The translations under genes were made by a program, and so were the position numbers. Below, piece by piece: positions 1 through 64,000 of a DNA stretch of 64,000 bases (its first letter is position 1; every line of letters starts with the position of its first letter). The notes beneath the pieces were generated by a model. That model ran no database searches, was not told where the DNA came from, and was given only the letters and a program-made list of their open reading frames with translations. The DNA comes from Candidatus Iainarchaeum sp. Lineage in GTDB: Archaea; Iainarchaeota; Iainarchaeia; Iainarchaeales; GCA-2688035. Location of the stretch: assembly GCA_028713935.1 (NCBI GenBank), contig JAQTNI010000001.1, positions 1,464 through 65,463 on the forward strand, given 5' to 3'.

Positions 1-1035
1 GTAAAATTATTGGAAGCCTCGCAGGCAAAAATCAAGGTAATCGGGGTTGGTGGCGGCGGCTGCAATACAATTGAAAGAATGACAGAAGTGAAAATTGCTG
101 GCGCAGAGACTTTTGGAATTAACACTGATGCACAGGACTTGTTAAGCACGCTTTGTGACAAAAAAATTCTTATTGGGCAAGAGCTTACAAGAGGCCTTGG
201 TTCTGGCTCTGACCCTACTGTCGGGGAAGGCGCAGCAAGGGAAAGCCTTGAAGAGCTTGCAGACTCTTTGCAGGGAACAGACCTTGTTTTTATTACCTGT
301 GGAATGGGCGGCGGAACAGGAACAGGAGCAACCCCAGTAATTGCGGAAATTGCAAAAGAAATGAAAGCCCTTACAATTGGCGTTGTTACTTTGCCTTTTA
401 CTGTTGAAGGAAGAAAAAGAATGGAAAACGCAATGTACGGCCTTAGCAATTTGAGAAAGCATGCCGATACAGTAATAGTCATTCCAAATGACAAAATCTT
501 GGAAATAGCGCCTGACTTGCCAGTGAATGCTGCTTTCAAGGTTGCTGATGAAGTTTTGACAAATGCTGTAAAGGGAATTACTGAAATGGTTACAAAACCA
601 GGCCTTATTAACCTTGATTTTGCTGATTTGAGGACTATTCTTCAGAGAGGTGGAGCAGCAATGATTGGGCTTGGAGAATCAAGAAGCTCTGAAGCAGGAG
701 AAGCAAGGGCACTGGAAGCAGTTGAAAAAGCCCTTACAAGCCCTTTGCTTGATGTTGACATTAGCGATGCAAACCGTGCCCTGGTTAATGTCATTGGCGG
801 AAGCGACATGACTTTGAGGGAAGCGGAAATGATTGTTGAAACTGTTTCAGCAAAAATCAGTGACAATGCCCATATTATCTGGGGCGCAATGATTGATGAT
901 ACAATTCCAAAAAACCAGATTCAGGCAATGATTGTAATTGCAGGCGGAAAATTCCCCTATCTTGACAATTCCGACGGAGTGCTTCTCAGGGAAAAACCAG
1001 GCGGAGAAATTGATTTGGGAATAAAATTCACCTGA
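1..1035 (+). CDS. ftsZ: Cell division GTPase FtsZ (probably 5'-partial; ORF track starts at a TTG at 10)
   Basis: KVIGVGGGGCN glycine-rich tubulin G-box near the N-terminus and GGGTGTG tubulin signature. The reading frame is open to the window edge, so the gene may continue upstream. Confidence 0.9.
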   Translation, partial: VKLLEASQAKIKVIGVGGGGCNTIERMTEVKIAGAETFGINTDAQDLLSTLCDKKILIGQELTRGLGSGSDPTVGEGAARESLEELADSLQGTDLVFITCGMGGGTGTGATPVIAEIAKEMKALTIGVVTLPFTVEGRKRMENAMYGLSNLRKHADTVIVIPNDKILEIAPDLPVNAAFKVADEVLTNAVKGITEMVTKPGLINLDFADLRTILQRGGAAMIGLGESRSSEAGEARALEAVEKALTSPLLDVDISDANRALVNVIGGSDMTLREAEMIVETVSAKISDNAHIIWGAMIDDTIPKNQIQAMIVIAGGKFPYLDNSDGVLLREKPGGEIDLGIKFT

Positions 1036-1124
1036 AATTAATTTGAATTCGGGTTTTAGGGTTTTTACCAATGCTTTAAAAACCTTTTTTAACAGTTTTT
1101 TTGTATTAATCGCTGCTTACTTGC

Positions 1125-1361
1125 TTGCAAATGCAATCAATGGTTTTTTTTATGGTTCAGTTTAATTTTGGCTTGAGAGAAAAACTTTTTTCCTTTCTGG
1201 CTTCTTCAAAAAGAGTGCTTGTAATTGCAAAAAAGCCCTCGAAGGATGAATTCATGGCAATGATAAAAGTCACTGCAATCGGCATAATAATAATTGGCGT
1301 AATAGGGGTTTTTGTGCAATTATTTTTTGTCCTTACGGGAATTGGATTTGCAAAATTATAA
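1125..1361 (+). CDS. secE: Preprotein translocase SecE / Sec61-gamma
   Basis: Small protein with KxxKDEF followed by one C-terminal TM helix (TAIGIIIIGVIGVFVQL). Sits at the conserved position between ftsZ and spt5. The exact start among several Met codons is uncertain. Confidence 0.7.
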   Translation: MQMQSMVFFMVQFNFGLREKLFSFLASSKRVLVIAKKPSKDEFMAMIKVTAIGIIIIGVIGVFVQLFFVLTGIGFAKL

Positions 1362-1391
1362 TTTTTAACAAATTTGGATTAGGTTTTTTTT

Positions 1392-1832
1392 ATGTTGTTT
1401 CCGGTTCGCACAACTGTTGGGCAAGAAAGCCTTGTAGTTGACATTTTGAGCCAAAAAATCAAGGTTGATGCCCTGCCTGTTTACAGCATTGCAGTCATTC
1501 CAGGCCTCAAAGGGTATATCCTTATTGAAGCTCAGGATGAATTGAATGTAAGAAATGCAATTGCAGGCGCCCCCCACATCAAGGGCCAGGGAATTGTAAA
1601 AGGCTCTGTTGACATCAAGGAAATAGGTGTTTTGCTGGAATCAAAGCCCTTAATGAAATCCATTAAGGAACATGATAAAATTGAAATTATTTCCGGCGCT
1701 TTCAAGGGAGAAAAAGCAAGAGTAATGCGCGTAAATGACGCAAAAGAAGAAGTTGTTGTAGAGCTTTTAGAAGCGGCAGTGAAAATTCCCGTTACATTAA
1801 AAGCGGAAAACATAAGGGTCTTAAAAGAATAA
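1392..1832 (+). CDS. spt5: Transcription elongation factor Spt5 (NusG homolog)
   Basis: NGN domain followed by a KOW motif (GAFKGEKARVMRV...). Conserved secE-spt5-L11 synteny. Confidence 0.85.
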   Translation: MLFPVRTTVGQESLVVDILSQKIKVDALPVYSIAVIPGLKGYILIEAQDELNVRNAIAGAPHIKGQGIVKGSVDIKEIGVLLESKPLMKSIKEHDKIEIISGAFKGEKARVMRVNDAKEEVVVELLEAAVKIPVTLKAENIRVLKE

Positions 1833-1855
1833 AATTTTTAGGTTTGGTTATCTAT

Positions 1856-2323
1856 ATGCCCGATATAAGTGTTTTGGTTGAAGCTGGAAAAGCAACTGCA
1901 GCAGCCCCCTTAGGCCCTGCTTTAGGCCCTCTTGGAGTGAACATTGGCCTTATTGTTGCACAAATCAACGAAAAAACAAAGTCTTTTTCAGGAATGAAAA
2001 TTCCAGTAAAAATTTCCATTGACTCCAAAAAAAATTTTGAAATTTCAGTTGGAAGCCCTCCAACAAGCGCCCTGATTAAAAAAGAAGCAGGCCTTGAAAC
2101 AGGAGCAGCAAACCCAAAACAGCCTGTTGGCAATATTTCAATGGAACAGGTTGTAAAAGTCGCAAAAATGAAAATTGATTCTTCTGGCTCAGTAAAGCTG
2201 AAATCAGTCGCAAGAGAAGTAGTTGGAGTCTGCGACAGCATGGGCATTACAATTGAAGAAAAAAAAGCAAGGGAAATCCAAAAAGAAATAAAAGAAGGAA
2301 AATTCGATTCAATTCTTGAATAA
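1856..2323 (+). CDS. rpl11: 50S ribosomal protein L11 (uL11)
   Basis: PLGPALGPLGVNI motif and typical L11 length and order. Confidence 0.9.
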   Translation: MPDISVLVEAGKATAAAPLGPALGPLGVNIGLIVAQINEKTKSFSGMKIPVKISIDSKKNFEISVGSPPTSALIKKEAGLETGAANPKQPVGNISMEQVVKVAKMKIDSSGSVKLKSVAREVVGVCDSMGITIEEKKAREIQKEIKEGKFDSILE

Positions 2324-2338
2324 CTTATTGCTAATTTT

Positions 2339-2758
2339 TTATTTTGCTCTTTCTGCTTTGCCTCTTTGTTTTGCAATTCTGTTTAATCTCTTTGTGGTAT
2401 TTCTGTCATATCTGCGTTCGACGTCCCTGTTCATAATAGGAGTATTCCCAGAGCCAATATTGGAAAGAGTTCTTCGGGTAGTCATAACTCTATCGCCTGG
2501 ACCTAAGAATAAAGAGGTTGCTTTTTTGTCCCCTGCTATGTAAACCTTTTCTGGATCATAGGTTCTTCTTTCGGCGTTGGCCGGCCGAACCATTTGCCTT
2601 GACCATTGTCTACGGCCAGTGTTCACTCCCCGAAAAGTTGCTGGTATTGTCTTGCCTGTAACTTTCAATCGCATCCAATTTATTCTTTGCCCTGTTGTCA
2701 GGGTTTTTCCAACCCGCCTTCTCTGCTTTTCTCTCTGGACTGGGCGTGTTATACTCAT
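2339..2758 (-). CDS. Arg/Lys-rich hypothetical protein, possibly nucleic-acid-binding, encoded antisense between L11 and L1
   Basis: 139 codons, ATG preceded by GGTGATTTT (SD-like), AGA/AAA codon usage matching neighbouring genes. About 20% R+K and no Cys. Local GC is clearly higher than its surroundings. No family recognised by eye. Confidence 0.45.
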   Translation of the reverse strand: MSITRPVQREKQRRRVGKTLTTGQRINWMRLKVTGKTIPATFRGVNTGRRQWSRQMVRPANAERRTYDPEKVYIAGDKKATSLFLGPGDRVMTTRRTLSNIGSGNTPIMNRDVERRYDRNTTKRLNRIAKQRGKAERAK

Positions 2759-3016
2759 AAAATCACCGGATAGATAATTATTGCCTAAGTTTTTAAGCTT
2801 TTCCGATTACTTTTTGTGTATATTAATTGGTTTTGTAAGTCTCTTTTTGAGACCGCAACTACCGCTTTTGGGATTGTTCAATTTGCACCTTGCAAATTGT
2901 TTCTTTTCCAACCTTTTTAAGGGCAGAATTGCTGGGCAATTGCGTTTTTCCTTGAAAAACGCTTCTTTTCCCGAGGCTTTTCTTTCCAAGAAAAGGCTCT
3001 GCGGGAGGTTTTTTGA

Positions 3017-3676
3017 TTGAACAAGAATGATTTTTCAGTTGCACTGCAGAAAATGCGCGATTCAAGCAAGCAGAGAAAGTTTACACAGTCAATTGAGTTA
3101 ATGATTAATCTCAAAGGCCTGGATTTTAAAAAAGCAGAGAACCAGCTTGACCTGAAAGTCGTAATGCCTTTTGCCACTGGAAGAACCAGGGGAAAAGTCA
3201 TTGTTTTTGCAAAAAGCAAGAGTTTTGCGGATGAAATAAAAGGCAAGGCTGACAGAGTAATAATGGAATCCGATATTCAGGGCTTGACAAAAAAGGATGT
3301 TTCCCAGATTATTGAGGCTTTTGATGTTTTGCTGGCTGAAGGCCCAGTAATGCTTACTATTGGAAAATTTTTGGGGCAACAGCTTGCGCCAAAAAACAAG
3401 ATGCCCCGCCCTATTCAGCCAAATGTTTCCCAGATTGAAAGCGCTTTGTCTGAAATGTCTTCTGTTACAAAGGTGACAAACAAAAAGGGAAAGCCAATGC
3501 CTGTTATGCAGGTTGTGATTGGCAATGAAAAAATGCAGAACGAGCAGTTGTCTGCAAATGCCTTTGCTATTTTTGACGCTGTCCTGAATGCTGTTCCCGG
3601 AAAAACCCAGAGCATTAAATCTGTTTTTTTGAAGGAAACAATGGGCCCTTCAATAAAAGTTGGTGAGAAAGAATGA
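3017..3676 (+). CDS. rpl1: 50S ribosomal protein L1 (uL1), TTG start
   Basis: L1 family motifs (KFTQSIEL, GKVIVFA). GGGAGG Shine-Dalgarno 9 nt upstream of TTG. Overlaps L10 by ATGA. Confidence 0.9.
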   Translation: MNKNDFSVALQKMRDSSKQRKFTQSIELMINLKGLDFKKAENQLDLKVVMPFATGRTRGKVIVFAKSKSFADEIKGKADRVIMESDIQGLTKKDVSQIIEAFDVLLAEGPVMLTIGKFLGQQLAPKNKMPRPIQPNVSQIESALSEMSSVTKVTNKKGKPMPVMQVVIGNEKMQNEQLSANAFAIFDAVLNAVPGKTQSIKSVFLKETMGPSIKVGEKE

Positions 3677-4464
3677 AGCGCCATATTTTGAAATGGAAAC
3701 AGGCCCAGTTTTCTGAATTAAAGAAAATTGCTTCGCAGTACAAGGTAATTGCAATTGCGGATTTGACAAATTTTCCAGCAGATTTGTTTCAAGGGGTAAG
3801 AAAAAAATTGCAGGGAAAGGCAATTGTGCGTGTTTCCAAGACAAAGGTAATCAAAAAGGCTTTGGAAGAGGCAAATTTGAAGTCAACTGAATTGATTCCT
3901 GTTGTAAAGGGAAGCGTTGCAATTATTTTTACTGACATGGATTCTTTCGAGCTTTATGGCTTGCTTAAAAGAAACAAGGGAAGTGTTTCCGCAAAAGTCG
4001 GTTCCATTGCGCCCGCGGATATTGTTGTTCCTGCAATTGACACTGGTTTGCCTCCTGGCCCGGCGCTTTCTGATTTGAAGGCAGCAGGCCTTGAAGTGAG
4101 GGTGCAGGGCTCTACAATTGCAATTGTAAAGGACAAGGTTGTTGCAAAAAAAGGCGAGGCAATAACAAAGCCTGTTGCTGGAGTGCTTGCAAAGCTTGAC
4201 ATCAAGCCAATAAAAGTCGGCCTGAATATTGTTGCGTGTTATGAGAATGGCCAGTTGTTCCTGCCAAAGGTTTTGGACATTGATTCTGAACAGGTTTTTG
4301 CGCAGATTATGAAGGCTGTGCAGAGCGCAGTGAATTTGTCAGTTGAAATTGTTTATCCTACAAAGGAAACAATTGAATTGATTATTGCAAAGGCTGTAAG
4401 GCAGGCAAATGCAATTGATGCCTTGGCAAAGGCAAAACAGCCTGCGGAAGAAAAAAAGGAATAA
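3673..4464 (+). CDS. rpl10: 50S ribosomal protein L10 / acidic protein P0 (uL10)
   Basis: P0-type N-terminal domain and the archaeal L1-L10-L12 order. Confidence 0.85.
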
Positions 4465-4498
4465 TTTTATTTTTTATCAAAAAAAAAGAGGTGAAAAA

Positions 4499-4801
4499 AT
4501 GGAGTATGTGTATTCGGCCTTATTGCTGCATTCGGCAAAAAAAGAAATTTCTGAAGATGGGCTTTCCCATGTCCTGAAAGCAGCCGGCATAACAGCGGAT
4601 TCCACAAAAATAAAGGGCCTTTTGTCAGCCCTGAAAGAAGTGAACATTGACGAGGCAATCCAGAAAGCTGCAATGCCAGTGGCAGTTGCTGCAACAGCAG
4701 TTGAAGCCAAAACAGAAGAAAAAGGCGCAAAGGAAAAGGCACAGGAAGAAGCCAAATCCGAAGAAGCGGCAGCAGAAGGCTTGAGCTCATTGTTCGGGTA
4801 A
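4499..4801 (+). CDS. rpl12: 50S ribosomal protein L12 / P1 stalk protein
   Basis: [12 protein letters not shown]-terminus, Ala/Glu-rich hinge and C-terminal ...GLSSLFG. GAGGTGA RBS upstream of the ATG at 4499; the ORF-track start at 4409 is too early. Confidence 0.85.
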
Positions 4802-5048
4802 AGCCTTCTCTTTTTTTTATTTTTTAAAAATGCCTTGTTTTTCCCACATTGCAAAAGCATTTGCTTTTGCGATGCGTCACAAAGCCCTGCTTTGCAACGA
4901 GGCTTTTGAAAGCGAGCATTGCGAAGCATTTTTCCCAAGGCTTTTTGCCTTGCAAAAAGGCTTTTGCGAGCGCTTCAAAAGGCTTTTGCCTAATTTTAAA
5001 TATTTAAACCAGCCTTAATTTTCACGCGTTACCAGGTTAAATATTGGC

Positions 5049-5320
5049 TTTTATATTCCAGAGGCAATAATTATTTTGGCATTGGTTTTTTTCAGGCTCA
5101 CCGAAAAAAACATTGTACTCAGGCAACTGGAGGTGGTTGGTAGCGTTTCAGCGGCAACCATTTTTTGCGATTGTTTGATTGACTAATGCCAGCTGCAGGG
5201 GAAATTGCTTCCTTGTTTTGGAACGTCCTTCCCAGGCGAAACTGGTTTAATCTCTGTATGAGAAATAGTCTCCAAAAAAAAGCAATTCCCTGCAGTACTT
5301 TATTTTTGAATTTTTTTCAG
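5049..5320 (+). ncRNA. Candidate structured non-coding RNA (unknown class) with TATA-like promoter and oligo-T terminator
   Basis: TTTTATATT at 5049-5057. GC-rich region with two stem-enclosed domains: GGCATT..AATGCC at 5076-5188, and a 16-bp long-range inverted repeat (5193-5210 pairs with 5280-5295). A T-run follows. There is no ORF here. Confidence 0.3.
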
Positions 5321-5911
5321 GATTGCCATGTTGAGTTCAAAAACTGAACTATAGCGAGCTGCTCTTGCTGTCAGCTGATTTGCTGTCAGCCAAATTGGGT
5401 CATTAGGTTGTGCTTGCCTTCTGATTCCTTGCCTTCGCAGGTCCCCCGCTTCTTCAAATGCCCTTCGGTAGTTTTGCCGAGCCTCTTGGGCAAGCATTAC
5501 GGCTTGTTTTGCTTTGGATTCAAGAAAAGATTTTTCTTTTATGGCAATGTCCAGGGTTTCCTCGCCCGGAAGCGCTGGAATCTTCATTTTTTTCAACTCC
5601 CGAGGCGAATTTGTGCTTCTGCCAAAATAATCAACTGAGGTTTTTTTTGCCAGAACTGGTTTTTTTCTGTTAATTGGTTCCTTTAATAATGGTGACTGTC
5701 GGAATCGAGAAATTTGTTCTTCTGGCAAGCCGCATTTTAAGGCAACCTGGGCATCTGTTAATCCGGGTTGCTGAAGCAGCTTAAATGCCCAGGCAATTTT
5801 TACTTCCTTTGGCTGTGTTGTGATGTCTGGATTTTTTGGCAAGACTTTTCTTTTTATTTTTCGCATAATTGCCATTTTAACCGCCTTGTTTTTTACTTTC
5901 AGCCTTTCCAT
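5300..5911 (-). CDS. Hypothetical protein with a possible HTH
   Basis: 203-aa ORF with neighbour-like codon usage. No family recognised. Confidence 0.4.
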   Translation of the reverse strand: MERLKVKNKAVKMAIMRKIKRKVLPKNPDITTQPKEVKIAWAFKLLQQPGLTDAQVALKCGLPEEQISRFRQSPLLKEPINRKKPVLAKKTSVDYFGRSTNSPRELKKMKIPALPGEETLDIAIKEKSFLESKAKQAVMLAQEARQNYRRAFEEAGDLRRQGIRRQAQPNDPIWLTANQLTARAARYSSVFELNMAILKKIQK

Positions 5912-6618
5912 TCTTTCTGGGCTTTTGAGTATCTTTCAAAAGTGTCTGTGGGAAACCATTGGCCTTTGAATTCTTTTCCGAATAACTTTCCAAGGGCAGC
6001 TATTTTTGGAAAAGTTTCTTTTTCAATTGAAACCTTTCCTTCAGGAATTAGGCTAAAAATTTTGTTGGAAAGAATATATGCTCCGGAATTTATCAATGCC
6101 GGCTTGTTCAAAGAAGGGTCTTTTTCAGTGAAGGCGAGGATTTTTTCTCCTTTCATTTCAACGCTTCCAAAGTCCCTTGCATCTGCAATTTTTGTCAGCG
6201 CAATTGTTGCTATTGCGGAATTTTTTTCATGGGTTTCATTCACTGCCTTGAAATCAACATCTTTTACTTCGTCGCCGTTCATCATTATGAATTTTTCTTC
6301 TTTCCCAAAAAATTCTTCTGCAAATTTAAGGGCGCCTGCTGTTCCCAAAAAAGTTTCTTCCACATTGTAAAAAATTTTCAGGCCAAAAGAATCTCCGTTT
6401 TTAAAAAAAGTTTCAATTTGCCCGTGCTTATAGCCTGTTGCAAGGACAATTTCTTCAACACCGAATTTTTTGCACAATTCAATGTTCCACTGCAAAATTG
6501 GCTTTCCAAGAACAGGGAGCATTGGCTTTGCGGTTTCAAGAGTCAATGGCCTTAATCTTTCCCCAAGGCCGCCTGCAAGAATAAACGCTTTTTTTATGCC
6601 AAGCTTCATTTCAACCAT
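5899..6618 (-). CDS. Sugar-phosphate nucleotidyltransferase (NTP_transferase family)
   Basis: N-terminal ILAGGLGERLRPLT pyrophosphorylase motif, similar to G1P thymidylyl- and guanylyltransferases. Confidence 0.75.
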   Translation of the reverse strand: MVEMKLGIKKAFILAGGLGERLRPLTLETAKPMLPVLGKPILQWNIELCKKFGVEEIVLATGYKHGQIETFFKNGDSFGLKIFYNVEETFLGTAGALKFAEEFFGKEEKFIMMNGDEVKDVDFKAVNETHEKNSAIATIALTKIADARDFGSVEMKGEKILAFTEKDPSLNKPALINSGAYILSNKIFSLIPEGKVSIEKETFPKIAALGKLFGKEFKGQWFPTDTFERYSKAQKEWKG

Positions 6619-6669
6619 TGTATTGGTAATTAAAATGTTTTTTAATGGTTTGGCGCAATTATTCTTCAG

Positions 6670-7533
6670 GTGATTTTTCTGCCTTTTGTGGGATTAAGCT
6701 CAAGTTATTTTGCTTTCCAAAACTTTTCAGTTTATGATTCAGTTAAGCGCATAAGCGACCTTGGATTTTCAACTGTGGAGCTCGGTGCAGCGCATTCTTT
6801 TGAAAAAGGCATTTCGCAAACCCTCCGCAAAATAAAAAAGGATTTTCCAAAAATGAATTTTACTGTCCATGGAATGTTTCCCCCGCTGAAAGAACATCAT
6901 TGGTTTAACCTTTCACTTGGCATTTCCAAAAAAAACAAAAAAATTTTTTCTGACATGTTTAAAGCCGCAGAACTTGTCGAGGCAATGTGCGTCACTGTGC
7001 ATCCTGGCTATCTTTCAAAAGCAATTTTCAGGAACAAAATGGGAATGGATTGCGAAAAAGAAGGCAGCCCTATTTCAAAGGAAAAGGCATTAAGGGGGGT
7101 TTGTTCCGCAATTGATTTTGCTATGCAGCTCAGCGAAAAAACAGGCATTGGCTTTGGCATTGAAAACGTGCCACAGATTGTCTTCAAGCCCGCGATTTAT
7201 TCCGCAAAAGATTTTCAATTGCTTTTTGCAAAATTTTCAAAAGCAGGGCTGCTTTTTGACATGGGCCATGCGCTTGCGGAAACCCGCCTTGGAGAAATCC
7301 TTTCATTTAAGAAAAAAATAATTGAAATGCATGTGCATTACAGCAGGCCAAAACAAGGCGCGCCAAGGAGAGATGAGCATTTGCCCCTCCCTTCCGAAGA
7401 AGCAATTGCTTTCATGAAAACAATTCCCCAAATAAAAAAAATTCCCCTGATTTTTGAGCACGGCACAAGCACAAGTGAACAGCAAATCCTTGAAGAAAAA
7501 AAATTGCTTGAAAATTTTTTGAAAAAAATTTGA
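6670..7533 (+). CDS. Sugar phosphate isomerase/epimerase (xylose-isomerase-like TIM barrel)
   Basis: DLGFSTVELG ... HPGY ... FEHG pattern typical of AP-endonuclease-2 / xylose-isomerase-like barrels. Confidence 0.55.
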   Translation: MIFLPFVGLSSSYFAFQNFSVYDSVKRISDLGFSTVELGAAHSFEKGISQTLRKIKKDFPKMNFTVHGMFPPLKEHHWFNLSLGISKKNKKIFSDMFKAAELVEAMCVTVHPGYLSKAIFRNKMGMDCEKEGSPISKEKALRGVCSAIDFAMQLSEKTGIGFGIENVPQIVFKPAIYSAKDFQLLFAKFSKAGLLFDMGHALAETRLGEILSFKKKIIEMHVHYSRPKQGAPRRDEHLPLPSEEAIAFMKTIPQIKKIPLIFEHGTSTSEQQILEEKKLLENFLKKI

Positions 7534-7538
7534 TTTTG

Positions 7539-8714
7539 TTATTTTTGCCAGGCTTTTTTGTAGGCTTCCCTGAATGGCACTCCTTTTTTTGCAATTTCCA
7601 GTGCTTTTTGCGCTGCAAAAATTTCCGGTGTCAATGCACTTTCTGTTTTTTGCTTGTTGACCTTGATTTTTGCGATTACAATTGCCATTGCATTGATTGA
7701 CGCTTTTGTTGTTTCAAAGCTTTCAATAAGCGGTTCTTTTGCCAGCTGAAAATCCCTGTTATAACCAGATGGCAGGGAATGGATTATTGAAAGAGTTTTG
7801 AACAAGCCTGCCTCCACAACTGCGCTTTTTGCCCTGATCAGCTCCAGAACATCGGGATTATTTTTTTGCGGCATTATTGAGGAGCCAGTGCAGATTTCTT
7901 TCGGCAGTTTTATAAAGCCAAATTCCGCTGTTGAAAAAAGCAGCAAATCAGTTGCAAGCTTGTTCAAATCAAGCATTATCTGCACCAGGGCAAAAATAAT
8001 TGTGCTTTCAAATTTGCCCCTGCTGTTCTGGCAGAAAACAGGGTTTTTCTGGGTTTTTTCAAAGCCAAGCAGTTTTGTTGTAAGTTCCCTGTCAATTTTG
8101 AATGGCAAGCCATATCCCGCTGCTGAACCCAAAGGGTTCTGATTAATGGTTTTTTTTGCAAATTCCAGGGTTTCCAAGTCACTTTCAAGGCTTTCAGTAA
8201 AAGAATCCGCCCAGAGCCCAAAGCTTGAAGGCATTGCCTTCTGCATGTGGGTATAGCCAGGCATTTTTATTTTTCCAAATTTTGTGCAAAATTTTTTTAA
8301 TTCCCGGATTAGTTTCAGCACTGTTTTTTTTGTTTCTGAAATTTCTTCTTTGGCATACAGGCGGATTGCAACAAGCACCTGGTCGTTTCTGCTTCTTGCA
8401 GTGTGAATTTTTTTTCCCGCGGTCCCAATTTTTTTTGTCAGATAATTTTCAATTGCAGTGTGGCAGTCTTCATCCTCTTTTTTTATTATAAATTTTCCTT
8501 TTTCAGAAAGAACAATTATTTCTTTCAGGGCTTTTTCCAGCTTTGGCAATTCCTGCTTGTTAAAAATCCCGATTTTTTTAAGCATTTTTGCATGGGCAAT
8601 GCTTGCAATTGCGTCAAATTTTACAATCTTCAAATCAAGCAAATAATCATTGCCGACTGTAAATTCTTCAATTGCCTTGTCTATCCTTCCAGAATCTTTC
8701 TGCCAGAGCTTCAA
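7539..8714 (-). CDS. argH: Argininosuccinate lyase
   Basis: N-terminal KLW... and fumarate-lyase family motifs (GSSIMPQKNNPD). Follows argG on the same strand. Confidence 0.8.
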   Translation of the reverse strand: MKLWQKDSGRIDKAIEEFTVGNDYLLDLKIVKFDAIASIAHAKMLKKIGIFNKQELPKLEKALKEIIVLSEKGKFIIKKEDEDCHTAIENYLTKKIGTAGKKIHTARSRNDQVLVAIRLYAKEEISETKKTVLKLIRELKKFCTKFGKIKMPGYTHMQKAMPSSFGLWADSFTESLESDLETLEFAKKTINQNPLGSAAGYGLPFKIDRELTTKLLGFEKTQKNPVFCQNSRGKFESTIIFALVQIMLDLNKLATDLLLFSTAEFGFIKLPKEICTGSSIMPQKNNPDVLELIRAKSAVVEAGLFKTLSIIHSLPSGYNRDFQLAKEPLIESFETTKASINAMAIVIAKIKVNKQKTESALTPEIFAAQKALEIAKKGVPFREAYKKAWQK

Positions 8715-8747
8715 AAAAAACGCCTTTTGATAAAATAAAAAATAAAA

Positions 8748-9980
8748 TTAAAAAAAATCAATGCCGAGAGTTTTGTTGACACGTGATTCGACTTTTAATG
8801 GCAGGGATTTTATTTTCAGAAATCCTGTTGAATCGTCCTGGTTGAAGGAACCGCCTTTTTCCATTGTGGCAATGTTTTCGTCATACAAACTGCAGGGGCT
8901 TTTCCTTCCTTTGATACTTATGTTTCCCTTGTACAATTGCAGTTTTACTGTTCCAGTAACTCCTTTTTGCGAGGCATCAACAAAGGCATTCAATGCATGC
9001 AGTTCTCTTGAACACCAGAAGCCATAGTAAACAAGCTCTGCATATTTCGGGCTTAATGAATCTCGCAAGTGCATTAAATCCCTGTCCATTGTAATCCCTT
9101 CCAGGTCCCTGTGTGCGGCATACAAAATTGCCATTCCCGGGCTTTCATAGACTCCCCTGCTTTTCATTCCGACAAACCTGTTTTCAACCATGTCAAGCAA
9201 GCCAACCCCGTTTTTTCCCCCGATTTCATTCAAAAATTCCAATAATTCAACTGGCTGGATTTGTTTTCCGTTTACCCCTATTGGAAAGCCGTTCTCAAAT
9301 TCAATTGCCAGATCAGTTGCATTATCAGGGGCATTTTCAGGCGGAGTGACAATTTCGTACATTTCGCCTGTTGATTCATTCCAGGGCTCTTCCAACAATC
9401 CCGCTTCATGGCTGATATGGGCAAGGTTTGCATCAGTGCTCCATGGCTTTTTAACAGTTGCAACAATCGGAATCCAGTGTTTTTTTGCATAGCCGATTGC
9501 TTCTTTTCTTCCGGGAATAGTATCGCGGAATTCTTTTTCACGCCAAGGCGCTATAATTTTTACATCCGGTTCAAGTGCCTTTGCAGTCAGTTCAAACCTG
9601 CACTGGTCATTGCCTTTTCCTGTTGCCCCGTGGGCGAGGATGTTTGTTTTTTCCTTTTTGGCAATTTCCAGTAATTTTTTTATTATAAAAGGCCGTGCAA
9701 TTGACGTTCCCAATAAATATTTTCCTTCATATTTTGCCTCTGCCTTTAAGCACTGGAAAACTCCTTTGCTTACAAACTCTTCTTTTGCATCCAATGAATA
9801 AAATTTTTTTGCACCGCTTGCAAGGGCTTTTTTTTCAAGGTTTGTTTCTTCTTTTTGCCCGACATCCACAAGAGCAGCAATTACTTCAAAATTTTTTTCA
9901 GAAAGCCATTTTGCAAGGACACTCGTGTCAAGGCCTCCCGAATAAGCCAAAACAATTTTTTCTCCATTCCCATTTTCCAT
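8748..9980 (-). CDS. argG: Argininosuccinate synthase
   Basis: KIVLAYSGGLDTS PP-loop and ArgG family motifs. The start was chosen at the internal MENGNGEK; the ORF track extends to 10085. Confidence 0.85.
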   Translation of the reverse strand: MENGNGEKIVLAYSGGLDTSVLAKWLSEKNFEVIAALVDVGQKEETNLEKKALASGAKKFYSLDAKEEFVSKGVFQCLKAEAKYEGKYLLGTSIARPFIIKKLLEIAKKEKTNILAHGATGKGNDQCRFELTAKALEPDVKIIAPWREKEFRDTIPGRKEAIGYAKKHWIPIVATVKKPWSTDANLAHISHEAGLLEEPWNESTGEMYEIVTPPENAPDNATDLAIEFENGFPIGVNGKQIQPVELLEFLNEIGGKNGVGLLDMVENRFVGMKSRGVYESPGMAILYAAHRDLEGITMDRDLMHLRDSLSPKYAELVYYGFWCSRELHALNAFVDASQKGVTGTVKLQLYKGNISIKGRKSPCSLYDENIATMEKGGSFNQDDSTGFLKIKSLPLKVESRVNKTLGIDFF

Positions 9981-10115
9981 AAAACCGCCTGCAAACCAGC
10001 AATACAGCAATAGCCGCTTCTGCAATTTAAATACTTGCCGCCCCAAAAAAGACAAAAAAAACAAGAACTGTCCCAAATAGAACATTTTTTATTTTTTTCC
10101 CCGCTAATTATTTTC

Positions 10116-10754
10116 ATGCAGGGGCAAAGCATTGCAAAGATTGTTTGTTCTTTTGTGGGCGAACGGCCTTTTTTGCGGGAATGCATGAAAAAAGGCCTGA
10201 TTAATTTTTCCCAGCTTGCAAGGCTGGTTATTTCCGAGAAAAAGCTTTCAAAGGCAGATTTTGACGCTGTTCTTGTTGCCTGCAGGCGTTGTTTTGAAAA
10301 GCTTTCTTTTGGAAAGGAATTCGAATCCAGGATAATTGCCTTGTTTAAAACAAGCAAGATAGAGGTTAAAACAAAAATTTGCGTTTTTGTTGTTTCAAAA
10401 AAAGCCCCTTTTTCAGTTATTTCAAAAATTGTCAGGGAAATTTCCGAAAAAGAAGAATTGTTTCACATTATCCAGGGCAGCTCCGCAGTTACAATAATTG
10501 CTTCCCAGGATTTTTTTGAATTGATAAAAAATTCTTTGGCCGGGTTTGTTGTTTCAGAAAAATCAGGGCTTGTTGAAATACTTGTCAAGACCTCAAAGGA
10601 AATCGAGCAAATCCCGGGTTCGGTTTCTTTCCTTTATGGCAGGCTTTCAGAACAAGGAATCAACATTGTTGAAACAGCAAGCAGCTGGACAGACACTCTT
10701 TTTGTTATCTCGGAAAAAGACCTTGCAAAAACAATGGAACTCCTGGACTTTTAG
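10116..10754 (+). CDS. Hypothetical protein
   Basis: ORF only. Possibly ACT-like, but no clear motif. Confidence 0.3.
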   Translation: MQGQSIAKIVCSFVGERPFLRECMKKGLINFSQLARLVISEKKLSKADFDAVLVACRRCFEKLSFGKEFESRIIALFKTSKIEVKTKICVFVVSKKAPFSVISKIVREISEKEELFHIIQGSSAVTIIASQDFFELIKNSLAGFVVSEKSGLVEILVKTSKEIEQIPGSVSFLYGRLSEQGINIVETASSWTDTLFVISEKDLAKTMELLDF

Positions 10755-11272
10755 GTCTGTTTTTTTATTTTTTTGAGGATAAAATCAGGAAGCATGCCTG
10801 AATCACTGTATGCCTTTTTTATTTTTTCAGGGAGTTTTGGAAATTCTTTTATTTTTCTCCTGCAATTTTTTGCCCCGCAATTGCACTGAAAGCCCCATAT
10901 TTCCTGCCAGTTTATGCCCCAGATTGAATCATCAGTCCATTCCGTTAAAGAATAATCAAAAGTTATTTCCTCGCCTTTTTTTATGTTTTTAAAGGCAACT
11001 AATTTGTCAGATTTGACAATGCAGGAAGTAGGGGAGCAGGAATGATTTATGTAAATAAAAGGCACTTTTAGTTTCAGGTAAATTTTATCCGATATCTGCA
11101 ATGGGTCATCAATCCTTGTTTTTCCTTCACTGTAATCTTTTTTCAGCATTGGTATTGACACTTGTTTTCCCCGCATAATGCAAACGGTTTCGCCTTTTTT
11201 TATATTGCACGAGGCGAAGCAACCTCTGCCTTCAATTTTTGAAACACGAATTTCAATTTTACTTTTTGCCAT
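10751..11272 (-). CDS. SET-domain protein (putative lysine methyltransferase)
   Basis: NHSCSPT, EEITFDY and a Cys-rich post-SET CNCGAKNC arrangement. Confidence 0.75.
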   Translation of the reverse strand: MAKSKIEIRVSKIEGRGCFASCNIKKGETVCIMRGKQVSIPMLKKDYSEGKTRIDDPLQISDKIYLKLKVPFIYINHSCSPTSCIVKSDKLVAFKNIKKGEEITFDYSLTEWTDDSIWGINWQEIWGFQCNCGAKNCRRKIKEFPKLPEKIKKAYSDSGMLPDFILKKIKKQT

Positions 11273-11284
11273 ATCCCCACGTTT

Positions 11285-11950
11285 TCAGAGCAGTGCCACT
11301 GCTTTTTCCAGGTCTTTTTTGCTGTTTATGTTGAAGTATTTTCCCTGGAATGGATAGCCAAACAGCAATCCTTTTTCCGCGAGCCTTGGAAAAAGGTCTT
11401 TTTCAATGCCCTGCATTCCTTTTCCAAGGTGCTTGAAAATCTCGGGTTCAAACAAAAAATAACCCGCATTCACAAGGTAAGAATGTGCCTCGCGCTTTGG
11501 CTTTTCAGCAAATTCTGTTATTTTGTTTCCCTGCAGGACAGCAACCCCAAAGTCCTTTGGATTGCTTACTGTTGTAAGCGCCATTGTTGCAAGCGCATTG
11601 TTTTTCCTGTGGAAAGCAAGCATTTCATTCAGGTTTACAGATGCAATTGTGTCTGCATAGGCAACAAGAAAAGTGTCTTTAAGCCGCGGTTTTGCCATGA
11701 GCAGGGCATTTACTGTTCCGCTTGGCTTTTCCGCAGACAAAAAATCAACTGCAAAAGCCAGGTTTTTTTCCCGCATTTCTTTTTCTATTTCCTTTGCAAA
11801 ACTGTCAGAATAAACAATGAAATTGTTCACGTTATAGCCGTTGATTTCTTCCAAAACCCACTGCAGGACAGGCTTTCCCCTTATTTTAACCAGGAATTTT
11901 GGCTTGCCATTAAGCAGCAGGCTGCTTTTTTTTCCGCCGGCAAGGAGCAA
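11285..11950 (-). CDS. Nucleotidyltransferase (MobA-like / sugar-1-phosphate NTP transferase family)
   Basis: LLAGGKKSS...GKP N-terminal motif and NTP_transferase fold signatures. Confidence 0.6.
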   Translation of the reverse strand: MLLAGGKKSSLLLNGKPKFLVKIRGKPVLQWVLEEINGYNVNNFIVYSDSFAKEIEKEMREKNLAFAVDFLSAEKPSGTVNALLMAKPRLKDTFLVAYADTIASVNLNEMLAFHRKNNALATMALTTVSNPKDFGVAVLQGNKITEFAEKPKREAHSYLVNAGYFLFEPEIFKHLGKGMQGIEKDLFPRLAEKGLLFGYPFQGKYFNINSKKDLEKAVALL

Positions 11951-12217
11951 GGCATTTTTCAGCCTGAAATCGGAGAGGAATTTGCTGAGCAGGTATTCGA
12001 TTGCCTGGCTCCTGCTCCTGATTGTGATTCCGTCAACAAGCCTGTCAACCTGCTTGAGCAGGTCAGCCTTTATTGTAATTGTGACCCTGTCCCTGTTTAT
12101 TCAAACCGCCCCTTTGGTACAACCATAAAAATTTTCATACTTTATCATACTATATATGATTCTATTGTAAATTTAAAAGCCTTTCCAGGCAGACTTTTTT
12201 TTTCTTGGAGGGATAAA

Positions 12218-13525
12218 ATGGATATCACTGTTGTTGGCACTGGCTATGTCGGCCTTGTTGCGGGAACCTGTTTTGCGGATATGGGAAACAGGGTTTTCTG
12301 CGTTGACATTGACAGCAAAAAAATTGGCATGCTGAATGATGGCAAATGCCCCATTTATGAGCCTGGGCTTGAGCCGCTTATTGAAAAAAATGTGAAGGCA
12401 AAAAGGCTTTTTTTCACTACTGACATAAAAAAGGCGATTAATGAAACGGAAATTATTTTTATTGCGGTGGGCACTCCGCCAAAGCCGAATGGCGATGCAG
12501 ACCTCAGCTTTGTGGAGAATGTTGCAAAAACAATTGCAGAGACAGCCACAGAACCGAAAATTGTTGTTGAGAAAAGCACTGTTCCTGTTGAAACAGGCGA
12601 GAGAATTGCAGCTGTCCTGAAACTGTACAATCCGCACAATGTTGTTTTTGAAGTAGTAAGCAACCCAGAGTTTTTAAGGGAAGGCTCTGCTGTAAAGGAT
12701 TTTTTGGTGCCTGACAGGATTGTTATTGGCGCAAGCAGCGAGCATGCGCGCAAGAAACTGGGCGAGCTTTACTCCCCATTGAAGGCAAAAATCCTTTTTA
12801 CTGATGTGAAAAGCGCTGAAATAATAAAGCACGCGAGCAACAGTTTTTTGGCAACAAAAATTTCTTTTATAAATGCAATTGCAGACATCTGCGACAATAC
12901 CGGGGCTGATGTTAAGCTTGTTGCGGAAGGAATGGGTCTGGATGCGAGAATTGGAAAATCCTTTTTGAATCCGGGAATAGGGTATGGGGGCTTTTGCTTT
13001 CCGAAGGATGTTGAGGCTTTTATCAGGATTGCGGAAAAAAAAGGCTATGATTTCAGGCTTTTGAAGGAAGTCCAGGAAATAAACCATGCACAGAGAAAAA
13101 TTTTTGTAAAAAAGATTGAGCAACAGTTATGGAACCTGAACAACAAGAAAATCTGTGTGCTGGGGCTGGCTTTCAAGCCGAACACTGATGATATGAGGTT
13201 TGCCCCTAGCATTGACATTATTAAGATGCTTCAGGATGAGGGTGCAAAAATTTTTGCCTATGACCCAGTTGCAATGGAAAGGGCAAAATCTGAAATCAGG
13301 GGAATTGAATTCTGCAGCAATGCGTATGCAGCCGCAAAAGATGCCGAGGCATTGCTTGTTTTGACTGAATGGCAGGAATTTTTGGAACTTGATTTCAAGA
13401 AAATCAGGGCTTCAATGAAAACCCATTTCCTTTTTGACGGAAGAAACTGCCTTGATTCAAAAAAAATGATTTCTCTTGGCTTTAAGTATTTTGGGATGGG
13501 TTCCCAGGGCAATAATTGCCTTTGA
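12218..13525 (+). CDS. ugd: UDP-glucose 6-dehydrogenase
   Basis: MDITVVGTGYVGLV Rossmann motif and the GGFCFPKD active-site Cys. GGAGGG RBS upstream. The ORF-track start at 11429 is antisense read-through. Confidence 0.9.
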   Translation: MDITVVGTGYVGLVAGTCFADMGNRVFCVDIDSKKIGMLNDGKCPIYEPGLEPLIEKNVKAKRLFFTTDIKKAINETEIIFIAVGTPPKPNGDADLSFVENVAKTIAETATEPKIVVEKSTVPVETGERIAAVLKLYNPHNVVFEVVSNPEFLREGSAVKDFLVPDRIVIGASSEHARKKLGELYSPLKAKILFTDVKSAEIIKHASNSFLATKISFINAIADICDNTGADVKLVAEGMGLDARIGKSFLNPGIGYGGFCFPKDVEAFIRIAEKKGYDFRLLKEVQEINHAQRKIFVKKIEQQLWNLNNKKICVLGLAFKPNTDDMRFAPSIDIIKMLQDEGAKIFAYDPVAMERAKSEIRGIEFCSNAYAAAKDAEALLVLTEWQEFLELDFKKIRASMKTHFLFDGRNCLDSKKMISLGFKYFGMGSQGNNCL

Positions 13526-14286
13526 TGGAAAGGTGTTTCTTGTTGAAGGCAATTATTCCTGCAGCGGGCTATGCAACAAGGCTTTATCCTTTGACTGAAA
13601 ATTCGCCAAAGGCACTGGTTACTGTAAGCGGAAAGCCGATTCTGGAGCACATAATCAACAAAATCAGTCAGCTGCCCTCTGTTGACGGGATTTTCATTGT
13701 AACAAACTCAAAATTTTACAAGTGCTTTTCAGGCTGGTTCGCAGGCTTTGAAAACAAATCCGGAATTCCAATAAAAATCCTTGATGACGGCACAACAAGC
13801 AATGAAACAAGGCTTGGGCAGATTGGCGACATACAGCTTGCCATTGACAGGGAAAAGATTGACAATGAATTGGTTGTTATTGCAGGGGACAACCTGTTCA
13901 ATTTTTCGCTTTTGCCGGCATTCAATTTTTTCAGGAAAAAGAAAACAATTGTCAATGCGCTCTGGGACAGCAAAAGCCTTGAAGTCGCAAGGGAACAGGG
14001 AATTGCAGTAATTGACAAAAAAAACAAATTTGTGCTTTTCCAGGAAAAAGACCCAAACCCAAAAAGCACTTTAACTTCCCTTGGAATTTATTTTTTTCCA
14101 AAGGAACAGGTGAAGCTTCTCAAGGAGTATCTTGGCAATGGCAACAGCCCTGACAAAATGGGTTACTTCATGATCTGGCTTATCCAGAACAGCGTTGTTT
14201 TTGGCTATACTTATTATGAAAAATGGTTTGACATTGGCTGGCATTCGGCCCTTGAAAAAGCGAGAAAAGAATTTGTTCCGGATTGA
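13525..14286 (+). CDS. Sugar-1-phosphate nucleotidyltransferase (short RfbA-like)
   Basis: AIIPAAGYATRLYPLT pyrophosphorylase motif. Confidence 0.7.
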   Translation: MERCFLLKAIIPAAGYATRLYPLTENSPKALVTVSGKPILEHIINKISQLPSVDGIFIVTNSKFYKCFSGWFAGFENKSGIPIKILDDGTTSNETRLGQIGDIQLAIDREKIDNELVVIAGDNLFNFSLLPAFNFFRKKKTIVNALWDSKSLEVAREQGIAVIDKKNKFVLFQEKDPNPKSTLTSLGIYFFPKEQVKLLKEYLGNGNSPDKMGYFMIWLIQNSVVFGYTYYEKWFDIGWHSALEKARKEFVPD

Positions 14287-14355
14287 TTCCAAATTTTTCA
14301 ATTTTTTTAGCCGACTTTATGTTTTTTAATCAATAATGCTGATAAATTGGTTAAT

Positions 14356-15294
14356 ATGCAAAAAATTCTTGTGACAGGCGGGGCAGGGTTTATTGGCTCG
14401 GCAACAGCTGATTTTTTGGCTGAAAAAGGATTTGGAATCTGCATTGTTGACAACCTTTTTATGGGCAAAAAAGAAAACATTCCAAAAGAAGCTTCTTTTT
14501 ACAAGGCGGACATAAGAAACAAGGCTTCACTTGAAAAAATTTTTGCAAAGGAAAAGCCAGATTTTGCAATGCATTTTGCAGCGCACATGAACCTGCGCCA
14601 GTCAATAAAAAACCCTTTTTTTAATGCGGGCGTGAATGTAACAGGCACGCTTAACCTGCTTGAAGCCTGCAAAAAATTTTCAATTAAAAAAATTATTTTG
14701 GCCTCTTCAGGCGGCGCAGTATATGGCGAGCCTCTTGAATTGCCAGTGCCTGAAAGCCATACTTTGCAGCCGCTTTCCCCTTATGGCGCTTCAAAAATAG
14801 CAGTTGAAAAATATGCCTATTCTTATTGGAAAAACTTCGGCCTTGATTTTGTTGCGTTGCGCTATGCAAATGTTTTTGGCCCAAGGCAGAATCCAAAAAG
14901 CGGGGCAGGGATAATTTCAATTTTTTCCGAAGCCCTGCTGCATAAAAAAAAGCCCTTTATTTTTGGTTCGGGCGAGCAGACAAGGGATTTTGTTTTTTCA
15001 AGGGATGTTGCAGAAGCGAATTTTTTGGCGCTTACTAAAAAAACAAAAAACCGCATTTTTAATATTGGGGCAGGAAAGGAAGTCTCAGTGAACAGGGTTT
15101 TTGGGTTGTTAAAAAATTTTTTTGGCTCTGGCAAGGAAGCCATCAGGAAACCCGAGATAGCAGGCGAAGTTAAAAGGATTTTTCTTGACAATTCACTTGC
15201 AAAAGAGGAGCTTGGCTGGGTTCCAAAAACAGGGTTTGAAGAAGGAATGAAAATTACTGCGGAATGGTTCGTTGAAAAAAACAGGAAAAAGTGA
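14356..15294 (+). CDS. NAD-dependent epimerase/dehydratase (GalE-like UDP-sugar 4-epimerase)
   Basis: ILVTGGAGFIGS and YxxxK (YGASK) short-chain dehydrogenase/reductase motifs. Confidence 0.75.
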   Translation: MQKILVTGGAGFIGSATADFLAEKGFGICIVDNLFMGKKENIPKEASFYKADIRNKASLEKIFAKEKPDFAMHFAAHMNLRQSIKNPFFNAGVNVTGTLNLLEACKKFSIKKIILASSGGAVYGEPLELPVPESHTLQPLSPYGASKIAVEKYAYSYWKNFGLDFVALRYANVFGPRQNPKSGAGIISIFSEALLHKKKPFIFGSGEQTRDFVFSRDVAEANFLALTKKTKNRIFNIGAGKEVSVNRVFGLLKNFFGSGKEAIRKPEIAGEVKRIFLDNSLAKEELGWVPKTGFEEGMKITAEWFVEKNRKK

Positions 15295-15298
15295 TTTT

Positions 15299-16231
15299 GT
15301 GAAAACAATTATTGTTGCGGGCGCGGCAGGCTTTATTGGCAGCAATCTTTCCGAAAGGCTTTTGAAAGAAGGCAACAGGGTAATAGGAATAGACAATTTT
15401 GCCAGCAGTTCAAGAAAAAACATTGAACCCCTTTCGGAATTTGAAAATTTTTCTTTTTTTGAGCACGATGTGCAGGAACCCCTGGAGCTAGGGGAAAATG
15501 TTTCACAGGTTTATAATTGCGCTTCTCCTGCAAGCCCTATTGATTTTGCAAAAATTCCCATTGAAATTCTCATGACAAATTCCCTTGGAATGAAAAACCT
15601 GCTTGATTTCTGCCTGCAAAAAAAAGCACGGCTTCTCCAGACATCAACTTCAGAGGTTTATGGCGACCCTCTTGTCCATCCGCAAAAAGAATCCTATTGG
15701 GGCAATGTAAATCCTCTTGGGGAACGGTCTTGCTACGACGAAGCCAAGCGCTTTGCAGAAGCACTGATAATGGCGTACAAGAGAAAATATTCCCTTGAAG
15801 TGCGCATTGCAAGGATTTTCAATACTTATGGGCCGAGAATGAGAAAAGATGACGGCAGGGTAGTGCCCTCCTTCATTGAACAGGCACTGCATAACCAGCC
15901 GATTACTGTTTTTGGAGAGGGAAAGCAAACAAGAAGCTTTTGTTATGTATCAGACCAGGTTGATGGCCTTGTAAAATTAATGAATTCCGGCTTCACTGGG
16001 CCTGTTAACATTGGAAACCCAGTTGAAATCACAATGATTGAGCTTGCAGAAAAAATAATTGAGCTTGCGAATTCAAAATCAAAGGTTATTTTCAAGCCTC
16101 TTATTCATGCCGATGACCCAAAAAAAAGAAAGCCGGACATTTCCCTTGCAAAAGAAAAATTGGGCTGGGAACCAAAAGTGCACTGGGAAGAAGGAATGAA
16201 AAAAACAATTGAATGGTTCAGGAAAAACTGA
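15299..16231 (+). CDS. uxs: UDP-glucuronate decarboxylase (UDP-xylose synthase)
   Basis: Near-diagnostic stretch SEVYGDPLVHPQKESYWGNVNPLGERSCYDEAKR...IARIFNTYGPRM...DGRVVPSFI. A GTG start 5 nt after the upstream stop is likely; the ORF track uses an overlapping TTG at 15272. Confidence 0.8.
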   Translation: MKTIIVAGAAGFIGSNLSERLLKEGNRVIGIDNFASSSRKNIEPLSEFENFSFFEHDVQEPLELGENVSQVYNCASPASPIDFAKIPIEILMTNSLGMKNLLDFCLQKKARLLQTSTSEVYGDPLVHPQKESYWGNVNPLGERSCYDEAKRFAEALIMAYKRKYSLEVRIARIFNTYGPRMRKDDGRVVPSFIEQALHNQPITVFGEGKQTRSFCYVSDQVDGLVKLMNSGFTGPVNIGNPVEITMIELAEKIIELANSKSKVIFKPLIHADDPKKRKPDISLAKEKLGWEPKVHWEEGMKKTIEWFRKN

Positions 16232-16290
16232 AAACACAAATTTTTTTGCATTTACCTGTTGATTTTTAAATTCTTTTTTCTTATATTTAA

Positions 16291-18669
16291 TTGGTGTTTT
16301 TTTTGCTTAAAAAAATGCTTTTTTTGCTCTGCCTTTTGCTTTTGTCTTCAAGTGCCTTTGCAGTGATATCACACGACTCTCTGAAGGTTTTTGCTGTCAC
16401 TGAAGACGGGCAGACAGCAATGACTGCAAATCTTGGCCTTACAATTGAAGCCGGCACAGGAAAAGTCTGGAGCAGTGTTGAGCCTCTTATTGGAACTTCA
16501 ACGCAGACAACTGAAAAGGCAGCTGTCCAGGTTGCAAAAAATTATTCTCCAAGCGTTTCTTCTTTTGACTACAAATTTGACATTAACAGCAATGCATCTC
16601 TTGTTGACGGCCCAAGCGCGGGCGCGGCAATGGCACTGCTTACCATTTCAATGCTGACTGACAAGCACATCCCTGAAAATGTCGGGATTACAGGAACAAT
16701 AACAAATGAAGGGGGAGTGGGGCAGGTTGGCGGTGTTTTCAAAAAAGCACAGGAAGCAGCGCGCATTGGAATAAAACTTTTCATGATTCCTGCAGGGGAA
16801 TCAAAGCAGATTATGACTGGGCAAAATGGCGCAGAATATGTCAATCTTGTCGATTATGCGCCTGCAAATTGGGGCATGAAAGTTGTTGAAGTAAGCAATA
16901 TTGACCAGGTTTTAAAATTCGCATTTTCAGACATCCAAAGCATTGATGTGAATGCAAACCAGGAATTGCCTGTTTTTGTTCCAAAGCCAGTTTCTGTTTC
17001 GGACAATGTTTACAAAATGCATGATTTGACAGAGGGTTACATAAAAAGGGCTTCAGAAGCGCTTACCCATGCAAGAAAAAGTCTTACAGGGACGCTTTTG
17101 AATGATGCAGATGCCACCGAAGCAATGCTTGCAGCATTGACAAACGCTGAAAAAAATTTGCAGGACGCAAAAATGCTTTTTGACCAGAACTATTTTTACA
17201 GCGCTGCAAACTATGCCTTTTTGGCGCAGGTTGACGCAATGTTTGTCGATGATTTAAGCCAAAACCCCTCTCTTATTGACCCTTCTTCAACTTTTTTGGA
17301 TTTGAAGCTGCTTGACCTGAAAAAAGACGCGGGTTCACTTGAAAAAGACCTGAATGATTTTGTCCAGATTGAAGGCTGGGAATGGCACATTGCTGCGCAA
17401 CAGAGGCTTGCCTGGGCAGAACAAAAAATTGATTCCCTGATAAACAAAAAAACAATTGTAATAAACATTGACGGAACCACTGCAAGTTCCCTTGTGGAAT
17501 TGCACGATTATGAGTTTGCAGTTGCCTGGCTTTCCGTTGCAAAAGATTTTTCCTCGCTGGCACAGGAATCAACAAAAAAAGTCCGCTCAAAGCCAATGTT
17601 CAATGAGGAAATAAACACTTACATAATCAATGCGGAAAACAATCTTTCCTCAATTCCGCAGGATTCTTCAGAGGACATAACAAGAAGGATTGAAACAGCC
17701 AAAAAATCAAGAGACCTTGGCAGAAGCGCTGCTTCTCTTTTTGATGCCGCCTCCGCCTTTGCACTGTCAAATGCGGATAATTTCATTAAAAACAAGGACC
17801 TGAACACACTGGAAACAGTGTTAAGGCAAAAATCCTCTGATTTGCAGAAAAAGCTTGACACGAAGGGCAATGGTTTTGTCTGGGCAAGGCTTTATCTTGA
17901 CCATGCAAATTATTATCTGCAGGGAATTGAATTTTACAAGTCAAAAGGCCTGAATGCGCAGGCGCTTGAAATGGCGCAAAGCGGAATTTCAATTGTTTTT
18001 CTCTCCGAAGAAATTTTCAATGCGTCTGAAACAGCGGGAAATTATTATTCCAATGTTCCCGCATCAGACCTTTCAGAAAACATCCGCCCTTTACTGCCGA
18101 ATTACTTCAATCCCGCGGTTATTGCCGCGCTCATTGCAGTGATAATCTGCCTTGCCCTGCTGTTGTTTTTCATGCACAGGCAGGCTTCTGCTTCCAACTC
18201 GGAAGACAAAAAAATCAGCCTTGAAAAGGCAAAAGCAAGGCTTGACAGGCTGTTTGCAGACAAAAAAATTTCTTATGAAAAATTCCTTGAAATGAATTCA
18301 ATACTTGAAAGCAGAAGCAAAGAAATTGATTTGGACAGGGAAGCATTAAGCCAGACAACTGTAAAGGCAGACAAAATGCGCTTTGAGCTCCAGGCGCTTA
18401 AAAGGACTCTTGCAGAGCTTGAAAGGCAGAAAAAATCAGGCCTGATAACAAAAAAAGACTTTGAAAAAACAGTTTCAAAAATCAATTCAAAATCAGGCTA
18501 TCTTGAAAAAGCCCTTGTTGAAAGAAAAAAAGACGCAGCAGCAGAAGAAGCCAAGATAAAGCTTGAAACAAAAGAATATTCAAGCGAAGCAAAAGAAATG
18601 TTAAAATCAGGAAAAAAAGAAATCAACCGCAAATGGCAAAAAGCAAAAAAAACAAAATCCAAAAACTGA
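16291..18669 (+). CDS. Secreted or membrane-anchored protein with Lon (S16) protease domain, helical region, one TM helix and a Lys/Glu-rich coiled-coil tail
   Basis: Signal peptide. Lon catalytic-domain motifs DGPSAGAAM (Ser) and KKAQEAARIGIK (Lys). TM helix AVIAALIAVIICLALLLFF near residue 610. Confidence 0.7.
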   Translation: MVFFLLKKMLFLLCLLLLSSSAFAVISHDSLKVFAVTEDGQTAMTANLGLTIEAGTGKVWSSVEPLIGTSTQTTEKAAVQVAKNYSPSVSSFDYKFDINSNASLVDGPSAGAAMALLTISMLTDKHIPENVGITGTITNEGGVGQVGGVFKKAQEAARIGIKLFMIPAGESKQIMTGQNGAEYVNLVDYAPANWGMKVVEVSNIDQVLKFAFSDIQSIDVNANQELPVFVPKPVSVSDNVYKMHDLTEGYIKRASEALTHARKSLTGTLLNDADATEAMLAALTNAEKNLQDAKMLFDQNYFYSAANYAFLAQVDAMFVDDLSQNPSLIDPSSTFLDLKLLDLKKDAGSLEKDLNDFVQIEGWEWHIAAQQRLAWAEQKIDSLINKKTIVINIDGTTASSLVELHDYEFAVAWLSVAKDFSSLAQESTKKVRSKPMFNEEINTYIINAENNLSSIPQDSSEDITRRIETAKKSRDLGRSAASLFDAASAFALSNADNFIKNKDLNTLETVLRQKSSDLQKKLDTKGNGFVWARLYLDHANYYLQGIEFYKSKGLNAQALEMAQSGISIVFLSEEIFNASETAGNYYSNVPASDLSENIRPLLPNYFNPAVIAALIAVIICLALLLFFMHRQASASNSEDKKISLEKAKARLDRLFADKKISYEKFLEMNSILESRSKEIDLDREALSQTTVKADKMRFELQALKRTLAELERQKKSGLITKKDFEKTVSKINSKSGYLEKALVERKKDAAAEEAKIKLETKEYSSEAKEMLKSGKKEINRKWQKAKKTKSKN

Positions 18670-18672
18670 TTC

Positions 18673-21666
18673 TTATTGCACTGCCTGTTCCGCATTCATG
18701 GAATCCATTTGTTCCCTTAATTTTAATCCCACTACGCTGCTTTTCTGCTTGTTTAAAGCAACACCAATTATCTGGCTTGCATTCTGTATCAAAGGGTCGT
18801 TATGGGTTACAACAATAAACTGGGATTTTTTGCTCATTTCTTTTATCACATTCACCATTTTTGCTGAATTTTCCTTGTCAAGCGCCGCATCTGCCTCGTC
18901 AAAAATGTAAAAAGGAGAAGGCTCATAAAGCTGTATCGCAAAAAGGAACGCAAGCGCAGTAAGAGTTTTTTCCCCTCCGCTCATTGCATCAATATTTTTC
19001 ATTGACGCGCCTTTGTGCTTTGACTCAATCACTAATCCCGATTCCAATGGGTTTTCAGGGCTGCTGAGTGACAATTGCCCGAAGCCCCCGAACAATTCCA
19101 AAAACATTTTTGAAAAATTCCTGTTCAATTCGTTAAAGCAGTTCATGAAAAAAGTTGTCCTTTTCACTTCAATTTTCTGCATCAAATCCATTATTGCAAG
19201 CTTTTCCTCGTCAAGCTTTGCAAGCTTCTGCCTTACATCAATTACTTCCTGCTTCAATTCATTGAAAGAGTCAACTGCCTTCATGTTTATTGCGCCAAGC
19301 TCTGCAATCCTTTTTTCAATGTCAATTATGCGCTTCTGAAGCTGTTTTTCCTCCATATTGCTGATTTTTGGGACATTTGCATACTGTGCAAATTCCTCGC
19401 TTAAATCGGAAAGCCTGACTTCAAGCTTTGAATTGTCAATTTTTATTTCATTTGCCTGCTGCTCCAGCCTTTTGATTTTCTGCTGCAAAGAATTTTTTCT
19501 TTCAAAGGAAGCAGAAATTTTTTCGTCAATTCCGCTTTTTTCCTCAAAAAGCTTTTTGCTTTCCTTTTCTGATTTTTTCATTTCTTCCTGCAGGGAAACA
19601 ATTGTGTTGCCAAGCAGCCTTATGCTTTCAGCTGTTTTTTCAATGGCAGCTGACATTTCACTGTTTGCTTTTTTCAGCTGGGAAATTTCCTCTTCAACAA
19701 TTTTTTTTTCTTCGGAAGAGCGTTCCTTTCCCCTTTGAAACCCGCTTTTTTTTTGTTCAAGCAGCCCAAGCCTCAATTGAATGTCAGTAATGCTGTTTGC
19801 AAGGCTGGAAACTTTTTCAAAGCCAATTTCGGCCTTGAATTCCCTTGTTTCAATTTCTTTTTCCATTTTTTTTGCTTTTGCGGAAGAAAGAAGAGCCTCG
19901 AGTTTTTGTGCTTCCCTTTCCCTTTGTTCAAGTGAATCAGCGCAAAGCTCTTTTGCAATCCTGTCTTTTTTTGCGCTTAAAGAAGAAAATTTCTGCTTCA
20001 GCTCTGCAAGATTTGCTGTTTCAAATTCCAATTCCCTCATTATTTCAAAAATGCCTTCAAGCCTTGCTTTTTTTGCATCAAGCTTTTTTGCCTGCTCAGC
20101 AAAAATCCCTGATTGCACATTCAGGCCGTTAAGCAAATCCTGTTTTTTTTCAACAAGCATTTTCTTTTTTTCAATTGTCAGCCTGCTTTCGCAAACAGGG
20201 CAGGAAGCAGCCTGTTTCTGCAGTTCATTAATAGCGTTTTTTGCCTCGATTATCCTTGATTCGTTTGACTTTGAATCCACAATGCTTTTTTTTATTTCAT
20301 TTGAAACAATTTTCAGCTCTTCCTTTATGTCAGGGTGTTCCTGCATTAACTTGTCAAGGCTGTGCTTTTTTTCATCTTTCCTCGTGAACTCGCTTTTTGC
20401 CTTTTCAAGCTCTGCGCTTGTTTCCTGCAAGGCAAGCTTTTCAAATGCAATTTCCCTCTGCAAAGCTGAAATCTCGGCTTTTTTTTCAAACAAAATTTTC
20501 TGGGCTTTTGACTCTTCTTCAGCAAGCAAAACAAGCGCCCTGTCCATTTCCTTCAGAGCGCTTTCTTTTCCCATGCCTTTTTCTTCAAGCTCTTTTTTTC
20601 TCTGCCTTAACACATCAAGCTGCCTTTTGAGTTCAGGCAGCTCTTTTTCAATTGCGGCAAGCTCTTTTTCCCTGTTGTTTTGCTCATTCAGAAAAGCCTT
20701 TATTTTTTCTTCCAGATAAAAAATCCTTGAATTGTTTTTTTCCAGCAAACGCTTCTTGTTCTCGCTGTCCTGCACAGCAAGCATTTTCTCGGCTTTTTTT
20801 TCCTCTGTTTTTATTCCAAAATTTGCAAAAGCCTCTTTGCTGCCGGCAAGAATAAGCCTGTTTATTTCTTCTGAGCGCTCCTGCCATTGCCTTATTTTTG
20901 CATCCTCTTCTGAAAACTTTGCCTGCCAGGAATTCTGTTCTTCGCCAACACTAAAAACCTTGTCAGTGTTTTCCTTTCTCAATGCAGTGATTTTTTCTAT
21001 TTCAAGGTGCAATGCAGTTGCCTTTACCTGTTTTTTTTCATCCTGCAATTGCCCAAATTCCATTGCTGCCTGCCTGTCCCTTTCAAGGCTTTGCAGATAA
21101 TTTTCCCTTTCAGCCATTACTATTGCGGCTTCTTTTATGCGCATTTCAACCTTTTCAAGGTTTTTCAATGCCTCTGCTTTTTTTTCGTCAAACTCATGCA
21201 GGCCGGCAAGCTCATCGATTATCCGGCGCCTTTCTTCAGGAGTCATTTCAATCAGCCTTGTTGCATCTCCCTGCACAACAATATTATGCCCGCTTGGCCG
21301 GATTCCCAATTCTCCAAGAAGAGAGCTAATCTCATTCAAAGTTTTTCTCTGGTCATTAAGCCTGCAAATGCTTTTGCCCTGCTTGTCAATCATCCTGCTA
21401 ATGTCATATTTCTGGTCATTGTGTTTTATTGTCAAATCGACTTTTGCATAATTTTCCATTGCGCCATTATTGACAAGCTCTGACAATTTCGCCGCTCTTA
21501 ATGTTTTAAGCGAAGTAGCTCCCATTACAAACATCAATGCATCCAGAATGTTTGTTTTTCCGCAGCCATTGCCGCCCACAATTGCAGTGAAACCATCCGA
21601 AAAAGGGATTTCAGCTTTCTTAAAGCTCTTGAAATTCTTTAAAACAAGTTTTTGGAGTTTAACCAT
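18673..21666 (-). CDS. smc: SMC-family ATPase with SMC-type head and a central Rad50-like zinc hook in place of a hinge
   Basis: N-terminal FTAIVGGNGCGKTNILDA, QGD...ERRRIIDELAG, and C-terminal LSGGEKTLTALAFLFAIQ...FYIFDEADAALD...QFIVVTH. The middle is all coiled-coil with CPVCESRLTIE. Confidence 0.8.
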   Translation of the reverse strand: MVKLQKLVLKNFKSFKKAEIPFSDGFTAIVGGNGCGKTNILDALMFVMGATSLKTLRAAKLSELVNNGAMENYAKVDLTIKHNDQKYDISRMIDKQGKSICRLNDQRKTLNEISSLLGELGIRPSGHNIVVQGDATRLIEMTPEERRRIIDELAGLHEFDEKKAEALKNLEKVEMRIKEAAIVMAERENYLQSLERDRQAAMEFGQLQDEKKQVKATALHLEIEKITALRKENTDKVFSVGEEQNSWQAKFSEEDAKIRQWQERSEEINRLILAGSKEAFANFGIKTEEKKAEKMLAVQDSENKKRLLEKNNSRIFYLEEKIKAFLNEQNNREKELAAIEKELPELKRQLDVLRQRKKELEEKGMGKESALKEMDRALVLLAEEESKAQKILFEKKAEISALQREIAFEKLALQETSAELEKAKSEFTRKDEKKHSLDKLMQEHPDIKEELKIVSNEIKKSIVDSKSNESRIIEAKNAINELQKQAASCPVCESRLTIEKKKMLVEKKQDLLNGLNVQSGIFAEQAKKLDAKKARLEGIFEIMRELEFETANLAELKQKFSSLSAKKDRIAKELCADSLEQREREAQKLEALLSSAKAKKMEKEIETREFKAEIGFEKVSSLANSITDIQLRLGLLEQKKSGFQRGKERSSEEKKIVEEEISQLKKANSEMSAAIEKTAESIRLLGNTIVSLQEEMKKSEKESKKLFEEKSGIDEKISASFERKNSLQQKIKRLEQQANEIKIDNSKLEVRLSDLSEEFAQYANVPKISNMEEKQLQKRIIDIEKRIAELGAINMKAVDSFNELKQEVIDVRQKLAKLDEEKLAIMDLMQKIEVKRTTFFMNCFNELNRNFSKMFLELFGGFGQLSLSSPENPLESGLVIESKHKGASMKNIDAMSGGEKTLTALAFLFAIQLYEPSPFYIFDEADAALDKENSAKMVNVIKEMSKKSQFIVVTHNDPLIQNASQIIGVALNKQKSSVVGLKLREQMDSMNAEQAVQ

Positions 21667-21792
21667 AAAAAAATTCACTTTGTAAGAGGCATTAAGGCAA
21701 TTCTGCCAATAGGTTTCTTAACTGAAAATCTTTTTAAATGGATTTTTAAGTTCTGGGGACTTGTTTATTTGGCCTTAAATAAACCTTCCCAA

Positions 21793-22521
21793 TCAGAGAG
21801 GCCGTTTTTTTGGTTTATTTTGCTTATTTTTTGCTCTTTGTTCCGCTTTAAATTTTCTGTAAAATTCTCTATCTTTTTGAGGATATGGTTTTACATTATG
21901 CGAATCAATTGTTGTAATGCCTGCTTTCCTAAATGTTTGAAGATATTGCCGAACCTGCCGCTTGTATTCCCCCGGAGATGAACACGCTCCAAAAAGGAAG
22001 AAAAGGGACGGCAAAACGCCAACAGGTTTTGCTTTTTTTCTTTCAGCGATTCTTTTTAATCTCTTTGCAACCCAAACCCTCCAATTCTCTCCGACCTGTT
22101 CAGAAAATAGTTTAAGCTCATTTTGTCTCTTGCGCTCTCCCTGAATGTGGTTAATATGCAATTCCAGTTTTCCTCCTTGGCTCTGAAGAAAAAAACCAAT
22201 AGTCGCTATTCTGTGTTGATTATTATCCTGAATGCCTAATTGAATAGGACATTCCACATGAATTAAGTTTTTTGACAACTTAATTTGAAAAGAACCTACT
22301 TTCAGTGGTTTTTGAGCAGCCAAATTTTGAAACAAATCACTAGTCAAAAGAGCGCTCGCCAAAGCATCCTGGGATGAAAGAGTTTCTGGGAGCTGCTTCA
22401 AAGTCTGTTCACAAACAAAAAAAGAATCAACTGGAATTTTTTTTGCCTCTAATTGAGCCAAAACCTCAGTTTGTTCATAGAAGAAATATAAGTTGTGTTC
22501 AGATATAAAAATCAATAGCAC
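21793..22521 (-). CDS. Hypothetical protein upstream of smc
   Basis: 242-aa ORF. No Mre11 phosphoesterase or ScpA motifs were recognised. Confidence 0.35.
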   Translation of the reverse strand: MLLIFISEHNLYFFYEQTEVLAQLEAKKIPVDSFFVCEQTLKQLPETLSSQDALASALLTSDLFQNLAAQKPLKVGSFQIKLSKNLIHVECPIQLGIQDNNQHRIATIGFFLQSQGGKLELHINHIQGERKRQNELKLFSEQVGENWRVWVAKRLKRIAERKKAKPVGVLPSLFFLFGACSSPGEYKRQVRQYLQTFRKAGITTIDSHNVKPYPQKDREFYRKFKAEQRAKNKQNKPKKRPL

Positions 22522-22578
22522 ACTTCTTTCGCTTAAGCCCTTATCTATTGAAATTCCAGAAGCTTGTCCAAAAACAGT

Positions 22579-23367
22579 TTATTCCCTGTCAAGGTAATAA
22601 AAGGCAAGCGCAAAATTCACAAAAGCAATTTGTATTGCCCAGAAAACAGCAATAATTATTCCCACTGCTATTTCATCAACAACCAAATCCGACAAAACAG
22701 AGCCAATAAAACCGATTATCCCGCTAATTATTAAAACAATTATCAGGAATAAAACAGTTGTCCAGAATTTTTTGTCGGAAAATTCCCATGACTTTCCAAT
22801 TGCAGCCTTTAATTTTTCTCCCCCGCAAGCCATTGCGGGAATTGTAAAAGCCAGTTTTACAAGAACAAAAACAATTGCTATTGCAAGCAAAAACACCAAA
22901 ACAAGTGCCCAGATTCCTGCAGAGGGCATTATCAAAAACAATATCCAAAAAATTACCATGATAAGCGCAGCCAGCACTATTTCAAATAGGATTAATGAAA
23001 GAATCCGGCCTCCCTGTTCAATTGTCTGTGAAACAGCACTGCCAATTGAAGGCTTTTTTTCAGACAGCTCTTTTGCATAATTTGAATAAAAAAAGCCTGT
23101 CACAGTAACCACTATTAAGGAAACAAGGCCTGCGAGCAGCAATGGAACAAGGCTTCCAGCATACAAATTAAAAAACTGGAATGGCAATTCGCCTAAGCCC
23201 GATTCAGGAATATTCCCCAAAAAAACAGCGTTTATTGCCAATTCAACAAAAAAATCAATTACCGCAAAAAAAACAACTGCAATGACAGCAGCCGCAGCAA
23301 GCCCAGGAACAAGGCAAACAGGGTGCTTTGCAATTTCCTTAAACCCTTTTGCAAAAACTCCAAGCAA
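22579..23367 (-). CDS. Polytopic membrane protein (hypothetical)
   Basis: Six or more hydrophobic helices. Confidence 0.5.
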   Translation of the reverse strand: MLGVFAKGFKEIAKHPVCLVPGLAAAAVIAVVFFAVIDFFVELAINAVFLGNIPESGLGELPFQFFNLYAGSLVPLLLAGLVSLIVVTVTGFFYSNYAKELSEKKPSIGSAVSQTIEQGGRILSLILFEIVLAALIMVIFWILFLIMPSAGIWALVLVFLLAIAIVFVLVKLAFTIPAMACGGEKLKAAIGKSWEFSDKKFWTTVLFLIIVLIISGIIGFIGSVLSDLVVDEIAVGIIIAVFWAIQIAFVNFALAFYYLDRE

Positions 23368-23433
23368 ACAAAAACACCAGAAATAATAGGAATCTGGAAT
23401 TTAAAAAACCATGCCCTTTAGGGCGGGAGAATG

Positions 23434-23787
23434 TCATTTTTCCTTGTATCCAAATTTTTTGTTGTATTTGTCATGGCTTAAGATATCAAGGACAAAAGCT
23501 ATTATTTCTATTTGTGTTTCTCCTTCTGTTAAAGCGTAAAACATTCGCCAATAATTTGGCAAGCCAACCCAAAAAAGATTTTTTATTCCGTATTTTTCCT
23601 TGTATTCTTTTGGAATAAGGTGTTTATTTATTGGTTCGCCGTAATGAATGTTTGCTTTTATCAATTCGACTTTTCTGCCAACTGCTGCCAAAATTGTCTT
23701 TTCAATCTTTGAATGTTCTGCTTCTTTGTTCAAATAGTTGTAAACTTCTTCTGCTTCCGGGGACAATTTTATTCTGACGATTTTCAT
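23434..23787 (-). CDS. RelE/ParE-superfamily toxin-like protein
   Basis: 117 aa with a toxin-like C-terminus (...IIAFVLDILSHDKY). 4-bp overlap with the upstream small gene. Confidence 0.5.
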   Translation of the reverse strand: MKIVRIKLSPEAEEVYNYLNKEAEHSKIEKTILAAVGRKVELIKANIHYGEPINKHLIPKEYKEKYGIKNLFWVGLPNYWRMFYALTEGETQIEIIAFVLDILSHDKYNKKFGYKEK

Positions 23788-24002
23788 AATTCAAGGCCTT
23801 TTGCAATAGCGCGTTTAAGGTTGGCATTAGAATTTGTAATCCAGGTAATGCCCTTCAAACTCACGGCAATCTTGTTGCTGTCTTCCAAATACTGCAAAAC
23901 CACTTTAAGGGTGTTATGGTTAACCTGCTTTGGAAGCCTTCTTTTAAGCTCTGCAATTGAAAGCGCGCTCTCATCAGCCCGCTTCAAAACATTCTCAACC
24001 AT
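23784..24002 (-). CDS. Putative antitoxin / small DNA-binding protein
   Basis: Small ORF overlapping the toxin start (ATGA). The ORF track extends to 24083. Confidence 0.4.
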   Translation of the reverse strand: MVENVLKRADESALSIAELKRRLPKQVNHNTLKVVLQYLEDSNKIAVSLKGITWITNSNANLKRAIAKGLEL

Positions 24003-24142
24003 AATCACTGTATTCAAAGTGGGAGAATGCTCTAATTTCTGTTCCTTTTGAACCAAAACACTTCTCGACAAAAACATCACCAAAAGTTATTAACTAATAA
24101 GTAATTAGCACGAAAGAATATAAAAAGGTTTTGGTTACTTTA

Positions 24143-24213
24143 TGGACTCGCCGGGAGTTGAACCCGGGTTTCGGCCTTGCGAAGGCCGCTTCTTACCGTT
24201 GGAATACGAGCCC
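24143..24213 (-). tRNA. tRNA-Ala (anticodon CGC), intron-less, no encoded CCA
   Basis: Full cloverleaf read by eye: acceptor GGGCTCG/CGAGTCC with the G3:U70 Ala identity pair, anticodon stem CGGCC/GGCCG, loop TTCGCAA, T-arm CCGGG-TTCAACT-CCCGG. Confidence 0.85.
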
Positions 24214-24252
24214 TGCTTATAAAATTTGTCCTGAAACAATTAAAAATTGCCT

Positions 24253-24744
24253 TTATTGGCTTTTTTTGCCTTGTTGCAGTTCCCATGGAAAAATAATCCA
24301 GTTTTCCGTTGTCTTGTAATAATGCACTTTTTGCCTTGATTGCAGTGAAGAATTTTTGTTTTTGTAATAAATCACTGCAATGTCAATTGTTTTGAGACCT
24401 GGAATCAGGGCTTTTGCATTAATGCTGCCAATAATTTGTTCCATTGTTTTTCCTTCATCAACCAAGTCATCAACAAGCAGTATTTTTTTTGGCTCTGCAT
24501 TTTCACAGCACCATTTGACATTGGCATCAAAAAAGCTTTTTTTATCAGGGCAATTGTTTTTGTTATAGCGCTTGGAAACAACAATTCCCAGGGGAAGCTG
24601 CAGCAATTCGCTTAACAGTTTTCCCGGAACAAGGCCGCCTGATGCAATGCAGACAACTGCCTCATAATTGTTTTTTTCAAGTTTTTTTGCCAGATGCCTG
24701 CAGGCGGTTTCAATTTCTTTCCAGCTGACTTTAATTGTGCCCAT
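24253..24744 (-). CDS. Purine phosphoribosyltransferase (HGPRT/XGPRT-like)
   Basis: ILLVDDLVDEGKTM PRPP-binding motif. Confidence 0.7.
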   Translation of the reverse strand: MGTIKVSWKEIETACRHLAKKLEKNNYEAVVCIASGGLVPGKLLSELLQLPLGIVVSKRYNKNNCPDKKSFFDANVKWCCENAEPKKILLVDDLVDEGKTMEQIIGSINAKALIPGLKTIDIAVIYYKNKNSSLQSRQKVHYYKTTENWIIFPWELQQGKKSQ

Positions 24745-24867
24745 TGCAAAACACTTGAGCTATTGTTTCAATGTTTCTCTGCTTGACATCGTGCCAGGGC
24801 TTTTGCCGAAGGCTAGACTTGCGAAGCAAGTCTTTCTTTCCCTGGGCTTTCTTTTTAAGAAAGGCCA

Positions 24868-25045
24868 GTGGGGTTACAGGGATTTGAACCCTGATCAACT
24901 GGTCGCTCATTATTTTACCCTGCCTTTTTGTTGTTTACCAAAGAAAAATGGTTCTTTTCTTTGGGCAACTTACACTTTCTTTTCTTGCCAAGAAAAGAAA
25001 GGGCAGGTCTGGAGCCAGTCGCACTGCCTGGTTATGCTATAACCC
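24868..25045 (-). tRNA. tRNA-Trp (anticodon CCA) with a ~105-nt intron in the anticodon loop
   Basis: Acceptor GGGGTTA/TAACCCC, D-stem GCAT/GTGC, anticodon stem ACTGG/CCAGT, loop CTCCAGA, T-arm CAGGG-TTCAAAT-CCCTG, discriminator A. Intron is roughly 24907-25011. Confidence 0.75.
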
Positions 25046-25264
25046 CGTTGGGATAATTGAAGAATTTAAAGTTTTTAAAATCAGAGGTTTTGCATTGCAA
25101 AACCTTTCTTTCCCAGGGCTTTCTTTTTTAAAGAAAGGCCTGCCAAAGTAGCTCACTTGTTGAGTGCATAAAACAACTTTGTTTTGTTGTGTTTTTAAAG
25201 ATATGGAATTTTTTATTTTTCAAATCCGTCAATTTAATATATTCTAATTGCGCTACTATTACTG

Positions 25265-28200
25265 GTGTTTGTTTTGGCTGACAAAAAAGGTTCTTCGGAA
25301 GCTGGAGAAGAGATTTTTTCAGATGTTTTTGGCGTTGACGAGGATGAAAAGCGCGCCAGGGAAAGGCTTGCCAAGGAAACAGCTGAAAAAGAAGCAAAGC
25401 AAAAAGCCTCAAAAGGCGAGAAAGAGGAAAAAGAATTGCCTTCTGAAAAAGAAGAGCCTGAAATTGTTGCCTTGAAGAAAACCCAAAAAAAGCCTGCCCA
25501 AAAAATTCCAGTTGAGGCCAAAGCCACTGTTACTGATTCTCCCGAGCAAAAGGAATTGAAGCAGAAAATCAAAAAGGTTATTCTGGCAAAGGCAGCAAAG
25601 GCCGCTGAAAAGGATTCTGCAAAAATTTTTGACAAGGAAATTGACATCAAGGAAAAAGGAGTTAAGGAAAAAGAAAAAGAAGAAGAGCCAGAGCCTGAAG
25701 AAGAAAACGAAAAAGAAGATTCAAAAGAAATTGTGCCAAAATTTGCCCTTAATTTTTTGCAGGATTCAGAAGGAAGCGTTTTCATTGGCAGGAAAACAAG
25801 TGTTTTCCAGGAATATGGCAATGAAGCAGGCCTGTATATTGGGAATATTGCAGAGCCTTCCTTTGAAGGAAAAAAAGTTTTATTGGATGGTTTAAATCCG
25901 CATGTTGTTTTTGTCTGCGGGGCAAGAGGCAGCGGAAAATGCCTTACTGGAGACACTCTAATTGCGCTTGAAGATGGTACAGTAAAGCCGATAAGAGAAC
26001 TGGAACATGATAATCAAAAAGTTCTTTCAATGGATTCTGAAATGAAAATTGTTGCCACTCAAAAAAGCGGTTTTTTTAAAAGGAGAGTAAATAAGATTCT
26101 GGAAGTTAACTTAAAAAGTGGCAAAAAGATTAGGTTGACCCCTGAGCATCCTTTGTTTACAATGCAAGGCTGGAAGCCTGCGCAGGAGTTGAGAGAAGGA
26201 AGCAGAATTGCTGCTGTTAATAAACAGGTTGGGCTTGGTTTTTCAAGTAGCAGGCAGGAAAGCGTTTGTTATTCTGCCGCAAGGGCAAAATTAATGCAAA
26301 TTAATTTGCTTAACAAGGATGAGTTGGTGCAAAATGCTTCTTCAAATATTTTTTGGGACGAAATAACTGAAAAAACAGAATTATCAGGAGAATTTGAAGT
26401 TTTTGATATCAGTGTTCCAACACACCACAATTTTGTTGCAAATGATATTATTGTCCACAACAGTTATCTGCTTGGAGTGCTTGCTGAAGAGCTTGCCTTG
26501 AAGAATCCCAATGTCGGCCTTATTGTAATCGACCCTGTAGGGGTTTTTTGGGGAATGAGGCATCCTAACAAGGAAGAAAAAGAGCTTGAGGCTCTTGCAA
26601 AAACAGGCCTTCTTCCGAACGGCCTGAATAATCTCAAAGTTTTTATTCCAAAGGGAATGAAGGACAAGGTTCCGAAAAACACTTTTGATGCGGCTTTCAG
26701 CATGCCTGCTTCTCTTCTAACTGCAGAAGACTGGTGCCTAACTTTTGGCATTGACAGGTTTTCCCCAAGCGGCCTGCTCCTTGAAAAAGTTTTGCACAAG
26801 ACAAAGCACGGCTATAAGACAAAAGAAGGAAAATATGTAAAATCAGAGGATGTTTTTGATTTGGAGGACATTATTGAATGCCTGCATAATGACAATGAAA
26901 TAAATTCAGCCGAGCTTGGCTATAAGGCCGATTCAATAAGGGCCCTTGCTTCCAGGTTTGATGCCGCAAAAGCCTGGGGAGTTTTTGATGAAAGAGGAAC
27001 TCCTTTGATTGAAATTTCAAAGGAAAACCAGTTGACAATTATTGACACTTCTTTTTTGGATGACAATGTTTCCGCGCTAATAATCGGGATTCTTGCAAGA
27101 AGAATTCTTGCCGCGAGAAAATTAAGCACTCGCAGGGAAGCTGCTTCAAAATTCAAGGATGATTCTGTTGAAAACCTAATGGAATTGGGAATCCCTCCCA
27201 CATGGCTGTTTATTGATGAGGCACACACTTTGATTCCAAGCGGAAACATGAAAACTCCTGCAAGCAGTGCCCTTGTTGAATATGTGAAGCAGGGAAGGCA
27301 GCCTGGCTGCAGCCTTGTTTTTGCAACACAGCAGCCGAGCGCAATTGACACCCATGTTTTAAGCCAGCTTGACATTATTGTGGCGCACAAGCTTGTTTTT
27401 GACGATGACATAAAGGCAGTTTACAAGAGAACTCCAACTATTATTCCAAAGCAATACAAGAACAGCAATTTTATCAAAACACTGCCAGTTGGAATGGGAA
27501 TTGTTGGAGATAGAAGAGAAGAAACCTCGCGCGCTTTTGTAATGAAAATCAGGCCAAGAATGTCACAGCACGAAGGCAGGGAAGCAGTTACTTCTGAAAG
27601 GTCTTCACAGGTTTTTGACAAATCCAAGGTTCTTGCCCTTGCAATTGGAATGGCTTATGCCCAGATTGAAAGAAAGCCGACAGAAGCCTCTTACATTAGC
27701 CAGATTGTCCAGACTCTTAATACAAAATACAAGTCAACTTTGCAGCTTTCAGATGTTCTTGATGCGCTTGAAAAAAAAGGCGTCGGAATCAATCCCAAAA
27801 CTTCTGTTTTAAGCATTCCGGACGAGGAAGCAGAGCATGAAGTAGTGGAAGAAGAAGTCCGTGAAACAGAAGAAGAAGTGCAAAAAGAAGTGAAATCAGT
27901 TTCACCAGAAGAAAGCATTTCACTAATGGCTTTTCCAGCCAATCTTCAGGAAGAATCAGCAAGAAGGCTTTTTGACAGGCTGAGAAAGAAAAAAACTCTC
28001 GGCTTGTTTGGAAAAGAAGAGCTGATTGAAAAAATTTCCTTGAAATATTTGCCAATTTTCCATGTTACTTTCAATGTTTTCAATGAAAAAGGCTCTTTCA
28101 ATATTGCAGAGGCCTATGTTGATTCCCATTCAGGGGAATTTTTGAATTTTGATTTTGAACAAAAACAATTTGTTGAATCCCACGGCTTAAGCCTGCTTTC

Positions 28201-28657
28201 GGAAATGGGCACTTTGGAATCAAGAATCCTGCTTTTGCTTTCCGAAAAAAAATCCTCTTTTGAAGACCTTCAAAACAGGCTTGGAGAAGAAGAAAAAAGC
28301 ATTGAAAAGGCAATTGATTCGCTTATGGAAGCAAATGCAATTGCGCTTGAACAGTCAAAAGAAAAAGACTGGTTTTTTTTGAAAACAAAAATTGATTTGC
28401 CAAAAAGCCCCTTGCATTCCCTGCTTACAAGCGTGAAAAAACTGCCAGTGGAAGAAATTTCCGCTTCCAATCTTGAAAAGCCGCAGTTTGACAAAACAAA
28501 ATTCCAGGAGGTTTTTTCAAAAATCTGGGGAAAAGTCCAGATAAAAAGCATTTCAGAAGTTTTTTTGCCAAGATATGAGGCAATTATCAGGAAACAGGAC
28601 AATTCAATAAGGGCAATTTCAGTTGACGCCTACTCAGGAAAAGAAATTGCGGACTAA
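25265..28657 (+). CDS. HerA/FtsK-superfamily ATPase (DUF87-like) with an acidic Lys/Glu-rich N-terminal extension, an intein in the P-loop and a ~370-aa C-terminal extension
   Basis: Walker A is GARGSGK[intein]SYLLG. Walker B LFIDEAHTLIP. HerA-type ATQQPSAIDTHVLSQLDIIVAHKL. Confidence 0.7.
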   Translation: MFVLADKKGSSEAGEEIFSDVFGVDEDEKRARERLAKETAEKEAKQKASKGEKEEKELPSEKEEPEIVALKKTQKKPAQKIPVEAKATVTDSPEQKELKQKIKKVILAKAAKAAEKDSAKIFDKEIDIKEKGVKEKEKEEEPEPEEENEKEDSKEIVPKFALNFLQDSEGSVFIGRKTSVFQEYGNEAGLYIGNIAEPSFEGKKVLLDGLNPHVVFVCGARGSGKCLTGDTLIALEDGTVKPIRELEHDNQKVLSMDSEMKIVATQKSGFFKRRVNKILEVNLKSGKKIRLTPEHPLFTMQGWKPAQELREGSRIAAVNKQVGLGFSSSRQESVCYSAARAKLMQINLLNKDELVQNASSNIFWDEITEKTELSGEFEVFDISVPTHHNFVANDIIVHNSYLLGVLAEELALKNPNVGLIVIDPVGVFWGMRHPNKEEKELEALAKTGLLPNGLNNLKVFIPKGMKDKVPKNTFDAAFSMPASLLTAEDWCLTFGIDRFSPSGLLLEKVLHKTKHGYKTKEGKYVKSEDVFDLEDIIECLHNDNEINSAELGYKADSIRALASRFDAAKAWGVFDERGTPLIEISKENQLTIIDTSFLDDNVSALIIGILARRILAARKLSTRREAASKFKDDSVENLMELGIPPTWLFIDEAHTLIPSGNMKTPASSALVEYVKQGRQPGCSLVFATQQPSAIDTHVLSQLDIIVAHKLVFDDDIKAVYKRTPTIIPKQYKNSNFIKTLPVGMGIVGDRREETSRAFVMKIRPRMSQHEGREAVTSERSSQVFDKSKVLALAIGMAYAQIERKPTEASYISQIVQTLNTKYKSTLQLSDVLDALEKKGVGINPKTSVLSIPDEEAEHEVVEEEVRETEEEVQKEVKSVSPEESISLMAFPANLQEESARRLFDRLRKKKTLGLFGKEELIEKISLKYLPIFHVTFNVFNEKGSFNIAEAYVDSHSGEFLNFDFEQKQFVESHGLSLLSEMGTLESRILLLLSEKKSSFEDLQNRLGEEEKSIEKAIDSLMEANAIALEQSKEKDWFFLKTKIDLPKSPLHSLLTSVKKLPVEEISASNLEKPQFDKTKFQEVFSKIWGKVQIKSISEVFLPRYEAIIRKQDNSIRAISVDAYSGKEIAD
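25940..26461 (+). mobile_element. Mini-intein (174 aa, no homing-endonuclease domain) inserted after the Walker A lysine
   Basis: Starts Cys-LTGDTLIALEDG (Hint block A), ends ...NDIIVHN followed by Ser +1. Removing it restores GxxxxGKS. Confidence 0.8.
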
Positions 28658-28667
28658 AAAATTTTTT

Positions 28668-29543
28668 TTACCAAACTTTGTAATCCCAATATTTTCCTTT
28701 TTTTGGAGACCTGACAGTTGCAATGTTTTTTTTGTCCAACAAGTCTATGCTGATTATTTTTGGTGCTTTTGCCATTAACGGCCTGCCCAACACAAGATTC
28801 ACTGTTTCATGTGCCTGAAGAGTTGCCGTAATATATGCCCTTTCAGGAGTTATTGCCCAGGTTTGCCTTTCTCCAGACAAATAAAATTTTCCCCACTCTT
28901 TATCGGCACCATGGGTTATTGCATATTTTACTCTTTTGCCCCTTAATTTGTGGTGCAATTTGCCTAATTCTTCGCTTGGAATATCCAAATCAAGGCTTTT
29001 TGTAGGAAGATTGAACATTGTTTCATAATCAATGCCTTTTGGCAGCACAGTTGAAACAAAAGCCCTGTAAGGCGGCCCTCCGGACATTGTAACCACAGGA
29101 ATTCCTAATTTTCTTGCAACCCTGTGGATTATAACCCTTGAATACATGTTGTCTATTCCCTGGACTATAACATTGATTCCTTTGAAAGCACTTTCTGCAT
29201 TTTTTGTGTTTACCATTTCATTCATTACCTCTATTTTTACAGTCTTTGCAGTTGCATCATTCAAAAACTCGAGCATATTTTTTGTTTTCGGCCTGCCTAA
29301 TTTTGAATATACTGCAAAAGAATTTCTGTTGAGATTAGAAAGCTCTAAGTTATCCTGGTCAATTATTCTGATTAGGCCAAAACCAATTCTTGCAAGAACT
29401 GCTGCAGCAAGTTCCCCAACGCATCCTTGTCCTGCAACACAAATTTTTGCTTTCCTGATTTTTTCCTGTTCTGTTTTTTTGTAGATTCCAAAGTTTCTGT
29501 CTCTAATGAGGTAATAAAGCTCTAATTTGTCTTGGCCAGACAA
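28668..29543 (-). CDS. ThiF/MoeB/E1-like adenylyltransferase family protein
   Basis: KICVAGQGCVGELAAAVLARIGFGLIRIIDQD dinucleotide-binding motif of E1-like enzymes. Confidence 0.7.
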   Translation of the reverse strand: MSGQDKLELYYLIRDRNFGIYKKTEQEKIRKAKICVAGQGCVGELAAAVLARIGFGLIRIIDQDNLELSNLNRNSFAVYSKLGRPKTKNMLEFLNDATAKTVKIEVMNEMVNTKNAESAFKGINVIVQGIDNMYSRVIIHRVARKLGIPVVTMSGGPPYRAFVSTVLPKGIDYETMFNLPTKSLDLDIPSEELGKLHHKLRGKRVKYAITHGADKEWGKFYLSGERQTWAITPERAYITATLQAHETVNLVLGRPLMAKAPKIISIDLLDKKNIATVRSPKKGKYWDYKVW

Positions 29544-29641
29544 ATTTTCTAATTGCTCACAAGAAAGATTACTGAAAGCGTTTTCTCTTTCTTTTAGCGT
29601 TTTCGGATTATTAAATGCCGGAATTTTCTCACCCTATCAGG

Positions 29642-31345
29642 TTAGCAGCCCCTATTTTCGCAAATCGCTTTCAAAACTTTTTCAATTTTTTTTGGGTCAT
29701 GCCTTAACAATTCCTGTTTTGAAGATTTTGTTTTTTTCTGCGCAGAAGCAATAAGGTCTGTGCCAATTAATTTTGCCTTTATTCCCTGCAGGCAAGGCAA
29801 ATCGTTTTCCATGAAAAAAGACTGTTCCAAGGCATACCTGCGCAGAGTTTCCTTGTTAGGCTTTTTTGTGTTATACACTATAAAATCAAGGCAATTTTTT
29901 CCCAGATACTTTTCTATTTCCCTAACCTGCCTTGAAAGGCAATAGCCATGGGTCTGGTTTACCTGTGTCATTACATTTGCAATGAAAACTTTTTTTGCCT
30001 TGCTTTTTTTTATGGCGGAAGCCATTCCTTTTACAAGCAAATTTGTTATCACGCTTGTAAACAGGCTTCCTGGCCCAATAATAATCAAATCAGCATCCAG
30101 AATTTCTTTTTTTGCTTCCGGAAGAATTGTTGCCTTGTTTGGCTTTAAAAAAACTTTTTTTATTGGGGCTCTTTTTGCAACCTGTTCCGGCTTTAAGTTT
30201 CTCTGGATAATGCTGTCTTCGCCGCAAAGCACTGTTCCATTTGCAAGCAGTGCATGGACATGCACATCCTGCAATGTTGAAGGCAAAACCTTGCCTCTTA
30301 TTGCAAGAATCTGGGATGCCTGCTTTATTGCCTGTTCAAAAGAACCGGTTGTTTTTGCAAGCGCTGCAATGAACAAATTTCCAAAAGAATGGTCAGCCAG
30401 GACTCCTTTTTCAAACCTGTACCTGAACAAATCCTTCAAAAGTTTTTCCGAACTGCTTAGCGCAACAAGGCAATTTCTTATGTCCCCTGGAGGCAGGATA
30501 TTCAAATCTTTTCTTAACACTCCTGAGCTTCTTCCACAGTCAGTCACTGTCACAATTGCAGTTACATGCGGAGTGAATTCTTTTACTGCAGTCAAAACCA
30601 TTGGAAGGCCTGTTCCGCCTCCAATTGCAACAATTTTTGGCTTGTGATTTTTTCCCTCTTCGACTTTTTTGATTATTGCGGGAATTTCTGACAATTTTTT
30701 TATTTTAAAATCAGGCTCTTCCATGAGGTTTTTTGGCAAAATTTTTTGGTATCTGCCGTGAAGAAACTGTATTGTTGTCATTCCAAGCTTGTTTCCAACC
30801 CTTATTTCGCTGTGAATCCTGTCCCCAATTGAAATTGCCTCTTCCGGCTTCAATGAAAATTGTTTTAGCACCTGTTCAAACAAGGCGTCTTTGGAGCCTT
30901 CTTTTTCAATGTCATGAATCAGGATTAAATCCATGTATTTTTCAAGCCCAAGCAATTGTATTTTTTTCATCTGCCTGCTGTAAAGCCCGCTTGAAACAAT
31001 TACAAGCCGTATTTTCTGGGCTTTGAGCTTTTCAAACAAGGGCACTGCTTCCCTGAAAAGCGAAATTTGTTCCACTTCATCGGAATTGTATGCATGCAAA
31101 GCAGAATTCACACAGTCCTGCTGGCTCTGCAATGAAAATGCATTGCACACATTTCCAAAAACATCTGCTTTCGGCCCCAACCTGCCTTCTGTTTCAACTA
31201 TTTGCCCGTAAATTTCCTCTTTGGGTTTTTCAATGAATTTTGCCATTGCGGCTGCAGCCCTCTGCCTTGCAGCCTCAACCAGCTGGCCAGTGCAGTCAAA
31301 AAGAGTATCATCCAAATCAAAAATAATTGCCTTTATCTTTGCCAA
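29642..31345 (-). CDS. Fusion protein: HAD-family hydrolase (N-term) with CofD/YvcK (UPF0052) domain (C-term)
   Basis: IIFDLDDTLFD HAD motif I. C-terminal half IVAIGGGTGLPMVLTAV...VTVTDCGRSSG is typical of CofD/YvcK. Confidence 0.7.
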   Translation of the reverse strand: MAKIKAIIFDLDDTLFDCTGQLVEAARQRAAAAMAKFIEKPKEEIYGQIVETEGRLGPKADVFGNVCNAFSLQSQQDCVNSALHAYNSDEVEQISLFREAVPLFEKLKAQKIRLVIVSSGLYSRQMKKIQLLGLEKYMDLILIHDIEKEGSKDALFEQVLKQFSLKPEEAISIGDRIHSEIRVGNKLGMTTIQFLHGRYQKILPKNLMEEPDFKIKKLSEIPAIIKKVEEGKNHKPKIVAIGGGTGLPMVLTAVKEFTPHVTAIVTVTDCGRSSGVLRKDLNILPPGDIRNCLVALSSSEKLLKDLFRYRFEKGVLADHSFGNLFIAALAKTTGSFEQAIKQASQILAIRGKVLPSTLQDVHVHALLANGTVLCGEDSIIQRNLKPEQVAKRAPIKKVFLKPNKATILPEAKKEILDADLIIIGPGSLFTSVITNLLVKGMASAIKKSKAKKVFIANVMTQVNQTHGYCLSRQVREIEKYLGKNCLDFIVYNTKKPNKETLRRYALEQSFFMENDLPCLQGIKAKLIGTDLIASAQKKTKSSKQELLRHDPKKIEKVLKAICENRGC

Positions 31346-31431
31346 TGCTGTTCACCAATAGAAATTTTCACTTTGAAACAATTGAATAGGGTATTTATTA
31401 AACGGTTTTTGGTTCAAAGCTGAAATTGCAG

Positions 31432-32454
31432 TTATTGCTTTTTTTTATAAATTTTCCAGGCTTCAGGAAGCCAGTGAGTTGTTTTTTTTGTTTTTATAAT
31501 CCTGTCAGCTTCTTCCAAAGAAAAAAATTTGCCGCTTGTTGCCTCGCTTTTGTCCAAAACAATTTTTCCATCATGAAAAATTTTAAAAACAGCAACAACC
31601 AAGTGTTCGGGATTTTTGTCCATGACAAATTTTCCCAAGTATTTTGGCTTGCCTTTGATTTTTGTTTCTTCAAACAGCTCTGCTTTTGCGGCTTCCGCAT
31701 AAGTCTGCCCGTATTTAACGTGAAAACTGCATGCACAGTCAACACAACCCGGAAAAATCTTTTTTTCAGGGCTTCTTTTAGTGAGAAACACTTCTTTTTT
31801 GGAATTGAGAACAAAAACAACTCCTGCCCTGTGAAGCAAGCCTTTTTGATGCGCTTCCTCACGGGGGATTTTTCCCAGAACCTTATCCTTTTTGTCCACA
31901 AAATATGAATATTCAATTGGATTTTGTTTTTCTAAAAGTTTTTTGTAAATTCTTTTTGCTTTTTCAGCTGCTTCGGGAAGCATGAATTTTGATTTTAAAT
32001 CCAGTTCCAGTTTTGCAAGAGCATTTTCCCTGCCAACCAGTTTGCATATGAATTCAAAGCCAGTAAAATGAGCCAGTTTGTCCGCAGAAGCAACTATTTT
32101 TGCTTCAATTGTTTTCGGCTCCGGCGGCTTGCTTGTCCTGTGCGCTTCAATGCAATGCAAAACCCTTGCAATTTTGCCTTTTGTAAAACCTATTGACGGC
32201 AAAAATTCTTCTGCAATTTTTTTTCCAACAAGGTGATGGTCTTCATTTGCTTTTTTTGCTTTTTCAGCTCCTTTCCAATCTGCCTTCTGGCCAACATCAT
32301 GCAGCCAAGCAGCAGCTTCAACAATCTGCCTGTCGGCTTTTGGATAAAAACTGCAGAGCCATTTTGCTTCTTTCACAACAAGCATTGTATGCCCGTCAAC
32401 AGCACTCTCTTCCAGCTTTGACCTTGCAAAAGATTCGATTTTATCTTTCAACAT
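31432..32454 (-). CDS. Fusion protein: HD-domain phosphohydrolase (N-term) with Nudix hydrolase (C-term)
   Basis: H...HDVG HD motif. Nudix box GQTYAEAAKAELFEETKIKG. Confidence 0.7.
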   Translation of the reverse strand: MLKDKIESFARSKLEESAVDGHTMLVVKEAKWLCSFYPKADRQIVEAAAWLHDVGQKADWKGAEKAKKANEDHHLVGKKIAEEFLPSIGFTKGKIARVLHCIEAHRTSKPPEPKTIEAKIVASADKLAHFTGFEFICKLVGRENALAKLELDLKSKFMLPEAAEKAKRIYKKLLEKQNPIEYSYFVDKKDKVLGKIPREEAHQKGLLHRAGVVFVLNSKKEVFLTKRSPEKKIFPGCVDCACSFHVKYGQTYAEAAKAELFEETKIKGKPKYLGKFVMDKNPEHLVVAVFKIFHDGKIVLDKSEATSGKFFSLEEADRIIKTKKTTHWLPEAWKIYKKKQ

Positions 32455-32475
32455 ACAATCAATTCTTTTCTTATT

Positions 32476-33510
32476 TTATTCCATGCTTTGCAAAAGCCCC
32501 ACTCTTCCCAGTTCCAAAAAATATTCGTTTTCAGGGTTATTGATTCCTTTTTTGCATTTTGTGTAGGTCGCAAGAATAACATAGATTGCGTGCCCGAGTT
32601 TTATGTAAGTTGGCAATGCTTCAAGTTCTTTCTGTGTTAGCGGAATAATTTTTTGGTATTCTTCCAAAACGATTTCAATGTTTTTTTCAGTTTTGCTTTT
32701 GCTTTCCTGCTCAAAAAGCACAGTGCAAGCCATTACCGCAAGCTCCTGTATTCTTGGATAATAATTTGCACATGCAAAATCAATAAGCCACAATTTTCCG
32801 TTTTTATCCTTCATTATGTTTGTTTTTGTCAAATCGCCATGAACAAAACAATGGGGCAATTTGTTTATTTCAAGTGCTTTTAAATCTTTCACCAATGGAA
32901 GAATTTTTTTCAGGTCTTCAGAATCCAGAAATTTTTTTGCTATTCGGAATTCCTTCAAAAAACTTGTTATTGCCCAATGGTCATAAACAAACTTTGGCTT
33001 TATTTTCATGCTGTTTATTATTGCGGCCTGCTTTGCCAAAAACCTTATTTCCAAATCGGCCAGTTTTTCTTTTGATTCAAACAAAGTTTTGCCTTCAATA
33101 AAATCCATTGCAACAAGCCGCAATTTTTTTCCCCTGACATTTAAAATCTGCAAATGCCTGTTTTTTGCCTCCAATAATTTTGGAGTGACCACATTGCTTT
33201 CCAAGGCCTTTTCCATGATTTTGACATATCTCTTGCATTCTTGGAGCGTTCTAAAATCAGCAAAGACTTTGACAAAAAAATTCCCTTTTTTTGTTTGCAG
33301 GGCAAAATTAAAATCTTCATAGCCAATTGCAACAAGCCTGTTTGAAACAAAAGCGCCAAGCCCAAAGCATTTGCAAACAGCTTCAGAAATATCTTCCAAT
33401 CTGCCTTTGAAGCCAATCCTTTTTTTGAATAAATCCCCCTCAGCCAAGCCAATCACTTTTTTTATTAGCAATCTGTTTACCAAAGATTCAAGTTCTTTTT
33501 CTTTGGGCAA
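32476..33510 (-). CDS. Aminoglycoside/choline-kinase-like phosphotransferase (APH family); start uncertain
   Basis: HGDLTKTNIMKDKNGKLWLIDF catalytic loop. The annotated TTG start lies inside a tRNA-associated repeat module. Confidence 0.6.
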   Translation of the reverse strand: MPKEKELESLVNRLLIKKVIGLAEGDLFKKRIGFKGRLEDISEAVCKCFGLGAFVSNRLVAIGYEDFNFALQTKKGNFFVKVFADFRTLQECKRYVKIMEKALESNVVTPKLLEAKNRHLQILNVRGKKLRLVAMDFIEGKTLFESKEKLADLEIRFLAKQAAIINSMKIKPKFVYDHWAITSFLKEFRIAKKFLDSEDLKKILPLVKDLKALEINKLPHCFVHGDLTKTNIMKDKNGKLWLIDFACANYYPRIQELAVMACTVLFEQESKSKTEKNIEIVLEEYQKIIPLTQKELEALPTYIKLGHAIYVILATYTKCKKGINNPENEYFLELGRVGLLQSME

Positions 33511-33550
33511 CTTACACTTTCTTTTTCTTTCAAAGAAAAAGGAAGGGCAG

Positions 33551-33711
33551 TGCGTCCGCCGGGATTCGAACCCGGGTTACGAGCTCTTTCCTGCTTCAAT
33601 TTTGTTTATTATTTGTTGAAGTTCTTTCTTTTGGGCAACTTACACTTTTCTTTCTTTCAAGAAAGAAAAGGGCAGTGGGAAGCTCGAATCCTACCGCTAG
33701 ATTACAGACGC
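33551..33711 (-). tRNA. tRNA-Gly (anticodon CCC) with a ~90-nt intron
   Basis: Acceptor GCGTCTG/CGGACGC (one G-U pair), D-loop AGCGGTAGG, anticodon stem CGAGC/GCTCG, loop TTCCCAC, T-arm CCGGG-TTCGAAT-CCCGG. Intron is roughly 33585-33674. Confidence 0.75.
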
Positions 33712-34551
33712 GTTTTCTTTTTTTTCTGTTGTGCCTGTTTCTGTTTGCTGTAATTGTGCTGATGGCGCTATTAAGTATGCCTGTTGGTTTTCTATTTTTA
33801 TTTGCATTCCTGGCAGGTAGATTTTTACTAGGTTTTTTTCTGTGGGAGGAAATTTTTCCGCCAGTGCGAGCAATTGCAGTGTTTGTTTTTTTTCTATTAC
33901 AAGGTTGTTTTGCTCTGTTTTTGCCTGCAGAGATTCTTTTATTTGGTTTGCAAAGTTTGGGTTTGTGCATTCAATGCGGATTTGTTGCAGTTCTTGTTTT
34001 TCAATTATTGCAAAAATTGTGGGAATTGTTTCCTGTGAAAGAGAAATTTTTTTGAAGTCATTAAAATTCAGTTCTTTTAGTGCTGTTATCTGGTGCAAGA
34101 GCACGTCTGAAAGGTATTTTAGTTGTTGTGCCCGTTTGTCTGTTTTTTCCTTTAGTTCAAGCAAATCGGAAATGTAAAAATTGCTGCTTGTTTTTGCTGC
34201 TTTCAGCAAATCGTTGTCTGCTTTGCTTCTTTCAATGAGGGTTTGCAGCATTTTTACTATTGTTTCAACCTCTTCAACAGGGTTTTTTGATGCCATGCTT
34301 TCATTTAGCCTTGTCAATAGCTTGTTTTTCATTTCAGAATTGATTTCAACAAGGCCCTTGTCTGTTACAAAAATCTTGTTTGCCTGCCTCTGCACAACGC
34401 CAATTGCAGCCAAATCTTTCAAAGTCCTACTTAAAGCAGCGCGAGCAGAATTAATGCTGCCATATTCAGAAGTGATTCTGTTAAGCAGCTCGTTGTAATC
34501 AATTCCGGGATTCTGCTTAAGAATTAACAAAAAATTGTTTCTCTGGGTCAC
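33697..34551 (-). CDS. Winged-helix DNA-binding protein with a long helical C-terminal region
   Basis: N-terminal wHTH-like segment. Its stop overlaps the first ~15 nt of tRNA-Gly. Confidence 0.45.
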   Translation of the reverse strand: MTQRNNFLLILKQNPGIDYNELLNRITSEYGSINSARAALSRTLKDLAAIGVVQRQANKIFVTDKGLVEINSEMKNKLLTRLNESMASKNPVEEVETIVKMLQTLIERSKADNDLLKAAKTSSNFYISDLLELKEKTDKRAQQLKYLSDVLLHQITALKELNFNDFKKISLSQETIPTIFAIIEKQELQQIRIECTNPNFANQIKESLQAKTEQNNLVIEKKQTLQLLALAEKFPPTEKNLVKIYLPGMQIKIENQQAYLIAPSAQLQQTETGTTEKKENASVI

Positions 34552-34574
34552 GTTAAAAACAATTAGTCGAATCC

Positions 34575-34700
34575 TTTAAAATCGTTTCTAATTTTTGTTT
34601 TTTGTTAATTTTTTCCACAATCTTGTTAATGGTTTTTTTAATTTGTTAATTAATTTGTTTTTTCAGGCTTTAATTTGTTAATTAGCATGTTGCATTTTCA
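34575..34700. promoter_or_regulatory. Array of TTGTTAAT(T) direct repeats in the intergenic region
   Basis: At least four copies of TTGTTAAT within ~110 bp, just upstream of the wHTH gene and downstream of rpl44e. Confidence 0.35.
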
Positions 34701-34748
34701 AGAAAAAGTGTTATTATTCGCTTTGAAACTAACAAACAGGTTTGCATT

Positions 34749-35042
34749 TTATGCTGCAGTTGTGCCTTTTCCGACTTCTATTTTTTTCATTCTTTTTGGG
34801 ATTACAAAATAGTGTTTTGCAGAGCAGACACTGCATTCTGCAATGAAACAGGGTTTTTTGTTTTGTTTTTTTACTGTTGCAGTAAACTGGTGTTTTCCCT
34901 TGTAACCGCGTTTTTTTCTTTCATTGGACCTGTTTCCTTTTGCCATTGTCCTTGGCGAACCTGCCCTGAACAATTTGAGCTTATGGTCTGTATGGGTATT
35001 GCATTTTTTGCAATAATCCTTGATTACCTTTGGCATATTCAT
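34749..35042 (-). CDS. rpl44e: 50S ribosomal protein L44e (eL42)
   Basis: YCKKCNTHTDHK ... CSVCSAKH zinc-ribbon pairs and basic composition typical of L44e. Confidence 0.8.
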   Translation of the reverse strand: MNMPKVIKDYCKKCNTHTDHKLKLFRAGSPRTMAKGNRSNERKKRGYKGKHQFTATVKKQNKKPCFIAECSVCSAKHYFVIPKRMKKIEVGKGTTAA

Positions 35043-35181
35043 AAAGCATCACAAAAAATCGGATTTATTCTACAAATTACTAAAAATTATAGGCATGGAA
35101 AGCTTTTAAAAGCACTCTGAAAACACAAAAACACACTATTTCCAAGTAACTCTTTAATTCTGATTTGTCTTTTATTATGCC

Positions 35182-35640
35182 ATGGTTCGGAATGTTAAAA
35201 AATGGGTAAATTATGTTGATAAGTCCCTTGCAAGGCAGCCTAAGCGTGCACTGAGAAGGCAGAGGCAAATAGAAAGGCAAGTTTTTGCCCAAGAAATTTC
35301 TCCAAAGGACTTGAAAAAGGCGCGTGCAGAGTTATCTGCTTCTGTTGCAGAGCAAAGAGTCCTGAGAAAGGATCACAAGCTTTTTAACAAAATAGTTATT
35401 GACACAGCAATAAAAGAGCTTGGTTTTAATCAGACTTTGTCTTCTTCTGCATTAAGAAACCTGCATTTGCTTTCAAACAGGGCCTTGATGATTCCCCTGG
35501 GTTCAACAATAGAAATCCGACCTGAAGTTTTTGGCCAAACATTAACTCAAATAATCAGGTTAATTGGCGACAAACCCCTTGCAATAAAATTTTTGTCTAC
35601 TCTGATTCACTTGCGCGAAGCTTACAATAAAAATCTTTAA
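35182..35640 (+). CDS. Hypothetical protein
   Basis: ORF only. Confidence 0.3.
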   Translation: MVRNVKKWVNYVDKSLARQPKRALRRQRQIERQVFAQEISPKDLKKARAELSASVAEQRVLRKDHKLFNKIVIDTAIKELGFNQTLSSSALRNLHLLSNRALMIPLGSTIEIRPEVFGQTLTQIIRLIGDKPLAIKFLSTLIHLREAYNKNL

Positions 35641-35671
35641 TGCAAAAGCAATTGAGAAAACCATTTGCAAT

Positions 35672-36088
35672 TCAGTTTTGCCCTATTCCACAAAGTTTTT
35701 TCCATTGCTCTTCCACTGTCCTTTCGTTCACATATGGCTTGTGGTGCCTGAATCCGCCTCCAAATCCTGCTGGGATGTGCAGTAATTCGTGAATCAGGGT
35801 TTTTGTTTTGTCATCCTCGCTTAGCCTGTCAAATTTTTCCGAAAGCAGTTCAATCACATAAAAAGGCTCTGTTTTCATTCCAAGCTGCATTGCTTTTCCT
35901 AACCCATGTATGCGTGCAATTGTCCTTCTTGTTTTTGTCCCTGCACTTTTAAGACAGGCAATTCTTTCAGGCGCAATATGGTGAAAACCGAGCTTTTCAA
36001 CAAGTTCCCTTGCCTTCAAAGTCCATTCTTCTGAAAAAGCGTATTTCACAAAAAAAACCTTATAACATTTCAGAAATTTTTTTTCCAA
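35672..36088 (-). CDS. Putative zinc metallopeptidase (HExxH)
   Basis: HELLHIPAGFGGGFRHH motif. Confidence 0.45.
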   Translation of the reverse strand: MEKKFLKCYKVFFVKYAFSEEWTLKARELVEKLGFHHIAPERIACLKSAGTKTRRTIARIHGLGKAMQLGMKTEPFYVIELLSEKFDRLSEDDKTKTLIHELLHIPAGFGGGFRHHKPYVNERTVEEQWKKLCGIGQN

Positions 36089-36560
36089 ATTCCCTTGCTG
36101 CCTGCGGGCCTTTTCCTGTAATTATTTTGCCATCGGTTTCAACAAGCGCTTCAGTTAATTTTGCGCCTTTTGCCTCAATTTTCTCTGCAAGCCCTGTGCA
36201 GGTCGCTTTTTTTCCTTTCAAGAGGCCTGCATTTGCAAGAATCATTGGTGCAATGCAGATTGCTGCAACAATTTTTCCTTCTTTTGAAAATTCTTTTGCC
36301 AATTTCAATGCAGCCGCATCTTTGAAATAAGTTTCTGAGCCTGAGCCTCCGACAAAAATAATTGCATCAAAATCGCCTGTTTTCACCTGCTTTAATTCCA
36401 ATGAAATTTCCGCTTTTCCCCCAAGCATTCCAATTGCAGTGCCTTTTTGCTTTCCTGCAATAACTGTTTCATGCCCTGCCTTTTCCAGCTCTTCTTTTGT
36501 AAAAAACAATTCTTCATCACGGAAATTTTTTTGTGCAATTACCAAAACAATCTTTGCCAT
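36060..36560 (-). CDS. DJ-1/PfpI family protein
   Basis: IVLVIAQKNFRDEE ... AAICIAPMILA, with the nucleophile Cys in the elbow motif. Internal start chosen. Confidence 0.7.
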   Translation of the reverse strand: MAKIVLVIAQKNFRDEELFFTKEELEKAGHETVIAGKQKGTAIGMLGGKAEISLELKQVKTGDFDAIIFVGGSGSETYFKDAAALKLAKEFSKEGKIVAAICIAPMILANAGLLKGKKATCTGLAEKIEAKGAKLTEALVETDGKIITGKGPQAAREFGKKISEML

Positions 36561-36626
36561 AAGCAGTGCCTTTATCCAATTATTTGCAGGGAAAGGTTTT
36601 TTATTCTGAAAGGGCATAATGTTTGC

Positions 36627-36974
36627 ATGAAAACAGGGCTTTTGCTGATTTGCTTTGTTGTTTTTGCTGTTTTGTTCAGCGGCTGCACACAGCAGCCCGC
36701 ACAAGCCCCTCTAGGCGGAAACAATTCCAATACAATTGAAATTTCAAATTTTTCTTTTTCTCCAAGCGAAATTACAATTAAAAAAGGAGAAACTGTTGCC
36801 TGGATAAACAAGGATTCAGCAAAGCACAGCATTGTTTCAGACTCAGGAAGCGAATTGAATTCAACGCTTTTGGCAACCAACGAAACTTTTTCACACACAT
36901 TTAATTCTTCGGGAACATTCGGTTATCATTGCACTGTGCACGCTTCAATGAAAGGAAAAGTAATCGTAGAGTGA
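36627..36974 (+). CDS. Cupredoxin (plastocyanin/halocyanin-like blue copper protein) with signal peptide and Cys lipobox
   Basis: C-terminal YHCTVHASMKG copper-ligand pattern (Cys-x2-His-x3-Met). Confidence 0.7.
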   Translation: MKTGLLLICFVVFAVLFSGCTQQPAQAPLGGNNSNTIEISNFSFSPSEITIKKGETVAWINKDSAKHSIVSDSGSELNSTLLATNETFSHTFNSSGTFGYHCTVHASMKGKVIVE

Positions 36975-36978
36975 TTGC

Positions 36979-37197
36979 TTGCTCGAAAACATTGTTTATT
37001 TCATGATTCTTGGAAAGCCGCTCATATTCTATTTGGGGATTATTACCCTGGTTTCTTTTTTGTGCACTGCAACAATCGGCTTTTTGAATTTTAAAGGCTA
37101 TAAAAAAATTCCTTTCAAATGGCATCCGCGCTTTGCTGCAATTTCAATAATTCTGGGAATAATCCACGGCACACTCGGAATACTGCTTTACCTTTGA
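36979..37197 (+). CDS. Small membrane protein (2 TM)
   Basis: Hydrophobic 72-aa ORF. Confidence 0.35.
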   Translation: MLENIVYFMILGKPLIFYLGIITLVSFLCTATIGFLNFKGYKKIPFKWHPRFAAISIILGIIHGTLGILLYL

Positions 37198-37235
37198 AAA
37201 CAAAGCTTTTTATTTTGCTTTTTTCTAATTAGAAC

Positions 37236-38057
37236 ATGCAGCCAAAAATCTTCTGGATTGCCTCTCTCGCGCTTCTTTTGATAATGCTCATTGTGAATGC
37301 CTTTTTTGTCCTCGACCTGCTCACTTCCGACCTTCCAGTTGAATTGTTCATAGTGAATTTCATACTTTTTTTCCCATTGGCTGCCTCACTTGGCTTTGTT
37401 TGGGCCAAAAAAAATTTTGGCTATTATTTAAGCCTTGTTCTTGGGGCGATTTTTTTAGTGCTTTATGCGGGTGAATTTATTTTTACGCTCCTGGCTTTGC
37501 AGGAAGCGCTTTCCCTGATGGATTTTTTTTCCTTTATTTTCCCGCTTATAATTCCGCCTGCCCTGCTCCTGCTCTGCACATGGAAAAGCAGGCCTGTTTT
37601 TCAGGAAACAAATCCGGGAACACATTGGAATGCAGCGCTGATTACACTAGTCCTGGTTTTTTTGTTTTACCTTGCTTCGGCAATAACACTTGCCTTTTAT
37701 TATTCCGCAATGGTTGCAGCCGAATATTTCACTGAAAACCTTGTTTATATTTTCAATTCCCTCTTAATCCAGGGAGCAATCTTTATTGTTGCGCTTATTG
37801 CAACTGCATTTTTCTTTTTTAAAAAAAGAGCGGGTTTTTACCTGGGGCTTGCTGTTCCAATCCTGCTTGCAATTGTTTCCCTTGCAGACCTGAGCATGCA
37901 ATTAATTTCTGTTTGGCAAATTGCAACTCCAGATGAAATGTTGTCATTGTCACTTGCAATTTTAGGTTCCATCCAGCCAGGCCTTTTAATAATCCTTTTT
38001 TACTGTATCTGGAAAGCAAAGCCTGTTTTTGAGGAAAAAAAACATGCACAACCTTGA
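37236..38057 (+). CDS. Polytopic membrane protein (hypothetical)
   Basis: Eight or more hydrophobic helices. Confidence 0.5.
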   Translation: MQPKIFWIASLALLLIMLIVNAFFVLDLLTSDLPVELFIVNFILFFPLAASLGFVWAKKNFGYYLSLVLGAIFLVLYAGEFIFTLLALQEALSLMDFFSFIFPLIIPPALLLLCTWKSRPVFQETNPGTHWNAALITLVLVFLFYLASAITLAFYYSAMVAAEYFTENLVYIFNSLLIQGAIFIVALIATAFFFFKKRAGFYLGLAVPILLAIVSLADLSMQLISVWQIATPDEMLSLSLAILGSIQPGLLIILFYCIWKAKPVFEEKKHAQP

Positions 38058-39087
38058 TTTGAAACTGGATTCCTCGCAGCTGAAAGATATCTGGGTTATG
38101 CTTAGCCAGTCCTGTGACCATAAATGCAGGAATTGCTTTGAAGCAACTGAAAAAGGAATTGATTCATCAAAAGACAACCTTTCTGCAAAAGAAATACTGA
38201 AATTAATCAATGAGGCAATTGAATTGGGAATCAATGAAGTCGGGATTCCAGGAGCATGAGAACCATTTCACCCAAAAAATATCAAAATACTGTTCAAGAT
38301 TCTTAATAACAATTTCAAAAAGGGAATTCATACAACTGTTTTTACACACCTCGGCTTTTTTGACAAGAAGATAGTAAAAAAGCTTGCAAAATTCGGTGAC
38401 AAAATTACGCTGCTTGTAAAATTCAATTCCTTTAAGCCAGAGCTTCAGGATTGGTTTGACAATGCAAAAGGCTATGCAAAAAAACGCGATAAAATTCTTC
38501 AGCTCCTGTTCAAGCAGGGCTTTAACGATGGCAAACGCCTTGGTTTTGTAACCTCAATAATGACTTTTAATTTCAAGGAGATTCCTGAAATTTTCCGTTA
38601 CTGCAGGAGAAATAACATTGTGGTTGATATTGACAATATTTTGCCGAGGGGGAGAGGCTATAAAAACAAGTTCAATCCCTCGGATAAAAAACTGAAGGGA
38701 ATGTATGAAACACTTGCAAAAATTGACAAAGAAGAATTTGGCAATGGCTGGGAACCAACCGGGAGTTATGCCGGCCCTGAAGCCTGCAATCGTTATTGCC
38801 ATCACCTGTTCATTGCAAAAAACGGTGAAGCACATCCCTGCATTGGCTCTGTTAATATTTTTCTTGGCAATGTAAAAAAGCTCGGCTTGAAGCAAATTTG
38901 GAATTCTTCGGAAATGAAAATTATCAGGGAACGTTCTTATGACGGGAAATGTCTTGACTGCAAATTGTTCATTGAAAACAAATGCCATTCCTGCCTTGGC
39001 AGATATACTGAAAATCTTGACAAAAGGAATCTTCTTGAAACAGGAAAGGGTCATACAACTGGCTGTTTTTGCTTCAAAGAAAAATAA
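38029..39087 (+). pseudogene. Radical SAM / SPASM-domain enzyme interrupted by one in-frame TGA (38257-38259)
   Basis: N-terminal CDHKCRNC (CxxxCxxC) and C-terminal Cys-rich SPASM region. The frame is continuous across the TGA, which falls at the Gly of the conserved GGEP motif (GIPGA*EPF). Confidence 0.7.
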
Positions 39088-39100
39088 TAGGGGCAAATTT

Positions 39101-39814
39101 TTAATCAGCCAGTTCCCAGTAAATTCTCCTGTTGCTTGCTCCCTTGTTGTTGAGTTTTGTAATCTTCACTTTTCCGATTTCTTTTGTGTTTTTCACATGG
39201 GTTCCGCCGTCAGCGCTCACATCAATGTTTCCAATGCTGACAAGCCTGAATTCTTCAAGCGCTTTTGGCAATTTGTCCTTTAACCTGAACAAATCAGGAT
39301 TTTTCAATGCCTCTTCTCTTTTCACAAAAGAAACAGTAATGCCAAGGTTTCCTGAAATAATCTCATTTGTGTCTTTTTCAATTGCAGCAAGTTTTTCCCT
39401 GTCAAATTCTTTTAAGTCAAAATCCATTCTGCTGTGCTCTATGCCGAGCTGGTTTCCTGAAACAAGAACCCCAAATTTTTTCCAAATTGAATTGTGAATA
39501 ATGTGCGCGGAAGAATGCATTCTCATTAATTTGTATCTGCGTTCCCAGTCAACAATGCAATGCACTTCATCTCCCTGTTTCAAGCCTTCCCTGTCAACTT
39601 CATGGCTCACATTTTTGCCAAAAGCCTTTGAAAAAACAACTTTGAATTCAGCTCCATCGCTTTTCCTTTTAATTGTTCCATTGTCACAAGGCTGCCCGCC
39701 CTGCTCCGGATAAAGAGCTGTCCTGTCAAGAACAACAAATTTTTCCTGCATGCTTTCCACTTTGGCATCAAATTCTTTAAGGTAAGAATCATGCAGCCAC
39801 AAAAACTCTGTCAT
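39101..39814 (-). CDS. alaX: AlaX-type Ala-tRNA editing domain protein
   Basis: HSSAHIIH and ...GGTHVKNTKEIG zinc-binding editing motifs. Internal start at MTEFLW. Confidence 0.7.
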   Translation of the reverse strand: MTEFLWLHDSYLKEFDAKVESMQEKFVVLDRTALYPEQGGQPCDNGTIKRKSDGAEFKVVFSKAFGKNVSHEVDREGLKQGDEVHCIVDWERRYKLMRMHSSAHIIHNSIWKKFGVLVSGNQLGIEHSRMDFDLKEFDREKLAAIEKDTNEIISGNLGITVSFVKREEALKNPDLFRLKDKLPKALEEFRLVSIGNIDVSADGGTHVKNTKEIGKVKITKLNNKGASNRRIYWELAD

Positions 39815-39907
39815 AAAAAGCCTGACAAAATTAACAATAAAAAGAATTAAAAAATTAGTTTTTTTGCTAAACTTGGTTTTAAGCTTTTTTCTGTTTATTG
39901 CTTGTTT

Positions 39908-40459
39908 ATGGGAAATTTTTATTTTGACATTGAAACAACTGGCCTTGATGCAAAGAAAAACAAGATTATTACTATCCAGTACCAGGAATTGGACAGGCAC
40001 ACAGGCAATGCAATTGGCGAGCTTGTGATTTTAAAAGAATGGGAGCTTTCTGAACGCGGAATTCTCGAAAAGTTTATTGCCGATTCAAAGATTGCAAGCA
40101 ATTATGATTTTGATTTTATTCCAACTGGCTATAACTTGGGTTTTGAACACAATTTTTTGAAGGAAAGAACAGCGCTTCACAGCCTGAATCCTCTTGATAT
40201 TCTCAGCAAGCCGTTTCTCGACCTGAGGGCTTTTGGCATAATAATGAACAAAGGGGAATTCAAAGGCTCAGGCCTTGACAAAATAACAGGAAAAGCAACT
40301 GACGGAAGGCAGGTTCCAATCTGGTATCAAAACAAGGAATATGCCACAATAATCAAATACATAGAAAACGAGGCAAAATCATTCATAGAACTCAATGCCT
40401 GGCTATACAAAGAAATGCCGGGCTGCATGGAAAGATTCAAAAAAGAAAACAAAATATGA
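39908..40459 (+). CDS. DEDD-family 3'-5' exonuclease (DnaQ-like)
   Basis: YFDIETTGLD Exo I motif. Confidence 0.65.
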   Translation: MGNFYFDIETTGLDAKKNKIITIQYQELDRHTGNAIGELVILKEWELSERGILEKFIADSKIASNYDFDFIPTGYNLGFEHNFLKERTALHSLNPLDILSKPFLDLRAFGIIMNKGEFKGSGLDKITGKATDGRQVPIWYQNKEYATIIKYIENEAKSFIELNAWLYKEMPGCMERFKKENKI

Positions 40460-40463
40460 ACAA

Positions 40464-40658
40464 TTATTCTTCCCAGATAAACAGCTTGTCAATTGTTGTT
40501 TTCAGCTCTTTTGCCAGTGCATGGGCAAGCAAAATTGAGCAGTTGTAATCTCCTTTTTCAATGAAAACAATTGTTTCCCTTCTTACCCCGACTTTTTTTG
40601 CAAGCTCTTCCTGGGTAAGGCTGAATTTTGCCCTGAGTTCTTTGATTCTTGTTTTCAA
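40464..40658 (-). CDS. XRE-family HTH transcriptional regulator
   Basis: [29 protein letters not shown]. Confidence 0.75.
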
Positions 40659-40670
40659 GGAATCACTTTG

Positions 40671-41090
40671 TCAATCAATTTTTCCATTTTTTTTAAACCA
40701 TAGTGCCAGCACAATGAAAGTGATTGCAGGCACAACAATTAATGCCTCAAAAGCGTATCTAAATTCAATTTCGGGAAGCCTGAAAAACTCAATTGCAAAC
40801 ATATTGGCAACCATTATTACGATTGCAAGCCACAATCCGACAAGAAAAGCATAATAACCAGCTTTCCAGGTTGCTTTTTTGGACAATTCATCCTCCAGAG
40901 GCAGGCCTGTTTTGATTGAAGTGACTTTTTCAGAAGCGGCAACAATTGCAATAAGTCCTACTGCAACTGCAATTGCAACAGTGGCAACAAGCCAAAAAGA
41001 ACTGCCAGGCAGAGAAAAAAACAGGGAAAAACCCGCAATCAGCAAAGCCGCAAGAAAAACCCGGATAAAAAGATTCAACCGTTTGCCCAT
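40671..41090 (-). CDS. Membrane protein (4 TM), likely co-transcribed with the XRE regulator
   Basis: Hydrophobic ORF starting 13 nt after the regulator gene. Confidence 0.45.
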   Translation of the reverse strand: MGKRLNLFIRVFLAALLIAGFSLFFSLPGSSFWLVATVAIAVAVGLIAIVAASEKVTSIKTGLPLEDELSKKATWKAGYYAFLVGLWLAIVIMVANMFAIEFFRLPEIEFRYAFEALIVVPAITFIVLALWFKKNGKID

Positions 41091-41161
41091 AAAAACACCT
41101 CTTGTTAGATTAAACTAACATGTTATATTTATATAACATTAGGTTTTTAAAGGTTTCCAAA

Positions 41162-41617
41162 TCAGTAGTTTCCTGTCCTTCTTTCTTTTGGCAGGAAATT
41201 GAAGAGCTTTCCGTTTAATGCTTTTCCCGTTCCCATAAAATCTTCTTTGTTTTTCACAATAAAAATTCCTTTCAGGCTTTTTTCTATTTCAATGCTTTCG
41301 CAGTTCATCCATCTTTCTTTCTGCACAGAAGAAATTTCCAGAATGTTTTTTTTGATTTTTTTTGAAAGCAGATGCGTTGCATCAAGGCTTAATCGCAGCT
41401 CCCCGCCTTCTCTTCTTGCAAAAAACAGGCCCATTGTCTGTATTTGCAGGTTTTTTACCAGGATTCCAAGGTCTTCTTTTGAAACGCTTCCGGTAAAAAT
41501 CCTTATGTCCCTGATTGTTTCAAAAAATAAAAAATCCGGCTTTTCAATGCCAAAATTTTTTTCAAGATTCCTCAATAATTCCTTTTTTTTGCCTTTTGTC
41601 AAAAACCTGATCTTCAT
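41162..41617 (-). CDS. Nip7-like PUA-domain RNA-binding protein
   Basis: GLFFARREGGELRLSLDATHLL resembles the Nip7 core. Adjacent to a Nop2/Sun methyltransferase. Confidence 0.45.
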   Translation of the reverse strand: MKIRFLTKGKKKELLRNLEKNFGIEKPDFLFFETIRDIRIFTGSVSKEDLGILVKNLQIQTMGLFFARREGGELRLSLDATHLLSKKIKKNILEISSVQKERWMNCESIEIEKSLKGIFIVKNKEDFMGTGKALNGKLFNFLPKERRTGNY

Positions 41618-41621
41618 AAAA

Positions 41622-42569
41622 TCACTCTTTTTTTAATTTTGCAACAAAAAAACCTTCACAGTCATTGTCCTGCGGATAAATCCTGCAGGCATTTTCAATT
41701 CCTTCCACAAAACTGCTTTTCCCCCATTCCTTAATGCCATGCCTTGATTTCAAAGGCAGGCTTGCTTTTTCAATCACCAAGCCTTTTTTTTGCGCCAGGT
41801 AAGAAACAACTTCCTCATTTTCTTCAGGGGCATGAGTGCAGGTTGAATAAACCATTGTTCCGCCTTTTTTTAAAAGCGCGGAAGCCGAAATTGCAATTTT
41901 TTTCTGCAAATCGCTTAATTGCCTTATTGCACCAATGCTCCAGGTAATTAAAGTTTTTGGATTGCTGCGGATATTTCCCTCTCCAGAGCAGGGAACATCA
42001 ACGAGAATTTTGTCAAACTCAAGGTTAATGCTGCCCATTTCCTGGCATAAAAAAATTGCGTCTTCTTTTGTCACAATTGTGTTTCCAACAGCGCATCTTT
42101 CAAGGTTTGAGCAAAGCGAAATTATCCTGTCAACTGCCCTGTCATTTGCAATTATTGCGCCTGAATTTTCCATTAAGGCTGCAATCTGAGTTGTTTTTGA
42201 GCCTGGAGAAGCGCATAAGTCAAGCACAAATTCCCCTGGTTTTGGCTCAAGTGCGAATGCAGGCATCATGCTGGAAACTTCCTGGACATAATAATAGCCA
42301 AGCAGATGCTCAATTGCTTTTCCGATTTCTCCAGGCAGCAGCTTGCTTTCAATAAGCATTATTTCCTGCCTGCCGGAAAAAGGCTGGCTTATTTTCCAGT
42401 TTTTTTCCTCCAATTTTTGCCTTAATTCATCGGGAGAAATTTTCAGTGTATTGCAGCGGATAAAATTCAATGGGTATTCATGGATTTTTTTTGAAAAATC
42501 CGCAAAATCACTTTCTTCAGGCAGAAGCCTGCGCATTCTTTCCTCAAACAAGGGCTTCGGGTTTATCAT
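41622..42569 (-). CDS. NOL1/NOP2/Sun-family RNA (cytosine-C5)-methyltransferase
   Basis: VLDLCASPGSKT SAM motif and catalytic DVPCSG and TCT Cys motifs. Confidence 0.85.
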   Translation of the reverse strand: MINPKPLFEERMRRLLPEESDFADFSKKIHEYPLNFIRCNTLKISPDELRQKLEEKNWKISQPFSGRQEIMLIESKLLPGEIGKAIEHLLGYYYVQEVSSMMPAFALEPKPGEFVLDLCASPGSKTTQIAALMENSGAIIANDRAVDRIISLCSNLERCAVGNTIVTKEDAIFLCQEMGSINLEFDKILVDVPCSGEGNIRSNPKTLITWSIGAIRQLSDLQKKIAISASALLKKGGTMVYSTCTHAPEENEEVVSYLAQKKGLVIEKASLPLKSRHGIKEWGKSSFVEGIENACRIYPQDNDCEGFFVAKLKKE

Positions 42570-42605
42570 AAGGAAATTAACAATCGAGAAGCTTTTATAC
42601 TTAAA

Positions 42606-43250
42606 GTGCTTATTGTTTTCATGGAATCTTTTTTTGCAATCAGGGCAATAATGGCAATTGTTTTGATAATTTTTTTTGCTGCTTTGTTTGATTCTTATCC
42701 ATACCTTAAGGCTTTTTTTATTGCATTGTTTTTTTTAGTGGTGATTTATTACCGCAGGTCACAACTGGCAAACATTTCCGCCTTTACAAAAAAAGCAAAC
42801 GGCTTTGATGACAGAAAAATTTTGATTCCCTTTTACACAATTTTTTTGGTGTTTTGCGCATATGACTTTTTATCACAGCCAATGAATCTTCCGATAACAA
42901 TTTTTGGCGGAATTGTTTTTACAATCGGAATTTATATTTATTCCAACAGCGTAAAAAAGCTTGGCAAGTTTTTTTCCACCGCAGTTGAAATAAAGGAAAA
43001 ACACAGGCTGATTCAAAACGGGCCATACAAACACGTAAGGCACCCGGCTTATTTTGGCTCCCTGCTTTTTTTGGGAGGCTTGGCAATTGCAGCAAACAGC
43101 CTTATTGCAGGCATAATTTACCTAATCCTTCTCCTGCCATGGTTTGCTTGGCGCATTTCAAGCGAAGAAAAAATGCTTGAAAAAGAATTTGGAAAAACCT
43201 TTTTAGAATACAAAAAGAAAACAAAAATTCTTATTCCAAAGCTTCTTTGA
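42606..43250 (+). CDS. Isoprenylcysteine carboxyl methyltransferase / phospholipid methyltransferase family membrane protein
   Basis: VRHPAYFGSLLFLGG motif. Confidence 0.65.
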   Translation: MLIVFMESFFAIRAIMAIVLIIFFAALFDSYPYLKAFFIALFFLVVIYYRRSQLANISAFTKKANGFDDRKILIPFYTIFLVFCAYDFLSQPMNLPITIFGGIVFTIGIYIYSNSVKKLGKFFSTAVEIKEKHRLIQNGPYKHVRHPAYFGSLLFLGGLAIAANSLIAGIIYLILLLPWFAWRISSEEKMLEKEFGKTFLEYKKKTKILIPKLL

Positions 43251-43266
43251 AAATTGCATTTTTTCC

Positions 43267-43503
43267 TTAACCGCAATTGACAGTTATCTTATTTACAGAT
43301 GCGGCATCAGGACAGTTGCCTGTTATGCCAATCGCGCTTGCTTCACAAGTGCTAGTGCCATAAAAGTTTGCTGGCTTGTTCAGTTCTCTGCATAATTTTA
43401 GCGCTGTTGGCTCTTGCATTGAATAGAAATTTCCTGCCAAAAAACCGACAATCAACCCGATTATCAGGATTCCTATAATCAAAATATTTTTATTTTCAAC
43501 CAA
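43267..43503 (-). CDS. Small Cys-rich secreted/membrane-anchored protein
   Basis: N-terminal TM helix plus 5 Cys. Confidence 0.35.
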   Translation of the reverse strand: MVENKNILIIGILIIGLIVGFLAGNFYSMQEPTALKLCRELNKPANFYGTSTCEASAIGITGNCPDAASVNKITVNCG

Positions 43504-43546
43504 TTTATCACCTCTTGAATATTAAATGGCTAATCTTTTTTAAGTG

Positions 43547-44656
43547 TTAGCCTTTTGATTTTCCGATTTCTTTCACTGCTTTGACAAACATTCCAGCTGC
43601 CCATGCGGAGTTTGGCTCTGATTTCAGGAACAGGCTATTAACCGGCTTTCCTTCAAACAAAAAATCATGCACACACTTGTTTTCAATTATTATTTCAGAA
43701 ATTTTTCTTATTTCCTGCCTTGCCTCTTTTTTCCAGCCAATTTTGTCCAGGACAATTGCATTCAGGCAGCCAAGCCAGAGCCATGAAAAGCCATTGTGAA
43801 TGTGATATTCCTGCAGGGGCATTAGCACCAGTGGCAGCCTCCAGAAAGGATAGGCAGGGTAGTTTGTCTGCAAAGGCCACTTGTTCAATTGGTGCTGTTT
43901 TATCTTGTTTGCAATCATCTGGCCCTGCTCTTCATCTGCAATTTCCCACCAGGCAGCCAATAGGTTTCCGTCTGCTGCAAAATAATCGTGTTTCTGGATA
44001 AAAATCCAGTCAGCATAAAAAGCCCCTGTCCAGAATTCCTCGTTGATTTTTCTTTTGATGCTAATTGCTGTTTTTGAGGCTGTTTCCGCAAGCTCTTTTT
44101 GTTTCAGCAAAATGCATAGCCTTTCAAAAGAATCAATTGCCTTGAAAAAACAGGCATTGGAATACAAAACAGTCCCATATTTCAATACTGATTCTGCCCA
44201 ATTGCCAAGCACTGTTTCTTCTACCAAAAAATCCTTGTCTTTGTCGCGGGAAACAAGCCAGTCAACTGCTTTTTTTAAACTGCCAAAATTCTGCCTTGCA
44301 AAATCCAGGTCCTTTGTTTTGTCAACATATTCTGTAAAAGCAATTATCCCAAGAGCAGTGGCATCAATCGGCTTTCCAACAATCATCTTGTAAGAAGGCT
44401 TTAATTTTTTGTCAAAAAACAACGGCAAAATTCCTTTCGGGCCTTGTTGCCCAAAAAAAAGTTCAAGGTTTTTTTTTGCTATTTCAAAATCCCCGAGTTC
44501 CATTGCGCCAAAACAGGCAAAAAAAGAGTCCCTTGCCCTGTATTCCTTCAAAAAAACGCTTCCTGCAAGAATTCCTTTTTCAGAATAGCATTTTTGCAGG
44601 CATTTTGCTGCAATTGAAAAAGCCTCTTCAACCTCGGGATGCATCCATAAAAACAT
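43547..44656 (-). CDS. Glycoside-hydrolase-like (alpha/alpha)6-barrel protein (GH63/trehalase-like)
   Basis: Trp-rich pattern (WWEIADEEQ, GFSWLWLG) typical of six-hairpin glycosidases. Confidence 0.35.
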   Translation of the reverse strand: MFLWMHPEVEEAFSIAAKCLQKCYSEKGILAGSVFLKEYRARDSFFACFGAMELGDFEIAKKNLELFFGQQGPKGILPLFFDKKLKPSYKMIVGKPIDATALGIIAFTEYVDKTKDLDFARQNFGSLKKAVDWLVSRDKDKDFLVEETVLGNWAESVLKYGTVLYSNACFFKAIDSFERLCILLKQKELAETASKTAISIKRKINEEFWTGAFYADWIFIQKHDYFAADGNLLAAWWEIADEEQGQMIANKIKQHQLNKWPLQTNYPAYPFWRLPLVLMPLQEYHIHNGFSWLWLGCLNAIVLDKIGWKKEARQEIRKISEIIIENKCVHDFLFEGKPVNSLFLKSEPNSAWAAGMFVKAVKEIGKSKG

Positions 44657-44699
44657 GTAAAGAGCAATTTTTTAATATTAGAGTCACCTAAATATACTC

Positions 44700-45029
44700 A
44701 TGCCAAAAACACCGAGAATAGGTCTTGTAAGGCGGGCTTTGGGGTCAGTGCAGGCCTACCGTGCTCGCAGGCGGCGCATTAACAAATTGGGAAAATGCCT
44801 AAAAAAAGTAAAATCCGCACTCAGGTTACAAGTAAACAATGCCAGAGAGGCAATTATTTTGAAAAGAGAGGCGGCTTCCCCTCCAAAGTCTGGTGACAGA
44901 GTTCTAACTGTGATAGACAAATGGGCAGAGTCGGACTTGAAATTAGGCATTCCAAAAATACGCAAATTGAAACGCAGACGCGATTTGATTAATGCAAAAC
45001 TTGCAAGTTTACAAACAAAACCCAAATAA
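44700..45029 (+). CDS. Basic hypothetical protein
   Basis: ORF only. Confidence 0.3.
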   Translation: MPKTPRIGLVRRALGSVQAYRARRRRINKLGKCLKKVKSALRLQVNNAREAIILKREAASPPKSGDRVLTVIDKWAESDLKLGIPKIRKLKRRRDLINAKLASLQTKPK

Positions 45030-45042
45030 GCAAATTTCAATT

Positions 45043-45837
45043 ATGAATTGTTCAAAAATAACAAAAAGCATTTTTAAGAAACTGAAAAAGCGCTCTCCAA
45101 AAAGCCACAAATGCCAAAATGGCCTTGTTTTAATAATTGCAGGCAGCAAACAATACCAGGGCAGCCTTGTTTTCAGCGCAAAAACAGCAAGCAGGCTTGC
45201 AGACCTTATTTTTGCATGCACAGCAAAAGAAAACATTCCAATAATAAAAAAAATTTCTCCCGAATTAATTGTACATCCAATGAAAGACTCATTAAAACTT
45301 GCGGAAAAAGCAGATTCAATCCTGATTGGGCCTGGGCTTGAAAAAAACCAAAAAAACAAATTACTAATAAAAAAAATCCTAAAAAAATTCTGGAACAAAA
45401 AAACAATTCTGGACGCAACAGCTCTCCGCTTAATTTCCCCTGAAAACCTGCACTCAAATTGCTGCGTAACCCCCCATGCAAAAGAATTTCTCGCATTGTT
45501 CCATGAAAAACCCTCAAAAAAAACAGTTTTCAGAAACGCGCAAAAAAACAATTGCATAATTGTTGCAAAAAGCCCAATTGATTTCATCAGCAATGGAAAA
45601 AAAATTTTTTGCAATTCAACTGGAAATCCAGGAATGACAACCGGCGGAACAGGAGACACTCTCGCAGGGCTGATTGCAGGATTTGCAGCAAAAAACTCTT
45701 TGCTTGAATCTGCCCTTGCAGCCTGCTACTTGAATGGCTTTGCAGGAGACCTGCTCTTCAAAGAACGCGGCTTTATGTTCAATGCGGAAGACCTAATGGA
45801 AAAGCTTCCAATCGCATACAAAAAATTGTCAGCCTGA
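45043..45837 (+). CDS. nnrD: ADP-dependent NAD(P)H-hydrate dehydratase (YjeF C-terminal family)
   Basis: HKCQNGLVLIIAGS ... GNPGMTTGGTGDTLAGLIAG. Confidence 0.75.
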   Translation: MNCSKITKSIFKKLKKRSPKSHKCQNGLVLIIAGSKQYQGSLVFSAKTASRLADLIFACTAKENIPIIKKISPELIVHPMKDSLKLAEKADSILIGPGLEKNQKNKLLIKKILKKFWNKKTILDATALRLISPENLHSNCCVTPHAKEFLALFHEKPSKKTVFRNAQKNNCIIVAKSPIDFISNGKKIFCNSTGNPGMTTGGTGDTLAGLIAGFAAKNSLLESALAACYLNGFAGDLLFKERGFMFNAEDLMEKLPIAYKKLSA

Positions 45838-46108
45838 TTTCACCAAGATTTTAAAAAACCATATCAATAATACTTTTTGAGTTGGGAGCAAGGTGGGCAT
45901 GAACAAGGTTCATGCCTGCCAAATTTTTACTTCTCCAAAAGAAGCAATTAAAAACCACTTGATTCCTAATTTTAACACTGCAGAGGTGGCAAGGCCTTTC
46001 TTTGCCTTGCAAAGAAAGCCCTGGGAAAGAAATACTTTTTGCCAATGCAAAAAGTGCTTCGCAAAGGAAACCCCTGGGAAAAAATTGCCGCCAATAAAAG
46101 AAAATCAT

Positions 46109-46302
46109 GCAGAGGTGGCAGAACTTGGTAAATGCGCCGGCCTTGAGAAGCCTTTCTTTCTAAAGAAAGAAAGCCTTGGGAAAGAAACAGTTTGGCTCTG
46201 CCAAACTGTAGTTCGCTTCGCTTACATTAGAAAAAAAGATTATTATTTTTCAGGCGAGCCGGTGTCCGAAAGGGCGCGTGGGTTCAAATCCCATCCTCTG
46301 CG
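46109..46302 (+). tRNA. tRNA-Ser (anticodon TGA) with a ~108-nt intron and long variable arm
   Basis: Acceptor GCAGAGG/CCTCTGC, anticodon stem CCGGC/GCCGG, loop CTTGAGA, variable arm TGTCCGAAAGGGCGC, T-arm GTGGG-TTCAAAT-CCCAT. Intron is roughly 46149-46256. Confidence 0.7.
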
Positions 46303-46314
46303 CAATCTTTTTTT

Positions 46315-46680
46315 TTATTTTGCTGTTTTTACCCATGTTTCTGCAGAGTTTTTTTTGGGGTTGAAATAAAACCCGATTTCAAGAAGAGCCCGGCTTGTTT
46401 CATCGCCTTTTTTGTTTTTGATTGTGATAACAAGTTCATGCTCAAGGCTGCCTGGCTTTAAGAGCGATTCAATCTGCCTTTTTATAAAACTTGTTGCCTC
46501 TTTTTCAGGGGCATTCTCTAAAATCCGTGAGTGAGTTGCTTCCAAAAAATATGGCGCAGGGTTTGTGCTGAAAAAAGTTTTCAGCTTCGCCTCTAATTCA
46601 TTGAAAGAGGAAAAATCCCCTGTCCAGGTTAATTTTGTTTTCAATTGACCACAAAAAGCATTTTTGCAGAAGCAATTCAT
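46315..46680 (-). CDS. Hypothetical protein
   Basis: ORF only. Confidence 0.3.
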   Translation of the reverse strand: MNCFCKNAFCGQLKTKLTWTGDFSSFNELEAKLKTFFSTNPAPYFLEATHSRILENAPEKEATSFIKRQIESLLKPGSLEHELVITIKNKKGDETSRALLEIGFYFNPKKNSAETWVKTAK

Positions 46681-46686
46681 TCAGGA

Positions 46687-46962
46687 TTATTTTCTGCCTT
46701 TTTTTGCATGTTCCAAATATTTCTGATGGCAGTCTTCAGAGCAAAATCCCCGCAGGAACATTACTGTTCCGTCATCAGTGATGTCCTTGTCGCAATGCAT
46801 GCATCTTTTGTTTTTTTTAAGGCCAAATTTGTCGTAATATGGCTTGTCAGTAATTATTGGCAAATTCCCACCTCGTATAGAACCAGCTGCAATAATCTTA
46901 AAAATCTGAATCTTTTGGGGATTTCTGCTCTTGTTGCATTTATTTGTATCCACCATCAACAA
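46687..46962 (-). CDS. Small zinc-binding protein (Cys4 cluster)
   Basis: CMHCDK ... CSEDCH. Confidence 0.35.
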   Translation of the reverse strand: MLMVDTNKCNKSRNPQKIQIFKIIAAGSIRGGNLPIITDKPYYDKFGLKKNKRCMHCDKDITDDGTVMFLRGFCSEDCHQKYLEHAKKGRK

Positions 46963-47671
46963 TCAGGGTTGTTCCTGTGATATAGCTTGCATCATCGGAT
47001 GCCAAAAAGAGAACTGCCCTTGCCACTTCTTCAGGTTTTGCCCATCTTTTGAGCCAAATTTTTTCAGTTTCTTTTTCAATGTATTTTTTTGGCAAGTTTT
47101 TGTTCATTGCGGTATCAATCCATCCCGGAGCAACTGAATTTACAAGAATATTGGGGGCAAGGGCTTCAGCCAATGTTTTTGTTAAACTGATTACTCCTGC
47201 TTTCGCAGCAGCATAATCCATGGAATCAGGGTTTTGAGAATTTATCCCGCTTGTGGAAGAGATATTCACAATTTTGCCTTTTTTCATGAAAGGAAGAACC
47301 GCTTTTGCCACCAAAAAAGGCCCAATAAGGTTGACAGCAAGGGTTTTTTGCCATTGCTCAATAGTCTTTTCCTTAAAGGGAATGTCAAAAACAATTCCTG
47401 CATTGTTTACTAAAATGTCAATTTTTCCAAATTTTTTTCCAACTTCGCTTGCCATTCTTTTTACATCGCTTTCATTTGAAATGTCGGCTTTGACAAAAAT
47501 TGCATCGCTGCCCAGTGCCTTCAATTCTTCCAAAACCTTTTTTGCTTCAAGTTCAGAATTGTCACAATTAATTGCAATTTTTGCGCCTTCTTTTGCAAAT
47601 AGCACAGCACAAGCCTTGCCGATTCCCCTGCTTGCGCCAGTAATCAGAACTGTTTTATCCTTAAATCGCAT
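46940..47671 (-). CDS. Short-chain dehydrogenase/reductase (FabG-like)
   Basis: VLITGASRGIG, NNAG and YxxxK motifs. Confidence 0.85.
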   Translation of the reverse strand: MRFKDKTVLITGASRGIGKACAVLFAKEGAKIAINCDNSELEAKKVLEELKALGSDAIFVKADISNESDVKRMASEVGKKFGKIDILVNNAGIVFDIPFKEKTIEQWQKTLAVNLIGPFLVAKAVLPFMKKGKIVNISSTSGINSQNPDSMDYAAAKAGVISLTKTLAEALAPNILVNSVAPGWIDTAMNKNLPKKYIEKETEKIWLKRWAKPEEVARAVLFLASDDASYITGTTLIVDGGYK

Positions 47672-47726
47672 ATATAGTTTTATGAGGTTGTTAGCCCTTA
47701 AAAAAGTTTCTGCAATTGATAGAATC

Positions 47727-48449
47727 ATGGAACGCTTCTGGGAAATTGATTTTCTGCGCGGAATAGCAATAATAATGATGATACTGTTTCATTTGCTGTT
47801 TGACATTGCTTTTTTCACTAGCATCAAAGTTCCTGTTGATTCCGGCTTCTGGTTCTGGTTTGCAAGGGCAACAGCAGCAATTTTCATTCTCCTTGTGGGA
47901 ATTTCCCTCACAATAAGCCATCAGCGCACAATTGAATCAGGTGGCAAGGCGGGAAAAAAATTTTTTAAAAGAGGCACAAAAATATTTTGTTATGGCTTGT
48001 TGATAACAATTATTACCTGGATTTTCTTTCCAGGCGAATTCATTATTTTTGGAATACTGCATTTTATTGGAATTTCAATAATAATTTCCCAGTTGTTTTT
48101 CAATTGGAAATGGAAAAACCTATTGCTTGGAATGGCCCTTTTTCTTTCAGGGCTTTTTCTGCAGAATTTTTCCTTTAATTTTCCCTGGCTATTATGGCTT
48201 GGATTTAAGCCGGAACAATTTGCAACTTTTGATTATTTTCCCTTATTGCCCTGGTTTGGCCTTGTTTTAATTGGCCTGTTTGCAGGCAACCTTCTTTATC
48301 CAAAAGCAAAAAGGGCTTTCAGAATTCCGGAACTTGGAAAAAAGCTTTTTGCAAGAGAACTATGCTGGCTTGGCAAGCATTCCCTTGCAATCTATTTGCT
48401 GCACCAGCCGATTCTTGTTGCAATAATGCTAATTTTGAAAACAGCCTAA
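47727..48449 (+). CDS. Polytopic membrane protein (DUF1624/acyltransferase-3-like)
   Basis: FLRGIAIIMMILFHL N-terminal motif and multiple TM helices. Confidence 0.5.
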   Translation: MERFWEIDFLRGIAIIMMILFHLLFDIAFFTSIKVPVDSGFWFWFARATAAIFILLVGISLTISHQRTIESGGKAGKKFFKRGTKIFCYGLLITIITWIFFPGEFIIFGILHFIGISIIISQLFFNWKWKNLLLGMALFLSGLFLQNFSFNFPWLLWLGFKPEQFATFDYFPLLPWFGLVLIGLFAGNLLYPKAKRAFRIPELGKKLFARELCWLGKHSLAIYLLHQPILVAIMLILKTA

Positions 48450-50258
48450 TCATTCCCATTCAATTGTTCCCGGCGGCTTATGCGTAATGTCATAAAAAAC
48501 ACCTGAAACAGGGAATTTTTGCATTATTTCCAGAGCCATTTTTTCCAAAAACTTTTTTTCAATTCTTGCAAATTTAGCTGTCATTGCTTCCCTGCTGAAA
48601 ACAGGCCTTAAAACAACAGAATCAAGGTTTTTTCCATTAACAGAAACAGGAATCAAAACAATTGGGAACTGCCAGATTTTATTGTACAATTTTTTCTTTT
48701 CAATTGCTTTCAATGCAAAATCATCAATTTCCTGCAAAAGAAAAATTCTTTCTTTTTCCAAAAAACCTTTTTTCAATGCAACAGAAACAATTTTTTTTGG
48801 CTGCAAGGCAAAAACAACCCTGCTTATTCCTCCAATAGAATTAGTGATTCCAGTTGAAGTTTTTTCAAGCAAATCCCAGTCAAGCTTCCCCTCAATAACA
48901 GCTGCATTCCTATAACTCCTTGAATCCCCCTGAACACCAACAGATTTTATTGGCAAAACTTTTCCCTTATAACCCTTCTTTGAAGCGATTTCATCAAGGC
49001 TTTTTTGCAGTTCAATATTCTCCTCTGCTTCTTCTTTTTCAGAGCAAAGAATCCTGATTGCAAGCCCAGGCCCCGGAAAAGGATGCCTAGAAATCATTTT
49101 AGCAGGCAAGCCAAGCTTTTTTCCAAGCTCTCTCACTTCATCCTTATACAATTCCCTAATCGGTTCAATTACTTTTCCATCCTCAATCATCTGCTTTATT
49201 GATTCAACCCTGTTATGATGAGTCTTGATATGGGAAGCAAGCTTTGTTCCTGCGCTTTCAATTGTATCAGGATAAATAGTTCCCTGCCCCAAAAGCCACT
49301 GCCCCGCATTCAAATCAAGCCTTTCCAAATTTTCATTCACAATTTTTACAAAAAGATTTCCAATTATTTTTCTCTTTTCTTCCGGTTCAACCACGCCTTT
49401 CAATGAACCAATAAACTCATTGCTTGCATCCAAAAGCTTCACATTCAATCCCTGTTTTGCAAAAACACTCATTATTTCCCTGCTCTCGTTTTTTCTCATA
49501 AAACCAGTGTCAACATGCAAAGCAAGAATCCTTTTGCTTCCAAGAGCCTTTTTCAAAAGCACAAGAGCAACAGTGCTGTCTACTCCTCCAGAAGCAAGCA
49601 AAAAAACATTTTTTCCCTTTGCAAAAGCCCTTATTTCCAGAACTTTCTGTTCCACAAAATTCCTGATTGTCCAGGAACCAGAACAATTGCATTCCTTCAA
49701 AACAAAATTTTTCAGAATTTTCATTCCAAACCTTGTATGAGTAACCTCAGGATGAAACTGCAAACCAAAAATCTTTTTTTCAAAATCAGCCATTGCAGCA
49801 ATGTCACAATCAGAAGTAGAGCCAATAACCTCAAAGCCTTCAGGCAAGGCACTTACAAAGTCTCCATGGCTCATCCAGACATTTGTTGCAGCAGGCAAAG
49901 AAGAAAAAATTCCCTTGTTGCCTTTTTTATGCAAAGAAGCAACCCCATACTCCCTTACACCTGCTCTTTCAACTTTTCCGCCCAACTCTTTTGCAAGCAA
50001 CTGATGCCCATAACAAATTCCCAGAATCGGAATTCCCAAAGAAAAAACTTTTTTATCCAAAACAGGGGCTTTTTCATCATAAACGCTTGCAGGCCCGCCG
50101 CTTAAAATAATTCCCCTAAACCTCTTGAATTCTTCTATTGCAGAATCAGGAGCAATTATCTCTGAAAAAACATTCAGTTGCCTTACTCTTCTTGCAATCA
50201 AATGGGCATATTGCCCGCCAAAATCAACAACAGCAATTGTTTCCTTTGAAGAAACCAT
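48450..50258 (-). CDS. guaA: GMP synthase (glutamine-hydrolysing), fused GATase + ATP-PPase
   Basis: IAVVDFGGQY ... GICYGHQ amidotransferase half. LLASGGVDSTV PP-loop in the synthetase half. Confidence 0.85.
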   Translation of the reverse strand: MVSSKETIAVVDFGGQYAHLIARRVRQLNVFSEIIAPDSAIEEFKRFRGIILSGGPASVYDEKAPVLDKKVFSLGIPILGICYGHQLLAKELGGKVERAGVREYGVASLHKKGNKGIFSSLPAATNVWMSHGDFVSALPEGFEVIGSTSDCDIAAMADFEKKIFGLQFHPEVTHTRFGMKILKNFVLKECNCSGSWTIRNFVEQKVLEIRAFAKGKNVFLLASGGVDSTVALVLLKKALGSKRILALHVDTGFMRKNESREIMSVFAKQGLNVKLLDASNEFIGSLKGVVEPEEKRKIIGNLFVKIVNENLERLDLNAGQWLLGQGTIYPDTIESAGTKLASHIKTHHNRVESIKQMIEDGKVIEPIRELYKDEVRELGKKLGLPAKMISRHPFPGPGLAIRILCSEKEEAEENIELQKSLDEIASKKGYKGKVLPIKSVGVQGDSRSYRNAAVIEGKLDWDLLEKTSTGITNSIGGISRVVFALQPKKIVSVALKKGFLEKERIFLLQEIDDFALKAIEKKKLYNKIWQFPIVLIPVSVNGKNLDSVVLRPVFSREAMTAKFARIEKKFLEKMALEIMQKFPVSGVFYDITHKPPGTIEWE

Positions 50259-50311
50259 GAAAAAGTCAGGGCAAGAATCTTTTTAAATAAGATTCCTAAA
50301 AATAAACTATT

Positions 50312-50548
50312 ATGTTATCAATAAAATTGCCTAAACAAAAAGGCAAAACAAGCAAAATTCTTGATTCACAAGGCAAAGAAGTCATTTTTAATTGCCCAAA
50401 ATGCAACATTCCAATGCAACGGGGAAAAGAAAAATTTGACAAAGACAATTTTGGAGTAGCAAAGCTTACCTGCAAAAAATGTGGCAATGTACTTTATGAT
50501 TTTATGATTCCAAAAGAATCTTTTTTTGAACAAGGAGAAGCAGAATAA
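50312..50548 (+). CDS. Small zinc-ribbon protein
   Basis: CPKC ... CKKC. Confidence 0.35.
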   Translation: MLSIKLPKQKGKTSKILDSQGKEVIFNCPKCNIPMQRGKEKFDKDNFGVAKLTCKKCGNVLYDFMIPKESFFEQGEAE

Positions 50549-50622
50549 TCGCCTTTTAATTTTTCCAAAGCCCCAAGCACCTTTTTATTTAAATATTTGC
50601 ACAACTTATTATTTCAAGCAAT

Positions 50623-50868
50623 GCGGGGGTGGCAGAGCGGTCTAATGCGCACGCCTGGAAAGGCCTTTTCTTGCAAGCAAGAAAAGCCCTGGGAAAAGAA
50701 CAATTTGCTTTGCAAATTGGTTGATTCCCCGGTTCTCCCCAAAGGATAATTTCAGTTAGAAATTTTTTTCTTTGGGGTGGACTGCAGACCTTTCTTTTTA
50801 TTAAAAAGAAAGGGATATAGAGAGCGTGTTCTCGAAAGGGAGCGCGAGTTCAAATCTCGTCCCCCGCG
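50623..50868 (+). tRNA. tRNA-Ser (anticodon GGA) with a ~160-nt intron; its 3' end is the integration target (attL)
   Basis: GCGGGGGTGGCAGAGCGGTCTAATGCG 5' half, anticodon stem CACGC/GCGTG, loop CTGGAAA, long variable arm, T-arm GCGAG-TTCAAAT-CTCGT, acceptor 3' CCCCCGC. Confidence 0.75.
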
Positions 50869-50958
50869 TTAAACGAAAAGTTCAAATCCAATTGAACGGA
50901 AAATTCAAAAAAGAAGCTTTTTTATTTTGCTTGGAGCATAATTGTTATTGGTGGTATA

Positions 50959-51180
50959 ATGGATCAAACTTTTAAGGTTGTGATTGAGAACGGCATGGAC
51001 GGTTATTTAATTGCAGAAGTTCCAGAATTGCCAGGTTGCTATTCTCAAGGAAAAACCATGGAAGAGCTTTTAGGCAATATTAAAGAGGCAATTGAACTCT
51101 ATTTGGAATCGCTGCAAGAACTGGATAAAAAACCAGAAAAACGGTTTGTTGAAATAAAAGAAGTTGTCGTAAATGCCTAA
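50959..51180 (+). CDS. hicB: HicB-like antitoxin (UPF0150)
   Basis: GYLIAEVPELPGCYSQGKTMEELLGNIKEAIELYLE. Confidence 0.75.
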   Translation: MDQTFKVVIENGMDGYLIAEVPELPGCYSQGKTMEELLGNIKEAIELYLESLQELDKKPEKRFVEIKEVVVNA

Positions 51181-51400
51181 GCTCAAGCTGCTTGCGCCAA
51201 AAGAACTAATAAAAATCATTGAAAAACTCGGCTTCAAGTTTTTACGGCAAAAAGGAAGCCACGCAACCTTTGTCCATCCAGACGGAAGAATGACAGTAAT
51301 ACCAATACACAGCAACTCAAAAATAGATAGAGGATTGCTCTTGAAAATAATAAAAAAAGAACTGCAAATGGAAAGGCAAGAATTCGAAATATTATTGTAA
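51173..51400 (+). CDS. hicA: HicA-like mRNA interferase toxin
   Basis: KELIKIIEKLGFKFLRQKGSHATFVHPDGR. Confidence 0.75.
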   Translation: MPKLKLLAPKELIKIIEKLGFKFLRQKGSHATFVHPDGRMTVIPIHSNSKIDRGLLLKIIKKELQMERQEFEILL

Positions 51401-51441
51401 AAAAGGGCTGTGTTATAAATTGTCCGAAATGCAAGAAGAAA

Positions 51442-51710
51442 ATGGTTGAGGAAAAAGGCGAAACTCCCGAAGGCGCTACATACCATTATCACAAGTGTCC
51501 TAACTGCTGCGAGGAAATAGTTGACATGAAACAGTTGCACGCTGTTGCACAGCAATACAGGGAAATGAAAAAATACACTGCAAAAATCAGCAAATGGGGA
51601 GAAGCCTCGGCATAAGAATTCCAAAAGAACTCGCAGAACAACACTCCCTGAAACAAAACGGCGAAGTAACCTTGGTTCCGGAAAAAAAAGCAATAAAAAT
51701 AGTTGCATAA
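51442..51710 (+). pseudogene. Zinc-ribbon / AbrB (SpoVT)-domain gene split by an apparent +1 frameshift in a G4 run (~51596-51599)
   Basis: Frame 1 reads ...CPNCC...KISKWGEASA*. Frame 2 continues MGRSLGIRIPKELAEQ...VTLVP (AbrB swapped-hairpin motif). The W-G and S-L-x-I-R-I-P halves of one AbrB motif lie in two different frames. Confidence 0.45.
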
Positions 51711-51724
51711 AACGAAGCCAGAAA

Positions 51725-52168
51725 GTGCTTGGGCTGATTCAAAAGATAAATATAAAAATACGGGAAGTGCAATATATGGCCATGGCACGAACACTCAAAC
51801 AAAGAAAAAACCGAAGAAAAACAGGTGGCGTACTTGCTGTCAGCCCCAATCCACGTGAGGTATATCGTGAAGCTGATGGTTGGAGTGTTTTTCCAGATGT
51901 TCGGTACTATGTGCCTGGTAAGCGCATGACTAATTTTCAAGTGGCTCTCCGATTTTCCAATAAAAAAGGTTCCGATCGTTGGCGCTATAACCAATTTTTG
52001 AAACAACATGGTTTTATGGTAACAATGGGCGGTGATATTGTAAAGTCGCTTCCCGGCAAGAAATTTAGAATGCTAACAAAAACAGAGAAAGACAAAGTGT
52101 TACGCTTGTTAAAGTCGGGCTGGGCAGTATCTTATGGCCCAAGGCCAAAAAATACACGACAAAAATAA
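51725..52168 (+). CDS. Conserved hypothetical protein, paralog A, ending 8 nt before the att repeat region
   Basis: About 55% identical to the ORF at 53250-53687. Shared motifs RRKTGGVL, FPDVRY, GSDRWxYNQFLK, GDIVKxLPG and C-terminal SGWAxxYGPxPK. Confidence 0.5.
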   Translation: MLGLIQKINIKIREVQYMAMARTLKQRKNRRKTGGVLAVSPNPREVYREADGWSVFPDVRYYVPGKRMTNFQVALRFSNKKGSDRWRYNQFLKQHGFMVTMGGDIVKSLPGKKFRMLTKTEKDKVLRLLKSGWAVSYGPRPKNTRQK

Positions 52169-52279
52169 CCTGATGCTTGTCACGCGCATCATTAACGGCA
52201 TAGTGTTCAAATCTCGTCCCCCGCGTGTTTTTATTTCATAAACAATATGTTTTTAAATTGAAAACAGAATGTTTTTATT

Positions 52280-52822
52280 ATGCTTGCGAGTGAATTGTTT
52301 TCTTCAAAGGAGAGAATTGGGCTTATCAAGATTCTTTTTTATACGCCCAATTTGGAATTAAAAGTTAGGTCTCTTGCTCGGTTTGCAAAAGTAAGCCCTG
52401 CTCTTGTTTCCGGCACGATTGCGATTCTTAAGAAACAAGGAGCTATAAACAAAGGCAAAATTGATTTGTTGCATCCTTCTGCAAGGGCCTTGAAAATACT
52501 ATTGAATATTGAAAGCCTCACCTCTGCCAAATTTGTTCCTGAAATAAGAAGCATTTTCAAGGATTGCAATGGCATTGGTTTGTATGGTAGTTGGGCAAAC
52601 GGAACCAATTCAAAAGACAGTGATTTGGATTTTTGGGTAAAATCAGAATCTGAAAGCGAGGAAAAGTCGGCTAAAATAAGTCGTTTTGTTAAGCAGAAGC
52701 TTGGCTTGGAAGCCAGCATAATTATTCTTACACAAAAAAGGCTGAAAGAATTGAAAGAAAAGGATTTTGTTTTTTATTCAATGCTGTACAATTGTTTTTT
52801 GTTGTGGGGCGAAGGAATATGA
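52280..52822 (+). CDS. Minimal nucleotidyltransferase (MNT) with N-terminal wHTH
   Basis: GSWANGTNSKDSDLDF pol-beta-like nucleotidyltransferase motif. Confidence 0.7.
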   Translation: MLASELFSSKERIGLIKILFYTPNLELKVRSLARFAKVSPALVSGTIAILKKQGAINKGKIDLLHPSARALKILLNIESLTSAKFVPEIRSIFKDCNGIGLYGSWANGTNSKDSDLDFWVKSESESEEKSAKISRFVKQKLGLEASIIILTQKRLKELKEKDFVFYSMLYNCFLLWGEGI

Positions 52823-53235
52823 TTGATTTTAATGAGTGCCTTGCAAAAGGCCTTTTGGCAAGAATTCCCGCTTCAAGGGAAAAAGCTTTGCAGAGTATTG
52901 AGAAAGCAAAAGAACTATTGGAAGAAGCAAAAGCAAGCCTTGAAGAGGAAAGAATCAATTCCACAGTAATAGTTGCCTATCTTGCAATTTTTCATGCTGC
53001 AAGGGCACTGCTTTTCAAAGATGGTTACAGGGAAAAAAGCCACGAATGCGTAATCCGCTATCTGGAAGAAAAATATCCTGAAATAAAACCAGGGCAGATT
53101 GAAGCCTTGGAAAAATACAAAAGTGAAAGAACCCACACACAATACGATGTGAGTTATAATCCAAGCGAAGAACAAGCAGAAAAAATGATAAAATTCACGG
53201 AAAAATTCATCCAAACAATAGAAGAAATGATTTAA
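52819..53235 (+). CDS. HEPN-domain protein (partner of the MNT)
   Basis: IVAYLAIFHAARALLFKDGYREKSHE HEPN pattern. ATGA overlap with the MNT gene. Confidence 0.65.
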   Translation: MIDFNECLAKGLLARIPASREKALQSIEKAKELLEEAKASLEEERINSTVIVAYLAIFHAARALLFKDGYREKSHECVIRYLEEKYPEIKPGQIEALEKYKSERTHTQYDVSYNPSEEQAEKMIKFTEKFIQTIEEMI

Positions 53236-53249
53236 GCTGGTTCGCTTCT

Positions 53250-53687
53250 ATGCCTTGTTTTTTGGAAAATTATAAATATGGGCATGTGCTTAATACTATT
53301 GGTAGTTTAATGCGCGGTGTAAACAAAAATAGGAGAAAAACTGGTGGCGTACTCCGTGTTGGGAAACGACCACTTGAAGTTGGGATTTCGTTGGAAGATA
53401 GCGGTTTTCATGTTTTTCCCGATGTTCGATACCGCAGTGACCGAATGAGTAGATTTAAAACTTCTCGCAGGTTTTCTAACAAAATAGGTTCAGATCGCTG
53501 GCACTATAACCAGTTTTTAAAACCTCGCGGCTTTTGGATTACCCAAGCGGGCGATATTGTAAAACCCCTTCCGGGCAATAAATTTAGGTTTTTAAAGCTA
53601 TCCGAATTTCGGAAAGTTAGGGATTTGTTATGGTCGGGTTGGGCAAAGAGATACGGCCCAAAACCAAAAACAACTAAGCGAAAATAG
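53250..53687 (+). CDS. Conserved hypothetical protein, paralog B, ending just before the att repeat
   Basis: See paralog A. The start is probably the internal MRGVNKNRRK near 53310. Confidence 0.5.
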   Translation: MPCFLENYKYGHVLNTIGSLMRGVNKNRRKTGGVLRVGKRPLEVGISLEDSGFHVFPDVRYRSDRMSRFKTSRRFSNKIGSDRWHYNQFLKPRGFWITQAGDIVKPLPGNKFRFLKLSEFRKVRDLLWSGWAKRYGPKPKTTKRK

Positions 53688-54131
53688 CATCATTCTTGCC
53701 ACGCGCATCTTTAACAGTAAGGTGTTCAAATCTCGTCCCCCGCGTAATTTCAATTAATAGTCCAGAGTGTTGGCATATTAGTTGTAAGATAAAATCTTGG
53801 TTTGCTCATATTTGCCCTGTGTGCTTTTGCGAGAGCAAAATATTGGATTAGAGGCCGCAGAGGCTGTTTATTGGTGATGTTTTTGCGTTCTTGCTTTTCT
53901 AATTCTTTTTGGAGCCCACCTGTAACTTACAGATTTTCTGTTGTGATGATTTTTTTTGCTTAATAACTTTAAGAACAGGGTTCCAATTCTTCGGGCATTT
54001 TCCTGCGGATTTGAAGAACAATCAACAATATACAACGGTTTCTTATGTTGTATTGCAAGAGCCTTTGCTTCAAGTGCGCAGGCATAACATTCACGTTCGA
54101 TATCTTTGATACTTACAGAATGCCGTGTTTT

Positions 54132-54545
54132 TTATCTTCTGCGCATTTCCAGCCTGTTTTGCCTTCTTTCTTGGATTACCAGCGGGTTTCCTTTTATTAA
54201 AACAATTCCGTCAAAATACTTTGCGCATTCAGGAATCAACTGTGTAAAAATACTGGCATCATGCCTGATCCTGTTGATAACAAAGTGCCCATCAACTACA
54301 ATAAGTTTTTCGGGATATTTTCTGGCTAGGTCCCTGATTTCAAGTGCAGCTTCTTCAATAAACTTCTGCATCTCGCGATTCGTTTGTTCTCCAAATTTTT
54401 TTCCGGAAAAACTTTTTCTAAACTTTTTTTTTAAAAATTCTGCGCCACGAATATAATAGAACAGCGGCCCTAGTTTTTCACTTGCAAGCTTAATTGCAGT
54501 TGTTTTTCCCAGAGTATGTGGCCCCCCGACATAAATTAAAACCAT
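54132..54545 (-). CDS. P-loop NTPase / small nucleotide-kinase-like protein
   Basis: Walker A GGPHTLGKTT at the N-terminus. Confidence 0.5.
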   Translation of the reverse strand: MVLIYVGGPHTLGKTTAIKLASEKLGPLFYYIRGAEFLKKKFRKSFSGKKFGEQTNREMQKFIEEAALEIRDLARKYPEKLIVVDGHFVINRIRHDASIFTQLIPECAKYFDGIVLIKGNPLVIQERRQNRLEMRRR

Positions 54546-54644
54546 ACTTAACTTACCCCTCTTTTGTATATATTTTTTTGGTTATAAGAAAAAAATGAAT
54601 AAGCTTTTTATTTCCAAGTGCCCATTATTTACAAGGTAATTTGT

Positions 54645-55337
54645 ATGGCAAAAAGCAAAAAAGAATTTTCTGGAAAAAAGGATTGCGGAATTGTTGTTTC
54701 AAAGGATGGGCCTTATCTTGTTTCTGGCGGCTTGCCTCTGGTAAGGGAAATTGCTGTGCCTGACAGTGAAGGCCATCCTGTAAAATGGGTGAAAGGCAAG
54801 GTTTTTCCTGCCAAGGGAGATTATGCTCTTTGCCGTTGTGGACAGACTGAAAAAAAGCCGTTTTGTGATGGAACACACACTAAAATAGGCTTTGATGGCA
54901 CTGAAACAGCAAGCAGGAAAGAATTCCTGAAACAAGCGGAAAAAATCAGTGGGTCAGGCCTTGTTTTGTTTGATGCGCCAGAACTGTGCGCAGGAGCAGG
55001 GTTTTGCCATAGCAAGGAAGGGGATACATGGAACCTTACAAAAGAGTCTGATAATTTCAAATCAAAAAAAATTGCAATCCAGCAGGCATGCGATTGCCCT
55101 GCGGGAAGGCTGGTGGCTTGTGAAAAAAAAACAGGCAAGCCAATTGAACCTGATTTTAAGCCAGGAATCAGCATTACAAAATGGCAAGGCGAAAAATTTC
55201 CCGGTCCCTTTTGGATAAAAGGCGGAGTGCCAATAGAATCGCATGATGGAAAAAAATATGAAACAAGGAATCGCGTTACTTTGTGCCATTGCGGCAAATC
55301 AAGAAACAAGCCGTTTTGTGATGGCAGCCATATGTAA
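54645..55337 (+). CDS. CDGSH iron-sulfur domain protein (two CDGSH motifs)
   Basis: CRCGQTEKKPFCDGTH and CHCGKSRNKPFCDGSH. Confidence 0.8.
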   Translation: MAKSKKEFSGKKDCGIVVSKDGPYLVSGGLPLVREIAVPDSEGHPVKWVKGKVFPAKGDYALCRCGQTEKKPFCDGTHTKIGFDGTETASRKEFLKQAEKISGSGLVLFDAPELCAGAGFCHSKEGDTWNLTKESDNFKSKKIAIQQACDCPAGRLVACEKKTGKPIEPDFKPGISITKWQGEKFPGPFWIKGGVPIESHDGKKYETRNRVTLCHCGKSRNKPFCDGSHM

Positions 55338-55383
55338 GCAAATATTTTTCCAAGTTTTTTTGTTGGAAAGGTTATAAACTACT

Positions 55384-55887
55384 TTGTTAAATGCTTTTTT
55401 TATGCAGGAAGAATTCAGGCTTGTTTCAAATACGGAATTGGCAGGCCCTTTAAGGCATTTTGTTGAAGCTATTTTTGCCAAACATATTTCTAATCCGGGT
55501 TCTTTGAAGGTTTTTATTTCAAACGGCGGCCAAATGAAAGGGATTGCAAGGGGCAATGTTTTGATTGGATTTTGCGCCTTTATGCCGCTTGGCAATGATT
55601 CTGTTTTAATAAGCCAAATCTGGACAAATACGAAGTCAGTGGCTGCAAGAGAATTCAAAAGAGATTTTGGCAGGACTCCAACAGAATATCTTTTTGGAGA
55701 TTTTTTGAGGAAAGGAATTTCCCATTTTCATCATCTAGGGGTAACAGCTTTAGGTGCAAGATTTTTGGCAAGGCTTGAGAAAAACGCCCTGGTTGCTAAA
55801 AAACAAAGCGGGTTTGAAATAACAAATAGGGCAATTGAAAAAGCAAAAAAAACAAGGCAATTAAGGCCTCTCAGGGTTATTCATTGA
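55384..55887 (+). CDS. Hypothetical protein
   Basis: ORF only. Confidence 0.3.
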   Translation: MLNAFFMQEEFRLVSNTELAGPLRHFVEAIFAKHISNPGSLKVFISNGGQMKGIARGNVLIGFCAFMPLGNDSVLISQIWTNTKSVAAREFKRDFGRTPTEYLFGDFLRKGISHFHHLGVTALGARFLARLEKNALVAKKQSGFEITNRAIEKAKKTRQLRPLRVIH

Positions 55888-55892
55888 ATTTT

Positions 55893-56120
55893 TTATTCGT
55901 CCTGTTTTTGCTTGGGTTTGACTGGTGTTTTTACCTGGCCTCTGGCCTGGTTGCTTTCTGAAAGGTCCTGGATTCTTCTAGCCAAAGCGGAATATTTTTT
56001 TTGTTTCAGCATTAATTGCATTTCCAACAGCCTTAATTGCCAGTAGTCCTGGGGTTTTGCGCAGTCCAGTTCGTCCAGCACTTCGGATAACTTTCGTTTC
56101 ACCATAAAAATTGCCTCCAA
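55893..56120 (-). CDS. Hypothetical small protein
   Basis: ORF only. Confidence 0.25.
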   Translation of the reverse strand: MEAIFMVKRKLSEVLDELDCAKPQDYWQLRLLEMQLMLKQKKYSALARRIQDLSESNQARGQVKTPVKPKQKQDE

Positions 56121-56374
56121 AAAAATCAGTCAAATTTTTGAATAAAAAGCCAATAAAAAATCAATTCCAAATTGTTATATAATCAGTGTATGGTTAGTAT
56201 TAAAATGCAATAATAAGGCAGCAATAAACGCTTTTTTTGGCTCAGTTCCCTTTATAACCTGTTTTTGGCACTTATTATGTATATCAGATTCTGTTTCTCT
56301 AATCTGTTAGTGCTTTGGCACCATAGTAAATTTTTTGAGAATTAAAAAATTCAATTGATTGTGGAGGGATAAAA

Positions 56375-56869
56375 ATGACTTTAGAACCTATTTGGACAAA
56401 AGACCTGGATATTGTTTTTGTTGGAATAAACCCGAGGTCAGAATCAGTGGAAAATGGAATGTATTTTCACGAGAACAATTCTTTTTGGTCGCAATTAAAC
56501 GAATCTGAAATTACTTCGGAAATTACTGATTCAAAAAACATGCTGAAATACAATATTGGAATTGATAACCTGGTTCACAGGCCTACGAAAAGCAGCAAAG
56601 AGCTTTCAAAAAAAGAATATTATGATGGCAGGAAAGAACTGGAACAAAAAATTCTGGAGCAAAAGCCAAAGACTGTCTGCTTTTTGGGAAAAAAGGCATT
56701 CAGGAAATATTTTAAGGAAAAGCCTGAAAACCATGGCTGGCAAAAAGAAAAAATTTTGGAATCAAAAGTTTTCATAGCGTATGTTCCGAAAAAAAACAAG
56801 TATGATTCAAAAATGAACATTACTGAAAAAGACAAGATAAACAAGTTAAAAGAATTAAAATCACAATAA
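56375..56869 (+). CDS. mug: G/U mismatch-specific uracil-DNA glycosylase (Mug/TDG family, UDG family 2)
   Basis: IVFVGINPRSESVENGMYFHENNSFW motif. Confidence 0.7.
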   Translation: MTLEPIWTKDLDIVFVGINPRSESVENGMYFHENNSFWSQLNESEITSEITDSKNMLKYNIGIDNLVHRPTKSSKELSKKEYYDGRKELEQKILEQKPKTVCFLGKKAFRKYFKEKPENHGWQKEKILESKVFIAYVPKKNKYDSKMNITEKDKINKLKELKSQ

Positions 56870-56997
56870 GCAATTCACTGCAAATGCTTTGTGCAGGGCA
56901 GGCAAGCTTTGCACAAACAATGAATTGCAGAGCAATTAATTCAAATAAGCTTTTTATTCCTAAGCGCACTGATTAGTTAAATAGGGGCTGTTTTTCA

Positions 56998-58152
56998 ATG
57001 GGCAAAACTTTTGGCATCAGCATAGGGCTTGGCATTGTAAAGCCAAATTTTGAAAAGCCGTTTGAAGAGAATTTTGAGAAGGCTTTTTCTGCTTTCAAGG
57101 AATACAAAAAGGCAAAAATTTCTGAAAGGAAAGCGTTTTTTGGAGTGCTTTCAAGGAAGGACTGGGAAAGCCTTGTAGGAATAAAGCTGATTGAAAATTC
57201 TTCCATAGAAGGAAAAAAATTTCTTGAAGGGGAATACAAAAAAATTCTTTTTTTTGATGAAGAAAGGCTTTTTCTTGAAACAGTTGAACTGAACAGGGAA
57301 ATGGAAAACAATCTTTTTCTTCTGAAGAAAAAAAGAAGTTTTGCAAAAAGCATTGCAAAGGGAATTTTCAGGGTAAAAAATGCTTTTTCTGGCTTTGAAA
57401 GGCTTTTCAAGAAAAAAATTCTTTTGGAAATGGGTTTTTTCAGGCTGCTGCCTTTTTGTTATTCCCTGATTGAAGAACTGCCTGAATCAAAAAAACAATT
57501 TGTGAAATACAATGAAAGCGATGCAATTGAGTTTGTTTCAAAGCCGGGCCAGAGCCTTAATAAAATTGAAAAAGAATTATTGCGGAACATTCTGCTTGCA
57601 GAAAAAATTCTTGCAAAAAAAGGCCTGAAACTTTTTTTTGGCAGTGTTTATCCAAAAACAAAAAGAATGGGCTTGCTGAAAAAGATTGGAATTGGCGAGG
57701 ACCAGAATTTTTTGGAATTGCATTTGCACATGGGAAATTTTGATTCCGCTGCTGAAATGGCAGAACTGTACAACAAAATAATTGGCTTTTTTGAAGCAAA
57801 TCCCCTGTTAATTGAAGAGGAGCGCAGGCTTTTTTATGGCCTTAAAAACCCAAGAAGGTTAAGCCTGAAAGGCATTGAAGAGCAAATTCGGGCAAGGTTT
57901 GGAAAAAACAGCAGGCTTGAAAAACCAGGCAGGCCTGATATTGATGCAATTATTTCGGCTTTGAACAATAGAAAACAGAAATTTTTGGCGAGAGATTATG
58001 CGACTGTTTTTATCAGGCCTGAGCTTGGCACAATTGAAATCAGGGCTTTTGGAACAAAAGGAAACGGAACAAAAAGCATAAGGAAAAACCTTCATGAAAA
58101 CATTGTTTTTTTTGAACAGTTCATGAAAAAACTTGAATTGGCTTCAGCGTGA
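56998..58152 (+). CDS. Hypothetical protein, possibly carboxylate-amine-ligase-like
   Basis: 384-aa ORF. The TIEIRAFG segment is reminiscent of the GCS2 family, but this is weak. Confidence 0.3.
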   Translation: MGKTFGISIGLGIVKPNFEKPFEENFEKAFSAFKEYKKAKISERKAFFGVLSRKDWESLVGIKLIENSSIEGKKFLEGEYKKILFFDEERLFLETVELNREMENNLFLLKKKRSFAKSIAKGIFRVKNAFSGFERLFKKKILLEMGFFRLLPFCYSLIEELPESKKQFVKYNESDAIEFVSKPGQSLNKIEKELLRNILLAEKILAKKGLKLFFGSVYPKTKRMGLLKKIGIGEDQNFLELHLHMGNFDSAAEMAELYNKIIGFFEANPLLIEEERRLFYGLKNPRRLSLKGIEEQIRARFGKNSRLEKPGRPDIDAIISALNNRKQKFLARDYATVFIRPELGTIEIRAFGTKGNGTKSIRKNLHENIVFFEQFMKKLELASA

Positions 58153-59037
58153 CTTTGGAATTTTGTGGCCTCCAAATTTGTTTCTTATGGCTGCTATAAA
58201 CTTGTTTGAAAAAGTGTTTTCCTGCCTTGACCTTAGGCGGGATTCAAAAGCTGCTGTTATTGAAGAAAACGGGATTTCTTTTTTCCAGGCTTCTTCAATT
58301 GCCCATTTGCCTGTTTCCCCGCCTTCAACAATTCCCGGAAGATTATCAAAATTTTCTTCTTTAAGCGCTTTTTCCGCGAGTTCAAGGATATATGACCTGA
58401 TTATGGCCCCGTTGTTCCAGGTGCCGGCAATTTCACAAAGATTAAAGCCAAATTCAGATTTTGACAATAATTCAAATCCCTCTGCATAGCTTTGAAGAAT
58501 TCCGTATTCAATTGCATTGTGCGCCATTTTTATAAAATGCCCTGAACCATTTCCGCCTGCAAACAATAATCCGTTTTTGCTTGCCAAAGCCTCAAAAACA
58601 GGCTTGAACTTTTCAAAGGCCTTTTTTTCCCCGCCAACAGTGAAACAAAGCCCGTTTTCAGCGCCCCGCAGGCCCCCGCTTGTTCCTGCATCAAGAAAAA
58701 AAATGCCTTTTTCTCCAAGGCTTTTGGCTCTTCTGATGGAATCAAGGTAATGGGAATTGCCTGCATCTGCAATAATGTCGCCTTTTTTCAAATAGGGAAG
58801 AATTTCCAAAATTGCTTTTTCCACTGCTTCCCCCGCTGGAACCAAAAGGACAATTTTTCTTTCCGGCTTTAAATACTCCACAAACTCCTTAATGCTTGAA
58901 GCGATATTAATTTTTTTTCCAAGCTCTTTTCTTAAATCCGGATTTTTATCAAACCCAATGGCATCAATTTTTTTTGAAGCCAGATTTGCCAATGCCCTCT
59001 GGCCAATTTTTCCCAGGCCAATGATTCCAACCTGCAT
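58144..59037 (-). CDS. gnd: 6-phosphogluconate dehydrogenase (decarboxylating), short NAD(P)-binding form
   Basis: MQVGIIGLGKIG Rossmann motif and Gnd family motifs (GTSGG, GSGHFIKMAHNAIEYG). Confidence 0.8.
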   Translation of the reverse strand: MQVGIIGLGKIGQRALANLASKKIDAIGFDKNPDLRKELGKKINIASSIKEFVEYLKPERKIVLLVPAGEAVEKAILEILPYLKKGDIIADAGNSHYLDSIRRAKSLGEKGIFFLDAGTSGGLRGAENGLCFTVGGEKKAFEKFKPVFEALASKNGLLFAGGNGSGHFIKMAHNAIEYGILQSYAEGFELLSKSEFGFNLCEIAGTWNNGAIIRSYILELAEKALKEENFDNLPGIVEGGETGKWAIEEAWKKEIPFSSITAAFESRLRSRQENTFSNKFIAAIRNKFGGHKIPKSR

Positions 59038-59040
59038 GAA

Positions 59041-59943
59041 TTATTGCCTCCCTAGTTTTTCGTCAGCAAAAACAAAAGCCCCAAGCAGCCCAATTTTGCT
59101 GCCAAGCTTTGACGGAACAATTTTTGGCACCTTGCCGATTGTATACTTTTTTATTTCGCGTGGCTTTGGAATAATTTTGTCAAACTGGTTCAAAGCAATT
59201 GAGCCCATCAAAACAATTGCATCAACAGAAAAAGCATTAAGCATATTGCCAATGCCCTGCGCATTGTAATCCCTTATTTGCCAAACAATTTTTTTTATTT
59301 TTTTGTCTGACTCGCTCAGCCTGAAAAAGTCTTCAACTGTTATCCTTGTTTTTAATTCTTTTTCAATTATGGATTCTATTCCAAAACCAGAGGACATTGC
59401 GGCCCAGCAGCCAAGCCTGTTGCAGCTGCATTTTTTGGCCTTTTTCAAATCCCGCTCCAAGGTTGTGTGGCCGAATTCGCCAAAAAAACAGTCCATTGCC
59501 TTGCCGTTCATGACAAGCCCGGAACCAATTCCAGTGCTAATTGCCAGAAGAAAAAATTTTTTCACTGTTTTTCCCAGGCCAAAATTCAGTTCGGCTTTTG
59601 CGGCAGCTTTCAGGTCGTTTGCAATAAAAACAGGCTCTTTAAAGTGCCTGCCTAATTCTCTGGCAACATTGAATTTGGAATTAATTTTCATTGGTGCAGA
59701 TTCCAGCAAAAACCCGTTTTCAACAGGGCCTGGCAAGCCAAGTGAAACTCCCGCAATTTTGAATTCAGAAGAAACGCTTTCCCTAAGCGCCTTTGACAAA
59801 TCCCTGATTTGCATTATTAGCGCTTTTGGGCTTCCCTTGATAGTTTTACACTCAATTGCCCTGGTTATTTTTCCGTTTTTTTGCATTAACGCGCCAAGAA
59901 TTTTTGTTCCGCCAACATCATAGCATTCTATCAGGCCAGGCAT
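59041..59943 (-). CDS. ROK-family sugar kinase (glucokinase-like)
   Basis: YDVGGTKI ... GLPGPV ... FIANDLKAAA. Confidence 0.7.
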   Translation of the reverse strand: MPGLIECYDVGGTKILGALMQKNGKITRAIECKTIKGSPKALIMQIRDLSKALRESVSSEFKIAGVSLGLPGPVENGFLLESAPMKINSKFNVARELGRHFKEPVFIANDLKAAAKAELNFGLGKTVKKFFLLAISTGIGSGLVMNGKAMDCFFGEFGHTTLERDLKKAKKCSCNRLGCWAAMSSGFGIESIIEKELKTRITVEDFFRLSESDKKIKKIVWQIRDYNAQGIGNMLNAFSVDAIVLMGSIALNQFDKIIPKPREIKKYTIGKVPKIVPSKLGSKIGLLGAFVFADEKLGRQ

Positions 59944-59982
59944 AATTATGTATTGTTTGCAATAACAAATAAATAACTGTCT

Positions 59983-60696
59983 GTGCATAAATGCAGGTTA
60001 ATGAAAATAATTGCAGATAAAAATATGGAAAAATTGAATAAGCTTGCAGCCAAGATTTTGGCGAGAAGCATAAAACAGATATTGAAAAAAAAGGAGTATC
60101 TTATTCTGGGCCTTGCAGGCGGCAGGAGCCTTTTTGGCTTTTTAAAAGTTCTAAGCCGGGAAACAGAAATCCCCTGGAAAAAAATCCATTTCTTTCTGGC
60201 TGACGAAAGAATAGTGCCTGTTTCAAGCAAAGAAAGCAATTTCAGGATGATCAAGGGCGCCCTGTTTGACAGGCTTGCCAGTAAAAAATTATTGCCAAAA
60301 AAGAATATCCACAAATTTGCCATGAATAAAAAACCATGTTTTGGGCTTTTTGATTATGAAAAAGAGCTGAAAAAATACGGGAATTTTTATGATATCCTGG
60401 TTTTAAGTTCCGGAGAAGACGGGCACATAGCCTCTTTGTTTCCAAAACATGATTCAATAAAAAACAATTCAGAATGTTATCTGATAGTAAAAAATTCGCC
60501 CAAACCGCCTGAAAAAAGAATGAGTGTTTCGAGAAAAATGATTTTAAGGTCAAAAATTGTTTTGTTGTTTTTTATTGGCGAAGCCAAAAAAACCGCCTAT
60601 AAAAAATTTTTAGAAAAAGGCAATGGCTTTTTTGTGTGCCCTGCGAAACTAACCAAAAGAATCAAGGAACTGTATGTCCTAACAAGCCACAAATAG
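59983..60696 (+). CDS. pgl: 6-phosphogluconolactonase
   Basis: LGLAGGRS ... LADERIVP ... SSGEDGHIASLFP. Confidence 0.8.
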   Translation: MHKCRLMKIIADKNMEKLNKLAAKILARSIKQILKKKEYLILGLAGGRSLFGFLKVLSRETEIPWKKIHFFLADERIVPVSSKESNFRMIKGALFDRLASKKLLPKKNIHKFAMNKKPCFGLFDYEKELKKYGNFYDILVLSSGEDGHIASLFPKHDSIKNNSECYLIVKNSPKPPEKRMSVSRKMILRSKIVLLFFIGEAKKTAYKKFLEKGNGFFVCPAKLTKRIKELYVLTSHK

Positions 60697-60699
60697 GGG

Positions 60700-61287
60700 T
60701 TATTCAAAAAATTCTTTTTTAAGAATGATTTTGTTTGTAAGGCCATAATTGTGCTTTTCGAGTACGCCTTTTGATTCAAGCCTTTTGATTGTCCTGTGGA
60801 CCTGGACCTTGCTTAACCCTGTTTCCTTGACAAGCTTTGATTGAGTGGATTCAAAATTTGCTTTTTTAAGCGTGTCAATAATTTTTTTTTCGTCAGGCAG
60901 CAATAGGCTGTTTGTTGTTTCCTGTTTTATTGCCTTGATTTCTTTTTCGCGGACAAGGCTCCAGATTACAATTCCCGCCAAAATTGAAACAACTGCGCCT
61001 GCAATCAGGAAAAGCGAGGTTGGGGATAGCAGTGCCTGCACAGGATCGGGCGTAAAAAACCTGGCCCTGTCGAATCTGTTTGAATCAATGTTTAAGTCCC
61101 TGGCTTCTGCAGGCAGGCTCTGTGAAATTCTCTCTCCCAAAGGAAAACCAACAAGCTCTATTCTCCAAAAAACAGTGTAAGCCTGAAGTATAAAGGAAAT
61201 AAGCGAAAAACCGCCGAAAAGAAAGCACAAAAACATTATTGCAAAATACTTTTTCTTTGCCCTGAAAATAGTTTCATTTTGTTTCAT
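60700..61287 (-). CDS. Membrane-anchored winged-helix transcriptional regulator
   Basis: Two TM helices, then C-terminal LVKETGLSKVQVHRTIKRLESKGVLEK. Confidence 0.55.
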   Translation of the reverse strand: MKQNETIFRAKKKYFAIMFLCFLFGGFSLISFILQAYTVFWRIELVGFPLGERISQSLPAEARDLNIDSNRFDRARFFTPDPVQALLSPTSLFLIAGAVVSILAGIVIWSLVREKEIKAIKQETTNSLLLPDEKKIIDTLKKANFESTQSKLVKETGLSKVQVHRTIKRLESKGVLEKHNYGLTNKIILKKEFFE

Positions 61288-61402
61288 GTTTCATCACGTT
61301 TCAATGCCCCATAATAACTGTTTCATTAGGTTACAAGGAGGTTACAGGCACTCCTAATAATTGTTGCAAACCAATTTAAATCTAGTGTTCGGAGGCAGTA
61401 TA

Positions 61403-62113
61403 ATGGATTTGCCTGTTTTGGAATTGAAAAATGTATGGAAAATTTATAAAATGGATTCAGTGGAAGTAACGGCTGTGAGGGATATCAGCCTGAAAATTCA
61501 CGAAGGCGAATTCGTTGCAGTTATTGGGGCTTCCGGCAGCGGAAAATCCACTGCGCTTTCAATAATGGGCGCTTTGGATGTTCCCACAAAAGGGGAGGTT
61601 TTTTTGTCAGGAACAGAGATAACAAAGCTTCCCGAATCAAAAATTGCGCGTATAAGGGGCAGAAGAATCGGCTTTGTTTTCCAGACTTTTAATTTGCATC
61701 CCACATTGAATGTTTTTGAAAATATTGCCTTGCCAATGAGGATTCACGAGTTTCCGGAATCGGAAATAAATTCCAAAGTAAGGGAATTACTGAAACTTGT
61801 GGGGCTTGAGCCAAGGGAAAAGCACTTGCCTGCCCAGCTTTCTGGCGGGGAACGGCAGAGAGTTTCTGTTGCAAGGGCATTGTCTGCAAACCCTTCAATG
61901 ATTCTGGCTGACGAGCCAACAGGAAACCTTGATACAAAAACCAGCCTTGAAATAATGGATTTGTTTGCGCAGCTTAACAGGGATGGAAAAACAATTGTTT
62001 TAGTAACCCATGAAATGAATCTTGCCGGTTATGCAGAAAGGCGCATTACACTCAGGGACGGTGCAATGGTTTCCGATAAAAAAAACCAGAAAGGAGGAAT
62101 TAAAGGTGGATAA
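61403..62113 (+). CDS. ABC transporter ATP-binding protein (MacB/LolD-like)
   Basis: GASGSGKST Walker A, LSGGERQRVSVARAL signature, ILADEPTGNLD Walker B. Confidence 0.9.
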   Translation: MDLPVLELKNVWKIYKMDSVEVTAVRDISLKIHEGEFVAVIGASGSGKSTALSIMGALDVPTKGEVFLSGTEITKLPESKIARIRGRRIGFVFQTFNLHPTLNVFENIALPMRIHEFPESEINSKVRELLKLVGLEPREKHLPAQLSGGERQRVSVARALSANPSMILADEPTGNLDTKTSLEIMDLFAQLNRDGKTIVLVTHEMNLAGYAERRITLRDGAMVSDKKNQKGGIKGG

Positions 62114-62411
62114 AAAATTGTTGGTTTGCATAGTAATAATCCTGATTTTGGCTGGAACAGTTTCTTTTTTTGTTCTGAGGGATTTTGGAATTCTTGGCGG
62201 CAGGGATTTTAGAGGCGGGTTTAACAATAACAATTTTAATGATGCCTCTGTGCTTTTGCCGAGAATAAAAACTTCCCTGGGCTTGCCTGCTGATGCAACG
62301 GATGCACAGGTAAAAGAGGCGTTGGGCCTGCCCCAGGATGCAAATTTTGAACAAATAAGAAACGCATTCATTCAAAAATATCCAATAACAAGACCACAAG
62401 GAGGAAATTAG
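62106..62411 (+). CDS. Small membrane-anchored protein (GTG start)
   Basis: GGAGG RBS, then GTG. One N-terminal TM helix. Confidence 0.4.
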   Translation: MDKKLLVCIVIILILAGTVSFFVLRDFGILGGRDFRGGFNNNNFNDASVLLPRIKTSLGLPADATDAQVKEALGLPQDANFEQIRNAFIQKYPITRPQGGN

Positions 62412-62412
62412 C

Positions 62413-63897
62413 ATGAACAAAAAAATTTTAATTGGAGCAATTTTTTTGCTGGCAATAATTGGGTTCCAGATGCAATTGGCCTATGCGGCTGCATCTGAGC
62501 CTGCATATCTTGTTTCAGTTACTGGAACAAGATTTTTGCCTGCAAACATTAATGCAGGGGACATTGCAAGCGTTGCAATAGATATCCAGAGCAATGCCTT
62601 TGCTTTTGCAATAAGCGACCTGAATGGAACAATTGATTTGGGAAACCAGTTTTTGCCGATTAAATCACAGGATTCTTTTGTGGGTTTGCGCGCAGGCTCA
62701 ACAAAAACCCTGATATTCAATTTTCAGGCAAAACAGGATACTTTGCCAGGTTATTATCCGGCTTTTTTGACAATCACTTATGCGCGCCCTGACGGAGCTC
62801 TTGCAAAGCAGACCCAGCCTTTTTCAATTCCGGTTTCAAAATCAGAAAAAAATCTTGATGTAACAGTGAACCCAAGAGTAATAAATCCAGGAAACCAGAC
62901 AGACATTGTTTTTACAGTAAAAAACTTGGGCGGAGTTCCTGTGACAAACCTTTCTTTTTCCTGGTCTGAAGCCAGCGATTTGTTATTGCCATTAGGCTCT
63001 GACAACAAAAAGTATGTTGCAATTTTAGGCGCAAATGAATCAACAGGAATTTCTTACACAGTTGCGGCAGACCCAAACATTACTCCGGGAATTTATCCTG
63101 TTGATGTTACAATAACATTCAATGACAGCAATGGCACAAGGACAATTACCTCAAATGTGGGGATAATAATCGGTGGCAAAACAGATTTTGAAATAAGTGC
63201 TGAAATAAGTTCCAGCAACCAGCTTTCAATAAGCATTGCTAATGTAGGCTCTAATAATGCAGGGGCAGTGGTTGTAAAAATTCTTGACCAGAGTGGAATA
63301 AAGGTTAGCGGAAGCAGCACTTCAATAATTGGAAACCTGAACAAGGGGGATTATACAATTGCAAATTTCCAGTTATTGTCCTCTGGTTTTGGGCAGGTCA
63401 CGCAGAATTCCGGAACTGAGCAGGCAAACCAGCAGCAGTTTCCCCCAGGAAGTGATGCTAACAGGTTTGGCTCACAGGCAAGGCAGGGAAGCCCAAGCAG
63501 TGTTGCAATAGAAATTGATTACACTGACACAACCGGCGAAAGGCAGAGCGTGCAAAAAACAATTTCCTTAAGCAGGGAAGTTTCAACTGGCACAACTGCC
63601 GGAACAGGCTTTTCAGGCAGGCAGGGCCAGAACAGCCTGATGTCAAATATTGCCTGGATACTTTTGGCAGCATTTGTAATCTCCCCTATTGGCTTGAATT
63701 ATAAATTAAAAAAGAAGAAATGGAAAACAATTGGAATTGCATTGGCGCCTATAATAATTTTGTTTTTGGCGACAATACTTGTTTTCAATTCCAATCTGAT
63801 AGGCATAATCCTCTCTGCAATAGTTTCAGTGGCTTTGCTTGCCTGGCTTTTTTACAAGCCATTGCAAGCCAGGCTTTTTTTTAAAAAGGAAAAGTGA
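62413..63897 (+). CDS. Large cell-surface protein (signal peptide, beta-rich repeats, C-terminal TM anchors)
   Basis: N-terminal signal sequence and Thr/Ser/Asn-rich beta-type segments. C-terminal hydrophobic helices and KKKK. Confidence 0.6.
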   Translation: MNKKILIGAIFLLAIIGFQMQLAYAAASEPAYLVSVTGTRFLPANINAGDIASVAIDIQSNAFAFAISDLNGTIDLGNQFLPIKSQDSFVGLRAGSTKTLIFNFQAKQDTLPGYYPAFLTITYARPDGALAKQTQPFSIPVSKSEKNLDVTVNPRVINPGNQTDIVFTVKNLGGVPVTNLSFSWSEASDLLLPLGSDNKKYVAILGANESTGISYTVAADPNITPGIYPVDVTITFNDSNGTRTITSNVGIIIGGKTDFEISAEISSSNQLSISIANVGSNNAGAVVVKILDQSGIKVSGSSTSIIGNLNKGDYTIANFQLLSSGFGQVTQNSGTEQANQQQFPPGSDANRFGSQARQGSPSSVAIEIDYTDTTGERQSVQKTISLSREVSTGTTAGTGFSGRQGQNSLMSNIAWILLAAFVISPIGLNYKLKKKKWKTIGIALAPIIILFLATILVFNSNLIGIILSAIVSVALLAWLFYKPLQARLFFKKEK

Positions 63898-63903
63898 TTC
63901 TCA

Positions 63904-64000
63904 ATGAATCTGAAAGATTCTTTCAAGCTTTCTGTTAACAGCATTTTGCACAGAAGGCTGAGAGCCTGGCTCACTCTTTTGGGAATTATTATTGGAGTCG
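63904..64000 (+). CDS. ABC transporter permease (FtsX/MacB-like), 3'-partial
   Basis: MNLKDSFKLSVNSILHRRLRAWLTLLGIIIGV N-terminus. Runs off the window. Confidence 0.6.
   Translation, partial: MNLKDSFKLSVNSILHRRLRAWLTLLGIIIGV

What the first reader, a model, noticed from the sequence alone, without database searches (positions are those of the whole stretch)
50623..53745. Tandem integrated elements at tRNA-Ser(GGA), bounded by three 22-bp direct repeats and loaded with toxin-antitoxin modules
The last 22 nt of the tRNA (GTTCAAATCTCGTCCCCCGCGT, 50848-50869) recur exactly at 52205-52226 and 53724-53745. Copies 2 and 3 share a further ~25 bp of upstream similarity (CACGCGCATCaTTAACgG...GTGTTC). 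This gives two segments of ~1.36 and ~1.52 kb, each ending with a paralog of the same unknown gene. The cargo is HicB-HicA and a zinc-ribbon/AbrB gene in the first segment, and nucleotidyltransferase (MNT)-HEPN in the second. No recognisable integrase is present. So these are either decayed elements, elements mobilised in trans, or elements that use a novel recombinase.
Basis: partly seen in the sequence, partly recalled or inferred. Interest (0 to 1): 0.8.

Follow-up and report, generated by a model that had tools for sequence, protein, structure and literature searches.

The report
Tiny toxin-antitoxin islets at tRNA-Ser
Two very small (1.36 and 1.52 kb) pieces of DNA without an integrase gene, each carrying a toxin-antitoxin pair and a copy of an otherwise unknown basic protein, sit one after the other at the end of a serine tRNA gene in a DPANN archaeon; this is a miniature version of a well-known kind of genomic island, not a new mechanism.

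Summary
The 22-mer GTTCAAATCTCGTCCCCCGCGT occurs exactly three times (0 expected by chance). Copy 1 is the 3' end of a real tRNA-Ser(GGA), which default tRNA finders miss because it has a 162-nt intron.

The copies bound units of 1357 and 1519 bp:
- Unit 1 carries HicB-HicA, a frameshifted Zn-ribbon/AbrB gene and ORFan A.
- Unit 2 carries MNT-HEPN and ORFan B.

The ORFans are 60% identical and under purifying selection (dN/dS 0.25, dS saturated). They have no homologue among about 15 billion proteins. Neither unit encodes an integrase.

The window is a 'Candidatus ainarchaeum' MAG. Relatives with the same GuaA/tRNA-Ser neighbourhood have a single core and no TA cargo. Two other Iainarchaeia genomes carry about 1.53-kb integrase-less toxin islets bounded by the same tRNA-Ser core. 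One of them shares the element-side arm motif.

Best reading: these are non-autonomous mini-islands, added one after another by site-specific recombination that crosses over in the T-loop. The recombinase is unseen and presumably acts in trans, or has been lost. This is a new small variant of a known kind (tDNA islands, CIME-like accretion). Interest is moderate.

The parts
50623..50868 (+). tRNA-Ser(GGA), the integration target. Exon 1 is 50623-50660, the 162-nt intron 50661-50822, exon 2 50823-50868.
   Evidence: ARAGORN in intron mode. Missed by default ARAGORN and by Rfam at gathering threshold. Orthologous intron-containing tRNA-Ser(GGA) genes occur in L003, L006, L007, L012 and L017.
50848..50869 (+). 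Core copy 1 (attL-like). It lies inside the intact tRNA: G53, T-loop, T-stem 3' strand, acceptor 3' strand, discriminator, plus 1 nt.
   Evidence: Exact match; position within the tRNA.
50870..52226 (+). Element 1 (1357 bp including its distal core).
   Evidence: Bounded by core copies 1 and 2. All genes are on the + strand.
50879..50897 (+). Partial second copy of the core start (AGTTCAAATC), 10 nt after copy 1. It forms a GTTCAA...TTGAAC palindrome. Possibly a protein-binding site or a relic of an older att site.
   Evidence: (10/10 match at 50879-50888) and the sequence. Not tested further.
50959..51180 (+). HicB antitoxin.
   Evidence: PF15919, 42.8 bits against a cut-off of 27.
51173..51400 (+). 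HicA toxin; overlaps hicB by 8 nt.
   Evidence: PF07927, 66.5 bits against a cut-off of 27.
51421..51710 (+). Zn-ribbon/AbrB (MazE-like) gene, disrupted. A frameshift at about 51594-51600 splits the ...ISKWG/SLGIRIP... motif, and there is no canonical start codon before the first CxxC.
   Evidence: PF04014, 35.2 bits on the second frame. Three-frame translation. The Logan contig L020 has the identical sequence.
51776..52168 (+). ORFan A: 130 aa, pI 11.2, with its own TATA-like box about 25 nt upstream.
   Evidence: 60% identical to ORFan B. dN/dS 0.25. No Pfam, PHROG, NCBIfam, PADLOC or PDB match. No homologue in the 5.8e9-protein or 1.84e9-representative searches.
52181..52204 (+). Element-side arm of element 1: CACGCGCATCATTAACGGCATAGT.
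   Evidence: Conserved with the arm of element 2. The TTAAC[G/A]G..G.G part also lies next to the core in L003.
52205..52226 (+). Core copy 2, the junction between elements 1 and 2.
   Evidence: Crossed by Logan contig L020.
52227..53745 (+). Element 2 (1519 bp including its distal core).
   Evidence: Bounded by core copies 2 and 3.
52280..52822 (+). MNT-type nucleotidyltransferase with an N-terminal winged-helix region (antitoxin of the MNT-HEPN pair).
   Evidence: PF01909, 34.6 bits against a cut-off of 21; weak MarR and Crp HTH hits. PADLOC PDC-M05A. The upstream 76 nt are conserved with L021.
52819..53235 (+). HEPN toxin; its start overlaps the MNT stop codon (ATGA).
   Evidence: PF05168, 70.4 bits against a cut-off of 22. 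PADLOC PDC-M05B.
53310..53687 (+). ORFan B: 125 aa from the ATG that aligns with A (GenBank aa from 53250); pI 11.6.
53700..53723 (+). Element-side arm of element 2: CACGCGCATCTTTAACAGTAAGGT.
   Evidence: A 29-nt stretch of arm plus core is 90% identical to the right end of L003.
53724..53745 (+). Core copy 3 (attR-like), the distal end of the array.
   Evidence: Crossed by Logan contigs L018 and L019.

Best explanation
The locus is an array of two non-autonomous mini-islands in a DPANN archaeon (Iainarchaeia).

Each unit was once a small circle with three parts:
- an addiction or defence module (HicBA, or MNT-HEPN);
- a basic ORFan gene;
- an attP made of an element-specific arm of about 24 nt followed by a 22-nt copy of the 3' end of tRNA-Ser.

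A site-specific recombinase that is not encoded in the units exchanged strands within the T-loop part of the core. It was most likely a tyrosine integrase, supplied in trans by a helper element or the host. The exchange regenerated the tRNA and displaced the old 3' fragment to the far end of the insert. A second, related element then used the regenerated tRNA-proximal site, which gave tRNA-core1-E1-core2-E2-core3.

The toxin-antitoxin pairs would make the inserts hard to lose.

Shown here: the repeat architecture, the cargo, the absence of an integrase, sites without the inserts in relatives, and analogous islets elsewhere. Inferred: the recombinase type, supply in trans, the order of insertion (E2 first) and any present-day mobility.
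For: 1. Standard tDNA-island signature: an intact tRNA plus two same-orientation terminal 3' fragments, with identity beginning at G53/T-loop. This matches the T-loop/junction crossover classes, and only tyrosine integrases are known to target tDNAs (PMC4383910).

2. The core is 22/22 identical in all copies. The adjacent paralogous DNA is about 70% identical, third codon positions are 51% identical and dS is 1.4. At 73% identity an unprotected 22-mer stays perfect with p of about 0.001. Regeneration of the core by recombination explains this.

3. Relatives with the same neighbourhood have one core and no TA cargo. L006 has GuaA at 78% identity. L007 has GuaA at 56% and the CDGSH gene at 76% on the other side.

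4. The same core bounds a 1527-bp islet in AR10 at tRNA-Ser(GCT). It carries a HigB/Gp49-like toxin pair and a membrane protein, with a 27-nt exact repeat. The core also bounds a 1534-bp Fic islet in SMAG_U8022 at tRNA-Ser(GGA). Neither has an integrase.

5. The L003 islet shares the arm motif TTAACAG.AAGG.G directly upstream of its core, although it has no ORFan. The arm therefore belongs to the recombination site, not to the gene.

6. L006 keeps 17/18 nt of E2's left terminus immediately after its tRNA. This reads as a scar of an E2-like insert.

7. A related MAG contig (L024) carries MNT-HEPN at 85% nt identity and starts within about 8 nt of E2's left boundary. That is expected at a polymorphic junction.

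8. Tandem re-use of one att site is documented for archaeal and bacterial tyrosine-recombinase elements (PMC6563490; PMC5704250).

9. The assembly is supported by Logan contigs.
Against: - No integrase was found in the units, among ten larger unassigned ORFs of the window, or near the L017 islet. The rest of the genome could not be searched.
- No free attP-bearing plasmid or virus was found. Two viral-contig scans gave 0 hits, and the metagenome scan gave only the L003 organism.
- No circular-junction or empty-site contig turned up in the Logan assemblies.
- GC content equals the host's and the paralogs are anciently diverged, so the inserts may be old and immobile.
- Signs of decay exist: the frameshifted AbrB gene and the degenerate core in L003.
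- No relative has exactly the same flanks minus the inserts. The gene just downstream differs in L006 and L007, so the 'empty site' evidence is supportive, not perfect.
Confidence: 0.5

Rival explanations
1. Fossil remnants. The two units are what is left of larger, integrase-encoding elements after internal deletions (CIME formation by decay). They are no longer mobile. The TA pairs survived because losing them is costly, and the repeats are frozen scars.
For: - No integrase in or near the units.
- Host-like GC.
- Saturated dS between the paralogs.
- A broken Zn-ribbon/AbrB gene.
- A degenerate core in the L003 islet.
- Toxin cargo directly 3' of tRNA genes with no surviving repeat: window tRNA-Ala, L015 and L026.
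- CIMEs are described as arising by exactly this route (PMC5704250).
Against: - Four independent islets in three genomes measure 1357, 1519, 1527 and 1534 bp. Random deletion should not converge like that.
- The cores in the window and in AR10 are still perfect.
- The noncoding arm is better conserved (19/24) than the neighbouring coding DNA.
- The ORFan is under purifying selection.
Confidence: 0.3
2. In-situ duplication. A segment holding the ORFan and the tRNA 3' fragment was duplicated by unequal crossing-over, and TA cassettes were later inserted between the copies. No site-specific integration of circles took place.
For: - The paralogous segment (51806-52240 against 53325-53759) is collinear without gaps.
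- The ORFan family exists only at this locus.
- MNT-HEPN modules occur elsewhere as discrete units whose homology starts at the same nucleotide as in E2 (L021, L025).
Against: - With dS of 1.4 the duplication would be ancient, yet the 22-mer is perfect in all three copies and identical to the tRNA.
- The duplication does not explain how the first tRNA fragment arose.
- Both TA cassettes would have had to land exactly at the core boundary.
- Islets with the same core in AR10 and L003 have no ORFan at all.
Confidence: 0.08
3. Self-mobilising minimal elements. The basic ORFan is itself a new kind of small recombinase, or the att-recognition subunit of one, and acts on the adjacent arm+core.
For: - It is the only gene shared by both units and always lies 36 nt from the arm+core.
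- It is very basic (pI 11.2-11.6) and under purifying selection.
- It has no known family.
Against: - At 125-130 aa it has no HUH motif, no conserved histidine and no serine- or tyrosine-recombinase motif.
- Islets with the same core and arm in L003, and the same core in AR10, lack it.
- The family has only two members, both at this one locus.
Confidence: 0.07
4. Assembly artefact. The repeats and the tandem order result from mis-joining of strain variants in the MAG.
For: Related MAG contigs break at or near the core (L002/L004, L011, L024).
Against: Logan contigs assembled from the reads of two runs cross core 2 and core 3 with 0 mismatches to the window. The complete AR10 genome shows the same kind of repeat.
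Confidence: 0.02

Closest known systems
tDNA-integrated genomic islands made by tyrosine integrases (the signature used by Islander; Hudson, Lau and Williams 2015, PMC4383910)
   Same: An intact tRNA gene plus displaced 3' fragments in the same orientation. Identity runs from the T-loop to the end of the gene. Tandem arrays at one tDNA are known. A small deletion near the discriminator in the displaced fragment is a described form of damage, and L003 shows one.
   Different: No integrase gene. The units are 1.36-1.52 kb, below Islander's 2-kb floor, and the integrase filter would also reject them. Standard pipelines therefore never report this class. The host is a DPANN archaeon and the tRNA has a 162-nt intron.
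CIMEs (cis-mobilizable elements) and tandem accretion in Streptococcus ICESt1/ICESt3-type islands (reviewed in PMC5704250)
   Same: Elements that keep attL and attR but have no integration or transfer genes. They sit in tandem at the 3' end of a tRNA or other target gene, in three-att-site arrays built by successive site-specific events.
   Different: No neighbouring ICE or IME that could mobilise them in cis is seen. The system is archaeal, not conjugative. The units are far smaller and consist of TA cargo plus one ORFan. Origin by decay is not shown.
Archaeal cryptic integrated elements and SSV-type proviruses (Thaumarchaeota iMGE survey, PMC6563490; SSV integrase partition, from my own knowledge)
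   Same: Archaeal elements that integrate into tRNA genes. They form tandem arrays and often carry TA or HEPN genes.
   Different: The smallest element in that survey is 2.6 kb and encodes its integrase. SSV-type elements split their int gene across att. Here no ORF crosses the core and no integrase fragment is present.
Integron cassettes and Acinetobacter pdif modules (from my own knowledge)
   Same: Works like them in outline: short integrase-less cassettes, often TA pairs. Each ends in a recombination site, they are stacked head to tail, and a recombinase encoded elsewhere moves them.
   Different: No IntI next to the array. The sites do not fold as attC hairpins and are not dif-like palindromes. 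The site is a tRNA 3' end.

Membership tests
tDNA-integrated genomic island (tyrosine-integrase type) | Intact tRNA gene plus a terminal fragment of that gene, in the same orientation, on the correct (3') side. | tested here: met
   Three exact copies, all on the + strand; copy 1 is inside the tRNA.
tDNA-integrated genomic island (tyrosine-integrase type) | The identity block starts at a known crossover subsite (anticodon loop, T-loop, or T/acceptor junction). | tested here: met
   Identity starts at G53, just before the T-loop TTCAAAT. Subsites as described in PMC4383910.
tDNA-integrated genomic island (tyrosine-integrase type) | An integrase gene inside the island. | tested here: not met
   Every ORF in 50870-53745 is accounted for and none is an integrase. 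Nor was one found among ten other ORFs of the window.
tDNA-integrated genomic island (tyrosine-integrase type) | An unoccupied site in related genomes. | tested here: inconclusive
   L006 and L007 share GuaA-tRNA-Ser(GGA) with one core and no TA cargo, but their immediate downstream genes differ from the window's. The closest relative has GuaA at only 78% identity.
CIME (cis-mobilizable element) | attL and attR are retained while integration and transfer genes are absent. | tested here: met
CIME (cis-mobilizable element) | Derived by decay of an ICE or IME and mobilised by an adjacent element with a matching integrase. | tested here: not met
   No adjacent element or integrase in the window. 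Whether it arose by decay cannot be tested here.
SSV-type (self-partitioning integrase) provirus | The int ORF spans attP, so Int(N) reads into one att site and Int(C) reads out of the other. | tested here: not met
   The ORFans stop 36 nt before the core. Promoter regions of hicB and MNT follow the cores. No integrase domain was found.
Integron cassette array | An IntI gene and attI at the head of the array, and attC sites that fold as imperfect hairpins. | tested here: not met
   The upstream neighbours are a Zn-ribbon protein and GuaA. Arm+core DNA folds no better than shuffled sequence (z = 0.28 and -0.56).
Xer-exploiting elements (IMEX, pdif modules) | The recombination site is a dif-like pair of inverted Xer-binding arms around a short spacer. 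| tested here: not met
   In copies 2 and 3 the 5' side of the T-loop (TAGTG, AGGTG) is not complementary to CTCGT, so there is no palindrome. XerA binding was not tested.
Type II TA families of the cargo (HicAB; MNT-HEPN) | Both partners score above the Pfam gathering cut-off and lie in an overlapping two-gene operon. | tested here: met
   HicB 42.8 bits (cut-off 27), HicA 66.5 (27), NTP_transf_2 34.6 (21), HEPN 70.4 (22). The gene pairs overlap by 8 nt and 4 nt. PADLOC PDC-M05A/B.

The most novel reading that the evidence does not exclude
Iainarchaeia may harbour a distinct class of minimal mobile cassettes of about 1.5 kb that target the T-loop/acceptor end of tRNA-Ser. They would carry only a toxin module and a short attP, be constrained in length (1519, 1527 and 1534 bp in three genomes), and be moved by a recombinase or packaging system that has not been identified. 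The basic ferredoxin-fold ORFan could be an element-encoded att-recognition factor. Island finders cannot see such cassettes, because they require an integrase and a size of at least 2 kb.
Probability: 0.12. Interest if true: 0.75.

Novelty: new variant of a known kind. Interest (0 to 1): 0.45.

Why it matters
The locus shows that toxin-antitoxin and defence genes in the tiny genomes of DPANN archaea can sit in att-bounded units of only 1.4-1.5 kb at tRNA genes. Such units are smaller than the smallest archaeal integrated element in the Thaumarchaeota survey cited here (2.6 kb; PMC6563490). Pipelines that demand an integrase and a minimum size would reject them.

If the units still move, they would be the simplest integrative elements seen in archaea. 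They would also point to a helper integrase specific for tRNA-Ser.

The locus gives a practical warning too: default tRNA finders miss the long-intron tRNAs of this lineage, which hides the att logic.

Tried and rejected
1. Homologues of the ORFan. The word-indexed search of 5.8e9 proteins returned only the two paralogs. The full HMMER profile search of 1.84e9 representatives added one spurious NHL-repeat protein. Pfam, PHROGs, NCBIfam, PADLOC and PDB sequence searches found nothing.

3. A free attP or a helper element. The core and the arm+core patterns gave 0 hits in IMG/VR. The metagenome scan returned only the L003 organism.

4. An integrase in the window. Ten larger ORFs were scanned and none matched. 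Nothing was found near the L017 islet either.

5. Alternative junctions in read-level assemblies. The Logan contigs only confirm the MAG order. Look-ups for the upstream Zn-ribbon gene, HicB and ORFan A found nothing on record, and one look-up used a wrong coordinate.

6. Split-tRNA 3' half or tRNA-like minihelix. Rejected, because copies 2 and 3 lack the T-stem and acceptor 5' strands.

7. A retro-element primer-binding site complementary to the tRNA 3' end. Rejected: there is no reverse transcriptase, all genes are on the tRNA strand, and copy 1 is the tRNA gene itself.

8. attC-like hairpins. Rejected.

9. Compositional anomaly. None.

10. Context of MNT-HEPN relatives (L021-L025). None lies next to a tRNA or a core, so no parent element with an integrase was recovered.

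11. A repeat for the TA-like pair next to tRNA-Ala. None.

Full report
**1. The observation**

The 22-mer GTTCAAATCTCGTCCCCCGCGT occurs exactly at 50848, 52205 and 53724 on the + strand. There are no further matches at up to three mismatches, and none is expected by chance. The spacings are 1357 and 1519 bp.

Default ARAGORN and Rfam at gathering threshold do not call a tRNA here. ARAGORN in intron mode finds tRNA-Ser(GGA) with a 162-nt intron at the canonical 37/38 position. I place the gene at 50623-50868, with U8 and discriminator G. The repeat is therefore the last 21 nt of the tRNA plus one base: G53, T-loop, T-stem 3' strand, acceptor 3' strand and discriminator.

Three other tRNAs in the window also have long introns.

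The window is a MAG named 'Candidatus ainarchaeum sp.', with locus tags PHD95_00350 and PHD95_00365. This is a DPANN archaeon of the Iainarchaeia/Diapherotrites group.

**2. Content of the two units**

Pfam confirms the cargo above gathering cut-offs.
- Unit 1 has HicB (50959-51180) and HicA (51173-51400). It also has a Zn ribbon followed by an AbrB/MazE domain (51421-51710).
- Unit 2 has MNT with an N-terminal winged-helix region (52280-52822) and HEPN (52819-53235). This pair also matches the PADLOC candidate defence pair PDC-M05A/B.

The Zn-ribbon/AbrB gene is broken. A 1-nt frameshift splits the ISKWG/SLGIRIP motif, and no canonical start codon precedes the first CxxC. A Logan assembly has the same sequence.

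Each unit ends with a paralog of an unknown gene (51776-52168 and 53310-53687). The two are 60% identical, E = 7e-45. They are real genes: dN/dS is 0.25 and identity by codon position is 73/68/51%. They are also old, with dS of 1.4, which is saturated. Both are very basic (pI 11.2 and 11.6).

**3. The ORFan**

It has no homologue in 5.8e9 clustered proteins. A full HMMER profile search of 1.84e9 representatives added only a spurious NHL-repeat hit. It matches no Pfam, PHROG, NCBIfam, PADLOC or PDB sequence family.

Its role is unknown. A nucleic-acid-binding accessory or cargo protein is the most I can infer.

**4. Why the repeats are att sites and not a plain duplication**

The paralogous DNA (51806-52240 against 53325-53759) is collinear at about 70-75% identity. 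The core is 22/22 identical in all three copies, and the 24 noncoding bases upstream of it are 19/24 identical. At 73% identity an unconstrained 22-mer stays perfect with p of about 0.001.

Identity begins at the T-loop and runs to the end of the gene. This is one of the recognised crossover classes for tyrosine integrases at tRNA genes, the only recombinase family known to target them (PMC4383910).

Copies 2 and 3 cannot form a T-arm or a minihelix, because the complementary 5' strands are absent. They do not fold better than shuffled sequence either. They are therefore neither tRNA-like structures nor attC-type hairpins.

**5. Comparative evidence**

A scan of one genome per species for the 21-nt core gave 15 loci, all from Iainarchaeia-like MAGs.

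Sites without the inserts:
- L006 (DeMMO3_25) has GuaA at 78% identity and the orthologous intron-bearing tRNA-Ser(GGA). It has one core and no TA genes.
- L007 has GuaA (56%), tRNA-Ser(GGA), one gene, and then the CDGSH protein (76%) that lies just beyond the array in the window. It also has one core and no TA genes.
- The match is imperfect, because the gene immediately downstream differs among the three genomes. The lineage is isolated: the next GuaA relatives are at 61% identity or less.

Occupied sites elsewhere:
- The complete AR10 genome (L001) has a second exact copy 1527 bp downstream of tRNA-Ser(GCT), as a 27-nt repeat. It encloses a membrane protein and a HigB/Gp49-like toxin pair.
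- SMAG_U8022 (L003, seen again as L016/L017 in metagenomes) has a degenerate copy 1534 bp downstream of tRNA-Ser(GGA). It encloses a winged-helix-Fic protein.
- Neither islet has an integrase or the ORFan.
- The L003 right end shares TTAACAG.AAGG.G directly upstream of its core with the window's arms. The arm is therefore a feature of the recombination site.

Other traces:
- L006 keeps 17/18 nt of E2's left terminus directly after its tRNA.
- L024, from another 'Ca. ainarchaeum' MAG, has MNT-HEPN at 85% nucleotide identity. That contig begins about 8 nt from where the core would end, and the pair is followed by unrelated genes.

Toxin-type genes lie directly 3' of tRNA genes without any surviving repeat at the window's tRNA-Ala, at L015 (Fic) and at L026. 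The L026 pair is about 40% identical to the pair at the window's tRNA-Ala. Together these suggest a hot spot with turnover and decay.

**6. What was not found**

- No integrase in the units, in ten other ORFs of the window, or near the L017 islet.
- No attP-bearing virus or plasmid.
- No alternative junctions in the Logan contigs, which only confirm the order across cores 2 and 3.
- No compositional anomaly.

The rest of this genome and the whole AR10 genome could not be searched with the tools and caps available.

**7. Mechanism**

The best-supported account is successive site-specific integration of two related small circles at the T-loop of tRNA-Ser(GGA). Each circle carried a TA module, the ORFan and an arm+core attP. 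The recombinase is encoded elsewhere. E2 probably came first, given the scar in L006, and E1 then entered the regenerated tRNA-proximal site. The TA pairs would stabilise the inserts.

The main rival is that these are immobile remnants of larger elements (CIME formation by decay; PMC5704250). Several observations argue against pure random decay:
- four islets in three genomes are of similar size (1357, 1519, 1527 and 1534 bp);
- the cores are perfect;
- the arm is conserved;
- the ORFan is under purifying selection.

With n = 4 the size clustering is only a hint. In-situ duplication, a self-encoded novel recombinase and assembly error are each unlikely, for the reasons given under the rival explanations.

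**8. Comparison with known systems and verdict**

The locus meets the architectural criteria of a tDNA island and of a CIME-type tandem array. It fails the criterion of carrying an integrase. It also fails the tests for SSV-type partitioned integrases, integron cassettes and Xer/dif modules.

It works like a stack of integrase-less cassettes. It is best filed as a new, very small archaeal variant of tDNA-integrated, non-autonomous islands. The smallest archaeal integrated element in the Thaumarchaeota survey is 2.6 kb and has its own integrase (PMC6563490). Islander-type pipelines reject anything under 2 kb or without an integrase, so this class would go unreported.

Interest is moderate (0.45). 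The finding is a clear, well-bounded example with some unexplained regularities, not a new principle.

Noticed in passing
window 24868-25046(-), 33550-33711(-), 45980/46109-46303(+), 50623-50868(+); L003, L006, L007, L012: This lineage has unusually long tRNA introns: 162 nt in Ser(GGA), 105 nt in Trp, 90 nt in Gly and over 100 nt in Glu. The orthologous tRNA-Ser(GGA) intron ranges from 91 to 228 nt among relatives. Default ARAGORN found only 1 of the 5 tRNAs, and Rfam at gathering threshold found 3.
   Followed up: partly
window 23434-24077 (-), just 3' of tRNA-Ala(CGC) at 24143-24213 (-): A two-gene pair (a 97-aa winged-helix-like protein and a 117-aa protein) sits directly downstream of tRNA-Ala with no tRNA-fragment repeat. 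It resembles a TA pair by arrangement but has no Pfam support. A pair about 40% identical sits directly downstream of tRNA-Ser(GCT), next to GuaA, in L026 (9071-9696).
   Followed up: partly
window 51421-51710: The Zn-ribbon/AbrB gene of element 1 is a pseudogene or carries a consistent assembly error. It has a 1-nt frameshift in the AbrB core motif and no canonical start codon. The Logan contig L020 has the identical sequence.
   Followed up: yes
window 50879-50897: Ten nt after core copy 1 the first 10 nt of the core recur (AGTTCAAATC), forming a GTTCAA-N6-TTGAAC palindrome. AR10 and L003 also have short partial core repeats (CCCCGCGT, CCCGCGT) 20-60 nt inside their left ends. These may be protein-binding sites or relics of older att copies.
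   Followed up: no
window units; L001 654-2201; L003 2033-3588: The unit lengths are 1357, 1519, 1527 and 1534 bp. Three islets with unrelated cargo in three genomes fall within 15 bp of each other. No explanation; n is too small for a test.
   Followed up: no
L006 about 3915-3936 (-), immediately 3' of its tRNA-Ser(GGA): 17 of 18 nt are identical to the left terminus of element 2 (GTTTTTATT[T/G]CATAAACA), although L006 has no MNT-HEPN at this site. The same MAG carries MNT-HEPN on another contig (L025).
   Followed up: partly
L024 1-1003: A contig from another 'Ca. ainarchaeum' MAG starts about 8 nt after the position of the core. It carries MNT-HEPN at 85% nt identity to element 2, followed by two methyltransferase-like genes instead of the ORFan and core. 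L011 ends exactly at the core, and L002 and L004 overlap within the tRNA. Assemblies fork at this site.
   Followed up: partly
L023 5325-5410 and 6946-7031: An 86-nt direct repeat (79% identical, 1621 bp apart) brackets a 167-aa gene and an MNT-HEPN pair in a Diapherotrites contig. The second copy overlaps the 3' end of HEPN. This may be another repeat-bounded TA unit or a HEPN gene remnant.
   Followed up: no
L001 640-720 (-): The right end of the AR10 islet keeps a whole T-arm and an extra 7-bp hairpin, and an upstream GCGGAGCGAG can pair with the acceptor and T-stem 3' strands. It folds well (z = -2.7). It looks like a larger, diverged tRNA-Ser fragment carried in that element's attP.
   Followed up: no
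window 56998-58152 (+) and 55402-55887 (+): Two ORFs (384 aa and 161 aa) a few kb downstream of the array have no Pfam match. The 384-aa ORF has a weak PADLOC hit to an archaeal Argonaute-associated nuclease model (E = 0.003).
   Followed up: no

What the first reader, a model, noticed from the sequence alone, without database searches (positions are those of the whole stretch)
51725..53687. Duplicated unknown protein family positioned at the right end of each integrated segment, directly abutting the att repeat
The two ~125-145-aa proteins (51725-52168 and 53250-53687) are ~55% identical. Their conserved blocks are RRKTGGVL, FPDVRY, RFSNKxGSDRWxYNQFLK, GDIVKxLPGxKFR and a C-terminal SGWAxxYGPxPKxTxxK. 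Each stops 8-30 nt before the att copy. The fixed position and orientation relative to att, the basic termini and the lack of any other recombination gene make them candidates for a small element-encoded DNA-binding or recombination-directionality function, or a new site-specific recombination component. I do not recognise the family.
Basis: inference. Interest (0 to 1): 0.7.

Follow-up and report, generated by a model that had tools for sequence, protein, structure and literature searches.

The report
Orphan basic protein beside tRNA-Ser repeats
Two small toxin-antitoxin islands sit in tandem behind a tRNA-Ser gene of a DPANN archaeon, and each ends with the same very basic protein gene found nowhere else in public data; it may help these islands recombine, but nothing here shows that.

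Summary
Two real, selected paralogues lie at 51776-52168 (130 aa) and 53310-53687 (125 aa). They are 60% identical, with dN/dS 0.25. Each ends exactly 36 nt before an exact copy of the last 21-22 nt of an intron-containing tRNA-Ser(GGA) gene (50622-50869).

The repeats bound two integrase-less segments of 1357 and 1519 bp. One carries HicBA and the other MNT-HEPN. A related genome lacks both segments at the same locus. Another Iainarchaeum genome (AR10) has a similar 1.5-kb toxin-antitoxin segment at tRNA-Ser, without this protein.

The protein, called X here, is an orphan. Searches of about 15 billion proteins, viral contigs and metagenome contigs, and of Pfam, PHROGs, NCBIfam, PADLOC and PDB sequences, found only the two window copies. 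Structure models were poor and fold searches empty. X has pI above 11, no Cys and no conserved His, so it carries no recombinase signature.

The homologous unit is promoter, gene, a 36-nt arm more conserved than silent sites, and the core. The two copies therefore count as one evolutionary observation.

Best reading: two related mini-elements accreted at the tRNA T-loop by a tyrosine integrase acting in trans. X is their backbone gene and probably binds nucleic acid. A recombination role is plausible but untested. Interest is modest.

The parts
50622..50869 (+). tRNA-Ser(GGA) gene with a 162-nt intron in the anticodon loop. It is the integration target, and its 3' end is core copy 1.
   Evidence: ARAGORN with the intron option finds tRNA-Ser(gga) with intron i(40,162). 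The in-silico spliced sequence folds as tRNA-Ser. Default ARAGORN and Rfam both missed it.
50848..50869 (+). Core copy 1 (attL-like): T-loop, 3' T-stem, acceptor 3' strand and discriminator of the tRNA.
   Evidence: Exact 21-mer found three times. A 22-nt blastn match links it to both distal copies.
50959..51400 (+). HicB (50959-51180) and HicA (51173-51400) toxin-antitoxin pair, the cargo of segment 1.
   Evidence: PF15919 at 7e-11 and PF07927 at 2e-18.
51442..51708 (+). Frameshifted gene for a Zn-ribbon fused to a MazE/AbrB-type antitoxin (a pseudogene) in segment 1.
   Evidence: The frame switches near 51600. The reconstructed protein hits PF04014 at 3.8e-10.
51745..51775 (+). TATA-like box (AAATATAAAAATA) and short leader of X1. 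Homology between the two modules starts here.
   Evidence: Nucleotide alignment of the two units. This is a reading of the sequence, and promoter function is inferred.
51776..52168 (+). X1, an orphan basic protein of 130 aa (NCBI PHD95_00350).
52169..52204 (+). 36-nt arm between the X1 stop and the core. It contains the conserved 21-mer at 52176-52196.
   Evidence: 27 of 36 positions are identical to arm 2, against 51% identity at third codon positions (P = 0.003). The motif is unique to the two arms. No significant RNA fold was found.
52205..52226 (+). Core copy 2, the junction between segment 1 and segment 2.
   Evidence: The junction is confirmed in Logan contig L018.
52280..53235 (+). HTH-MNT nucleotidyltransferase (52280-52822) and HEPN (52792-53235) toxin-antitoxin pair, the cargo of segment 2.
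   Evidence: PF01909 at 2.5e-8 and PF05168 at 2.3e-19. Homologues of the pair elsewhere sit in unrelated contexts.
53275..53309 (+). TATA-like box (AAATTATAAATAT) and short leader of X2.
   Evidence: Promoter function is inferred.
53310..53687 (+). X2, an orphan basic protein of 125 aa (NCBI PHD95_00365, annotated from 53250 as 145 aa).
53688..53723 (+). 36-nt arm between the X2 stop and the core. It contains the conserved 21-mer at 53695-53715.
53724..53745 (+). Core copy 3 (attR-like), followed by chromosomal flank.
   Evidence: The junction is confirmed in Logan contigs L016 and L017.

Best explanation
Two related miniature integrative elements of 1357 and 1519 bp lie in tandem in the 3' end of tRNA-Ser(GGA). 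They carry no integrase. Each consists of a toxin-antitoxin cargo (HicBA, or MNT-HEPN) and one shared backbone module: own promoter, X gene, conserved 36-nt arm, and a 21-22-nt copy of the tRNA's T-loop-to-3'-end.

The identity block starts at the T-loop and runs to the end of the tRNA. From that I infer that integration was a classical tyrosine-integrase crossover in the T-loop, with the enzyme supplied in trans by a helper element, a virus or the host. That makes these the archaeal counterpart of cis-mobilizable elements joined by site-specific accretion.

X is a real, selected, extremely basic protein of about 125 aa with no detectable relatives. I infer that it binds nucleic acid. Its most likely job is to bind the adjacent conserved arm as an architectural or directionality factor for the trans-acting recombinase.

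Shown: the anatomy, the insertion status, purifying selection on X, orphan status, and constraint on the arm. Inferred: the crossover mechanism, the trans integrase, DNA binding, and any recombination role.
For: - Three exact cores, the first being the genuine tRNA 3' end.
- Empty-site-like synteny in L007: guaA, tRNA-Ser(GGA) and a CDGSH gene 76% identical, with no repeats, toxin-antitoxin genes or X.
- A second genome (AR10, L001) has the same core twice, 1527 nt apart, around a Gp49/HigB-like toxin-antitoxin pair and a membrane protein, with no integrase. Tiny toxin-antitoxin segments at tRNA-Ser therefore recur in this lineage.
- X is the only gene shared by the two segments, and homology spans promoter to core.
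- dN/dS is 0.25.
- The arm is 75% identical against 51% at silent positions.
- pI is 11.2 and 11.6.
- No recombinase family was found in the segments or in 25 other ORFs tested.
Against: - There is no direct evidence that X binds DNA or affects recombination.
- The two copies are one homologous module, so position relative to att is effectively n = 1.
- The AR10 mini-segment lacks X, so X is not needed to generate such segments.
- No integrase, circular form or empty-site variant was found for this genome. The rest of the MAG could not be searched.
- The core was absent from viral contigs, so no helper is identified.
- The structure models were too poor to show a DNA-binding fold (pLDDT 44 and 51).
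Confidence: 0.4

Rival explanations
1. X is passenger or backbone cargo unrelated to recombination. It could be a nucleic-acid-binding regulator, an anti-defence or defence factor, or a chromatin-like protein of the element family. It sits next to att only because the module was inherited as one block and because decay of integrated elements spares what lies beside the toxin-antitoxin genes and the att scar.
For: The two copies share ancestry from promoter through core, so position carries little independent weight. The AR10 segment has no X. X has no recombinase or Xis family signal. Toxin-antitoxin-rich islets commonly collect small unrelated genes (general knowledge).
Against: X is the only conserved gene of two elements whose cargo differs completely. 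The non-coding arm between X and the core is more conserved than silent sites, which suggests a cis site functionally coupled to this end.
Confidence: 0.33
2. There were not two integrations. One element integrated, then unequal crossing-over between core copies duplicated it in situ. The copies later diverged and their toxin-antitoxin cargo was swapped.
For: The X+arm+core modules are homologous, adjacent and in direct orientation. 21-nt direct repeats could support unequal exchange.
Against: dS of about 1.4 implies ancient divergence. The remaining ~900-1000 bp of each segment share no similarity at all. That would require complete replacement of one toxin-antitoxin system and its att-proximal P' flank. 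Independent accretion of two related elements is simpler.
Confidence: 0.15
3. X is itself a new, minimal site-specific recombinase that acts on the arm+core.
For: X is the only conserved gene. Its 3' end abuts the att site, as int does in many elements. No other recombinase was seen. Conserved Ser, Tyr and Arg residues exist.
Against: At about 125 aa, X is well below any known tyrosine or serine recombinase (general knowledge). It has no conserved His or Cys and no hit to PF00589, PF00239 or Y1_Tnp. About half the protein is predicted disordered. The T-loop-to-3'-end identity block is the footprint expected of ordinary tyrosine integrases (Williams 2002, from memory; cited in PMC9897764).
Confidence: 0.04
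4. X is a degenerate remnant of an NHL-repeat beta-propeller gene with no function of its own.
For: The only outside hits are NHL-repeat proteins: P0003 at E 7e-4 with 5 stretches and TRIM71 NHL at E 0.26. Against a two-blade NHL HMM, X1 was matched or beaten by 3 of 5000 shuffles and X2 by 0 of 5000.
Against: Pfam NHL does not hit. hhalign probability is only 16%. The shuffle test was post hoc. dN/dS of 0.25, intact frames and conserved promoters argue for a functional gene.
Confidence: 0.05

Closest known systems
Cis-mobilizable elements (CIMEs) and site-specific accretion at tRNA genes (Streptococcus ICESt1/ICESt3 system; review PMC5704250)
   Same: The segments are flanked by att repeats derived from the 3' end of a tRNA gene. 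They carry no integration genes of their own and are arranged in tandem at one target. The expected mechanism is an integrase acting in trans.
   Different: These are archaeal (DPANN) and far smaller (1.4-1.5 kb). There is no sign that they descend from a conjugative element. Two of them share a conserved att-proximal orphan gene plus arm. Mobility itself was not shown.
Recombination directionality factors (Xis, Cox and similar)
   Same: X is small, very basic and encoded next to an att site, beside a conserved non-coding arm that could be its binding site.
   Different: There is no sequence or confident fold similarity to any RDF family. No cognate integrase lies next to X. X is larger than most Xis proteins. 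No activity data exist.
Archaeal integrated elements at tRNA genes (SSV-type and pNOB8-type integrase elements; tRNA-fragment attR scars, PMC9897764, PMC7253208)
   Same: Direct repeats consist of a tRNA 3' portion bounding foreign DNA in an archaeal chromosome.
   Different: Known cases are about 9-23 kb and carry an integrase, often split by integration. Here there is no integrase, whole or split, and X stops 36 nt before the core rather than reading through it.
IMEX elements with a small activator (for example TLC-phi XafT with host XerCD); from memory
   Same: The concept matches: an integrase-less element plus a small element-encoded factor that harnesses a host recombinase.
   Different: The target here is a tRNA T-loop, not dif. 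There is no homology, and this is purely an analogy for the most novel reading.
Integron gene cassettes
   Same: There is an array of short promoter-proximal units, each ending in a recombination-site repeat, and toxin-antitoxin cargo is common.
   Different: The repeat is a tRNA fragment, not a structured attC. No significant hairpin was found, and there is no IntI or attI platform.

Membership tests
Tyrosine recombinase (Phage_integrase, PF00589) | A catalytic domain of roughly 170 aa or more carrying the R-K-H-R-H/W-Y residues | tested here: not met
   No Pfam or NCBIfam hit at E <= 1. X is 125-130 aa, has no conserved His, and its N-terminal half is predicted disordered.
Serine recombinase (Resolvase, PF00239) | An N-terminal catalytic domain with the nucleophilic Ser near residue 10, plus a DNA-binding domain | tested here: not met
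   No Pfam hit. The conserved RFSNK and GSDRW serines lie mid-protein, after a low-confidence region of about 50 aa.
HUH/Y1 transposase (IS200/IS605 TnpA) | An HUH metal-binding motif and a catalytic Tyr | tested here: not met
   No His is conserved between X1 and X2. No Pfam hit.
Recombination directionality factor (Xis/Cox-type) | Small, basic protein | tested here: met
   125-130 aa, pI 11.2 and 11.6.
Recombination directionality factor (Xis/Cox-type) | Encoded with a cognate integrase in the same element | tested here: not met
   No integrase in either segment or among 25 other window ORFs tested.
Recombination directionality factor (Xis/Cox-type) | Binds arm DNA and biases integrase towards excision | not testable with these tools
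   A conserved 36-nt arm exists next to the gene, but binding and activity need experiments.
Recombination directionality factor (Xis/Cox-type) | Winged-helix or other known RDF fold | tested here: inconclusive
Cis-mobilizable element (CIME) | Retains attL and attR but lacks integration and transfer genes | tested here: met
   Three exact cores bound two segments. The only recognised genes are toxin-antitoxin genes, plus X.
Cis-mobilizable element (CIME) | Derived by decay of an ICE or IME, and mobilizable by a related element's integrase | not testable with these tools
   No helper or parent element was found.
SSV-type partitioned integrase | The att site lies inside the int ORF, so an Int(N) or Int(C) fragment reads through the core | tested here: not met
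   Both X genes end in a stop codon 36 nt before the core. No ORF reads out of core copy 1.
Integron cassette / attC | An imperfect palindromic attC that folds as a hairpin, with an IntI and attI platform nearby | tested here: not met
   Folding z-scores range from -1.3 to +1.2 on both strands. The repeat is a tRNA 3' end. No integrase was found.
NHL repeat (PF01436) | Significant match to the NHL blade profile | tested here: inconclusive
   Pfam gives no hit. A library hit to an NHL protein has E 7e-4. hhalign probability is 16%. Post-hoc shuffle P is about 1e-3 or lower.

The most novel reading that the evidence does not exclude
X+arm+core is a self-sufficient targeting module of a new class of integrase-less archaeal mini-elements. 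X would bind the conserved arm and recruit or activate a host tyrosine recombinase (for example XerA or a resident integrase) to recombine at the tRNA-Ser T-loop. That would let 1.4-1.5-kb toxin-antitoxin cassettes insert and accrete without encoding an enzyme. In the extreme version, X itself is a minimal recombinase.
Probability: 0.1. Interest if true: 0.75.

Novelty: new variant of a known kind. Interest (0 to 1): 0.35.

Why it matters
If X really directs recombination, it would define a minimal, enzyme-free integration module in DPANN archaea, whose mobile elements are almost unknown. It would also show how toxin-antitoxin cassettes spread and pile up at tRNA genes in tiny genomes.

As things stand, the value is narrower. 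The locus is a clean archaeal example of tandem, integrase-less, att-bounded mini-islands, and the pattern recurs in AR10. It also yields a well-supported orphan gene with an adjacent constrained non-coding arm. The family has only two members, both in one MAG, so generality and testability are limited.

Tried and rejected
Searches for relatives of X. All found only the two window copies, apart from the weak NHL and eL21 matches covered below.
- Word-index search.
- Exhaustive HMMER over 1.84 billion cluster representatives with a two-sequence profile.
- IMG/VR viral contigs and JGI metagenome contigs.
- tblastn against 15 related tRNA-Ser loci and against the window.
- Pfam, PHROGs, NCBIfam and PADLOC.
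- PDB sequence profile: best hits were eL21 at E 0.065 and TRIM71 NHL at E 0.26.

NHL lead. The Pfam scan of P0003, the shuffle test and hhalign leave the similarity too weak to claim homology.

Other ideas considered and dropped.
- A structured RNA or tRNA-like element in the arm+core: no significant fold on either strand.
- An attR-type junction (GTGTTCAAATCTCGTCCCCCGCG) in metagenome contigs: 0 hits. The core in viral contigs: 0 hits.
- Tracing the cargo: MNT homologues at 63-66% identity lie in unrelated contexts with no tRNA, no repeats and no X.
- X as the toxin partner of the upstream MazE-like gene: rejected, because that gene is frameshifted and X2 has no such neighbour.
- Terminal inverted repeats or a casposon- or IS-type insertion: none seen by eye in the segment ends.
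- Resemblance of the RRKTGG motif to ribosomal protein eS8 (from memory): the Pfam scan returned no family at all for X, so it gives this no support.
- An integrase elsewhere in the window: none among the 25 ORFs scanned. ORF 56998-58152 also has no PDB relative.
- Williams 2002 could not be read.

Full report
OBSERVATION

The two ORFs are present as described.

They are genuine protein-coding genes.
- Of 123 aligned codons, differences fall 33/39/60 on codon positions 1/2/3.
- Nei-Gojobori dN/dS is 0.25, with dS about 1.4.
- Both indels are multiples of three.

Homology between the two copies begins at a TATA-like box about 25 nt upstream of ATG 51776 and ATG 53310. The likely products are therefore 130 and 125 aa leaderless-type proteins. 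NCBI annotates the first as 130 aa and the second as 145 aa (PHD95_00350 and PHD95_00365, MAG Candidatus Iainarchaeum sp.).

THE REPEAT AND THE SEGMENTS

The exact repeat is the 21-mer GTTCAAATCTCGTCCCCCGCG, or 22 nt with the next T. It starts at 50848, 52205 and 53724. Copy 1 is the real 3' end of a tRNA-Ser(GGA) gene at 50622-50869. That gene has a 162-nt intron, which default ARAGORN and Rfam missed but ARAGORN with introns finds. In the distal copies the 5' T-stem is replaced (GTG instead of GAG), so they are tRNA fragments and not genes.

The cores bound two segments.
- Segment 1 is 1357 bp. It carries HicB, HicA, a frameshifted Zn-ribbon-MazE antitoxin gene, and X1.
- Segment 2 is 1519 bp. 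It carries an HTH-MNT nucleotidyltransferase, HEPN, and X2.

Both X genes stop exactly 36 nt before the core. That 36-nt arm is 75% identical between copies, against 51% identity at third codon positions (P = 0.003). It contains a 21-mer found only at these two places in the window. The arm+core shows no significant RNA or DNA-strand fold. Apart from the X module the two segments share nothing.

ARE THEY INSERTIONS, AND ARE THEY REAL?

Independent per-run assemblies (Logan; SRR22315509 and SRR22315508) reproduce window 51248-52882 and 53053-61300 at 100% identity. The X1-core-MNT and X2-core-flank junctions are therefore not MAG assembly artefacts.

A related archaeon (L007, JBAZQI010000006.1) has guaA, the same tRNA-Ser(GGA), one unrelated gene, and then the CDGSH gene (76% identical to window 54618-55337). 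It has no repeats, no toxin-antitoxin genes and no X. The interval downstream of this tRNA is therefore a variable insertion site.

The complete genome of archaeon GW2011_AR10 (L001) carries the same core twice, 1527 nt apart, at a tRNA-Ser(GCT). Between the copies lie a membrane protein and a Gp49/HigB-like toxin-antitoxin pair, with no integrase and no X. Tiny, integrase-less, toxin-antitoxin-bearing segments bounded by tRNA-Ser 3' ends therefore recur in this lineage. X does not.

WHAT IS X?

It is an orphan. These searches returned only the two window proteins:
- the word-indexed search of 5.8 billion clusters;
- an exhaustive HMMER scan of 1.84 billion representatives of about 15 billion proteins, using a profile of both copies;
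- viral contigs;
- JGI metagenome contigs.

Pfam, PHROGs, NCBIfam and PADLOC gave nothing.

The only outside signals are to NHL-repeat proteins, at E 7e-4 with five stretches and PDB TRIM71 at E 0.26, plus eL21 at E 0.065. A two-blade NHL HMM beats nearly all shuffles, but that test was post hoc, Pfam NHL does not hit, and hhalign gives 16% probability. I treat this as unproven resemblance.

Composition is the one informative property. pI is 11.2 and 11.6, K+R is about 25%, there is no Cys, and no His is conserved. That fits nucleic-acid binding. It argues against tyrosine-recombinase or HUH chemistry.

MECHANISM

The identity between tRNA and distal copies begins one base before the T-loop and runs to the end of the gene. 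The symmetric T-stem flanks a 7-nt loop. This is the classical layout for tyrosine integrases that cross over in the T-loop and restore the tRNA. That point comes from established knowledge (Williams 2002, cited in PMC9897764; I could not read the paper).

No integrase is present in the segments or among 25 other window ORFs scanned. The core is not in IMG/VR.

The best-supported picture is therefore two related mini-elements integrated and accreted by a recombinase acting in trans. This is the archaeal analogue of CIMEs and site-specific accretion (PMC5704250). tRNA-fragment attR scars are well documented in archaea (PMC9897764).

X plus its arm is the only conserved backbone. The arm's constraint suggests a cis site at that end. 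X binding it as an architectural or directionality factor is the most economical functional guess, but nothing here tests it.

First, the two X-att juxtapositions are one inherited module and not independent replicates. Second, the AR10 segment shows that such mini-islands exist without X.

RIVALS

- X as unrelated cargo is about as likely as a recombination role.
- In-situ duplication followed by cargo swapping is possible but less parsimonious, given dS of about 1.4 and wholly different cargo and P' flanks.
- X as a minimal recombinase is unlikely on size and residue grounds.
- X as a dead NHL fragment is contradicted by purifying selection and conserved promoters.

VERDICT

This is a new variant of a known kind, namely att-bounded integrase-less islets at a tRNA gene, carrying a well-supported orphan gene. 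Interest is modest (0.35), because the family is confined to one MAG.

The most novel reading is that X recruits a host recombinase for enzyme-free cassette integration. I put its probability at about 0.1. It would be of high interest if shown.

Noticed in passing
window 46014-46183, 50682-50696, 24837-25123, 4931-4945; L007 5586-5600 and 6438-6452: A conserved motif, GAAAGCCCTGGGAAA, occurs 7 times in the window against 0.2 expected. In the tRNA introns read (46109-46302, tRNA-Ser, L007) it is usually preceded by its partner GGCCTTTCTTT, forming a hairpin. Most copies lie inside or beside the long introns of tRNA genes, and it recurs in tRNA introns of a different genome (L007). It may be a lineage-specific intron element or processing signal.
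   Followed up: partly
window 50622-50869, 46109-46302, 33551-33711: tRNA genes here carry very long introns: the tRNA-Ser intron is 162 nt, and the other two genes span 194 and 161 nt against a 71-position Rfam model. Default ARAGORN found only 1 tRNA in 64 kb, and Rfam missed tRNA-Ser entirely. Standard annotation would miss the integration target.
   Followed up: yes
window 51442-51708: A gene for a Zn-ribbon fused to a MazE/AbrB antitoxin is split by a frameshift near 51600. The reconstructed protein hits PF04014 at 3.8e-10. It is an orphan, decaying antitoxin directly upstream of X1.
   Followed up: yes
L001 (CP010424.1, archaeon GW2011_AR10) 654-2201: The same tRNA-Ser core is duplicated 1527 nt apart at a tRNA-Ser(GCT). 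It encloses a 213-aa membrane protein and a Gp49/HigB-like toxin-antitoxin pair, with no integrase. The distal copy keeps the whole T-arm and a variable-arm-like hairpin.
   Followed up: partly
window 53746-54617 versus L007 6568-7301: The gene between tRNA-Ser and the CDGSH gene differs between genomes. Here it is an AAA_17 P-loop kinase-like gene on the minus strand plus 385 nt of non-coding DNA. In L007 it is a single unrelated + strand ORF whose family was not tested (it looks like a class II aldolase or epimerase). The interval is a replacement hot spot even outside the att-bounded segments.
   Followed up: partly
window 52883-53052 (inside the HEPN gene): Logan contigs stop or start on either side of this 170-nt stretch: two contigs from different sequencing runs begin at 53053, and the upstream contig, from one of those runs, ends at 52882. 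This suggests a repeat or strain-level polymorphism within the HEPN gene.
   Followed up: no
window 35672-36088 (-) and neighbours 35182-35640, 33697-34551: A phage-metallopeptidase-like gene (PF18894, 3e-18) sits among ORFs with no family hit, close to the intron-containing tRNA at 33551-33711. This could be another foreign islet.
   Followed up: no
window 56998-58152 (+) and 55384-55887 (+): ORFs of 384 aa and 167 aa just downstream of the island have no Pfam or NCBIfam match, and the 384-aa ORF has no PDB match either. Their function is unknown.
   Followed up: partly
window 50880-50897: Twelve nt after core copy 1, the flank repeats GTTCAAATC and then its partial inverse TTGAAC (GTTCAAATCCAATTGAAC). 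This could be an extra core-type binding site in the P' arm of segment 1. No equivalent was obvious in segment 2.
   Followed up: no
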